This document shows, piece by piece, positions 1 through 64,000 of a stretch of DNA of 64,000 nt (positions are counted from its first letter, which is position 1; each line of letters starts with the position of its first letter). The DNA lies in assembly GCA_030141605.1 (NCBI GenBank), contig JAQGDQ010000214.1, positions 248,001 through 312,000 of the forward strand, written 5' to 3'. The notes below the pieces were generated by a model. It had not been told where the DNA came from. It did no database searches and saw nothing but the letters and a program-made list of their open reading frames with translations. The position numbers and the translations under genes were made by a program. This DNA comes from Tubiluchus corallicola (lineage: Eukaryota > Animalia > Priapulida).

Positions 1-15
1 GATGGCCTGGAGAAG
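1..15 (+). CDS. Serpin, 3' end of an internal exon (DGLEK); truncated by window start
   Basis: gatggcctggagaag|gtaagt: consensus donor, phase 0, joins the 907 exon to give 'DGLEKVEKSLT', a typical serpin helix-G/H region. Confidence 0.75.
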
Positions 16-184
16 GTAAGTAGCAAAATATTTTGAAATTGTAATGCGGTTAGATTTCAGCAATACATTAAAAGTTCTGTCAATTCTAACAATATATGAT
101 AGTTTTTATGTTTTTAGGAAATTTCAAAAAAAATCATTCTAAATTTAAAGTGTCGCAATTATTTTGTGCAAGCTTTTGGTAAAT

Positions 185-845
185 GCGTACTTGCTTAGCA
201 AAATCGTCCATAAGTCGGCAATTAAGTTTTCCTAGATGTTAACGTATCCTGAATCTCCATTTCACGAGGATCATTTTGATATCAAACTCATCAATGTATG
301 TTATTTCTACGTTGAGATAATCCACATAGGAATTCAGGTGCAGGCTATGCACTGAAAACCATAATTTTGAGAAAATTGCTGTTAAAGTTAGCCATTGTTT
401 TTTGTTGCGTTTCTACAAAACACTTAGCAACCACACAAATGTTAGTTGCTACGGACTTTGCAAGAACACACACATTGAAGTTATGTTAAAATCCAGTATA
501 TATGGCTCTACCTGGTGAAGATTTGGGCTTGGCAAGAGAAAAAACCCAAAGCAAAATGACTGCTTCTGGAGCAATTATCAGAGTTTGAAAATAGGAGTTT
601 TTTGCAATTGCAGTACTAGTTTCTAGACCCAAAACTGGGTAAGGAGTTATAAACTTAAATTTGTTGTTTTGTTGGACTTTTTTTTGATAATTGATGTTAG
701 AATACACAGTCCAATATATTTAGCATTTTTTTATAAAAAACAAAAAATTGACATTTGACCAAATTTTTGGTATATTCTACTTTGAAGCATCATAACATAG
801 TTTTAACCATGCCGACTTATGAAAGGATTTGGTTTGCAGGCACAC
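185..845 (+). mobile_element. MITE family A, copy 1 (~660 bp, ~35-bp imperfect TIRs) in a serpin intron
   Basis: Left end gcgtacttgcttagcaaaatcgtccataagtcggca is inverted relative to right end tgccgacttatgaaaggatttggtttgcaggcacac; alignable by eye to 1808-2470 and 24663-25655. Confidence 0.85.
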
Positions 846-906
846 AACTAATGATGTAATTAGGGGAGATTATGAAATATTTTAAAATCCGTTATTTTTT
901 TTGCAG

Positions 907-1061
907 GTTGAAAAATCTCTTACTGTAGACATTCTCAGTTCAATGGAAAAAGATGTTCATCCAGAGCCTAACGTTTCCCTGTGGTTACCCCAATTTTTTG
1001 TGCGCATGAATGTCAGTCTTGTTGACACTTTGAAGAAAATGGGTGTGACTGACTTGTTCAG
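907..1061 (+). CDS. Serpin internal exon (VEKSLT...VSLWLPQF...LKKMGVTDLF)
   Basis: Acceptor tttttgcag|, donor ag|gtatgc; serpin motif V-x-L-x-L-P-x-F...L-x-x-MG-x-x-DLF. Confidence 0.93.
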
Positions 1062-1554
1062 GTATGCCTTCTCCTTTAACTTGTTACTGCCATTTAAAAC
1101 AAGATTGATAAGCAAGTAACTTGATTTCAAAAGTATATGAACAATGACTGTTATGAAATAAAGATGATACAGTTAATGCTTGCTTTAATGAAACATTTTT
1201 AAACGTTCACAAACCTTAACAATCTAAAAGCATTGAATTGTATTCTAAGAGCAAAAATCACTATTGCTTGACTCATACATCAAATACTTTATGAATTCCA
1301 TTGATTACAATTATACATCATTTGTTTATTAAAAGCAATGAGTAACTTTATCTCTCACATTCTCTCGTTCCCAGCTACTCTCTACTCTGACTACCTATTA
1401 AGAATTCCACAATATGTAGCCACCTACTCATATTTGTTTGCTACACTAAATCACTAATAAATAGCAACCTTACTACTATTTTACATTGTACTTGTGTTTA
1501 TCAGCTGTGTAAACAGTATATTTTCGATATTTTGATAAACCATTTCTATTTTAG

Positions 1555-1720
1555 TGCAAAAGACTGTGATCTGAGTGGACTGACAGATAAAAATGATCTG
1601 TATGTAAGCGAAGCTATACATGAAGCCTATGTTAAAGTAGACGAAGAAGGTACTGAAGCTGCTGCAGCTACTGGAGTGGTTGCAAACCTGCGCTCTATGC
1701 CACTACCTTTTGATTTCAAG
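1555..1720 (+). CDS. Serpin exon with hinge and reactive centre loop (DLSGL...[22 protein letters not shown])
   Basis: Acceptor ttttag|, donor aag|gtttga; canonical inhibitory hinge [10 protein letters not shown]; phase-2 join with the previous exon is consistent. Confidence 0.96.
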
Positions 1721-1807
1721 GTTTGATTTTTACCTTTAGTTACATTTATCTCTCGTACATTAATACTTGTATCCAATTTTATCCATGATTGGTTCAAGCA
1801 CTTAAAT

Positions 1808-2470
1808 GTATGCTTGCACAGCAAAATCATCCATTAAGTTTTTCTAGTTATTCACATAGTCTGAATCTCCATTTCATAAGGATCATTCTAATACCAAGCT
1901 TTTCTCTCTATGTTATTTCTAAGCAGAGATAATCCACATTGAAGTTGAGGTTCAGCTACGCACTGAAAAACATAATCTTGAGAAAATTGCTGTTAAAGTT
2001 AGCCATTGATTTTTGTCGTGTTTCAACAAAACACTTGGTAACCGTACAGATATTGCTTGCTACGGACAATGCAAGAACAAATTGTAGTTATGTTTAAATC
2101 CAGTAAATGACTCTTCCTGACATTGTACCTGTCAACAATGAAGATCTGGGCTTGGCAACAGAAAAAACTGAAACAAAATGACTGCTTTCAGAAGCTACTA
2201 TCGGAGTTAAAAAATGTGAGTTTATTTATAATTCCAGTACTTGTTTCTAGACAGAAAAGTCACTAAGGGGTTATAAAATTAAATTTTTAGTATTTTTTGA
2301 ACACTTTCTTGATAATCTATAGAATATAAAAGTCCAATATATTTAGCATCGGCTTTTATGAAATATTAAAAATTGACATTTGACCAAAATTTTGGGTCAT
2401 TCTACTTTAAACCATCATAACGTAGTTTTAAATATGCCGACTTATGGATGGTTTTGGTTTGCAAGCACAC
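1808..2470 (+). mobile_element. MITE family A, copy 2, in the last serpin intron
   Basis: Shares gaatctccatttca..gataatccaca..gaaaattgctgttaaagttagccattg..aaattgacatttgaccaaa..tgccgacttatg with copy 1; same TIRs. Confidence 0.85.
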
Positions 2471-2726
2471 ATTTTTTGTTTTGTTTTATTCATACAAATG
2501 CTTATACATAGTTTCTAAACGTCGCTAGTGAATCAGTGGCTCATCATAAGGGGATATTCTCGATAATGAGCCAGGCTCCAGTACTGCCACATATACCATG
2601 TTGAGTAGACCCTGCTGTGGAACGTTGTATCCTGGTTTTGCAGTGAGGCAAAGTGTATAAAAAATGTAAGCGTTTTTGCGCTGCATATTTTGATTTATTT
2701 TACTTATTTTCTGTACATTTTAACAG

Positions 2727-2828
2727 GTGGATCATCCGTTCCTGTTTTACATAAAGGATAAGACAAACAACCTGATTCTGTTCTTTGGAAGATTTGTGAA
2801 GCCAGCAGCACCAGTTGCCTCATGCTGA
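2727..2828 (+). CDS. Serpin last coding exon (VDHPFLFYIKDKTNNLILFFGRFVKPAAPVASC*)
   Basis: Acceptor taacag|; serpin signature F-x-V-D-H-P-F-L-F-x-I...LF-x-GR; TGA at 2826-2828; AATAAA candidates at ~3138, 3288, 3336. Confidence 0.96.
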   Translation: MDHPFLFYIKDKTNNLILFFGRFVKPAAPVASC

Positions 2829-3949
2829 GAGCTTTTTATCAAACTGTTTTCAAGCAGTATCAGTAAACTGTTCTAAATTTATACTAATTTAATTAAACAA
2901 ACTAACTGCTGCATATAATCTTCAAGCTGTGATTGTACATGTATCCATAACAAATGCAATTTTCGAATTTAAGCCTCTACAGCATCTATTGTTCATGCTG
3001 TGATTGTAGCTATAAAATACTTGGGAATAGTGTTTGTAATACAGTAGTATAATTCAGTGTAAAATATTAAAGTGGGCAGTATAGCAAAGTCATTTTAGGG
3101 TGCTTGCTGTCTCAATGTTCAGTAACATTCAATTTATAATAAATTAACAGGGCAAAGTTACAGATTTAGTCAGTTTAAGAGAATAGTTCCACAAGCTTTA
3201 AATTATTGTCAACTATTCTGCAGTCCTTATCTTAGTGCAGAAACTGTCAACAGGTGGCAGCACCGTGCAAACAATTTACCACGGAACAATAAAGTCCATT
3301 CTCGTCGAAAAAGACTAAAAGCAAATACAGTAATTAATAAAAATATAAAGATGCTTTCAAATCATTTATTTTTGTAATTTTAAAGGATCGTCTGTGCTTA
3401 CAGACTAGTACGCTCCTAGCACTGTGATAAAAGATCATTATAAATATAGTATACGTACTGCATGCGACTAAATGTTTCATGATGTGGCATGATATCTTTT
3501 TTATCTGATGTTAGTTCACCAGTTAATAGAAACTATTTTTGTGATTACTGATCTGCGTCGTAATGTGATAATTATTACCATTTATAGCAAAACAATGTAT
3601 TAAATATTTTAAGAAATGTTAAACATTCAATTAGCTTAATTTCTCTCATTTTAATTAATGTTTAGGCATTACACCAATAAAAAATTTGATCTTTGCCATA
3701 TTTTTTTTTATATTTTGTATTAGTATATTTTTTAAACCTTTTCTGTGTTAATTACATCATTTAAACTGGCAAAATTAAATCTTTTTGTACTACTTGACTT
3801 ACATGCAGGGAAACTTATTTTTGCTAAATTATCTAGTATAATTTAATAACTGATTGATTGTGGTTGATTGATATATGTACCTGTAAGTAAGCCTGTGATA
3901 AAACTACAAATTGGCTGCACTATAGCCTCAATTTGTGAAAACCCCAGCA

Positions 3950-4525
3950 ACACAACAACAACAGCAGCTACAATAAGCAAAGCCATGGCAACAGCAATAC
4001 AACTACTACAATAAGCAACGCTATGGCAACAGCAACACAACAACAATAACCAAAACTGCGGTACAGCGACAACTATGTGCAACAACAACAGCAACGTGTA
4101 ACAACAATCATGAGCAACGTGCAACAACAACAACAACAATAATAATAACAATAACAACAAAGACAAGAACAAGAACAACAACAACAACAGCTAATACTGC
4201 TACTACTACTACTACAGCTACAACAGTGACGACAATGGCAGCAACTGTGATAATGACAACAACAACATGTATGAAGCTGCTACTGGTAATGATGAGGACG
4301 GTGTTGATTTCGGTGATGATGATTATGGCGACGTTGACGATGATACTGCTTATGATTGTGATGATGCTGATGATGATTGTCATAATATTGATACTAACGA
4401 TCATGCTGGTAGCAAATGTAACAACAATGACAACAGCTAAAACATCAGCAGCAGCAGCAGCAACATCTAGGAAAACAACAGCAATAGCAACAGCACCACC
4501 AACAACAGCAACAACAACAATTACA
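3950..4525. repeat. Degenerate compound trinucleotide tract (AAC/AGC/GAT)
   Basis: Visible low-complexity triplet repeats; source of spurious poly-L/V/T ORFs. Confidence 0.85.
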
Positions 4526-5482
4526 TAGACTTGATAGTTATTTTTCAACTAAGGATGCACTCCTGAGTGTCTATCTGTCGTTATTTTGCACACATCATTT
4601 AATCTCACCAATAGACCTTGAGACTTTTGATTCACTTGTTGTGGCATTTTATTCAGAAATTGTCACTGACGCTATAAACCCTGGCAGGGACACAAATTGC
4701 AATTTGCACTACCTTGGTTGTCCAGGGCCGGCGCAGGTTTCTGTTTGCTTTATTCACCAGTTGGTTTTAACGGGTATGACGTCACAGGAAGTCTAAGAAT
4801 CGGACTCGCCCTGAGGGACCACTTTTGCAGTATAAAGAGCACATGCTGCCAATTATTAGTGACGTTTGTCATGAATAATAAACGGGGATTTTGCTTTGTA
4901 CGCGCGTATTCTCCCGTATGCAGTGATAGATATAATCCTATAATATCTCATCCTTGGGCTTTGGCTAACCTGGTTTTGAACTCGCTTGCAGTACTTTTGT
5001 TGCTATGTAAAAACTATAGCAATTATTATAAAATAGTTTTTATATTTTTAGCATTAATATTAGTGACCTTTCATCTGCTTTAAATCATTCATTTTTATTA
5101 ACGTTTAAACACAGATTTACTGACTGACATTTTACAAATTGATCTTTGCTTTATGTCTTATTTTACAAAGTGTTTTATAATTTGTCTAATTAGCATTTTT
5201 GCCTAATTTTGTTTAATTTTTGTTTTTATTATAATTAATTTTGCAAAGAACTTTAATCTGTTTAATTTAGTACTTTATTAGTACCTTATCTAAATTTTGC
5301 TTTCGATCAGTATCCATATTTACAAAGTATTTTATGATTAGCTGTTTTAGTACTTTAGTCGGTTTTTAGTTTTGTTTAATTTTAAGGTATTCTGTTCTAT
5401 TTTATATTTTAATTAATACTAACATGCCATGGACAATTATGGAAATATTGCGTATACAATTTAATGTGCTCTGTGTAAAAAA

Positions 5483-5558
5483 TTCTATTCTTTTCAATTC
5501 AATTCAATTCTGTTCTATTCTATTCTATTCTATTCTATTCTATTCTATTCTATTCTAT
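5483..5558. repeat. (ATTCT)n pentanucleotide microsatellite
   Basis: Direct reading. Confidence 0.9.
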
Positions 5559-7304
5559 GGTAATGTGGAGCAAATTATATCCAATTTTTCATGTAGTCGT
5601 TATTGACGGACCATTTTACGTTCCTTGCCGATCAGAAACTCCTCGTCTTCCTACATCTACAGTTTTATGTCATGTGCATTTTGCTAAGTTCACATAATTT
5701 TCAGTTGCCTAATATCAATTTGCACTTCTCCATACGAGTTTAAGTCAATTAGAAATTTTTTATACCCGAGTTACCCAAAGTGTGCGCTGTGTTCGCTGTA
5801 CACTGAAGTTACATCGCGCGTCAAGCTGCTACGTCAACTATGTATAGCTGAGGTTACAAATTATTGCACCGAAAAACACGTATTTCTCAGCAGACATATA
5901 AACACTTTTCTGATAGTAGATGATCATTCTAGTGTAAGCCTACGAATCTGCATTTTTCATATTTTTCATGAAAGGAAATCTCGAAATTTCTCCATGCCGA
6001 AAAAGGAAGTGTCCGAAATCCTGGCATTTTGTATCATGGTGAGACAATTGCCGACTCGAAGTTGACCCTGAATTGTTCTGACAAAAGTGGCTCAGCCCCA
6101 CCCCCTGCAAAAATCGGCCCCTATGCTTTTGGTAGCAATATGGTATATAATGTGTGTGGCAAAGTATGCATACTCACACTATATAATTATCCGGAAAAGG
6201 GAGAGTTCAGCACGTTTAGTCACCATTAATCCATGCTCGCCATCATCATCGTCATTATCACATGATTACTGTCGTCGTCATTTACGTTATTATAAATTCT
6301 GAGGTTGGTTTTTCCCAGAATAAGTGCATGTCTAATGAAATCAGTTCAAATTACTGTTCATGTTAATGATCATAGTATTTTCTCATGCGAATGGAAGTGT
6401 ACTCACTGCTTAATTAGTATATTGAAAGCATGCACACATCACAGGCGGTCCAGTGAGCGCAATGGTTCGATTCGTTAGTAATTAATTGAAGCATAAAGGT
6501 AAAGAATACCTGCGAAAATCGATCCGAGCTTAGGATCTCATTAGGAGGTGACCTGCGGCTGGGCGGCTGCCGCTCTGGCATCCGAGACCTGAATTTGAGC
6601 CCCCAAGCGTCAGGTAACTTGCGCGATGCCTCAAGTCACAAAAAAATTTGAACGAGTTTTTTTGAAATAATAGAACTTGGTAGGGTGTTACCTGGAGCGA
6701 CCGAGTACCTCCTCCTGTTGCTGATTGAGCATTTACGGGCAGATGTTCGTATTGAAGTTAAAAAAGAATTAAGTTGTCGCGAGAATAGCTTGAGTTTTTT
6801 GATAGCTTAGAAAAATGTGAAAGCTGGAAATGTGAATATTTGAATCATATCGAAATACAATAATGCCAGAGAAAAATAGTGCAAAGCAGCACAAAACTCC
6901 CTTTTGATTGATTGTGGCAGTCACCCTCACTGATGTCATGGTAAATAGGCCTACTGCTAGAGCTGATTCCAGTGCAGCATAAGCGACAAATGTAACACAA
7001 TTTCTAGCTAATATTGTGCATTATTTTTAGGATAAGGCATATGCATCAGTTTCTGTTATTGTTAGGTTAGCGTTTTTGTGATAACTTAAGAGTTTCGATT
7101 ATGTTAGTTGTTGTTTTTTGCTCGGAATTCATAATCTCTGTTGACAGATTGTGGCACTATTGCTTAGCAAGAATTTATATTTTTGGGTTATTTACTCATC
7201 TAGTAACTCTATCAAAGAGATCTGCTTTGCTGTGATGCCGGTTTCGTTCTCGTTACTGTTCATTAATATGTTTTCAGCCAGTTTTAATATTGCGAGGTCA
7301 TAAT

Positions 7305-7542
7305 GGTGCGTTCAGACGTAGAGACTTCTCTCGCAACTTTGTCTCTCTGACAGTAAATTTACACGTGTGAACGCCTTGGCAACTTTTCTCGCAACTCATT
7401 GCACAAGTTAACTCTCAGCAGCTCTCGCCGAGTTTGCAATAAGCTGCGAGAGAAGTTGCCAAGCCGTTCACACGTGCAACTTTACTCTCAGAGAGAAGTT
7501 GCGTAATAAGGTGCGAGAGAAGCCTCTACGTCTGAACGCGCC
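7305..7542. mobile_element. Palindromic MITE (~240 bp), PIF/Harbinger-like termini
   Basis: ggtgcgttcagacgtagagacttctctcgca ... tgcgagagaagcctctacgtctgaacgcgcc; inner arms also pair (cacgtgtgaacgccttggcaacttttctcgca / tgcgagagaagttgccaagccgttcacacgtg). Confidence 0.85.
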
Positions 7543-9849
7543 GTGATTGAGTGAGTCTGCATTCTAAATTTTTGCAAAAAAGCATATTCGTGTATACGGT
7601 AAACGGTGTTCTAATTTAAAGACTTATATCGAGCTATATCCATGTTTACAAATCTGCACATTTTAAATGTGCGTGCATATAGGCCAATGCTTCGCATTCC
7701 AGACTAATTTGCATAATTATTTACCACTCGTGTTCATGTAGATTACGTTATTTTAATTTCATCAATGGATAAGATCGTCAAGTCGCGCAATATTAACAAA
7801 CAATTATTTACTATACACACTGCTGTTATAATGTAACTGGCAATTCAATGGTTTTTAACTATTAATCAGGGCATTTCGAGTGAAATAGTAAGCGAACGGT
7901 AGCCGAAAGTGTCTGTAGTAGAAGACAGGACTCTTTAAAGAGTTAAGAAATAATGCGAATTTTAATCTCACACTATTATCCTAAGCGTTATTATCTTCAT
8001 TATACGGAAACTGGCGGTAAATCGTAATGAAATGTGCTTACAGTGTGTGTACAATGTATATATATATATATGCAAATGTGCCTGTACCGTAGAAGTCAGA
8101 TATTAGATATACGCGTATGCTATAATCATATAAGATGTAATGCTTGATGTTTCAGTTACATTAATTATTAATTAATTTAAAATGTAGCTCTCACAAAACT
8201 TTATTGTATCAGACAAAATATTGCAATTGACTTCTTCATAGCAATTACGATTTTAAAACTTTCTATTATTTATTTCATAAATGTTTAACATTAGCCTACA
8301 GTGAGAATTAGTAATTTACTTATTCAAAATGAAATTCGTCTTAATTATATTTGCAATGCTATATATCACGCAGTTTTTTTCTGTGGAACGTTTTTTTAAT
8401 CTCTGTGTCTGTTCTAGGAAACACCTGCCCTCGAAACAAGCCAAAGCAAAATAGGCCAGAATAACAAAATTAAATTTCGCCAAAAAAGTGAGTGCAAACT
8501 AAAGCAAAAATACTCACAATGCATCATGGATAATTAAATAAGTAAAACGATGAAGTCAAGGTAATTTGGTTTTTGATTAGAACTGAATGTCGACGTTTGA
8601 TCCTGAGAAGCATTTTTGATAGTGTGATTTAAAAATCCACGAATGGGTAAAAATCTTTAGACCATCGAGGAAAGCGCTATGGGCAGGCCCTCCAAACGTA
8701 GCATAGAGATCTAAGCTAGCTGAATTTCACAGAAACTCAATGTTAAAGATTTTGTTACTACAACCAACCTTCACTTGTTTCATAGACAACATTAAAGTAA
8801 GTGGTATTAAAAGAACTAGTGACTTATACTTACAATAATACGCATGAAGAATGAAAACGTGAAACAAAAACGAATAGAAACTATGTTCCTTGAGCTCGTA
8901 GCCACGAGTGTTGAACCCAAAACTGCTGTTCCCATGAATTATAAAGTATTAAGAGTAGTGCAACCAGGCTTGGAGATACGCTGTCTTGTATACTCTTTTT
9001 TTTAATATACTGCAAATTGCCTGTCAAGTCAAAATTGAAAGGCTCTTGGCGTAATTAACTTAACTCTGATATTACGAGTGCTGCGTTTAGTCAGGCAGCT
9101 GACAAAACTTCTACGTTGCCTTTAAGCCATTATCTTTTAAAGTCAAAGTACGTAGCAAACATAACTTCTTAAGCTAATCCGAGACTCCCTTTCCGAGTTC
9201 TTTCTCTAAAATATTGACTAGATTACATGAGCTGGTCCCGAGGCAGTATCTGTCGACGCTGATTGGTTGACAGTGAATTAAGAGCGCAGTATACATCACG
9301 CCCACCTGTCTCTGTAATGTCGCATCCAACCCACGTGCCTCAAAGGTATGAAGAAAAACCTTTGCTTTGTATTATAAGCTTACCAATATACATGTTGTTG
9401 ACGCGCATCCAATGGTTCTACAATGGGGATGCTTCAGTACTCAAATACTCAAGAATTTTCATGTTCAGATGCTGTAGATAATACAAATGCAATTTAAATT
9501 TCGCTGAAAAAACTTTAAAATTAGATAGTATATCGATGTGAGTTCTAGAAAAAACAGTCAAAGTGGAACACAAACTGAGTGGACACGAGTTTATACACAA
9601 ACCGGACCATCAACGGGATTGCCAGTACACAACGGTACGACTTTATAAATCATTTAAAAATAGTATAAATGCTCTACGAGTGCTTTATTTTCAATTCAGT
9701 TTAGGGTAGATGAGCAGAAAATTTTACCAAAGCTCAGCATCTGAATTAATTATTATGATCTTAATGTCAAGATTATTATTAATGACGGAACAAACTCACA
9801 ATTACTTAAATTTCGATTAAACTTTGAAAGACAGGAAATGAAACAGTTG

Positions 9850-9923
9850 TGATACAGCCTGCATTTGAACCAGGGACCTTCTGCTTACAAGGCAGACGCC
9901 ATAGTCAACTCGGCCATTGTATC
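9850..9923 (-). pseudogene. tRNA-Thr(TGT)-like cloverleaf (pseudo-tRNA / SINE-type head) inside a dispersed repeat
   Basis: Minus strand GATACAA TG GCCG AGTTGACTA TGGC G TCTGC CT-TGT-AA GCAGA AGGTC CCTGG TTCAAAT GCAGG CTGTATC: all four arms form, but the D-loop GG and C61 are mutated and no oligo-T terminator follows. Confidence 0.75.
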
Positions 9924-10119
9924 TTCCAGTCCGAAGTTTATTACTATAGCTGACCAGTAGAATTCAGCATTTTCAATGTTTGTTCGCTCATATTAGATTG
10001 ATTCTAATTAATTAATTATTATAATTTTAATATCAAGATTAATTTTAAACGGAGAGAGAGAAAGGGAAGAGACAGAAAAACAAAGATGAGAGAAAAGTAA
10101 AAACAGAAAAGTGAGAGAG

Positions 10120-10387
<268 letters not shown>

Positions 10388-12948
10388 TGAGAGGGAGGGA
10401 GCGCAATAGGAACAATTACTTTGTGTTATTATGCCGTGCTATTATCGTAAAAATGATGTTAGATTTTGTAGTTGTAGAAAACGCGCAACGAAATTTATCA
10501 TTTTTGTCTTCAGGAAAAATATTAAAAAGTTAACGTAGCGCAGAATGAACGTTTAACATTCATTTTTGTACTGTGTTTAAAAGTCAACTAATAAAATGTA
10601 GGTCTATTGTGCGGTCTAAAGTGAGCAAAGCATTTATTTGCTCGCTCGACACATGTAACCGCGCGTTTTACATACAACTTTACATATTATTTTTCAATTA
10701 CAGCCTGGCAGATGAGCTTAGTGACATAGATAAATGTTGCCCTAATGTAAATCTTACAAAGCAGGAAAAAAAACAGATCTGTAACTGCACGAAGGCCCTA
10801 AACCTCATTTTTAGAGAGCAAATTTGCTTGCGTTGTAGTTAAAGCACGTAAACTTATCAAGGAAGTTTTGCTGAACAACTTGAAAAATGAAGGTGTTGTA
10901 TTCTACGCGTTCCAAGCGCTTGGCTACTTGCATAAATAATGGTGGAAGTAACTCACTGACAGGTGGAGTGTACGCCCTGTTAGGACAATCAGGACTGAAG
11001 AGAAAGATACATTATAATGTCTACCAAGTACAAAAGTGACAATGCCTAAAGTTCAAAAGTAAATTTATTAACTTTAAGTCCGCGGAACTAACAAATGAAA
11101 CGCTCAAAGCAAATAAATAATAGGTCATGTAGTTGGTTCTCTACGAACTGGTTTTATATTGTGAAGTTAAATTTTGGTAATTTTTGACAAACGACCGTAA
11201 ATTAAAATTCTTTCTGTTATACTTTCGTTCTTTTCATAAAAATGCGGGTATTCCTATTTGTTCTGCGACATTTACATTTAATTTTTGAAGTGATATCTTA
11301 CGTTAAAACGAAAATGATTGTGTACATTTCATACAACATAAATATAAGTTTCATACAACATAAATGTAAGTGTAGTCTAATGACACACTCTTTGAATTCT
11401 TATATTATACATTATTGTCATACAATATAATTTCATTTTTGCACTTTCAATCGACCGTTTCCCAATCCCTAGATGAAATCTCATTAATGTAAAACAAGTG
11501 TAAGACTTATTTATTTATTGCCTATTATTTACTACTTCCGTTGCAATGATAATCATATCTGAATTAGTTTGACAATTGTCTGTGTTGTAATTATTTATCA
11601 TATTTATTAAATATCACATAATAATTTGTTAATTATTTCTACATAGTTCTATGTAGGTGGTATGTTCAGCTATTTTCATTTATTTTTGTTTGTTTGTTTG
11701 TTTAGTGTTCATTCGTTTATCCACTCCATCAACCAGCTAGTCATTTAACTATATTTATTTGTATTTGTTTATGTATCTTAATTTATTCATTCATTAATGC
11801 ATGCATTCATTCACTCATTCTAGTGTGCACTCTCCGCTACATTCCTTCTTTGTTTATTTTTCGTTTTTTGTGTTTTTCATTTCTTCATTCAGTTATTTGT
11901 CTATCCACTCATTCATTCTGCTGTTCATGTTACTCAGCCTTTAATTATGTTACAGGAGAGGAGTACAGATTTTTCACTATAAATTTTTTTTCTTACTTGC
12001 AAAACCATGCACATCACGCAAGGCTTTCTATTTGTTTTAACAGACATCTTTATTTTTTGCCCTTTCTGCTGGTTTCGTCATTCGCCTTTTGATTCACTTT
12101 ATATTATTATAGTGTAGCTTAATTTAATTTTGCGTCGAGTACGTATTCGTCGCGTTGTTTTTGCAATCGCGTATAGGAAGAGGCTTCACTACACAAAGAC
12201 GTGCAAGGCACGCGTGTTCAGAAGGGCCTCTCTTATTTAGACCATCACTCATTCACTATACATGAAGTGGATCATAAGCGCATAAAATGCTTTCAGTCTT
12301 GCTGCTGCATTGAATGAAAGCTCCGTACAATGATAGAAATAAGAACTGGCGCACCTGTGCAAAGCAAATGTGTCAGTTATTGCAATATCATCCTCGGAGT
12401 CACACAACTTCAACAATAGAACGCGTTTACTTAATAGACCCAATCTGATTCTTTGACCCTTTCAGGTACGAGGTTATTGATTATTTTCAGATCAATATTG
12501 GGCAGATTATATTTATACACATTTTCCCATGAATGAAGAATAGCCTGTAGTGATAAAAGAAATTGTTTAAGCAATGATTATTTTTGTTAATATATCAACT
12601 CAAACGCAATGAAGAACCCAAATTTCACTCATCATTAAATCCCAAAATGCTTCTTAACGTGTTTTTAAAAGAAATATTAAAACTGAGCAGAGAGATGCAT
12701 GTATGATGATTTTTAGAAAGAATTGGTCGCGTTATTATGTTTTCTATATAAATATTTCAATTATATCCTTATTTTACTATAATTTTGTTTATGTTTACAT
12801 GATTATCTGCAAAGGATAAATAAAAATTAAAGATATTATATAAAATTGTTTATTTTATGCATGCTAATTTCTTTTGTTTTTGCGTGTAAGTGTACAAACT
12901 ATTATCTGTACCATTAACTGTATCTGTTACCGTGCAAAATAAAAAAAG

Positions 12949-12968
12949 TAATAATAATAATAATAATA

Positions 12969-13000
<32 letters not shown>

Positions 13001-13031
13001 GATTATTATTATTATTATTATTATTATTATT
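12949..13031. repeat. (AAT)n/(ATT)n microsatellite with a strand switch
   Basis: aataataat...tattattatt, direct reading. Confidence 0.9.
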
Positions 13032-14340
13032 GTTATATAGCTTTTTTAAATTAGCAATACAGATATTCCATTTTTGGTCTAGTGATCAAATAGTACTAGC
13101 TTACTAGTTTCTGTTAGCATTTCCTAATTGTTCCTATACGTGGTACACTATGAAATTGATTTGCATAGAATATCTTTGTTTTGCTGTGCGTTTATGCCTC
13201 CAAGACAGTCTAGAAGACTTTTGTTCTGTGTAGAGAACAGGCAGAACCTGCAATAATTGAATATCTTGGCGTCTCTTTTGCTGGTAATGATACCTTACTT
13301 ATGTCTGTCTATATAGCTAGCGCGTGTTAGACGCGTGCGTACCGTCTCTCGGCGCGGTTTCACGCACTCTGCCACGAGGCGCGTTAACATAATAAATAAC
13401 ACCTGTACAAGTTTATAGGCTTAAATGTATTTAATGTAAAATATAAAAGATGGGATATATTTGTACAGTGAGCGAGAGCTAAAATCTGAAAGATTCAACA
13501 GTTCCGTAAGTCGAAAAATGATCGTATATTTGATTCATGCAATAAATTTTCATTATTATTTGGTGGACGTGTATAATTATGAAATTTGCGACAGTATGCA
13601 ATCATATTCAAATCACTTTAAACATTAACAAAAACGTGTCATGCAATTCACTATTGTAATTTTTCAGTTAAAAGAGATTTTTACGTTTACGTTTAGTTTA
13701 AACATATATTATATAAAAAAACATTATTTGCCGTTTACGACAAACTAACTGATTACGTACGAGATACATCTTTTTATGCAATAACGTATAATTACGATAA
13801 TCTATGTGAAAAATAATACTGCGTAAATATGTCAGAATTTTTTATTTTATTTTCTATTTTTTTAACCTTTTGTTTGCATAGCAGCTAAATAAATTACTTA
13901 TAATTTATATTTTCTAAAATTATCTTGTAAAATGCTAATTATTATTGGTTAGGTTTTTGGACGAAGTACGTGCTTATCTACAAAGTACAACAAATTAACT
14001 GTAAGCAAAAATGCATTTATAGAAACATATATAATTACGGCAAATTCTTTCTACTAAATTATATACTGATAGTTGTTATATGAATAATCAGGTAACAACG
14101 GTCATGTTTTATAAGATTGTAACTATTTCTCGTATAATTGTGTTAGAAACCTAGCTTACCTCTCTTGCAAACAAGTTTTGTAAATATTTTATTTCACGGT
14201 TTCATGACGCCAAAGTTGTCCAATCACAGTCAGTATTAAACGCAAAAGAGTTAAGTAGTTTTAGTCAAATAGCAGAATCTTGTGTTTGTGACGTAGTCAT
14301 TCTAGTTAGTTACTACAATCTTACTGTCAAAATTATTTTG

Positions 14341-14738
14341 AATGAAGGGCAAACCAACAACTAATTAAGTTTTGAAACCAAACTTGAAAGATTGTAAACG
14401 TGAAAAAGTTATCCAGTCTAGACTTGTACTATGGACCATCTATTTACAAGGCAGGCGCCTTGAGCTTTATTCTAATCAGTTAAAGTCACGCTAGACTGTC
14501 GCTAGTGTGAGTTACCTAACATTGGAATGCTGAATTTGGTTGGTCTCCTATAAGGGTAGAACTTTGGATTGCATTGATCACTGGGGAAGACGGTTGTCTA
14601 GTGGTCCGAGGCGTTTGCGTTGTACAGAGAAGGTCTATGGTTCATATCCATGCTGTATTCTGTATTCCACATTCTCACATTTCCTGCCTTTTAAGTTTGG
14701 TATTAAACTTAATTAATCGTGAATTCGTGTCGTCATTT
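14341..14738. mobile_element. Inverted-repeat element with two divergent tRNA-Thr(TGT)-derived arms; homologous to 9781-10000
   Basis: Minus arm 14410-14465 (aaggcgcctgccttgtaaatagatggtccatagtacaagtc) and plus arm 14593-14661 (tgtctagtggtccgaggcgtttgcgttgtacagagaaggtctatggttcatatcc), each followed by the same tail (catttcctg-cttt-aagtttgg...aaacttaatta...tcatt). Confidence 0.65.
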
Positions 14739-14789
14739 CTACTTGTATATAAACCTGCTGCACTGGCCCATACCCTAAAACAGTTAAGT

Positions 14790-14892
14790 AAATGAGTGAA
14801 TGAATCAACGAACGAACGAATGAAATAATGGGTGAATGAACGAATGAATGAATGAATTATGAGCGAATGAATGAACGAATGACTGAATGAAC
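14790..14892. repeat. Degenerate (GAAT)n tetranucleotide repeat
   Basis: Direct reading. Confidence 0.8.
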
Positions 14893-16323
14893 GACACCTA
14901 TAAGTTCTTAAGCGAGTGAGTGAGTAAATGAGCGACACAAATAAACAAACAAAGAAACAACCCCTCTTGATCTTCGATGAATATGAACGTGAACATGAAG
15001 GAACATGAACATATTACTGTTGAGAACAACATTATTTAATTCTGCCTGTACAGTATACCTGAGCCAAATTTAATCATACACCAGCTTCTTGTTCAACACG
15101 ACGAATCTATTTCTCCCGTTGTTTTATCGCCAGGTTTTTAGAAAGCGTACAATCCATCTTTGTATCACTTTACATCGCTTAAGCTTTGTACGGTCAATTT
15201 TATCATGTCTTGGTGAAAAACGACCCACTGATATGACACAAACGACTCCTGGTAGCATTTTTCTGGTGGTATCTATTGTCAGAGTACCAGCTGACGACTC
15301 GACTAGTCTTTTTTACGTGCAGGTGCTTCTGCGACATGAGTAATGATAATACGATGGGTCGGTGAATAGGATCACTACGTATGTATTTTCGTCATCTGTC
15401 TGACAAGGTTAAAACCGCTTTAAATGATTTTGACGATCCAGTCCACTGGAATGGGTATAACCAAATGCGCTGTACCCGTGTTTTCCAATAAAACGCCTGG
15501 AGTTACAGTCCTACAGAACTTCTCAAAGTATTGTTGGTACAGTAATTCAGTTATTGTGGATATCTAACCTAACAGTTAGATAGTTGGGTGAAGTTTGGAA
15601 TCTAGACCAAAAGTATGGTCTATTTAAGTTGGATACTTATAAAATGGTTCTACTTACATGCTGTCGATTGGTTTTCCAGGAGAGTAATCCGTCTTTGTAA
15701 TACAAGTTTCAGAAATTTTAATTTTCGACTTTTCAAAGTTTTTGCTACTTTTAAGTGTATTTACATCATATTTAGCGCCTGGCGTGTTTGACTAACTGTT
15801 TCAACTTGTGGTTTTAATTCATGATTTGCCATTTATATATTACTGTTTATTTAGACATCTTACCAGATGACGTCAGGTTTGTTATTTTGTTTTGTTATCG
15901 CTTCTCGTATACGTTAAAATCTTAGAAAATTGAAAATCTTAAAAATGGTGATAAGTTAGTCCAGTTCAAACAACAGGCAACACTGGCAGGGCGTAATTGA
16001 CATTTTTCTTGCAGATTTTGGAGTCAACAATTAAACCCATTGTCGGGTCCTCGTTAATCTGCATAAAGCACTACTGAAAAACGTCTTAGACTTTAGAAAC
16101 TTTTGAACAAGTTTAATATCGTACCTAAGCGAACTGGTTCTTACTTCAATTAGCGGCTCCTTTGATGTATGTAATTACCTTTTAATTTGTAGCTGGCTTG
16201 TTCTGTTGCCACAGTTATGATTTATTACATCATTGAAGTTAGACAGCGCATTATAGGGTTTTTAGCGTAGAAACTTTCCGAAACAAATTTGCAATACACC
16301 TTTCAAGCTTGTGTTCACGTAGG

Positions 16324-16903
16324 CCATAGTCGTTGTAGCTGCCTTTATTGTTGCTGCTGTTGCTGCTGTTATTGTTCCTGCTATAGTCGTTGCAGCTGCG
16401 ATTATTGTTGCTGCTGTTGCTGCAGTTATTGTTACTGCTATAGTCGTTGTAGCTGCGATTATTGTTGCTGCTGTTGCTGCTGTTATTGTTCCTGCTATAG
16501 TCGTTGCAGCTGCGCTTATTGTTGCTGCTGTTGCTGCAGTTATTGTTCCTGCTATAGTCGTTGTAGCTGCGATTATTGTTGCTGCTGTTATTGTTCCTGC
16601 TATAGTCGTTGTAGCTGCGATTATTGTTGCTGCTGTTATTGTTACTGCTATAGTCGTTGTAGCTGCGATTATTGTTGCTGCTGTTGCTGCAGTTATTGTT
16701 ACTGCTATAGTCGTTGTAGCTGCGATTATTGTTGCTGCTGTTGCTGCTGTTATTGTTCCTGCTATAGTCGTTGCAGCTGCGCTTATTGTTGCTGCTGTTG
16801 CTGCAGTTATTGTTCCTGCTATAGTCGTTGCAGCTGCGTTTATTGCTGCTGCTGTTGTTGTTTTTGCTATAGTCGTTGCTGCTGCTGTTGCTTCTGCTAC
16901 TGC
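16324..16903. repeat. Minisatellite of about 10 units, 57-bp and 48-bp variants (ctatagtcgttgyagctgcgattattgttgctgctgttgctgcwgttattgttmctg)
   Basis: Unit starts at 16381, 16438, 16495, 16552 (57-bp period), 16600, 16648 (48-bp steps), 16705, 16762, 16819. Confidence 0.95.
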
Positions 16904-17654
16904 TAATGATTTTATAATAGCCACTGTTTGCTGTTCTTAGGTCTTTCGTGCGTTTTGCTTTATGAAAACAAGTTTGAAAAAGAATACGTAAAATAAAAAA
17001 AATCGATAAAAAATATTAAAGATTTTCTCAAAATTATCCTAAAATGTTTTAAAAACCGTTTTAGGCACTCAAAATTCTGATCATATACTGCGAAGGCGGG
17101 GACCAGCCGGCACAGGCCATAAATTTTCCTGTCAGTTTGTGAGGAAAAATCCGTGACATGTCGTTATGCTGCCACGCGTTCAGGATTCTCAAACACCAGC
17201 CCAATAGCAAGCACAACGTATCTAGTCTCTTGAAAATTAATTGGCAATAATACGCACCGTAGCTTGTTAATCCGACAAAATAAATCCCGAAAAATTGGCA
17301 CTAAATCGGCAATAAAGCTTGCGCCGAACACATGAAATGTGACAAGCCTGAACATTACTGAGAGTTATGATTATATTCAGCGCTAAGAATACTCTCCCAT
17401 AGACAATGTTAGAAGTTTGGAGCAGAGAATAACACTTTTAAATGTTTAAGTTATTAATACTGTTTCTATCTTATATTAGTTTTATGAGAGCTATGACGGT
17501 GTTTAGGACTCAGGAACTTACGTGATCATGGAAATGAAAATGTAAAAAAATTTTGTGGGACAAAAACTATGTCTACATCCATGCAACAGATTAAGTAGGT
17601 CGACTTGGTTGGGTTTTTATAGCAAGATTAAGTAAATATTGTGAATCACACTTG

Positions 17655-17878
17655 GTTTTAATTCAGTCTTTTTTGTTTACTATTACTATGTTAAGGCAAT
17701 AATTTTTGATATTACAGCACTTAAGCAAAACTACAAAATTTATTAATTCTCTTTTGATTATTTTTGAGAGTCAATAACAGTGGATACGCTCAATTTGCAG
17801 TATTTTTTTCATTATAGGCTTATTTTTGATCATAATTTTGATCAAATTTTGTAAAGCAGCCTCACAACACGTTGCAGT
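17655..17878 (-). mobile_element. Dispersed repeat fragment, inverted copy of 42035-42240
   Basis: tttactattactatgttaaggcaataatttttgatattacagcacttaagcaaaac...ttttgatcaaattttgtaaagcagc is the reverse complement of the 42035-42240 segment. Confidence 0.8.
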
Positions 17879-18709
17879 CGACAAATATTATCGATACCGA
17901 ATCAAATCTTATCAAATTTGAAGTTAAAGTTATCAGTTCAGTACATGTCGGCTTTAATTAGTAAAGATCGGTGCTGATTCGGCACATTTCTTATTTGCTT
18001 AGAACATGGAGCTCCAGAATTGGATGCAATATTGACACGTCGTTATTTAGGACGTATTTGCTTTTTAGTGACGTGTTCACAAAGAGTGCCAGCAGCCAAA
18101 TTGTTGACTACTATACACTTTTATCAACATAGAGCGACAAGGCACGAAGCCCGTTTGTATATAGGCTGGCTTCACATCATACCAATTAGCGTAAACTACA
18201 TGCCAGAATAAAGAATTGGGTGTCTCTGCAGCAAGCAGAGATTATGTAGTTTAGTTATTAATTAGAGAGTAGATAATCATGGTCATTTGTAAGTTGCGTC
18301 AGGCGGAAGGTGGCGGCAGAACAAGACGAAATTACTGGTTGTGCTGAGAATCTCCTACTTCCCGAGGGTTGAGAAAGCAGGATATCATTATGGAAGGGGC
18401 GTAATACATCGCGGCAACCCGCTAATCAAACTGCAAGATATTCATTCAGGGAACTTGATATTTCTAACTAGAAGGATAGACCTATATCTATAATGTTCTG
18501 CATATTTTGTTTTACTTTTGTACTGTCAAGGAGGTACCGATGCCCGTTTTTAACGAATCAATTCAAAAACGAGTTTTTAACATTGTTGTTTCTCATAACC
18601 TTAGGCCTTCATCCATTTAAAAGTTTAACAAAACAAACTAAGTTTAGTGTTTTTACTAAAATCTTCCCTAGAAATATAGAAGGATTGTAAATAACTTTTT
18701 TAAATAAAA

Positions 18710-18711
<2 letters not shown>

Positions 18712-18779
<68 letters not shown>

Positions 18780-18780
18780 C

Positions 18781-18848
<68 letters not shown>

Positions 18849-18849
18849 G

Positions 18850-18918
<69 letters not shown>
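18712..18918. repeat. Compound (ATT)n(GTT)n(ATT)n(ATC)n(ATT)n microsatellite
   Basis: Direct reading. Confidence 0.95.
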
Positions 18919-18920
<2 letters not shown>

Positions 18921-20369
18921 ACACTGTTGGGCACGTATTGGTTAAAAATCAAAATCGACTTTTGTTACGACATAGCTAAGTAATCCGCTGCAGATAAAAC
19001 CGTCAAAGGGCCTTGATCAAAAATTACGAAAAAGAGACAACTCCAGTGGGTAAAGCGGCTTGAAATAAATTCCCCGTACATCTTCCTAAAGGACATATCC
19101 TAACTAAAGGTAGAGAAAGTCACAGGTTGTACCAAAAATTAATTACTTGGAAAATGGTCCGCCTTATTCACATGATTTTTTCACTTCGTCTCTAAATATT
19201 ATTGTGTCATTTCGCGATAGATAAGATAGACATCCCTGAATTTCTCTTTACCTTTAGACGGCTGCAAAAGAAGACAATAATAATGGTGTAGCAGCCGTTT
19301 GCTCTGAGATTAAGAAATGTTCGGGCAGGCAATGGCATTTTGCTCCTGCGTATTTATTTATTTTTGTCCACTGCTTTGTGTTGTTGGTTCACATGTACGA
19401 AGACCAAACGAAGTATACCATTTCCATCCCGCGAATACCAAACTAAACTGAAAGCAGATTTGCCCCCGGCCAAATCCCCGGAGTTTACGTAAACTTACTA
19501 TATTGCCGAAAAGGGTGCACCACTCGTTATACATTTCTCCTCATATTAAGTTCTTGTAAAACTGTTCATAGTTTATCGCATGTTATTGCAGTGGTGACTA
19601 GAATTAAGAATTTATTATTGGCATATGCATTATACTACAATGACATACATACAACAAAAGAACAATAAAATACAAGTACAAAACTATAAGTCTGTAATAC
19701 ATAATGATAAAAAATTTCATTTTTAGTCCCTAGTTTACTACGCCTGACTATTTTGCTCAACATGTTTTAACTCCAATGTATCCTGGCATTTTCTAAGCAG
19801 ACCCCCTCGCCATATAAAAATAATTTCACATTTGTAGATAAAGAAAGTTAGTTAAACCACATATTATACTGCCAGTGAACAAATAAAACTATAAATAAGC
19901 CTTTGAGTCAGTGTATAAAATGCGTATGTAAGTGAAACCAATGATAATTGTTAGCATAAAATTCATTGACTCCACCGCTCGTGTTTATATTTATGAAAAT
20001 GTGGATTTGTTTTGCCGATTTCGTAAATTGAAATTGGAACTTTTGGTAAAAAGATGTTAGGAAAAAAATCAAGTACTCAGTATATGCATAACCAATGTGC
20101 TAGAATCATTCGTTAAGTAAATAAATATTTAACAAAGTTAACAAATAAAAATAATTCATTAGAATTTATGTATTCAACGCACAAATGAAATGAAATGACA
20201 TTTTGTAATGATTTTTATTTGCCTCTATTCTCGGGTTGTGTTATAATTTAATTGCATTCCAGTATTCTGTATTCAACTTCTATAAGAAGGGCCACTCATC
20301 CGCAGTTTTAGACATTTACAAATGAAACAACAATCAACCCTGCACTTCTCTCTCATTTTCTATGTGTTT

Positions 20370-20595
<226 letters not shown>

Positions 20596-21214
20596 ATTCC
20601 AATTAACATTTTTGTACAAATAACAGCACAGAATAAATGCCAGCATGGTGATTTGCATGTAGCGTGCATGTGTATCGGGTACTATGTTTGGACAGGTGTC
20701 GCCCACGTCGGTCAAAGCGTTTTCCCCTTCCTTGTGATCAGCACGACCAGTCGACCACCACCATGCCTCCACGGGTCTTCTCTACCTCTGTCATCCCTGG
20801 ACCAACCTCCTAACAGCAAGCGGCGAGCAACTTCCGGTAGCCGGACGCTGAGAACCCAATTAATTTGTGTGGATTCTAGCAAATGATTTTTATAAAGACG
20901 ATTTATTGAAACAACACACATTAACTTAATTTTCGTGTCAAATTGTTTGTTACCCCTGCACTATCATGTAAAAAAAGCAATATGGTTAGCAGATATTTAG
21001 CAAAGTAATATGTAGTTAAACTCCCAGAACACTTCCCATGGAACTGTTTTAATAAATTATTATCCTTCGAAAGGACAAAAAGGACAAAAGCCTTCGTGTA
21101 GATTTGCTGAATTATGTTACTATAATTATGTGAGTGTCACTGTGGTAAAAGATAAAAACTTATGGACAAAAAATTTGTGTGGCTTGAAGAATATTAACCA
21201 AGGCTTTTTTCACT

Positions 21215-21288
21215 AGACGACGATGAGGGCGACGATGATAACGATGACGATGATGATGATGATGATGATGATGACGATGATGACGATA
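21215..21288. repeat. (GAT/GAC)n microsatellite
   Basis: Direct reading. Confidence 0.85.
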
Positions 21289-21550
21289 AAGGAAAGAAAC
21301 TGAAAAATTTGAACTAAATGATTCGCTGCTGTGCTATAAACGTAGGATTGTCTAGATGAATCAGACTCTTTCTTAGATTCCATAGTGCAAGCGGGTTGTT
21401 GCACCTGATTAATGAACTATAATTAATTACTAATTTACTATTAGAGTTTCTAAGCGTTTCTAATATGTGTGTGTGGTGTATTCTAACACGTGCATGTCAA
21501 GAGTTTGATTTTTACTCTGTGCTGAGTATGTGGCTCAGTCGAAGGCGCAC

Positions 21551-21664
21551 TAGGGCCATGATATCCGATTATAAAAAATCTGGTTACAACCAGTTTTTTG
21601 CAATCGAATGGTAAAAAAAATTTGTTATAACCAGATTTTTTTACAATCGGATATTATGGCCCTA
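21551..21664. mobile_element. Short hairpin MITE (~112 bp) with ~38-bp TIRs, GGGCC termini flanked by TA (Tourist/Harbinger-like)
   Basis: ta-gggccatgatatccgattataaaaaatctggttacaac ... gttataaccagatttttttacaatcggatattatggccc-ta. Confidence 0.85.
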
Positions 21665-24662
21665 ATACGTTCTCGTAGGCTCTGTGTAAGAATCTAGCGA
21701 CAATCCAAATTCCACAATGATTCGTGAATAAGCGTTTCAATGAGGTGAAAATGCAAAACAAAATCAAGTCGAATTACTAAACTGGTATTAGACAAATCGG
21801 GATCATCAGTAACTACAGTTGTTTAGCATTTTATAGCGGTGGCTCGGAGGACATGGATGGCGATTAGCAAGCCCTCCAGATTTACTACTGCTGTTTTAGC
21901 GACGGCTGTTCTTTGTCCATGCCACGCGGCCCTTGTGAAATTTATTCAGGAGTCAGTTTGCACTGTCTGGTAGCTATTTTAAAATGATTGCTAACAAAAC
22001 GGACACGTGTTGGTGAAGCTGTTGAATAAATCATGAGGTAAGGAATATAGGTGGATGATGGGTTTATCTAAGTTGTAAAATGACAAGCCCTCGGGCAGAC
22101 AAGACTCTAGACAATAATTTAAATCTACGTATTCCTGTCAGCCTTTCAGTATCCAAGATGAAATGCAACCGGCTTTTTCTGGAATTAAATTAATGTCATA
22201 TTGATTTTCTTCGGGAAAACTAACGGTTGAAGTCTTTATACTGCCAGCGTAGTTTTGCAAATTATTCCTTTACTCATTCAATGGCACGCGCTTGTGATAA
22301 TAGGGCCTAATAAAATGTTTATTTACAATGTTTACATTTCTCACTCGCTTACGTGCATTGCTTTTAATAATTTGTTTTTCTCTACATTATAATTAGTTTT
22401 TTGTTTATTCGTTTATCAGTTTTTAAATTTATTTCACTATTTTCAACTATATGTCTGTGTAAAACGCTCACTTACGCGATTATTACTACTGTTTGTCATT
22501 TGTTTAATTCTTTTGTGTTTTTTGTTGCTGTTGTTGTTAAAGTAGTCACTATTTTTGTATTTTACTTTTAGTTACAAAACATTTTCGTTTTTTCGTAAAC
22601 GTTTTCTTCAGTTGCTTGTTTGGTAGTTTACTTGTTTGCTTTTCGTTTGTTTGCACCTTTAGTTGTACGTATGGTGTATAGAATATGGGGTTAATTAGAC
22701 TAAGTATTGAATTATTTTATAATAATAATTACTTCCTATTACATGTCTTAAACCATTATTAGGAAACAACAAGTTGATCTAAATAATAAACTTACATTTT
22801 GCAAGACTAGCATGAAATATATTATTTAAATTGATTTTTTTTTGCCTAACTGTAGGAGTTTGCATAATTTCTGTTCTTTTTTCCTAATTTCCTGTTGATG
22901 AGAATTTCCTAGTTGTGAACGTTACTTGGTATCCCCAGTACTGTCAGTGTTTGGCCAGTATGGAATGCCCAGTTTGATCATCATCTGTATAAACTAAAAT
23001 TGTTTGTTATTTCAGCAGGTCTTCCCGGGGACTCAGTGCCTCGCCCTTAAAATCTGCATCTCTGTCACTCAAACACACGTAGACCACTTTATAGTAAGCA
23101 GCAAAAATGTTTTAACAATCCCGTTTTCTCTTTGTTTTATACGTTTCAAAAAAGTCGACTCCTTTTTCCCTCTAATTAAATTGTTTTGCTTTTTTGTGCA
23201 GTGCAATATCTCGTCGTTACCTGTCTTTGACATTCGAGTCAGTCGGTAACCCCTTACATCTCAACAAAGACGCTTTTGGGACACCTGATCCAGAAACAAC
23301 GCCACCTGCGCCTAGCCCTCTAATTAGCTTATGTGCTTATGCACGCTTTCTAATAATTTCCATGTATGTTTATACCTTTGTTATTATGTAATTTATTCCA
23401 CTTAGAATTCCTTATGCCTCGTCGCCAATGCGCATGCGCCACTAATATTGTTATCAGACGGAAGTGATCAGAAATAATTATAAGGCGTGGAACTATTTTC
23501 ATATTGTCTATGATTTTGCGTCAGATACTGTCTATGCTTTTGCGTCAAGATTTTATTGAGTGTCAAAATTTATACTACACATAGTAGTATGGCTTGATTA
23601 ACCACAGTCTGAAACTTACATATACACGTTTCCATCATCTTCACATTATGTGATCCGTGACACACGTAGCTGCTCGTGGAAATGTGAAAATATCTTCTGT
23701 TTTCGTTCTTCGAAGCTACTCGTCTGTAACTAACAGCACTAATAGTTAATATTATAAACATTCATTATTGTTAATTCATTTGAAAAATATTAAAAAACTT
23801 TCTTAGAAACCAAATGCGTTCAACGGTGAAAATGGCGTGATAATAAATGTATAAAAATAATTGAAGTCGTCCTATTAACTTATTAGTAAAACATAGTGAT
23901 AAGATAAGTTTTATCGTACGCTTACGTACGCATAACTGCTGTAGATCAAGAGCCTGAGCATAAATCATAATCAGAGTTCCATTAATGTGCACAGAGCATA
24001 TTAACAGTGCGTTTTTTCTTTTTAAATGCACAAGGCCATGTAAAGAGACGGACTTGCAAAAATTGGCCTTACAAAAAATGCATGTAAAAAAGTAACTCTG
24101 TAAAGAGTTCGTCTTGTAAAGGAGTTGCGTTCTTATATCAGTTTGAGTTTACATTATATATACTAGCGACATGTCAATATTCAGAAGAACCCGATTTTTG
24201 TCATGAATTTGTGAAAGTTAAAAGTAGGAACTCCATACATGTTTTGAAGAAGCTGGGCAGTTATATAATAGCTGAAAAAGTTTTGTCTGCTGCAATCTTT
24301 TTAGAAGCCGCAGCACTAAAGCTATCAAATTAAAATCTGCTTTGTTTTCCATTTTGCTATAAGCTTTACCTAACAGAAAATGATTGGTATCATCAAGTTC
24401 TATTCTCGAAACGTCATAACAGCAGTTTTCATCAATACGTAAATTGGTTTGGCTTCATTTTGAGATATGGTTCGGTCTTCGGTACAAATTACTCGTACTC
24501 AATTATAAAAAATCTGTCGCTCGATCGGGTGACAAATACGAGTAACAATCGGTTTCAAACCCGTTTAACTACATGAACTTCCGTGTATCTGTGCCTGGAG
24601 CATTTTGCTTCACTCTTTTGCCTAAGTAAGCAATTAAGGGAGTGTTCCGAGGAGTCCTTCAA

Positions 24663-25655
24663 GTGTGCTTGCATTGCAAAAGCGTCCATCAGTTGGCAAT
24701 TAACACTTTCCACTTATTCACATATGCCGAATCTCTATTTCATGAGGATTATTTTGATACCAAGCTCGCCGCTCTACGTTATTTCTAAGCTGAGATAATC
24801 CACGTTTAAGTTGAGGTGCACGCTATGCACTAAAGTTAGCCATTGTTTTTTACAAAAAAAAATAGCAACCGCGCAAGTGTTGGTTGTTACGGACTTTGCA
24901 AGCACACATTGAAGTTATGCTTAAATCCAGTAGATGGCCATACATAATCAAAAATGAAGATTTATACACCAGAACGAAAGAAATTTATTGGAGTTCAGAA
25001 GTCAAAATCCGAAGATTAGGATGGCCATGACATCTGCTAAGATTACCAAATGAAGCGCCAGTAAGAATCGCCTTAAAAGAAGCCTTAAAATCTTGCAAAA
25101 AAAACCACCTGGTGAACCTAAAACAACTTGGATAGCTGAGATAAATAAAGATGTTCAACAACGTCAACCAAATCTATCTCTAGGAGTAGAAGGACTTACG
25201 CTGTTAGCTGCAGATAGAAGTCGGTGGAATACTCTGATAAGTGTTGATACCTCAATGCCTACAATAGGTGGAATAAGATTTTGGAGAGAATGAAGTAGCA
25301 TGGCCCTTTCTGGCGAAGATCTGCGCTTGGCAACAGAAAATACCCGAAGCAAAATGACTGCTGCCATAAGCTACTATCGGCGTTTGAATGTCCGTTTTTT
25401 TTACAATTGCAGTAATAGTTTCTAGCCAGAGAAGTGGATACAGAGTTATAAAATTAAATTTTTAGTATTTTTTAACATTTTCTTGATAATTTGATGCTGA
25501 AATATAATAGTCCAATGTATTTAGCGTTTGTTTTAATAAAAGACAAAAAATTGACATTTGATCAAATTTTTGGTGCGTTCTACTTTGAAGCATTACATTG
25601 TTTTAACCAGTTTTAACTATGCCGAGCTATGGACGATTTTGGTTTGGAAGCACGC
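24663..25655 (+). mobile_element. MITE family A, copy 3, interrupted by a LINE fragment
   Basis: Same TIRs (gtgtgcttgc...tgccgagctatggacgattttggtttggaagcacgc) and internal blocks as the copies at 185 and 1808. Confidence 0.85.
24940..25293 (+). mobile_element. 5'-truncated non-LTR retrotransposon (RTE-like ORF C-terminus), pseudogenised
   Basis: Reads (WP)YIIKNEDLYTRT..VKIRRLGWP*HLLRLPNEAPVRIAL..[frameshift]PPGEPKTTWIAEINKD..LAADRSRW, matching the post-RT pattern NEELY/RRLxWxGHxxR/GRPxxxW/AxDRxxW; flanked by a near-identical duplication agtagatggcc / agtagcatggcc. Confidence 0.85.
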
Positions 25656-26678
25656 ATATGGTGTTGATGTTAAAACTGCATATATGCATACATATCCAAT
25701 CCTGAGTTTTTAAAGTTGCGTTATAGTCACTCGCGTTGAAGGTAGACTATTACAAGGCCACCCCTGTCCTATCGTAAATATTGGATGTTGGATAATTTAA
25801 AGACATTCTTGCGTGATTTTAACGTTTGCAGCTTGTTATAAATCGCGTTTATATACTTAACAGGAACTCTGTTTTCAAGATTCCCAGATAAACTGGCTTT
25901 CCCTCTAATTATCTCGAAAAGGATCAGCAAAGCTAGAAGATCCTTCTTTTTCCAAGAGCATCATCTGGTTGTCAAGGCAACGTGCATTGAACGTCGATTT
26001 TTCCGGGCGGAATTTTGCCACTTAAGGGAAGCTAGTCGAAAAGAGGAACCGTGCTTTGAGTATAACGAAGCTCATTAGAGTTCCTCGTAGGTAAAGCAAT
26101 AAGAGACGAAAGCACCAAAACATCTTTCCATATGTGTACAACAAGCGTAAAATTTCCTAGACTTCGCTCTGTGCTGTGGATAATGACGGCTTTTGAGGAA
26201 TTGCATAAACTACCCGAACAAAGTCTTTCAATGAAGAACCAGAGCAACTGAGGAAAGTTATTCCTTACATAAAAAAGTGGAATTGTAGCAAATTGTCATA
26301 ATGTAGGTTGATATCATAACATAGAAATACAGGCAGCAGCTGGTTATTGAACAGCTTTTTACAATATTCAACCGTAAAAACTTTATAGTGAACTCAAACG
26401 AATGTGATGCAGTACGCAAAAGCAAATTCGGGCTTTTGCAAAATGTATTAGAAATGCATGAAAATTAGTTTAGTTGTTGGTCTTCAATTTACATAACAAA
26501 AATGCGTTTTTAAGAACCGCTTTTTGTAGGTTTTTTAAGTGTTTCATTGTAATAAACACGTAAAATTAAAAACAAAAATTAATGCTATTATATATATATA
26601 TTTCTATTTTTTCTTATGATAACTTACTGCAATAGTTGTTCTGCATACTATGTTTATTTAAGACCAACATTTTAATAA

Positions 26679-27325
<647 letters not shown>

Positions 27326-27714
27326 ATAATAGTAATACTAATGGTAATGATAACGGTAAACAGTAACAGTAACGGTAACGGTAATGGTAACAGTAACAAC
27401 AGAAGTAGTAGTAACAGTAATAGTAGGTAACAGTAACAGCAATAGTAACAGTAACATTGACAGCAACAACAACATTAGTAGTAATTTATTCATTAGCGCA
27501 TAGTCCACATATGATTGCAATCAAACATACAATGTATAGCATTATAAACTAGTGCTGCAGCAAGATTGTGACGATAATAAAAGAAATAACTTAGTCATTA
27601 CAGTTAAAAAAATATGCAAGCCCTACAGATATTAAAATGCAGCAAACTTAGGTTTTTTGAGAATTTTGACCAATGACGTACAAAAGAAATTAACGTAATT
27701 TTCATCAACAGAAA

Positions 27715-27976
27715 CATTCCACGAGTTTTAACAAAACAAAAAAACTCGGCAAGTTTTACGATAAAAATTCAAATTTCAAATTTACCGCTGTGCTCACGCA
27801 TGCGTCTGATCTGAGAGGTACAGCACATGTCTGTGGCGCGAACGAGAAATTGCATTTTTGCGGTAATAATTCTTTCACGTAAGGCATTCTGGCAAAAATG
27901 GTATGTCTCCTTTCAATATTTTAAAGAGTAGATTATTTTGACTTACAGTTTAAGATTGGACCCGGTTTTATTTTAA
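27715..27976 (+). mobile_element. Dispersed repeat family B, internally deleted copy
   Basis: ggcaagtttta-gataaaaattcaa...aaatttaccg-tgtg-tcacgcatg...ctgagaggtaca...ataattctttcacgtaa...tttcaatattttaaagagtagatt...tttaagattgg shared with 41600-42034. Confidence 0.8.
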
Positions 27977-30502
27977 GATAAATTAAGCTGAATTGTTTTG
28001 CTCTCTCGTTTCTTTATCTTACTTTCTGTGTGTATTAAGCTAAAATAGAATAACCGACAATTCTATACTATTATAATGGAACTGAACATACTATTGTAAT
28101 GGAATTTTCTCAAGATATCGTCTAGCACTTTATATATTTGAACTCAAGTGCGAAGCTTAACGCAGTTCAAACTTGAATTTATATAGATTACATCGGGTGT
28201 CTATTATTAGCTTCCTACTTCGATAATCAGATAAGCAAAGTGAATTGCGGCACTTAATATTAATCATAAGTAATAGTAATGCGTTAGCACCTGTGCCGAC
28301 CTCCTCTCCGTGCTTGGATGATATTATCAGGTAGTCGTATTTGTTGCAGAAGAATAACCACTTACATTAGTTCTTGTGGTCACGCATATTTATCAGACAT
28401 TGCATGCTGCGCCTCCTTCATTAGTGCAAGCTCTAATTTAGGCACGTGCTTCATTCATTTGTCAATAGTTATCCAATACATCACCAGGTAAGCGTAATAT
28501 GGCCAGTGACGTCACAGATTGTGGGTCACTCTGAACTTCAGGTGATAATTCTATGTACATTTTACAAACCTCCGCTTTTACCATTTTGTACAGAATTTAC
28601 TTACAAATTATTAAAATACTGCATTAACGTGATAGCTTCACAGATATGATGTCACATAAAGTAACTGAATTCGTTGCTCATGTGTAACGTATCTTTGTGC
28701 TCACACAACGTCAGGCTGTATTAGTCTGAGCTAATTAAGAAGCTACCTGTAGTCTTGAGACAAAACGCGTGTCCGTGGGATGCAGCTATTGTTTCTTCGC
28801 ATCATTATGAATTAAATAATTAGGCCTATAATAACTATAATTTGTTCTCTTATACTAACATTAAAATATAATAGTTAGTATGTCAAATTCCAATCTAACA
28901 CATTTAAGGTAGTTAGAAAAGTAATAAATATGTCCTATCAAAGAGCACTGAAAACTGTGATTAAAAAGCCGAAACGGTCAACATTTAAACTTTGCAAACT
29001 ACAGTTCATTGAATACCATCAGTGCTTTCACATATCTTTCATTCCAACAAAGTATATACAAATGATTTATGCTTATTGTCATGTTTAAAAGCATTCGGTA
29101 ATTTCCATGAAAACAAATTTATTAATCCCATTTTAATTAACATCCAATCTGTAGTTTGATCTGGTTTTAAATCCACTAGTTTGAGCTACTCTGGCCAAAA
29201 AATGCCTAGAAACAAGTTGCTAAAATGCCAAAAAACTAGTACAACAATAAGCGCGTTAAAATCTTTATTAATTAGCCTTCCTACTTACAATACCACCCGC
29301 ATTGATCGAAACAATAATCATAACAATAAGCAATTTAAAGAATCATCACGCACGTTAGAAATTCTTTTCCAAACTCGGAAAAATTTTATATCCTTTGCAG
29401 GCCGGATATCGTCATAATCCTATGTTGATTTAAACCGACTTATTAATACTAAAGTCTAAATACCATAATCTTTATCGCTTGTATTTGTGTGGATCGCTTT
29501 GTGTGAAATATCGAGATAAAAGAGACCATTTGCTCATCTTTATCAGTAAGTGGAGTGCATTATGGTTAACAATGAGGACAAAATATTTCATTTACTTATC
29601 AAATTATCAGAACAAAATGTTACTTAAAACAGCAAGGGCTGCACAAATTAAAACTAGTTTTTTTAGAATTGTAGCCCTTCTCGTAATCTATAATAACATA
29701 TTTTATGCAAAACATAATTTTCAATTTTTTAATAAAAGTTAACTCATACTTTTTCTTGTTCAATAGCGTGACATTATTAATGCAATTAAATTTAATTTAC
29801 GCCAATCATATTTACGCCAATCATATTTACGCCAACAAGAATACGCGTCACGTAGGCCTACCGTCGTTAGTTTTATACAAATTAAGTTTTGTAATGGATG
29901 AGACGGCATGTATGTGTGGAAGAAACATTATCAGTTTGTAGGTTTTTCAGCCATACATTAAAGATAAGCATGATCTTTTGCTGGCTTCTATTTTATGGGT
30001 GCAGACTTTTAGATTTTCGATATTTTACTTTGAAAGAAACCATACAAAAATCGTTCATGAGTCGAGACATTTGCCTGTGCTAAACGGTTTTAGCTAAAAT
30101 TTTGTTAAAATTTCTATACCTAAATGTAAGATGTATGACGTCTCTAAGTGTGGCTTCAAACAGACCATTAAAATACTCTTAATATGAAAACTAAATAAAC
30201 ATTGTATACCTATATCACACCATAATAAGAAATTATTCTAGAGAACTACTACTATAGGCCTGTATAAGGAAATCTAAGGCAGAAAAATTTGATTTATAAG
30301 CGAACGACAAAAGAAATTCGAAAATCTCATTTGCATTGGAAAAAACGTAGCGCATTTCATGAGCATTCTAATCTCCCAGACACCAGCAGTAAGTTGTCTA
30401 TTTTACTATAAAGCATTTTTACACCCACGCAGCGGTAACAATGTTTGTTAATAGTGTAAATGGATTTTATTTAACGTTGGAATAAAAATGGCGGATTTTC
30501 CG

Positions 30503-31260
30503 TTTACAGTAAAACAGGACCCAATTTTAAACCACGAACCAAAATAATTTAACGTATAAAATATTGAAAGAGAAAATATCGTTTTTTCATAAAGATTTAC
30601 GTGAAGTTAATTATTACTGTAGAAATATAATTCTGCACTGTTAGTTTTCCCTGTTACGTCATTCGCTAGTTAAGGCCTATTTAAATGGTTCGTCAAAAAC
30701 GCATTGTGTAACTAGGCCCTAAGATGAAGAACAGCGCATGGAAACGCGATGCACAAAAGAAAACAGGCGCTGTACTGTTCAGTTCAGTTGTGACGTGCAC
30801 ACACTTGCAAAATCACGTGATGGCGGGGTGTTGTTTTTGTTTTTTTTGGTTGGGGTTTGTGTGGTGTTTTTCTCCTTTGCAAATACAGGGACTATTTGTG
30901 CCGTTAGAAAATCATTTTCAGTACTGATGTCATCCTTAGTTGCACTTGCTGTTTTGTTTTGTTGTTTTTGTTGTTGTAACGCGTTGCACAAAAAACAGGC
31001 GCTATACCTCTCAGTTCAGATGTTGTTCAGTTGTGATGCAGCAGAAATTTAAATTACTAAACGTAAAATTTGCTGTGTTTTGTGTATCACACTGAATGTT
31101 ATACAGTAGCAATGTGCTTCAATTTTCGCTTTCACAAACGCGTACAACACTCTCGCGAATTTTTGTGCTGTTGAAAATTATATTCATTTGTGATTTCACA
31201 ACTAACTGGGTCGCCAGCCGTTAATTACGTTTTTAACCTATTATTTAATCATCAGAAATA
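30503..31260 (-). mobile_element. Dispersed repeat family B, inverted copy just upstream of the Lhx2/9 promoter, with an internal duplication
   Basis: Reverse complement of 41500-42040 (e.g. tacctctcagttcagatg; ttttcgctttcacaaacgcgtacaacactctcg; gccgttaattacgtttttaacctattatttaatcatcagaaat); gcacaaaa..aacaggcgct..cagttcag occurs twice (30750, 30985). Confidence 0.75.
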
Positions 31261-31954
31261 TTTTAGTATTATTATAGGTGTTAAAATGTTTACTTTTATT
31301 GTATTTCAAAGTGGGATAGGATAGAAAAAATCATCCTGTTTTCCTTTAAATTGAGTCAAGAAGAGAAAACTAAGTAACATGTAGAGTAAGCGTATTCAAG
31401 ACTGCAAGCAACTAAGCAACGTGAATGCAGTATAAATGACAAAACATATTTATTTTTATTATTCTATAATGCAGAACAGGGGAACCTGTAAACCACGGGT
31501 GGGGGCACTTGAGTATAATTCATGTTTGATTGTACGTTACAATTATTTCTCGCTGTTTCGAGTTTTGGCAAGAGCGGATCCAGAAGAAGAGGTAACTGTA
31601 GGATCCATGTAATACATCTAATTTGAGTGCTCATGTATAAAGCACCCTTACGACGACGACGCGCCCCGGCTTTTGTGGGATATTCGCTCAAGTGGGCGGG
31701 GAGAATTAAACGAATAAACCTACTCAATGAAAAAAATCAACTCCTACTGCATAGTGGTCAGTGACTGCATTTCAATATTCCAAACATATTCATAATTACG
31801 GAGTAGTGCAATCCATTCCTCACACGCCTCAGCTCCTGCATGAACTGAAGAGCTTGGGACAGAGTCTCCGCTGACTTGGGAAAGAAGCAGCCTTCATTGC
31901 CTGAATAGCGAATAGAAACGGTGTGAAGTCTGTGAATAGGGTGTAGTGATGCTT

Positions 31955-32075
31955 ACAGCGCCCCGCCCACCCAATTACTCGCGATACAAGACGTGGGATA
32001 AAGTACATAGCAGTACTGTGTGTCCAACGACGGGACAACGTAGGAGATTCTAGCTTTTACTATTGTTATAAATGG
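31955..32075 (+). promoter_or_regulatory. Putative Lhx2/9 proximal promoter: GC box, CCAAT, TATA-like box
   Basis: gccccgccc at ~31960-31968, ccaat at 31971-31975, tataaa at 32067-32072, in a locally CpG-richer region ~160-270 bp before the ATG. Confidence 0.45.
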
Positions 32076-32230
32076 CACAGAACTTGGCGAGGAAGTTGTG
32101 GTCAAATCAAAGTGAAGTACAGAGGCTTGCCCGTTTGAAAGAAATGCATTAACAATTCATCACAATAAGCGATGCAAGTGCTTACACTGTTGTTTGCGCA
32201 ATTTAACAATTAGCGCAGTTCGTGAAGCCA

Positions 32231-32368
32231 ATGAGACCCGAGGAAAGGCTAGAGTCGGAAATGGTTGAGACGAAATCGTGTGACATGTCCGGACGAAGTT
32301 CAGTTGATCAGTGCATGCTCCGTCGGAATCTGAATCCGGATATTCAACGCGTGTCCGCCGCAAACCGG
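32231..32368 (+). CDS. Lhx2/9: Lhx2/9 (apterous) probable coding exon 1 (MRPEERLESEMVETK...VSAANR); start ATG uncertain
   Basis: Open frame ending at a consensus donor cgg|gtaagt, phase 0, compatible with the LIM1 exon; lies just after promoter-like motifs; N-terminus not recognisable by homology. Confidence 0.6.
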
Positions 32369-34612
32369 GTAAGTCCGATCACTGTCACAGAAGCAGGAGA
32401 CTCTGGGAAAATGGACATCAACGCCAGTTTAATGTAGATGACGAAGTAAAAAACAGTATAGTTCGTACTAAAATTAATAAAAAATAACATAAACGACTGC
32501 TCTAAATTTCCCGACCAGAAGGTTCATTCAGATAGGAAAAGTATAAGAAAAAAATTTAATCTTATATATCAAACGAAATCTATTTAATCTTACAGATCAA
32601 ACAAAATCTAACACGTAATTTTGTCTATCAAGCACCACTGATTGATACTAAAATATATAACATGTGATACATAATGTATAACAAACTATACATGTATGTG
32701 CCAAATTGGTTTTTACAGTTTATTTATACGCATTTACAGATCATTTTACTAGTTTTAGTATTCATTATTGTGCGTATCTAAAATTAAAAATCATATCTAA
32801 AATTAGTTTTGCAATGATGCAGATTTATTGAAAATTTACAAATTACAGCTAGTGATCTCTTATGTATTTACGAGTAGGTAAATGTAAAATACATCCTGTG
32901 ACTAATGTCATACAACTTTCATCAGGTTTAATACTGGTATTAATTTACAGAATTATATTAATTGCAAATAAAAATGTAAACTTTATACAGTGGTATAATG
33001 ATAATTCATATGAGCCATTATAAGATTGTTTTAAAAAGAAAATAAGTTTTGGCGATGTGAGCTTTTAATATAAATTTTAATGCATCGTCTACACATACCA
33101 TGCATAATGTAATAAAGGAAATAAACGTATGAACAGTGCACAGCCTATTGTTCTTACAGTCGCTATGAACGATTTCTATGACTGAGGGACATTTTTCTAA
33201 GCAATCTATTCTACCATTTTTGTTCTAAATGCAATTAAGCATAGAGACTAAAGTGGCAATAATATTATGTTGTCCTCTGAATTTTCCATGCTACTTTGAA
33301 CTATATAGTACTATGGGTTTCACATACACGCACACCCACACATCTGCCGGCCACATTGACCGCGGGCTTAGCAAAATCTTTGATTTCGTCTAAAAGTCAG
33401 CAAGGGTCAAGCAGAGATGTTTACTTTTACTTATAAAAATTTACCTATAACGCATTCATCTGAGAATTAAAAACTCTACTTCATACAATAAAAATTAGTG
33501 TAAGTACAAAAATGTTAAAATAACGAAAATTGCCACTGTAAAAGGCTGGGCTTGAACTCCAAGCGACGGCGTATATTTGCGTAGAAACTGAGCGGCGTGT
33601 TTGCTAATGTTAATTTTTTTAATTTTGCTAGTGTTAATGTTAATGTTAATGTTAATAATTATTGCTAACATTACGCTATTGTGTTTATATGCCATGCACA
33701 ATGAGATGTGAAACGAATAACATATGGTGACATAGCTCTGCAAAAATGAACTCTTTTAGATGCTGCGTATTTCAACAGATGGGTAATACAAATTCACTTT
33801 TTTCTAGACACATTTCCGAAAAAGCCGCCTATAAAAATTAGATTTTCTAAATTCTACTTTGAAGATTTAAAGATCGTCATTTAGTTATCAGTGAGATGTA
33901 TGTATGGCATAGACACAAAAGACGTATTTGTAACTAGTAATTAACATACTTTAATGCCAAGTAATGATTATAATCATCATGTTATCAGAGATAAGGTTGA
34001 AGTTGACTTGAAAGCACATCGTGGTAACACCTTAAGGCCTGTCTTGGTTGATGTCCTGGATTGCCACCGAGATTTCAAGCTTTTTTGCAAATATAAATAT
34101 TATAATTCAGTAAAGACATTGAAATCTGTAACCTCAAGCAGATTTTCTCCTATAACTCCTATACTTGCCGTGTGTATGCGAACTATGAGGATGAACTGTG
34201 TACGAGCTCACGAGTATCACTTGCTAAATCTGTCGTCTCTCAAGCATTTCCTCAACTTACCAAAATGACTGCGCATTTTTTACTTGTTTAAGCAGACGTT
34301 TGCTGAGACGAGACACGCCGTCATTTCATGTGGTTTTAATTAGCCTAGAGTTTCAACTTTCTAGCGAAGCGAATCCAAGGTGAAGCCCTGCCTGACCATA
34401 GATATAAAACTTACTTAGCTTGAATGCCTCTCCACCAGAAATAGGTTTTTAATCTAGGAGTTACATGCATGTATATTGATAATGAAGTGATTTTTCTCGG
34501 CTTTGAAATTACAAATGTAGTAAGTGCCTATTACTATAAACTATGACTACATATTGTACTGTAACAACATGCTGTTTGGTTTCTATTCTCCGTATATACA
34601 CTCTGTCTCTGT

Positions 34613-34613
<1 letters not shown>

Positions 34614-34654
<41 letters not shown>

Positions 34655-34688
34655 TGCGTGCGTGTGTGTGTGCGTGTGTGTGTGTGTA
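34614..34688. repeat. (CA)n followed by (TGCG/TG)n; self-complementary alternating purine-pyrimidine tract
   Basis: Direct reading. Confidence 0.9.
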
Positions 34689-35510
34689 TAACATACATGT
34701 TATCTAGTTAATAGCATAAGTATATATTAATTATGATTTGTTGCTATGTTAAAATACGCTAAGTGCATTTTGAAAAACAACCAGAGTCAATAAAACTTCT
34801 GGGGGACACGTGTTACTGAATTCCCTGTGAACCAAGAAGCCTTGAAATCGGCACATTACTGACAAGACATCAAATTCTCCCATATGAGCTTATCCACGCA
34901 AATCCCAGAGAAAATAAGCGTGTAGTATTGCATAGCTAATGAATTACAGGGTATTCAGGAAGCCGCTCGACACATTTATGTAGACGTGGTCAAATAATAT
35001 ATACACCGGTAACTTGAAAATTAATCGTTTATGGCAATAGCCCCAAGCTCGGACATCCTAGCTGGAAAATTCAACAACAACAATCCTTCACGAATAAAAG
35101 TTCACAATAAAGAAACATGCACGAAATACAAACGTCTCACTGCATTTTTAATGTATTTACTGTCGTAATTTTTATCTTTAAAATTTCTTTACTGTGATAA
35201 ATGAGGCTACACAAAGTCAGAACAGTGATTTTAGCTTCACTACTTTTCCGGGCATTTTTGTAATTAAGAGCTGTGATTAAGATTTAATTACGTGACTGAA
35301 AAACTGCCAGCCAAACCTACAATTAATCTGCACATATTTTTGTAAAGTTGGTGTAATTTGTACTTTTTTTGAACTTGTTAGATAAACCTCACTCTTTGTA
35401 AACACGCAATCCATGCAGTCAGTATGTGCAATGCATTTTATGAATATAATATTAAATTTGAGAATGTTTAATGTGAGAATATTAAAAGAAATCTCTATTT
35501 TTCGTGTATT

Positions 35511-35966
35511 CAGTGCTGGATTTTGATTCTGCAGTTCCCTAGGCTACAGACACTGTGGAGAGCCCCGGCCTCCAGTGACAATTTACAAAAGCGTGAATGT
35601 TGGATTCTTCAAATCAGTTTATTCACTAATTCAACATCTACGACACAATGCCAAGATTAGGCCCACATACATGGATGCAGGTTTAGCACAATAAAAAAGA
35701 AGAGATGTTTTGATATTTAAAAAATTAAAATAGTTTATTAAAATATTAAAAACAATACGTACAAATTAAAAAAAAATAAATTGCTGGTATTTACCAGTGT
35801 GTCAGTACCAATGAGGTGGAATAGCGGACACGAAAGCAATTCCAATATTATATAGCATTAATTGAGCGTACTTCTGTAATAGGTTTTTACAGTAAATTTA
35901 TCTTATTTAATCTCTGCAGACGCCCCCCCACCCTAGTTAGCGGATGCCCCTTAATCCGGCACGCTG
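35511..35966. mobile_element. Putative MITE with CAG..CTG termini and a tgtatt target duplication, 80 bp upstream of Lhx2/9 exon 2
   Basis: tgtatt|cagtgctggatt ... aatccggcacgctg|tgtatt. Confidence 0.55.
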
Positions 35967-36046
35967 TGTATTAGTGGCATATTGCTTAGTTATAACTATA
36001 AAATGTTATTAAAGCATATCAAAAAGATTAATTTCGTTTTTTTCAG

Positions 36047-36270
36047 TTGCAGGCAATGCCAGTGATAAACGGGGACTACTCGTCTACGGATTTCCCGTCT
36101 ATTTGCGCTGGATGCGGAGGCAAAATCATTGATAGGTACTACCTTTTAGCTGTAGATAAACAATGGCACGTTCACTGCCTCACCTGCTGTGAATGCAAAA
36201 TTCGTCTGGATTCAGAACTCACCTGTTTTGCAAAGGACGGAAGCATTTACTGTAAAGACGATTATTACAG
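36047..36270 (+). CDS. Lhx2/9: Lhx2/9 exon 2, LIM domain 1
   Basis: CAGCGGKIIDRYYLLAVDKQWHVHCLTCCECKIRLDSELTCFAKDGSIYCKDDYYR, diagnostic of Lhx2/Lhx9/apterous LIM1; acceptor tttcag|, donor ag|gtatgt (phase 2). Confidence 0.98.
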
Positions 36271-36518
36271 GTATGTGAGTACATTTTAAGTTTGTAGACG
36301 GTTCAAGATCATTTTCGTCTTATCAGTTTTTTGTCTTTCCTTCAGTGCAGAAACTACGCAAGACTGTCACATATTTCCATAATGACTATTCACTTTAAAA
36401 GTGATCTCTTTCTTATAAATTTTCTAATTAGAAATTTTTCTAAATCACATTTTATAGCCTCCATGGCATTAACCCAATTCCCAAGACATGAAAATATAAG
36501 AAATGTCAGAAAACCGAA

Positions 36519-36568
36519 ATGATGATAATGGTAATGATGATGATCATGATAATGATGATGATGATGAC

Positions 36569-36627
<59 letters not shown>

Positions 36628-36641
36628 GATGATGATGATGA

Positions 36642-36711
<70 letters not shown>

Positions 36712-36737
36712 ATGATGACGACGATGATCATGATAAT
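36519..36737. repeat. (GAT)n microsatellite near the 5' end of Lhx2/9 intron 2
   Basis: Direct reading. Confidence 0.95.
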
Positions 36738-37891
36738 AAATTCTGAAGTGACGTACGCCACATGTAGAAAATTTACTAAATCTGTGCGAGCCCGTTTAGT
36801 GCTCTCAACTTTGAACAGTCCGCAAAAAATTAATATTTCGCTTATAAACTGAATACAGCTTATAAACACTGTATTGAATGACATAATTATGGGTTTTCAG
36901 CTGCCGAAATGTTAACTTTGGATATTTTATCTGCAATAATACTGTATCTCTATCAGTACGCGGTATACTATTGCAAGTATGACTTGTATGAAGAATCCAA
37001 CTACTACGTGCAATGTTCGTGTATTCTTGGTTATTGGTGGCAGGTCTCATACGTTGTTTGGTAACCTATGCCAAAATCTCACAACACAGAGTTGTGTTCT
37101 AGTTTTAGGTACTTATTATCGAGCCCTCACCCCGTCATGCGTATGTGTCAGAATATTTCTTCATGATTTACATTCTTTGCCCTTTCTGACTTTTATCTAA
37201 ATGTTATTATTGATAAAAGTAACACAGTTCACTGCTACGAATTACCAGCGTACAGCTATCCAGAAAACTAACATCTTGCCGTTGTCTAGCATTGCTTTGA
37301 GCAAATCTCCTCCCACATTATAGCGCAAGTGCTCATCCCTGTAACTATGCCACGCATTCATATAGCACACCTGCAGAGAGTTTAGTAAAATGTCTATAAT
37401 AAATACTTACAGACAACTTCAGGCCATGTGTACTCCATAGAAACTTAATTACAAAACCGTATGCTATCGATGATCAATTTACAACTGAAATTATATTCTT
37501 TTTTGCTAAATTTGTACGCTTTGCTTTGTGCATAAATCTTTAAATAAAGTTTGTAAATGCTTCCTACAGACAAAACGCTTTTAATTCATTACTGGAATAT
37601 ATATATATATATAATATATTCGCATATAATTATAAAACAGATGCATGAATTGCTTGCAATCGTGTATTAGTGTTCAAATGGGTATTTGTGGATTTTTGTG
37701 CGATTTTTGTGCGAAAAAACTACGCGAAATGCTTCAGATAATAACATCTCTAGGGTAAGTTAAAAATGCCCCGGACGAAAAACATGGGCCTGTGTACGCA
37801 AATCATACCTGGGACAAAATGTTTAGTATTAATCTAAAAACAGCTAAAGTTTAAAATTTCCCACACAGAAAAAAATTAGTTCGTGAAGCAG

Positions 37892-37950
37892 ATTAGGGTA
37901 AAGAATGGGGTTAAGGTTGGGGTTAAGGTTAGGGTTAGGGTTAAGGTAAG
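37892..37950 (+). repeat. Degenerate interstitial (TTAGGG)-like repeat
   Basis: ggttaaggttggggttaaggttagggttagggttaagg. Confidence 0.7.
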
Positions 37951-38040
37951 TGTATTCAAGTTATGTGGGGAATTGTAAACTATTTCCCTAGAACAAACCA
38001 CGATAATTCTTATGAATATTATAGCCAGTATAATGAGCAT

Positions 38041-38439
38041 GCGTGGTGGTTAATGCCATTCACTTGAAAATCGTGACGTAACTGGGAGAATTCTTAACAT
38101 TTCGTAAGCGCGCGCTGCTTAAGCTAATTCAAACTTCTGCAATTTACCTAATGTTCATTCAAAAACATTACAAAATCGTTATCTATTTTTTTTTACAAAT
38201 CTTATTATACTTTTAATGGAAATTGACAGCGCGCTACTTTTCTTCAATACGAATGACGTCATTGGAGGAAGAATGAACTTCCAGAACGGGAGCGCCCAAG
38301 CATGTAGTGATCGCAGCTTTAAAGTGCTTTTACTAATCACACGAGGCGTTTGTTGCGTTTTTATTACTAAGTCTTTCTAACACTTTTAGCGAAAATTGAA
38401 ATAAGCCTAACCTCCTAGAAGGCTTGGTCTTTCCTTTAA
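38041..38439 (-). mobile_element. Dispersed repeat family C (DNA-transposon-like end TTAA|AGG), inverted relative to 53580-53985
   Basis: gccattcacttgaaaatcgtgacgtaactg...gcgctacttttcttcaa..cgaatgacgtc..cccaagcatg-agtgatcgc..aaataagcctaac-tccta-aaggcttgg-ctttcctttaa is the reverse complement of 53580-53985. Confidence 0.85.
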
Positions 38440-38526
38440 TTCTTGCAATAGGCACGTCGTCTCGCATGCATATAAGGCTTGGTCTTTCCTTTAATTCTTG
38501 CAATAGGCACGTCGTCTCGCATGCAT
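38419..38526. repeat. 55-bp tandem duplication
   Basis: aaggcttggtctttcctttaattcttgcaataggcacgtcgtctcgcatgcat at 38419 and 38474. Confidence 0.95.
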
Positions 38527-39107
38527 GTAATTGAATATATTGTAACAAATTGCCCGTAAAGGAGAAGCATGTGTCGACCAATATGCCACTTAGCTATTCA
38601 TTAATTTTTGATGGCGACCATGAATAAGCTGATTAATAAGCAACAACGGTAACAATAAAGCAGCCCTTTGGACCGTTATTATGTAAAACTGAGCAACATA
38701 TAATCAGAAATACGTATTTTTAATAATCCTTGATTTTTTAAAAATATAAATAATTCAGGAACTAAACATAGAATAAGAATTATAATCAATATTTTACATT
38801 ATAAAAATTTGATTTTTCACAACCTCGTTGTTTTTTTAAATCAATCCATTTCTTCTTTAGTTGGTTCATTAGTCTGTTTGCTTGACTGTTCGTAGGTTTG
38901 TTTAGGTTAGCTGTTTTCTGCTTTACTTATTTGTTAATTCCTTTGCGTTATTTGTTTATTTGTTCTTATCTAAACTGCCAAAACTTAGTTTCTCAATATA
39001 AACGAACGCATGAAAACTGGTGTGAAATGTCAGGTATTAGTTAAATTTGCTTAGGATAACCTCTCTAGTGTGTTAGCCTCTTAAAAACTATGATCAAAAC
39101 AATCATT

Positions 39108-40000
39108 AAGCAAAATTATACTGTGTAGGACTGAAAATATGAGAGCTTGCCTGAATCTTACCTCTTTAAGATGAGTAAAACGTTGAATGTCCTTTATAGT
39201 CGAATTGATATCTCATTGAATAAATCGTTATCATAATCATTATGATACCAAAATAATATGCAAAATTTTAGCAGACAATAGGGAGCTGTTGTATTTTGTT
39301 TTGTTTAAAAGCTCATTCCTTTGTTACTGTGCATAATTGGCATTGCATGATTTCTTTGCTTGAGTCAGTTGATTATTGTAATTTGCTTTCGCCTTTTTTC
39401 CTGACTGCTTAAAATTGTTGAACTTTTACAATTTTACCTTGATTTGATTACTTGAAATTCTACTGCTTCGTTTTATTTCATGATAAGTATGCTTCACTTG
39501 TAATCTTAGTATCTCCACAGAATAAGGATAGTTTGACTTGATGATCTCTTTCGGTCTTTCGCCATCCTTTTTCCACATTTAAGAAACTTATTATTGTACT
39601 AATTTACGATGCTTGGATATAATATTATGGAAATTTTACTATATCTAAATCTACTGAATCTGAATAAGCAGTTGATTATTTATTTACTTATTTCAGGATC
39701 TTCATTGGCTGAAAATTACAAATAAACTGCTGAAACAGTATGAACCAGTGTGTAAAAAGAAAATTAAAATCAAAAATAGCAGAACTACATCATTGATTTA
39801 AAATATAATAAATTGGAAAGAGAAAAAGATTTACTTATTACTTATTACAGCTATTTTTACTCTTTCTATATTTTATTTTAAATAAACTTTGAATCAATGA
39901 TGTTGTGCTATTTGTTCTTAATTTCATTTTTTCATACTAGTACGTACTGTTTTAACATTTTGTTTGTAATTTTCTCCTGGTGAAGCGCAAGCACCTGAAA

Positions 40001-40032
<32 letters not shown>

Positions 40033-40135
40033 CTATTGTTGGACTATAAAGGACATTCACCGTTTTATTCATGCTAAAGACGGCAAGCTTCAGGAGAACT
40101 CTCTCGTATTTTAAGTACTGGTATAATTTTGTTTA
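39108..40135. mobile_element. Large degenerate foldback element with ~460 bp extra sequence in the left arm
   Basis: Outer arms atgagtaaaacgttgaatgtcctttatagtc / gactataaaggacattcaccgttttattcat; inner arms ttatttcagg..gaaaattacaaataaa..acatcattgatt / aatcaatgatgt..tttgtttgtaattttc..cctgaaataa. Confidence 0.7.
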
Positions 40136-41499
40136 TATACTAAATTTTAACGTCCGAATATGAAGAAATGTTAGTTCCACTGTACTAATTCTATAATAGT
40201 AAAACTAACATGTTTCCTGACAGACCGTAATAGTATCAAGTTGGTAAAACAGCGATCAGGGTACACATCACAGTTTGATTACTTACCGTGGCAAAATATT
40301 TTCGCACACGCCAAGCACAGGAACCGCGACTCGTCTAGTATTTTTGCGACAAATTCTTTCTCGTCGGACGCGTTAACGGTTTTTTGTGAAAAAACAAGAA
40401 GTGAAATAAGACACGGCTGATTCCTGTGACTGCATGTGAGGAAGGTCCGGACTCGAACGCGCGATATTCGCAATAAACGATTGCAAAAACGCAGATCTAT
40501 TAATTGCTGTCACCAATTTTCTTCATATTTGAAACCGTGTACGTATTCATAATAAATTACTATTTCGCAGGAACTAAGTGCAGTTTTAAACAAGTGCAGC
40601 TATGGGTATTTTAACAGCTGTAAGAATCATTTTCCTGCAGTTAAAGTGTACCTAATACGCGTGGGGTTTCTTATGCAAAAGGTAAAACTTAAGTTTAAGT
40701 AATACTTTTTAGCGTAATAGTAAAACAAAAAATTAAATTAAGCCTGTTTGTACAATAAATAATGAATTTTTGTACATTTTCAACGTTCTTACAAAGAAAA
40801 ATATGATGTAATATAATATAATATATGTAACGCTGGCATATTTGTAGAATCAGACGTTTCGTTCAAGATTTCCTTTACTAAAGAAATAAAATGCAGAAAA
40901 GCAGTGAATGAAAAGAATAAAAGAAAAAGGCGTGAAAAGCTCTCGGGTGAATCCTCGCTGTCTGAATAATTTTCAATGCTACGGCATAAAAACTTACCAA
41001 GCGATAAAAGACACAGCTTTAGGTGCGGAATAATGCCTTTTAATATGTTTTCATATTAACTAACTATGAAAACTTGATAAAATATTAATCATAAAGAGAT
41101 CACGGGCCGCTTCTAAATCAACAGCTAAATGTTCAGAAGACTGGCAGCCATGCATCTATTTACGCCGAAATGTTTGCTCTACGGCTTAAGCTTGTTTGAA
41201 TAGTTTTGAAAAGATGAACAGTGGTTCGCGCGAATTCCATGTGCATTTGTCACAAAGTTTGAATGCACCACAGAAAAAATTAAACGCTCCCATTCGAGCA
41301 ACAGCCACGCGTGGAAATACACGAAACTTGAGCCTTAATTTGCAACTGCAGTGCAATGCTAGCCGTCCGTAAAAACGTTTATGGTGACATTCTACTTTAT
41401 TATGTTATATTAGTTTGTATTAGGGATGATTAATCATATATTGCCACATTTTAAGTCGGATAAAAATTATACATTTAGCACAAATAATACTGCAAAAGC

Positions 41500-42240
41500 A
41501 TTTCTGATAATTAAATAATAGATTAAAAACTTAATTAACGGCGGGCGAGCCCAACTATTGATGACATGACAAACTAACATAATTTTCTATAGCAAAAATA
41601 TTCCACGAGCGTGTTGCACGTGTTTGCGAAAGCGAAAACTGAAGTACAGTGCTACTGTAAGATATTCAGTGGTTTGTACTAAAACTAGGCAAGTTTTAAG
41701 ATAAAAATTCAAGTTTTAAATTTACCGTTGTGTTCACGCATGAGCTGTCGAACGTGTGCAGTTTGTTACAAACTAACTCATCTGAACTGAGAGGTACAAC
41801 ACCTGTTTTTTGTGCAATGTGTTTCCGAAATGTAGGTGCCAGTGCCCGTCTAACTAGCGAATGGCGAAATGCATGCAACAGCGAAGAACTAGTGGCACAA
41901 ACGCGAAATTGTATTTGTGTGGTGATAATTCTTTCACGTAAATCATTTTTGAAAAAATAGTATGTTTTCTTTCAATATTTTAAAGAGTAGATTGTTTTAA
42001 CCTGCCGTTTAAGATTGGGTCCGATTTTGCTTTAACTGTAACGTGTTATGATGCTGCTTTAGAAAATTTGATCAAAATTACCTGTAATAAGAAATTACTG
42101 CAAATTTAACGTATTTACTGTTATTGAGTCTCCAAAAGAATAAAAAGAGAATTAATAAATTTTATTGTTTTGCTTAAGGGCTGTAATATTAAAAATTATT
42201 GCATTAACATAGTAATAGTAAAAAAAGAGTGAATTAAAAA
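41500..42240 (+). mobile_element. Dispersed repeat family B (longest copy) plus an adjoining segment shared with 17655-17878
   Basis: Alignable by eye to 27715-27976 (direct), 30503-31260 (inverted) and 17655-17878 (inverted). Confidence 0.8.
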
Positions 42241-44688
42241 CATTCCGCTTTTAAAAATGGTAGGTTTTTTAATAGATCATAGATTGCATTGTAATTTAAT
42301 ACTCAAGAAACTAAATCTCAGCTGTACACAAATGAAATCTGAGGATACTGTACAGAAACCCGCTAAAAAGATCTACAATAACTTTTTTGGTGAGAGGTAA
42401 TCTTAAGGTTTTCCTATATTTACAGACTTTTCGACAAGAATATAATGGGCACTTACAGAAAATTTGCATAGTTAACGTACGCTTCTAGGTTTGCGCTCTG
42501 CACACATTCCATTTGTATTGACGTTTGGATTCCTAACATTAAATTTTTGATATTTAAATTACGTGTTTCAGACGCAGCTATATAGCATACCATGATGCCA
42601 AACCTGTATCTGCATTTGAGAATAATAAAGTTAAAATTTGTAACAGCCCATAACTTTTTTATTAAGTTAGACCTTTTTTATGTTTTCATCACCGGTTTTT
42701 TTTCTTTCTTTAAATTGTCTGTTTTTTGTATTTATTCATGCCGTTTATGAAGTTAACACAGCACAAGTTTTCTTACAGTGTTGACTTGATGTGTCTTCGT
42801 GGGCTGATGATTTGAACCTTGTAGGTTACATATCGTTCTGTACGTACATGTACACAATGGCATTGTATATAATAAATCTAATCTAATTTTGAATATACAT
42901 ATTTAAAAATTTCATAACATTGAAACCATGAATATATTGTAGCATATTAACTTACTTAAGTAATAATGATGCATAATCATTAATAGTATCGTTAACGTAA
43001 TCAAACATGGGACGTAATCAAATCACATACAATTGGTGGCAGTAAGTTACTAAAGTTAGTAATGCGTCTTTAACCAGAAGAATGGGCACAACTAAAGCAC
43101 GTGGGTAATATATAAATCTCTAATTCAAGGGTTTCTGTGAAGATCTTTGAGGATTTGCCTAAATATGTGCTATAATCCTTCATTACAGTATCACAGGGCG
43201 TTAAACATCACTTCAAATCTTTAAGTATGCACTGCCCACAACAGCTATACCACACAGTTCTGTTCATGCCAAGAAAGGCATTATCTAAACGCTTTAATAG
43301 TTGTATGATTGTGTTTTATGTTCTGGTTTTATGTAAGCCGTGAGCACCCCACCGGGAAACACTTCAAACCTGATTCTATACAAATTCGACCGGCGTGAGA
43401 CATAATACCCTCTACTTCGTACCCATACGATCGGTTTCTATGCCCCTACATGTTGCCTCCTATACATAGCTCGCCAGTTTATTGTAGCATAGCAATGGCT
43501 AGCCCTGCAAGACTATAGAACGTTCTAGCTATTTTGTGACTGTTTGTTATTCTATCTAGCAGCACAAGGACTCGCATTATTTACCTGGTAGTTGTACGCA
43601 TCTGTCCGAATCGACGAGAAACCGTTTTCGGCTGAAATTCGGTTCAGAGGTGACGTTTCCTGTTTTGCATACATACAGCTAGTCTGAACAGGGGCAGGTG
43701 GAAGTACCATACTTCCCGTAGCGTTTCATATAAACCTCAAAATTACTACCGGTAAAATGTTAAACCCTCAAAAGACCTATTCAACGCAGAGAATGTATTC
43801 AAAACACGACCGAGCAACAAAAGATCTATAAAATTTTCTAATAATTATTTTGGAATAAATTATTATGTGGCAAAACGAATAACACGCACCTTTTAAAACG
43901 AAAATTGCTGTTTATAGCTGTTAAGAATAAATTTAGCAATAGACTATATAATAGCATATAGGTAGAGCAAGAGAGAATATTATATAATCCAAAACAACAA
44001 AAAGAGCTGCTTGGCGTATGCTTACATACATCATTTTGCACTTTAGCACAGTTCCAATTGAAATTTAGGGACCTTACCAAATAACTGTCTTTAACTATTA
44101 TTGATGCTGCAAAGAAAACAATAGCGAAGCAGTTAACTAATCCTTTTTGTACAATCAATTGAACGTTTAACTGAACTGCGTCTTTAAATATCTTGAATTC
44201 GTCACAAATAGTTTTAGCACCAACTCTTTTTTCATGTATCAAAAATCAAATGTTTGAATTATTAAAATCTGCACGTGTGGTTCCCAAACAATAATCGACA
44301 ATCATTTCTCAAATTAAATCTTATACATGGGGTGAATTTCATTAAAATTTTTTGCTATGATTTCAATTTGTTTTTTCATCATAATATTGTTATGGTAGTT
44401 TTGCTGATTCAATGTGCTTACATGAAAATTTTCACACAACATCTTGTAGCTTTTTTAATTTAAATAATAATTTTTTTATTGTTATAAATTTATGTGCTTA
44501 AAATTTAAACACAAATACGGAACAGATTTTGCACTAATTATCTAAACAAAAGTTGTACTAGTGTAAGACTTTGTTAACTAGTTGTAATGTACTTATTACG
44601 TATTGTTTCACAAATTATACAAACTATTCTTACGAACCTTTTAAAGAATTTCAAAACTTGAAATTTGTAAATTCACGCTTTTTGTAGC

Positions 44689-44690
<2 letters not shown>

Positions 44691-44738
<48 letters not shown>

Positions 44739-44760
44739 GCACGCACGCACGCGCGCACGC
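44691..44760. repeat. (CA)n(CGCA)n microsatellite
   Basis: Direct reading. Confidence 0.95.
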
Positions 44761-45799
44761 AGACCTCTCAAAATTGTAAAAAACTTTCTTATTGAACTTA
44801 GTTGCTATGAATTCCAAATATGGGTTTGGAATAAAGTTTGACTGAATTTTATAACGCGTCCAGTCAAAATTTATTTCTAAAGAAAGTACTACCCATACTT
44901 GAATATGCATATATACGAATAATGTCAATTATTTTAATTTTTTATTTATTTATATATTCCTTACATATTCTTATTAAAAATATATCATAGCACAATTATA
45001 CAAGCATTCAGGTCTTTTTATACTAAGTAGTAGGAGTAATTCTTAGGTCTTATAGGCACTAGCAGATATTAAAGCAATTAGGTTAGGTCTTTACAATTAT
45101 AGGTCTACATGTATAGTTGTTTTTCATAATGATAATGATTGACATCTAGCGATTCTACTTAAAAGCACTTAAGAACTTGGAAGGCACTATTGGAAAACAT
45201 ACCCACCATCCCTCCTGTCTGCTTTTTCTCGATTCTGCTAAAGAAATTTTCAGGACAAGGCTAGCTGCCGTGTATGTGTCTCGGTGTAGCAGGCTCCTGC
45301 TGATATAGGAGACCAAACTTTTCAACGTGCCACCATCTCCGGTTACACAGTTTGAAATTCCTGCTAGTCTTAGAACAACATTCGGTGAACATATGAGTTA
45401 GAAACAAGCAAATACACAAGAACACATGTACGTGTACAATATGACTCCTGCCCCAGCAGATCTAGAATCATTGAAGTCCTTCCGAACCACTCAGATGTCT
45501 CAATAATGTGAAGCCAATGCAGCTTTGAAAATGCATTCATCAAAACAATATTTTCTCAAAATATTGAATGTAGAATGTACACAAAGTGTAGAATGTATTC
45601 ACCAGTATAAGTAAACACACGAATAAAACCTTTGTGATTCAATACAATCACCATGAAGTCTAACATCGCATTCAGACTTTTTATTGAACTTACGCGCCAT
45701 CATTACAGTCATTGTCGCCATCGCTGTCCCTCTCTTTTATCATTCACTCCTTATAAATATTACCGTTATCTACAGGCCATTATCTTTACATGGTCTTTA

Positions 45800-46077
45800 T
45801 CATTATTTTTATCATCATCATAACCATCATCGTCATCGTCATCGTCGTCGTCATTATGACCATCATCACCACCTTCATCATCATCATCATCATTGTCATC
45901 GTCGTCATCATCATTATCATTATCACAATCATCATCACCACCTTCATCATCATCATCATCGTTATCATCGTCGTCGTCATCGTCATCGTCATCATTATCA
46001 CCATCATCATCACCACCTTCATCATCATCATCATCATCATCGTCATCATCATCATCATCATCATCATCATCGTTCAT
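45800..46077. repeat. (CAT)n-type degenerate microsatellite near the 3' end of Lhx2/9 intron 2
   Basis: Direct reading; recurring caccaccttcatcatcat sub-units. Confidence 0.95.
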
Positions 46078-46225
46078 CTTTAGTAGCAGCCGCAGTAGTG
46101 ATAGCATGCACTTTTGCTCATAAAAACTATAATTTTAGTTTTGAAATAAAAGCACAAGCTTGAAATTTCATAATGGTTTTGCTGAATTTTTAAAATATTT
46201 AGACGATTTTGTTTGTTTTTTTCAG

Positions 46226-46590
46226 GCGGTTTTCCGTGAAAAGATGTGCGCGTTGCCATATGGGCATCTCAGCCAACGAACTTGTGATGAGAGCGAAGGA
46301 ACTTGTGTATCATGTTAACTGTTTCACCTGCGCTTCATGCAATAAACCATTAACACCTGGCGAACATTTTGGCATGAAGGACAGTACCGTGTACTGCAGA
46401 ACCCACTATGATTTCATGCTCCAGGGTGATTACCTGCCGCCGCATATGCAAGGCTCTCCCGGTCTTCCCGGACATCATGGTTGTCCCACAGGAATCCCGT
46501 TTTACAATGGCGTCGGTGCAGTTCAGAAGGGAAGACCAAGAAAACCGAGGAAGAGTCCAGCACCGGACCTCGATGGGTGCGGTTCTTTGG
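46226..46590 (+). CDS. Lhx2/9: Lhx2/9 exon 3, LIM domain 2 and linker
   Basis: RFSVKRCARCHMGISANELVMRAKELVYHVNCFTCASCNKPLTPGEHFGMKDSTVYCRTHY and the family motif FYNGVGAVQKGRPRK; acceptor ttcag|, donor g|gtaagt (phase 1). Confidence 0.98.
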
Positions 46591-49500
46591 GTAAGTTTTA
46601 CTTAGCTCACTTTCTGTGAATAACATGCAACTTGAACTTCTGGAACCATAAAGTAGAACATTTTTTAATGCAGTGAAGCCTTACTGCGTAGAATTATAAT
46701 TCTCAATCCAAAGACGTGGATGACAAGGTTTTTTCTTCATCTATACTACTGATATAACTTGTAATGTCTATTTATACAACGTTCTCAATTAATGAAAATA
46801 AAAAGTGAGCGTATAGCACTTAGTCAAGATGAGTCAAGATCGTATATATAGACAAATTTTCTATTAAAGAATTTTCTTTGAAGAATTTACGTTTTTACTA
46901 TGCGAAAGTCCTTTGTGAAACAAATAATGATATCGTCATAGAAACTTGTGCAAATTAATAAAACTGTATATAAATAGACGGGTCACTTTGGTGGTTCTAA
47001 ACGTGGCGTAAGCAAACACCAAGTGTGGTGCATGCAGGAGCGTAAAACCAAAACTCGAACCGCAGACTTGTTTTTGACTATGCAGTCACATCATTCTTGT
47101 GCTTTTAACACTCAATATTTCAATTATGTGAGTAGTGTAACACATAAACTGAAAGCTCTTTAATAATTAAAGAACAAAAATAGTTCCTAAATCCATATTT
47201 GGAATAGGATGTTAGGTGTTTCGCCGAACAAAACAAGTCCAAACACAAAACAAAAAAATCGATGACAACAGTTTGCTGGATAGATGGAGAGCTAAATTAC
47301 TACATTGACCACGACGTTTAGGGCGGGGTGTATTTCAACGAACCTTCATACCTTTACAACTGAAAACTAAACCCCTCTAGTTAAATATAACAGTGAATTG
47401 GACAGTGTGTAGTACAGCAACTTTACACTGTTAACCTTTGATTGTAGGTGCAACAGATAAATTAAACTATATTAAGACGCATTATTAAAACATACGAACT
47501 TAACTCACTCGTGAATTTCATATTATGTACTTGTTTATACTGTAATAAATATGAAAATTTTTACACCATTTTACAAATAAAACATGTACTTTTGTAAGCA
47601 AGCCTAATTTCAATTTATCTTTTATCCGGATGTGGGTAAATTTTTGTTATAAAGACGTTATACGGCAGTATATTGTTATCTACTACGAAATCTTCTGTCC
47701 TTCGTGGGAACCTTACCGATCTTCGTCAAGTGCGGAAACTCATGAAAATTCAGAAATTCTTGTCTTACGGCACAGAACGAGCATTTTGCTTGAATTCTTA
47801 CTTCCCACGCGCCAAACACAGCGCCTCTTTATGTTGGCAAAGGAAAACGATGATTACAAAAGATCCCCCAATGTCAATGGTGTCGACACAACAAAACGCG
47901 TGTTGCCCAAATTCCTTGTTTGAAAATTACACAGCAACAGGGCAGCATTCTTATCAGCAAAACATGTCTCGTGTTTATTATCCAAGCTAATGTGTCCGCT
48001 TCTTTCTTCGCGACGGCTTATCAAACACCTATCTTGCAAGGCCTATAACGTGATTTGCGTGAAATTACCCATGAAAATGGCGGCAGCAAAGCATGAAAAC
48101 GTAGTCTATTTTGTCCTAGGCGGATAATTTGATAACGAGGGTAATGATATTATTAGAGCCGTATTGTGTGCTTAGAACTTGAAGACAAAATAGCGGTCTC
48201 ACGTTCTGGTTATTATATATAATATATGTAGAAGTCGCTTCATCTCTGGCGAGCTTCCTTAACATCACGTGGGTGGAATAAGCATAATTTATTTAAAATT
48301 TATTTTAGGAGTTTCTGTAATGAACATTTGTTTGCAATACTAAATTTAACTTTTTTCAAAATATGATTATTTTAAGAATTTTTTTTTCGTAAAATAAAAT
48401 TTATTTTTGCGCTTTAGTGATATTTTACAATTGAAACGTAGCTGATGATATCATTTCAACTTACACTTTTATCCGAAATTATCGCACGCTACTTCTCGAG
48501 ACTTTTTTACATTTTTTATTTTCTGACAGAATCCTTTAATGGCACTTTTTTAAATGAGTAGCTTCAGAAACCAATGAATATTATAATGAATTTGTAATTG
48601 TGGAGAAACATATCGTTTCAAAACCATTCACGCTAAATAAAGATGATTCACTTAATTATTGATATAATAACCAAACATCACTGGCGTAGGTCACATGACT
48701 GTCACGTGATGACAGTATATATCTCGTTCTAAATTCACTCCCTCGTAAGAGAGATCGTGTGTCTTTCAAGTGGTGGTATAAGCTCCTGTTTGTTTTGCTA
48801 CTTATTCTCAAGTGGTAGAAAGCAGGGTATCGTTCCATATGTCTGCGAGCTAAATAAAATGTAAAACCCGAGATTAAACGGGTTGGTACTGGACATGTGT
48901 GAATCAACATCGCTTTAATGTCTTCCGAATTTGTACAACAAGGAATTAAATACCAGAAGAAACATTTGTCACGCGCATGTTTACACTGGCATTGTAGGCT
49001 ACATAGGCAAAAAACGACGAGAAAACAAAAAATATGAACTCCGATGCACGAAGAAACATCAAACCGCTAGACAGCTTAACAAAAATTTGCTAAATTTTGT
49101 TTTGATACCAGGTGAACACGGCAATAACTAAAATGTTCGGCTTACAATATAGTTTGCCAGAAAATAAAATACTGCAAAAAACAGAAAGCATTTTTTAAAA
49201 AACTACAGTATTTCTGTGCAATGTACAAGCTGACTAACATTAAGTGAAAAATGTAGGGATAACGCGCAATAAATATCCAAGCAAAAATAAAAAAACAGTG
49301 ACATTTGAGATGGAACTTATTCTACCGATACTTGTACATTAAACATGATGGCGACTTAGAAAAACTTAGAAATTAGAAATGGAAAATAATTATTTGAAAA
49401 ATAAAATTTTTATGGCAAATAAATGGTAATCTTTGGTTAGTTTACAATAATATAATCTGCATATGTATTTTTAAAGAGATTATTATAATATAGTCACTAG

Positions 49501-52500
49501 GATTGATAATATGTTTCTGGCAGTTTCGTGTGGTATAACAAAAAGACACAGCGCCAGCTATTGATTAAAAAAAGAAACAATCAAGCGCTTTTTTTGAACG
49601 TGCATATGTACTGGGCTCTGCGCCCTAACCAGCGCTCCGCCGATTCAAAACACTCCCCGTAGAACTGCGCGAAGCTTTAAATTTTTTCGAATGGTGCTGT
49701 GCAAAGCCGCAACCAGCATGGGTTCGGTTTAGTTCGAGTTCCCGCGACCAATAACTTCCCTTTCTGTGTATCTATCCTTGCTGAGCTCGATGGTTGTTTA
49801 TTGTCACAACACCGCTGGTGCCACCGACTTTGAAGTTTTTTCACCGTCTAATTTTCAATGAAAACCATGACTCATGGCGGCCTACATTTCTAGGGTATAT
49901 TATAATCGAGCATTAGCATTGAGTGTATTGTAATTATTATGTGATGTATGCAGATGAAACGAGTTGTACGATTATGTAGCCGCAATGTTCGCGAGTTTAT
50001 AGTAGGATCTAATTAATACTGTCTTATTACATCAACTGGTCCTATATTATTATTATATCATTCTTGCTAAATTTTTTGTGTTCTTTCGGTGCGTTTTTCG
50101 TTTTAATTTTCAAAAAGGAAACCCCAGTCTCTTTAAAATTCAACATGCAACAACGATGATAATTCTTTTCAAATCCAAAAATTTATAAAACGATTATCAA
50201 TTTGAAAAACACTGTCACTGTCTAACAGAAACTTACATAGTATTCTACAAGACATTATAAAAAATTAAATTTGTTAAATCGCATCTCAAAAGTACCAAGT
50301 AAAAGTAAACTACTGAACTCACGAATCGATTGTTATTGTAAGTAAACTAGCACCTGCTATTTTGGAAAAAGTTAGTTATTTGTCATAAGGAAACTTTAAC
50401 AGATGAAATCATGAACAACACGAGGCAGTTCATTTTAATGATTTACTGGTACCGTAACTATACTTTTGCGGATGACCACTCTGTTGTATTTCTACTTTCG
50501 CATATTCCCAGCGTATTGAACTTTTTTTCTTTAATTTTTTGCTCGTTGTCAGAGCTTAAGCAAATTGAAAGTACCGCGAACAGTCCTGTACGCATTATTT
50601 TGCAATTTAAGTCACATTTGTCTGACGAAATTTTTTTATTACTACGCCTAACTTTTATTTTACTTTAACTTGATATCGCATTGGACAAATTTTTATTGCT
50701 CAGCACTTTGGCACAACTCTTCCTATTATAGCTTTAAACACCTAAAACTCGCTTATAATAAAGGTTATGCGCGTACTTTTTTAAACAACCTTTCGATTCC
50801 CGTGTCAGAAACATGTGTCTTAATCTCACATTGCCTTATTTTGACGTTATTCTACGGAAAAATATTTACATTCTAAAGATGCGTCTTTTTAATAGTCATG
50901 GCAAATTGATAAATGATAAATGCAATTTTTGATAGTAGCTATATTTTTTATCTAAAATCTATCAATATTGAATAAATCAACTATGCACAGAAAACGTTTA
51001 CTAATTTTAAATCTTAAATCTTGTACGTGTATTTTGCCAATTTTTTTATCCGTAAGTAATTTTATTGCTGTAGTATTTTATGTCTGTGTGACGTGGTACG
51101 CTATTGTACATATTTAGTACTTTTTGTTGTATGTGTTGATATTGTAGGTTTTTACCCGGAATAAAGCGCACTTATCTTTTTTAAAACTGCGAATTTTTGT
51201 CATAGATGGTGTCACACAAGCCAAATGAATAATCCTTGACAAAAACTATGACAAATTATTGAAGCGGTAATTAAGCGCACAATTTGCTGCCAAATTTTTA
51301 CTTTCTACAAATACTTACGTAGTATACTTTCAGGAATAGAAGGGATATGTAAGGTATGCATTGTCACTAATAGGCGGCAGCACTTGTTGCATTGTTGTCT
51401 GATTGCATCTGCGAATAGCTCAGTGTTGTAAAGGAGGACGGCATGGCTGGGATAATGTTAAGGCTGTTATTGTCGTTTCGTTTATCAGTGTTTGATGAAG
51501 TTGCTGGTTGTTTCAAGGCATTAAATTGTGATCTTAATGAGTCTTTTATCGCAGACATTATACATTGGAAGTTGCTGTTATCTTAAATTAAAAGCGCTAG
51601 CTTGAAGCTCCTGTGGTTTTACTACACCTTTGTTAAAAAGAACTGTTTTACTACTGATACAAAGGACATTGGTTGTCTTTGGTTATTATTATTTCTTACG
51701 TTGTTTTTCTATTTCGGTTTCCGTTTTCTATGCATCATCATTAAAGAGTTCTCAGCCATCTAACCCGGAAAGTTTGCTTTCTCACGGCCATTTTAATCCC
51801 TGAGTTCATCCTGTTTTAACAGCGCATGCGTACTCACAACTTATCGTAATCCCTATTACAAAGTTTCCATAACCCCGCCGCATCCTTTACCATGACACCT
51901 CCTTGTTCCTGTTGCTCTTCATGAGCGTGTACGGCTTAGAAGCTACCTCCTCTTTTCAGCTTGGGGATGATTAATCGGACGTGCCGGGAAGAGGTGATAG
52001 CTTCTTACCGGGGTAAAATAACTCGATGACACGAGAAGAAGCGGAAATACTCCCGCTAAATGTTTATCTACTCGGTTTTTAAGGAGCCTCGAACAGAGCA
52101 TTAATGCTTCGGGCACTACGAGGCCTCTATTTTGAATCAGACGTTCTATTCAGTCCTACGAATCGGCAAATATTGATCTTGGATACATTTGCAACGCTTA
52201 AACCTGCCTCGTCTGCTTGTAAAATGTCCATTATAGCTTGGAATGGGCGGTGCTTCATTCGAACTTTGTCTATAGATGAAACAGCAATGAAAGGATGAGA
52301 TAGACAACGCACCTGGATAAAAATGTTCATCTTTTCCCACGGGCCTCGGATTTTTATAGAAGGGAGATTAAGTTATACCAAGTTTCTTCTTCACGTAACG
52401 CTAGGATTGATGTGATTAATTGATACAGGTTCACATACCTATAATAAGGATTGTCTATGATGTCAGATATACCTGAGTGATTGCATCGTGTGTTTAATCG

Positions 52501-52887
52501 AAGTTAAGTAAAGTTGGACTTGATCAGCAAGTGCATTGCGAAAAACCAAAAATCGCTTCTATGCAGCTTTACCTTCCACATATATCCTGAAGGAGACACT
52601 TATTCGTTTCAATATGTCTAAGGCATTTTATTTTCTCATTTTGAAAAATTATTCTTGATAGTGAACTAGCTTCCTATTGATAATCATCCTAATCATTATG
52701 CACGGATAATAATGAAATAATCATTATTGTTTAATGATGATTTTGAAAAAGAATGCAATTTCTGACCCACATATGTAATATCGTACTCCATGCAGTCGTA
52801 ACAATAAGTAATTCTATTAAACTGAGTACTAGGAAAAAAGCAGTCCATTCAAAAAATGTGATGTCAAAAGATGCATGCATTTATCAG

Positions 52888-53097
52888 TGTTAGGGTTAGG
52901 GTTAGAGTTAAGGTTAGCGTTATAGGTTAAAGTTAGACTTAATGTTACGGTTAGGGTTGGGGTTAGCATTCGTGTTATTTCTTTTTAGCTGTGCCTTTTT
53001 TCTTGTGCCTTTTTTCTTTTGACTTTTTCCTTTGCCTGTTTTGTGACTTTTTACCTGTAACTTTTTTACCTCTGGCTCATAAAGAAAGACCTTAATC
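52888..53097 (+). repeat. Degenerate (TTAGGG)-like tract followed by short tandem sub-repeats (tgtgccttttttc / tgactttttacc); probably the end of a non-autonomous element
   Basis: Direct reading. Confidence 0.6.
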
Positions 53098-53579
53098 ATT
53101 TTTACTAAGCCATTATTAGGTCTTGTGTTCTTAAAACTTGATGACAAAGATGATAAAAGAATAAAATAGTTAGTCCGATAATCTGAGAAGTCATGAAATT
53201 TATTTAATTAAATCGTTTAATCGCAACATTAACATTTTTAGCATATTTGTAAAAAATGTTAACAGTCTCAAAGACAATAAATAGACTTTATAATAAGCGA
53301 AGAGGGAGTGTATAAGTTGCCATAATCATTCACTATTATTGTATCAAAACAGTCTTCAGTCAACAAGAGAGTGGGCGCTGACCACGTGACAGGTGTGCAT
53401 TTGTAATTCCTCGATTTTCCCCCCTCGCGATCGTAAACTTTTCACCTCCTGCTTTAACTGATAAAATTTTAAATTGATTTAAGAGACAGCTTTGGTAGTA
53501 GCTGCTGGTATCCTGTTCAAGTTTTTTGAGCTGCAAACGCAATAGTGTTTAGAGTCATAGACGCAGCCTTGTGTTATTA

Positions 53580-53985
53580 TTAAAGGAAAGGCCAAGCCTT
53601 TTAGGAAGTTAGGCTTATTTCAGATTTCGCTAAAAATGTTATAAGGATTTAGTAATAAAATGCAAGCATGTAATGTATTTAAAGTCGCGATCACTTCATG
53701 CTTGGGCACTCCCATCTTGAATGTCCATTTTTCTTCCAACGACGTCATTCGTCTTGAAGAAAAGTAGCGCACAGTCAATCTTCATCAAAAGCATGATAAG
53801 TTTTTACAAAAAATGAGATAGCTAATTTTGTAACATTTTTGCATTAACATTAGATAAGCTGGGCAAGTTTGAATAAGTTTAAGTAGCGCGCGCGTTTACA
53901 GAAAGGCACGACCAGCTTACGAAAAGTCATGAAGTGTCACAGTTACGTCACGATTTTCAAGTGAATGGCGACAACCGCCACACCT
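53580..53985 (+). mobile_element. Dispersed repeat family C, second copy
   Basis: Begins ttaaaggaaaggccaagcc; inverted homolog of 38041-38439. Confidence 0.85.
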
Positions 53986-54699
53986 GAAAATTTCTATTCA
54001 GAGGTAGTATATTTTAAATTTATGCTTTATAGGCAGTTTTTTTGCAAATTTTGCAAGTTTAAGTAAACAACAGTAAAATAGACACAATATGCTGAATGAC
54101 TTGTTCTTTTCTTTTTTCAAGCTTTATGTTTGCTTTGGTAGCTGTGATTAAATACCTAAACCGTACAGTGTCATGATTAATAAACTAGCTAGTGTTAAAA
54201 AATTGTCACGTTCTTGGTACATTGTGTAGGCAGAACGTTGCTTCCAAGTATTGACCGGTGAGGAACTTCGTAGAAACTGCCCAGAGAAAGCGAGTTGCAA
54301 ACTCTTTGACAAATATTTGTTACAAACATTGCCACAAGTGGTCATGAAAGAAGAATCGAAACATGGACCCTCCTTTCAATGCCCAGCTAAAAGTACTCTG
54401 CTTTCTTCGCTGTGTTTGCAGACGACATACTGCAAAATCTGGGACTGTGGATTCTCTGTGGATAGAATAACACGTTATTTGCGACTTGTCACAATGATTT
54501 GCAAGAACGTCTTTCTGCTGGTCATCAACATGACAAAAAGGGGGAGAAAGATCAACACGAAATTCGTTAAGTGGTAAATAAAGTGTCGTCCCTGCTTACC
54601 GTTCAAACTGTGATAGTGTAAATTTTAGGTGAGATGTGATGCTATCTGCTTTTCAAAAATTTGGCCTAAGTTTATTGAGAAAGGGAGGTGCAAGAAGCA

Positions 54700-55300
54700 G
54701 AAAATAAAATTGGAATTCAAAATAAATAATGAAAGAAAAATTAACGAAAGATGATCAGAAAAAATTAATGGGAGAACGAGCAAGACGAAAAGAAGTACAT
54801 AATAAGCGAAGGAATGAAGCAAGGAAGCACGAAGTGAATATTGAAAATAAAACCAGAGAAACAAAGGACGCAAAAGGGAAAAATACTAGAGAACATGAAA
54901 ATAAGAAAGAAAAAATGAAAAACCAGGAAGAAACAAGAAGGAATGAAAGAAGATGGAGGTATGAATAAAGAAAGCTAACTGAAAAGTGATGAAAAGAGAT
55001 AATTAGATGAAAGGAAAGAAAGATGGAAAAACAAAAAAGGAAAGGAAGAAGGGAGAGAAAGACAGAAAAAATAGGAGCATGAAAGAAAGAAGGGGGGAAG
55101 TAGAGTTGGGAAAAGGCAGGAAAGAATGATGAAAAGAAGGAAGAATGGAAGTGACAAAAAATGAAACAACGAAATATTGATTTGCAGAAGAAGAACGAAT
55201 GAAACAAGGAGGATGAAAAGAAAGCAGAGCACAAGGAACTGTAACACAGCAAGGCAAGGGAGGCCAAGAAAGACGAGAAGGGGAAGAAACGGAGAAGAGA
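54700..55300. repeat. Purine-rich (A/G) low-complexity tract
   Basis: Strong strand bias; yields spurious F/S/L-rich and K/E/R-rich ORFs. Confidence 0.8.
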
Positions 55301-56649
55301 TAATAGAACTCATGTCATTTCTGTGGCGTCAAGACCAAATACATAAATTTCTACATCAGAGTTTATAGCAAAAAAGTCAACGAAATTAGGATATATTAAA
55401 AATAACTATTTCGAGAAAGAAACAAAGCAATGTTTAAGAACGACTAATGGCATGATAAGAAGGTTTGTATTTTTGGACGGAGCAGTGATAAAAGCGCAGC
55501 CTTTTGCATACTAAAAAAACAATTACAGCTTTCTTGATTTCACCAAATGCGCAGAAAATACCGAAAAAGTGCTTATTCCAAGAGATATATGCCAACATGC
55601 CATAGCGTGCGCTTATACCAACAGTCAATAACTTCACCAACGTTCCTCCTAGTACGCTATAACTTTCCATTCTCATTCTGTGTCTGATACGTTCTTTTTT
55701 CAGTGCGTCATTGTAGCTCAGTTTATATGTATATTTACTTGAGAAATTTGCACACCCTCCGAAAGAACTTAGGGTTTCTTTCTTGTCTAATTGTTGCAAT
55801 AAGTGGCGTCTTTGTGCACCGTTTAGCGCTTTTTACCAAATTCCTCCTGCCCTTGTTTGCAATTGTAATAGACGAAATAAGTCTAAGTTTACACAGGAGT
55901 TTCACCAAAGCTCCCGCTTGTCATAGAATGACACCTGTTCATCAGTGAAATTTACACAGGTAACAACCACGTTGATTTCTTATCCTAAATCAATACCATC
56001 GAGATTATTTGCCTCCTTGGCATGCGCTGAATACATTATTATTGTACATTTATATTGGCAATTTAATAGGATAAATTATAATTCATTTTTACAGCTTCTT
56101 ATGTTGCCGACGATTCTATACTATGTCACTTTGTTTCTCGTGATCTACATTGTTGTGCAGTCTATATAAATCACAGAAAGGTTTTCGGGCAACACAATTT
56201 TATAAGATCAGTTCACTATTATGTAAACTTTTGATAAGCCAGTATATTGCTATTTGCTATTAATTAAATTTACGAGATAAAGTTAATGGTGGAAGGTCTT
56301 TTGCGAGCGTGTATTAGTAGATTAGAAAGATTATAATAATTGTGATACATTAATGATAAGAATCTCCATATTAAAATTTAGATATTTATTTGCAAAAGAA
56401 CAGCACCCTGAACTGATATTGTCAATTTTCTTGTGTCGATAGAGCAAATCATTCTTTCGATAGAGCAACTGAAAGTTTTTTTACATAGCTTGCACCACGC
56501 GAACATTCTTTGATTCAATGCCATGAGTAAATAATTCATTGCAATAATGCCAAATGACATTAGGATTCAGCAAAGTTGTAAAAGAAGGCCTCTAGATGGC
56601 ACTCAAACTAAATCGCGACGTAAGATATACAAGGTGAGAGGATGGTGCA

Positions 56650-56651
<2 letters not shown>

Positions 56652-56680
<29 letters not shown>

Positions 56681-56734
56681 CATACATACATACATACATA
56701 CATACATACATACATACATACATACATACATACA

Positions 56735-56765
<31 letters not shown>
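56652..56765. repeat. (CATA)n microsatellite
   Basis: Direct reading. Confidence 0.97.
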
Positions 56766-59700
56766 CCAGAGTGATGTAGTTTACTACCCTGGGTAATAAA
56801 AACCGTGTGCCAATGTCGAATGCACAATGGCTATAGAATTGTCTTGTTTTATTCTGATATTTTATTGATAATGCTTTTATTAGTAGTATTAAGACTAATA
56901 CATTATTGTTAGAAAAAATTCTTTTGTAGCAAATTTGTTTTATTTGAACTGGAATTTAAACACATCATCTTCGTGCTCAAAGTCTCTGAAATCGTACCTT
57001 TACTATAACTTATTTACTATACGGCTTAGAATGGTAAATTATAATCATTTACATACGTTGCATGAACTTTAATCCTTGCGCCTTTGATGTAGCGATGTTC
57101 AAAATCCAAAAACCAAACAAAAATTCTCTCAGTCCCTTTCTCCCCGCACTCCAACTCTTTCTCGATTTCTGAAATTCTTCTCAAATATTAACTCAAGAAT
57201 TTTCCTCTTTTGCCTTTTCCTTCCGAAACAAAGTTTTGACCGGGTTGACTCGCTTTTTCTGTACCGAGTCACACGAAATGTGGCAGTAATATCATCGGTA
57301 AATATTTGGCTAGGCCATTGTGGTGTATTGGATAGGGTAGGTATAATGAACTTGTGTAGAAAAACTGAAGAGTAAACATCTCCAGTGATACTTTAAGGAT
57401 TCAGTAAGCTAGAAATTATGCGTTTAAAGAGTCGATTAGAGATAGAAGTTACTTTATCAACATTTTATTTCGAATATACTTTGCATACGTAATTCATAAA
57501 AAAGTGTTATCAGTCAAGATTATTTATACGATTAGTAATAAAACAACATAACGATAGTAAAATGGTTTAATGGGCTTAGTATTTTTGACAAAATCTACAA
57601 GCAGTACAATTTCTTGCAAATTAGCCTGTGACAATATAATCTAGAATTGATTGCAGCTGTGCTGTGTTTAAAAAATTAAAATCATCACACTCTAAGATTC
57701 GATGCAGCCTCTAGCCATATTAACAATTACCTGTTGGCTTTCTATCACCGATTTCCTTGCCAAAATATTATACCTATTTTTAATTGATAACTATTACAGT
57801 TCAATGTGCAACAAACAGGGCTTCGTGTGTCACAAATTTAACAATAGTGTTATTACTTTGTTTACAATTAACATAGTATTTATTAAAACGCCTTGAGCAC
57901 AAACATCCTTATAAATAAAATCATAAGGCACAGAAGGAATCGACGAATTACAAAAAAACTTTATACGACCATCAAGATTTGCATACTGTGGTTCTCTATT
58001 CTCTGTGGTTAACTATAAGCGGCAATACAAGCAAAAATACGTTATTGCGTTTATATAGGTTATATAGAAGGGCAAAGAAAAAACCATTTGTCCAAACAGT
58101 GACAGTATTTTTATTTTTGCGTTATAATAACGCGAGTTATTTTTAACTTTTTTTTAGTAAAGTATGTCGTAATTTACCGAAATTAGCCGGTCACGTGTAA
58201 AGCTATCACTCAAAATTCATGATTTATAGCACACCTTGACTCGCAGTTTTTACCATAGAGGTGTGACCTTATTCAATTCGTAGTTTTGACCATAGAGTGT
58301 GACCTCATTCAACTCGCGCGTAATGATTTTAAATTTAGGCAAAACAGATATTAATTTAGAGTGGCAAGAAACTTTTTGAACTGAAAGGCTTTCAAGAATT
58401 TTGTTGGGGTTGCTTTGAAATTGCTAAGCATATTTTTATCGCAAGCCTAGCCGGTTAAAACAAACACTTCGGCGTATCAACAGTGTAATGGATACGCAAA
58501 ATATTGTTATAAATAAAAGGAGCCAGTTACAAAAACAGTATAGAATATCGTCCACATTCATGCATTCACATATGTTTCTAGTGAGAAGAAAAAAACAAAA
58601 TCTTGTTTAACGCGCCATAGAGTAGGTCCTTGCAAACTACAAATTTACGGTAAAAAAGAGCCGGTACGAATTTAGACCTACATTAGGGCTTCGTTATTCT
58701 CTCTCTTGAATGCGGTGTAAGGAAAATAATTTCGAAAAATATTAGGCTTTACGTTTTTATTATTGCATAACAGAGGTTTTGTCAAGCCGTGAATGTAATA
58801 AAGTGCTGAAATATCAATCAAGAACTTTTAAACTGTTTCATACGGATCATCTTATTGTGTTTGTGTTTTTGCTCATAGAATTTATTTAACGCCATTAAGT
58901 GTCATTCTTAACATTCTTTTTTACCTTCTTTTTTAGCGTCAAACGAAAAAGCATTATTTTTGTTATTTTTAAGCCACTTGTAAGATGCCATGGAATAATG
59001 TTCGCGCTCTGTGCGCCAACGCTACGGTATGAGATTCCAAACAGTAGAGGCGAAATTTGAGATTCCTTGGCGCTATAACCTCGGAATCTTGGATCCGCCA
59101 AACTTTACACATTTCAAGTATTCTCGTACTGTGAGGAAAAAACTCCACTTCGTCTGTTTTCTGTGAAGACAGTCTCACATGGTTTTAATTACGTTCTCTT
59201 CTCGACAAGACTGACCCAAAATTGCAGAAAATCGCGAACATCAAACACAAATGCACATTGTGCAAAGCGCAGTTTTCTGATTGCTTCTTTTATTCGTACA
59301 CCCGTACAAAACAATAACCGTTCTCCGTAGAGCGACATTTTTTTACAAAGGACGTCTGTTTTATTTCAAGTCTTCTTATTTCTTAGTTCACAGTTACGTT
59401 GATTCGGTTGAAAATATTGAGTACTTCGTTATTTTTGCACTTTTTTTACTTCACAGACTATAAACGTAATTAATTTGAGGAATATTGCACAAGCCGTCTT
59501 AATCAAGTAATCAGTAAAGAGTTGGAATATATGCAATTTGAAAAGGTCGCATTTGTCGGCTAACCTACAATATTATTTTGTAAGTTTCTACGAAATATGG
59601 CAATGTCCAACATGGCGCTGGCAGCCATCTTGGGTGCAGCAAGCTATCGAGCACTCTTTTAGCAGAGTTATAAATATTATACTTCTGCTTAGAATACCAT

Positions 59701-59983
59701 GATGCTCTAGTTGTGCATTACGTACTACAGGCGTTGCTACACTATTGACTTTTTCCTACAGGTTTTCATTACGAACTTTGAGACTGTCAAACAATGGCTT
59801 CAAACCCACCTTTTCGACGTAACATATGAAAACATTGTTTATGAGTAAAAAAACGTTTCGTCAAATGAAACAGTTGCTCTAAATTTGGCTTTGTTCCTAA
59901 TTACGGTAGTTTTCTTTGGCGATTAGGCCAGCTCTTGTGAAACGTGTTTTACGGTTTAAACTCATCATTTAGCATTTTTTCAG

Positions 59984-60180
59984 TGTTGAGTGAGGGTGAA
60001 ACAGACATGGAAGGGTATACTCATCACGGAAACGGAACTCGCACGAAGCGCATGCGCACATCGTTCAAACATCATCAGCTACGAACAATGAAGTCTTACT
60101 TCGCACTCAATCACAATCCGGATGCAAAAGACCTGAAGCAGTTAGCTCAGAAGACGGGATTAACCAAACGTGTTTTACAG
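59984..60180 (+). CDS. Lhx2/9: Lhx2/9 exon 4, homeodomain N-terminal part
   Basis: RTKRMRTSFKHHQLRTMKSYFALNHNPDAKDLKQLAQKTGLTKRVLQ, the apterous/Lhx2/9-type homeodomain; acceptor ttttcag|, donor cag|gtaggt. Confidence 0.98.
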
Positions 60181-61032
60181 GTAGGTCCATAAGGAAACTC
60201 ACCTTAAATTTCATTCACACCATGTCATACTGTTTTTATGTCCGCTAAATTTCCATCATTAGCTGTACTGTGTAATAATGATTTGTACTACTAGTTTTTG
60301 TGATAGAAATGATGACAAATACTTTGGCTTATGTATAGTCTTACATATATACGTTCGTAATAGCTATCATCAGTCTTTGGGGAAAGTATGCAGGCTGCCT
60401 GCATGAGCATTAAGTTTGATTTTCCTAGATGCCCTGTAATTTACTGAATGATTTTAATGATATCAGAGAAAAATGTTTGCATTTTTTTAATCTAAGAAAC
60501 CTTGCAATTCTTTATAAAACAAAATTATTACTGCTAACTGGCAAGTACTGTTCAATTTTTATAACTCAGTTGTGCAAAAGTAAATCATTAGAATTTTCAG
60601 CATAAGGTATATAACTCTAGTCCCTAATAATCACGAGTTTTAGTACATGAAGCTTAGCTATACCATCAAGAAAAGATAGCTAGTGCATTCAGAAGCATTT
60701 CATTTCTGAATACTAGTAATTAGTTTTACATTTAGCAAAGCTTCACCAACCAGAACATGAATCCAATTTATTGTGATTTTCTGACAATGTCAGAAAAACT
60801 TTCCCCTCCTTGCTATGTATTTGTAATCAAAAAGACATAATTAAGGAGTCTCAATTTGATATCTATCTTTATTATTTTAATGTTTTAACAACTTGCTTCA
60901 CACGTATTTATAAATTTTAACTTTTTATTACTCCCACCTGTATCTCTTACTCGATGCTTGCATTGTTGTTTGCTGCTCCTTTACCTTTTGGTATTTTTTG
61001 CACAGTTCTTTTACTGCTCTCATTTTCCACAG

Positions 61033-61278
61033 GTGTGGTTCCAAAATGCAAGAGCGAAATATCGGCGTAATCTCTTACGGCAAGAACAGGGAAAACTCCC
61101 GGAAAAACCGGGTTCAGATGGGAATAATCCTGTGAACAGTACGCCTCAACTGGGCGACCTGCAGGCATCCTCACCCAGTCTGTCCGATATAAGTACTGGA
61201 CACTCACTTACCGAATTACACGACGTCACTGGCAGTTCCACGGAATCTCCGCGTCAGACCCTGGAGGATCTCTTCTGA
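61033..61278 (+). CDS. Lhx2/9: Lhx2/9 exon 5, homeodomain helix 3 and C-terminus
   Basis: VWFQNARAKYRRNLLRQE...SPRQTLEDLF*; acceptor ccacag|; the five exons total 1170 nt (389 aa + stop) in one frame. Confidence 0.97.
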   Translation: MWFQNARAKYRRNLLRQEQGKLPEKPGSDGNNPVNSTPQLGDLQASSPSLSDISTGHSLTELHDVTGSSTESPRQTLEDLF

Positions 61279-61344
61279 CTACATGATGCCAATGAGATGT
61301 CATCTTCTGAGGGTCCTCGACAGGTTCTTGAAGAACTTCTCTGA
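61279..61344 (+). CDS. Candidate stop-codon readthrough extension of Lhx2/9 (x-LHDANEMSSSEGPRQVLEELL*)
   Basis: TGA-CTA context; in-frame peptide is a paralog of the preceding LHDVTGSSTESPRQTLEDLF with mostly synonymous differences. Confidence 0.6.
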   Translation, partial: LHDANEMSSSEGPRQVLEELL

Positions 61345-61540
61345 CCACGAAGACATTAGAATCCACATGCTCGGACTGTAGATTTTCTTGTACAATCTTG
61401 AATGCTTCTTTCGTGTGAAGTTTTCTCTTGTATATAACTTATTTATGATTCCCTTTTGTGTGTTGTAAATGTGGTGACATGTGATGCTTTGATTTGACCA
61501 TTATCTCTTATTATTGTTATTTATTAAAACGTGATGTAGT

Positions 61541-61546
61541 AATAAA
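61541..61546 (+). terminator. Candidate polyadenylation signal of Lhx2/9
   Basis: First AATAAA after the stop (ATTAAA at 61523 also present), following a U-rich 3' UTR. Confidence 0.5.
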
Positions 61547-63539
61547 TGTATACAATACATATAGACAATTTTCAACAAACATAGATATTATTTTTTTCAC
61601 ATTTGTGGAAGACTACCAATTGATGTTTGTAACTACATGTATTTATTATGAAATCTGAAAACTGAACAGTAAAGCATAGAATTTCAAACTTTGCCGTTTG
61701 ACTGTCTTCAAACCACTGTAGAACAAAACGTTTTGGAATTCCTTCAGAATCAAGCAAAATTTAAAAAAAAAATCAGCAACTTTTCTGGAATTTTTACGCC
61801 ATTTTAGAATTTTTTACTAAGATTTTACCGTTTACACACTTTGCTGGCTGTAGTATTTTTGATCGTTAAATAACAGCACACCTTAATTAATAATTTATTG
61901 TAATATTTTTTACATCTTAATACATTTTGTGCTTGAATTAGTGTGAGTGTGCAAAATTTTGCTGTATAAACTTAGTTATGATAATAAGCCCAAACCCAGT
62001 GCAGTGTAGCCTATACAAGTTGGATGTGTAGAACTATCCATTACTGTCCTTTGGGCAACCAAAAATCAATACATATCAGCCAAGTGTTTTAATGTTTGTT
62101 AAAATGCAATCCTAGTTTCCCCTACAGTAATGTCCCTGATAGCTTTCATTTATACTGTATTTCGTACCTATGTTTAGCCCTATATGCTGTGCTTATAGAT
62201 TTTCCTGTGTAGTGAAACTTAATCATCAGACGTTATTATGGAAAAATGACTACAGGTGGCGCCATATAAACGCTTGGTAGCGCATTGTTGTAAAGCTAGA
62301 ATGATTATGATGCTCTGCGTCCATCACGTAGAACACTAGACTTTATACAAAACAGAGAAAGGTTCCAGAAGTAAAAAACGAGTAATTTTAACTCTATAGA
62401 CTTTCTTCTTGTAAAATACAACATGGAAATATTTCAAAACTATAGATCAGTTAAAAAAACTTTTTAGCTACAATATTCTATTAATGCTTCTTTATCCGAA
62501 TGTTGTTACTATGATAGTTGTGATGTATATATTATAATATACCAGTTGTTTGTGATATCGTGAAATAACCAGATTTTGCTGACTCGTATTGTTCTCTAAT
62601 CGTTAAAAACACACTATGCTTCAAATATCATTTTCTTACAAGACAAAACGTGAATAGGACACAAGAAAAGCAAAAAACATCCCAAAATACTTATAAATGA
62701 TAACATTTATGTATTTCCAGACTACGTCAGCCATGTACATTTTTTTACAGTGCAACTGCACAAAATTACACAAAAACTAATTACATTATGCGACAGTCAA
62801 GTTGAAGTTTAACACAAATTGTTTGGAAAAAGTTGCACAAGATTTTTAAGGAACCAGAGACATATTATTAGCTTACCTCTAGTGATTAGCTTAACTAGTG
62901 GCAACGCAGAAAAAATAAACATTAAGCCTAAGTTCTTGTGTATTTTTTAAATAAAAAGTTAAATACATAGGCTATACGATAATCTAGTTCAGTAGTGATT
63001 ATGAAAGATCTAGAAAATATTTTTGTTATATTTCATCCATGCTTCTCAGCCAAATCTTAATCTTATTAAAATAAAATATCGTAAGTCTTTAATTACCCAT
63101 TTAATCAAGATAAACATTGCGACTACTAGTTGCTATATTAAGGTTCATATGCTTGATAGTCAATGACTTTCAATCACAAAGTTTTGCAGGAATGGTAATA
63201 ATTACTACACTCAATATTACTAATCAGTACAGAGCTGAACCAGTTTCAAGATGTCTAAAGAAAAAAAACATTGACTTATGTGACATGCAAACAGCACTTG
63301 TAGAGTTTAAAAACCATATTTGTGCATGACGTATTTAGTACTGCTTCGGTCTTTCACATAAAGTCTGAAGTTGCAATAAACGCAAAGGAAATAAACAGCA
63401 GGATAACTTAGTTTGAAAAGAAGTTAGCAAAGCTAATCATGACTTTATCTGAAAACAATAAAATCTTAGAGGTACAAGTCTAATCACGCCACACCTATTT
63501 ACAAATAACTTTAAAAATTTGCTAAAGACAATCACAAGA

Positions 63540-63649
63540 TTAACCAAACTGGAACTGAAAATGCTGACCACCGCCCATGCCACCCAAATTAAACATCATA
63601 CCTCCTGGTCCTCCAAAAAATGTTTGGAATATTGTTTCGGGGTCAATAT
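63540..63649 (-). CDS. DNAJC7: Last coding exon of a DnaJ co-chaperone, DNAJC7/TPR2-like (DIDPETIFQTFFGGPGGMMFNLGGMGGGQHFQFQFG*)
   Basis: Minus-strand acceptor ttttctttcag|; DP-x-x-IF-x-x-FFGGPGG...FQFG-stop matches the DNAJC7-type C-terminus; the rest of the gene lies beyond the window. Confidence 0.78.
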
Positions 63650-63758
63650 CTGAAAGAAAAGTAATGTTATACACAAACATCCAACCTGGAACAGTTAAAG
63701 ATGGTTTACATTTGATCACAGTTGGCAGCTCTGTATAGTACGTGTTCTTCCAATCTTC

Positions 63759-63806
63759 CACTACCACTACCACTATCACTACTACTACTACTACTACTAC
63801 TACTAC
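63759..63806. repeat. (ACT)n microsatellite in the DNAJC7 intron
   Basis: Direct reading. Confidence 0.9.
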
Positions 63807-64000
63807 CAGTGTATTTTATGGCTTGAAAGATTAAAGCACTTAAAACATCAATTCATAATGAAAAGTTAAAAAAAATATTATTAGCAATTTTTTAAAATCA
63901 GCCTAGATTTTGAATAAACTCAGTTACGCAAGTTATGAGAGCAGTTAAGTGTCTAAACTAGCACCACGACGAAAAAATTGGTGTCCTAAAACAATAGTTC

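Follow-up and report, generated by a model that had tools for sequence, protein, structure and literature searches.

The window (the whole stretch of DNA analysed here, 64,000 nucleotides) carries a LIM-homeodomain gene on its forward strand, with four mapped exons and, behind them, candidate signals for 3′-end formation:

36050..36271 (approximate bounds), + strand: Lhx2/9 exon, first LIM domain (tblastn with P0002, P0005 and P0011; Pfam LIM, E 2.7e-16)
46224..46592 (approximate bounds), + strand: Lhx2/9 exon, second LIM domain (83% identity to P0001; Pfam LIM, E 3.3e-18)
59986..60180 (5′ bound approximate), + strand: homeodomain exon, helices 1-2 (87% identity to P0001; Pfam Homeodomain)
61033..61275, + strand: coding part of the last exon, VWFQN to LEDLF (reading of the sequence and homology to P0001)
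61523..61546, + strand: ATTAAA and AATAAA, candidate polyadenylation signals (pattern scan)

The homeodomain exon is joined to 61033 over an 852-nt GT..AG intron in a spliced contig of sequencing run X6, and the last exon then reads VWFQN...LHDVTGSSTESPRQTLEDLF up to a TGA at 61276-61278. Two LIM domains followed by a homeodomain, together with named best matches that are Lhx2/Lhx9-like, place the gene in the Lhx2/9 (apterous) family, an assignment that combines domain order with best matches. The nearest protein is P0001, the Lhx9-like protein of Priapulus caudatus (XP_014664436.1), to which identity is 83-87% in the middle exons versus 64% in the last exon. On this basis the DNA probably belongs to a priapulid species distinct from P. 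caudatus. P0001 ends in the same LEDLF, and the first TGA is therefore read as the ancestral end of the protein and not, as a preliminary description of this DNA had listed among the possibilities, as a recent nonsense allele. The P0001 model is itself without the first LIM exon present in the window and in other Lhx2/9 proteins, so it is likely incomplete at its N-terminus. Upstream of the Lhx2/9 gene lie two exons of a serpin gene (Pfam PF00079; 886-1723, + strand), with similar non-coding stretches on either side of them (121-830 and 1860-2460) that by eye are copies of one repeat element.

Behind the first stop the frame continues through a second version of the gene's own end, and the features around this junction are:

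61216..61278, + strand: copy 1, made up of the final 20 codons with their TGA (alignment of the copies; the copy closer to the P. caudatus end)
61276..61282, + strand: first stop and its context, TGA-CTA-C (no difference listed in runs X1, X2, X3, X5 and X6)
61279..61344, + strand: copy 2, a 21-codon in-frame tail and its TGA, candidate readthrough extension (alignment, codon models)
61321..61323, + strand: CAG/TAG polymorphism in the tail (T at a depth of 20.7 of 40.3 in X2; X1 and X3 show T)
61336..61388, + strand: sequence spanning the second stop and its downstream flank, free of listed differences in X5 and X6, the diverged runs; a possible 3′ UTR element

Copy 2 reads LHDANEMSSSEGPRQVLEELL (61279-61341), followed by TGA at 61342-61344, PRRH and TAG. 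It had been described as an old tandem duplicate, and our recount bears out each particular: the copies agree at 12 of 20 residues, all but one of these 12 are written with differing codons, and the only indel between the copies is one whole-codon gap. Codon positions 1, 2 and 3 are identical at 14, 14 and 6 of 20 (pS 0.88, pN 0.28). The BLOSUM62 score of the alignment, 51, is reached by none of 11,606 six-frame control windows of the window sequence (maximum 31) and by none of 20,000 residue shuffles (maximum 41). A DNA repeat finder left the duplication undetected, as expected at such divergence. The likeness of the copies reflects a genuine duplication of the terminal 20 codons, TGA included. 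The P. caudatus C-terminus scores 77 against copy 1 versus 39 against copy 2, and amino-acid change thus fell nearly all on copy 2. Directly behind the first stop, copy 2 has CTA where copy 1 has TTA; across the four mapped exons, CTA encodes one leucine of 30. As to the double readthrough that had been suggested, the nucleotides of PRRH-TAG behind the second stop are unchanged in X6, four codons being too few for a coding signal.

Of 36 fetched Lhx2/9 tails, 28 carry a terminal [LIF]-x-[DENS]-[LI]-[FY] motif a single time and none carries it twice; the window gene is like other Lhx2/9 proteins in its two LIM domains, homeodomain and terminal motif, but differs in that the motif is never doubled among them (a comparison of protein sequences only). 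The vertebrate-type ending named in the preliminary description occurs, as a string, among the fetched proteins: SPSQTTLTNLF stands in P0033, and P0032 reads SPPQTTLTNLF. Because 15 of the motif-bearing tails continue for a further 8-9 residues, a free C-terminus is no universal need for the motif. Four of the fetched proteins (P0022, P0023, P0024 and P0028) continue through a W beyond the terminal motif, likely the result of a gene caller reading TGA as Trp, and give no evidence of readthrough.

The first stop is UGA followed by CUA (61276-61281), which alone gives 1.5% readthrough in human cells (PMC4132726), while position 61282 is C and the +4 G carried by the full readthrough motif (PMC4132726, PMC4973966, bioRxiv 10.64898/2026.07.14.738498) is absent. 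The claim of a readthrough-prone context stands for TGA-CTA, which is unchanged in two diverged runs; the sequence here is TGA-CTA-C and not the full mammalian TGA-CTA-G. High-confidence readthrough cases in Drosophila are enriched in UGA-C (PMC13278127). Stop and CTA-CAT are unchanged in X5 and X6 at ~10-14% divergence, nine nucleotides being too few, in expected changes, to be telling.

Structure-stimulated readthrough of the alphavirus or headcase type has a stable stem-loop 3′ of the stop. No stable RNA structure was found behind the Lhx2/9 stop in four folded stretches reaching at most to 61420 (z 0.59, 0.06, 0.75 and 0.96), which separates the gene from that type (z 0.06-0.96) and means that any readthrough would depend on local context.

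Five of the six public runs listed cover the tail (X1, X2, X3, X5 and X6; X4 has no coverage there), and all were examined as contigs. One sample underlies X1-X3, possibly the one from which the window sequence derives; X5 is DNA at a depth of 3.9, and X6, which holds the spliced contig, is guessed to be RNA, no run being labelled as such. X5 and X6 bear the same species label, yet differ by ~10-14% at the Lhx2/9 locus, which suggests cryptic species or loose labels; they differ from each other at 5 of 72 sites. The differences listed are 10 of 16 for X5 in 61185-61342, 12 of 15 for X5 in 61345-61494 and 12 of 13 for the X6 piece, those close to contig ends being hidden and left unclassified. 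Seven of the ten listed X5 differences are common to X6 and so are unlikely to be errors. A closed-circle X6 contig (61233-61368, 136 nt plus one extra A, with no splice ends given) has a depth of 114.5 versus 36.3 for the spliced homeodomain contig; it is likely an artefact of library amplification, but may be a circular RNA.

No indels in the tail are listed in X5 or X6. A one-nucleotide loss at 61311 in X2 (7.2 of 64.2 depth), seen on records with and without the other letter, is put down to sequencing error in a G run. The TAG allele at 61321 ends the tail after 14 codons and removes QVLEELL, including the LxxLL, and stands at ~50% in one same-species sample, that is, heterozygous if the sample is one animal or at ~50% frequency if it is a pool. 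A common nonsense allele is thus present within the candidate extension, in that one sample. In one diverged run the third residue of LEELL is changed from E to D, and the P and Q preceding LEELL are altered.

Recent evolution of the tail is neutral-like. The distinct changes listed in X5 and X6 are five synonymous and no non-synonymous in the coding end versus three and seven in the tail (Fisher p = 0.026), giving the tail a recent omega of 0.75-0.95; three synonymous changes of ten is as expected of neutral DNA (P 0.45-0.59), and tail divergence is 13-14% (X5 6/45, X6 9/63) versus 11-14% in the UTR (12/112 or 12/87). These changes, and the ~50% allele that removes LEELL, speak against present-day selection, which the preliminary description had proposed with emphasis on LEELL. 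Behind the tail, X6 shows no differences in 61336-61368 (33 nt) and X5 has none listed in 61364-61388 versus 12 in 61389-61459 (71 nt). The probability of no difference in 27 nt at 14% is 0.016, for a difference-free stretch noticed post hoc; 61336-61388 is possibly a 3′ UTR regulatory element, and it has no fold signal.

The older signal is harder to read. A naive Fisher test on pS/pN (p 1.5e-4) was rejected as overstating selection, because copy 1, itself constrained, supplies synonymous differences regardless. By the same token, the earlier argument that such a pattern is not to be expected of a 3′-UTR copy evolving neutrally was too strong, as a coding copy 1 alone yields synonymous changes. 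In a codon model with copy 1 fixed at omega 0.05, a neutral copy 2 lies 2.2-2.9 log units below the best fit of omega 0.2 for the pair (p ~0.02-0.04 by conversion). On a tree with X5 and X6 the old copy-2 branch has omega 0.22-0.36 and the recent branches 0.60-0.64; testing the old branch for an omega below 1 yields p = 0.06, 0.08 or 0.16, depending on which of three settings is used, and the difference between old and recent omega is not significant (p = 0.36-0.55).

Bayes factors that integrate over the age of the duplication give 3-12 against lifelong neutrality on codons alone and 24-224 with an indel term, and ‘selected, then relaxed’ over ‘always neutral’ scores 6-12 and 28-179, respectively. 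The indel term assumes frameshifting indels at 0.05-0.10 per substitution, a rate taken from AT-rich intron/UTR that may be too high for the tail; a hand count over five intron/UTR pieces gave five indel events, none a multiple of three, versus 43 substitutions. The coding signal carries a selection bias in that the tail was chosen for looking coding. Constraint on copy 2 is thus weakly supported on codons alone (p = 0.02-0.16, and 0.06-0.16 with the diverged runs) and well supported only once the intact frame is counted. We favour past translation of the tail, as a tentative reading.

The explanations that follow were weighed by judgement, with the Bayes factors, the nonsense allele and a low prior taken into account. 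The prior for readthrough here we take to be low, because abundant readthrough is reported only for Pancrustacea (PMC5100048). Our preferred reading, held tentatively and at somewhat less than an even chance, is that the tail is an old readthrough extension, born of a terminal duplication, that long served as a weakly selected minor isoform and is now likely dispensable or decaying. The end of the Lhx2/9 gene would have been duplicated head to tail, including its TGA, leaving a leaky TGA-CTA junction at which a near-cognate tRNA may decode the first UGA in a minor fraction of translation events. Readthrough would add 22 residues, including a second conserved motif of the L-x-[DE]-L-F type, and the minor two-motif isoform would have been kept for long by weak selection, its low abundance accounting for amino-acid change nearly all on copy 2. 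Selection would then have relaxed recently, leaving the tail dispensable or decaying; this last part draws on ten changes and one allele, and is put forward on that footing.

A credible though doubtful alternative is that copy 2 is a 3′ UTR duplicate evolving neutrally, with an age of ~0.5 substitutions per site, its frame kept by luck and any leakage functionless. The synonymous excess is then attributable to coding copy 1, the TGA comes with the unit and CTA is one transition from TTA; for the pair, neutrality costs just 2.2-2.9 log units, the tree analysis does not reject it at the 5% level, and both the neutral-like recent evolution and the nonsense allele fit. Yet third positions agree at 6 of 20 against 14 of 20 at each of the first and second, ~40 neutral substitutions should have brought some frameshifts and none are seen, and the Bayes factor disfavours neutrality by 24-224 when indels are included, though by only 3-12 when they are not.

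It is unlikely, in our judgement, that readthrough is still functional, with the tail weakly and continuously selected, in the manner of insect readthrough regions, and the TAG allele tolerated or balanced. A single omega of ~0.45-0.53 over the whole history fits as well as two, and ‘selected throughout’ has a Bayes factor of 24-224 versus neutral with the indel term; moreover, neither X5 nor X6 departs from the window in stop, CTA or frame, the recent tail changes include several conservative ones (N to D, D to E and E to D), and selection constrains readthrough regions less than it does other coding DNA (PMC5100048). Against continued function stand the nonsense allele at about half depth in one same-species sample, with its loss of QVLEELL, the X6 changes P to R, G to D and Q to N in the SPRQ-like part, and a synonymous share of three in ten tail changes where single-nucleotide variants in Anopheles readthrough regions are 43% synonymous (PMC5100048).

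Very improbably, the tail is the fossil of a once-open frame in which both copies formed one ORF until a later nonsense mutation between them brought back the ancestral terminus. Such a history needs no readthrough, and a model with a first phase at omega 0.05, followed by neutral evolution over 0.2-0.3 substitutions per site, comes within 1 log unit of the best; but both units end in TGA, so that the stop must be lost and then regained, the stop is common to X5 and X6, the ancestral LEDLF is kept by copy 1 and not by copy 2, and the motif occurs twice in 0 of 36 fetched Lhx2/9 tails.

It is barely credible that the route to the tail is a splice that bypasses the stop, A-to-I editing or the insertion of selenocysteine: in-frame AG acceptors do exist at 61296, 61311 and 61323, with an in-frame GT at 61225, and the C/T at 61321 keeps a YAG, but there is no AG dinucleotide from the first TGA to 61295, the acceptor pyrimidine tracts are 0.44-0.63 versus 0.81 at the true acceptor, two of the three acceptors are GAG, none would include LHD, and the best of them, 61323, is lost in X6. 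These acceptors agree with the earlier view that splicing explains the tail poorly, and the check for editing or splicing that it had proposed came out the same way: the X6 contig, from the sole RNA-like run, crosses the stop unspliced and has no A-to-G change listed there, at the level of contigs, which drop rare variants. Nor is there a SECIS among eight weak hits of an Rfam scan of 61000-64000 (to E 10). As far as contig-level RNA data show, the first stop is not a recent nonsense mutation, a site of splicing or editing, or a selenocysteine codon.

To return to readthrough, the preferred reading has parallels in two known systems. Functional UGA-CUA(G) readthrough is described in vertebrates for AQP4, MAPK10, OPRK1, OPRL1, MDH1 and LDHB (PMC4132726, PMC4973966, bioRxiv 10.64898/2026.07.14.738498) and for the vitamin D receptor (PMC5868278). 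The Lhx2/9 junction resembles these in its UGA followed by CUA, its short in-frame extension and in that RNA structure is not required, but differs in having C at +4 in place of G, in a candidate extension that duplicates the protein's own end and segregates a nonsense allele, and in a tail known from sequence alone and without deep conservation. With +4 G absent, a nonsense allele present and the tail predicted from sequence, we class the Lhx2/9 tail as a plausible candidate readthrough extension and not as a proven member of the UGA-CUA(G) class.

Insect readthrough genes include the transcription factors vvl/drifter and traffic jam (PMC5100048, PMC13278127; cf. PMC8417969, PMC9226519). Here the likeness lies in UGA-C on a developmental transcription factor, in an extension constrained less than the first frame, and in gain and loss in old genes, whereas the window animal, by nearest match, falls outside Pancrustacea. 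The insect cases rest on 20-species alignments or ribosome profiling, and the Lhx2/9 tail on two paralogous copies and two diverged runs. Gain and loss of readthrough extensions could not be told apart in PMC5100048.

Searches of the open literature turned up no report of readthrough in Lhx2/9, although apterous or Lhx genes may stand in supplementary candidate tables. The word ‘apterous’ is absent from the main text of PMC13278127, and priapulids go unmentioned in that of PMC5100048. Among the literature matches listed, judged by title and start of abstract, none reports an extension born by duplication of a gene's own end. Searches for Lhx9 with LxxLL gave no literature match, and those for priapulid Lhx2/apterous no mention of priapulids among the matches listed. 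No protein covering the tail was found in the protein searches (1 of 329 candidates matched; best 18 of 47; 21 matches; 2 of 3), the best stretches of the 21 protein matches ending at query residue 82 or earlier. Metagenome scans for the tail gave 479 pattern matches, none confirmed, and a degenerate junction pattern gave none.

Should the tail prove neutral, it would warn that dN/dS computed between paralogous copies, one coding and one in a UTR, exaggerates selection. A working priapulid isoform made from a self-duplicated end, in which a leaky UGA-CUA would tune the output of one versus two motifs and CAG/TAG would switch the second motif on and off within the species, is also possible, though we think it improbable. 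The evidence that the duplicated motif can be lost is direct, in the form of the TAG allele. If the readthrough reading is true, the gene would extend programmed readthrough to an ecdysozoan that is not a pancrustacean, adding a case beyond insects and crustaceans and a hint at a function for the conserved Lhx2/9 terminal motif, and would offer a direct view of the birth and loss of an extension: a datable self-duplicate with copy 1 as its internal control and a segregating null allele, so that birth, constraint and decay may be readable at one locus.
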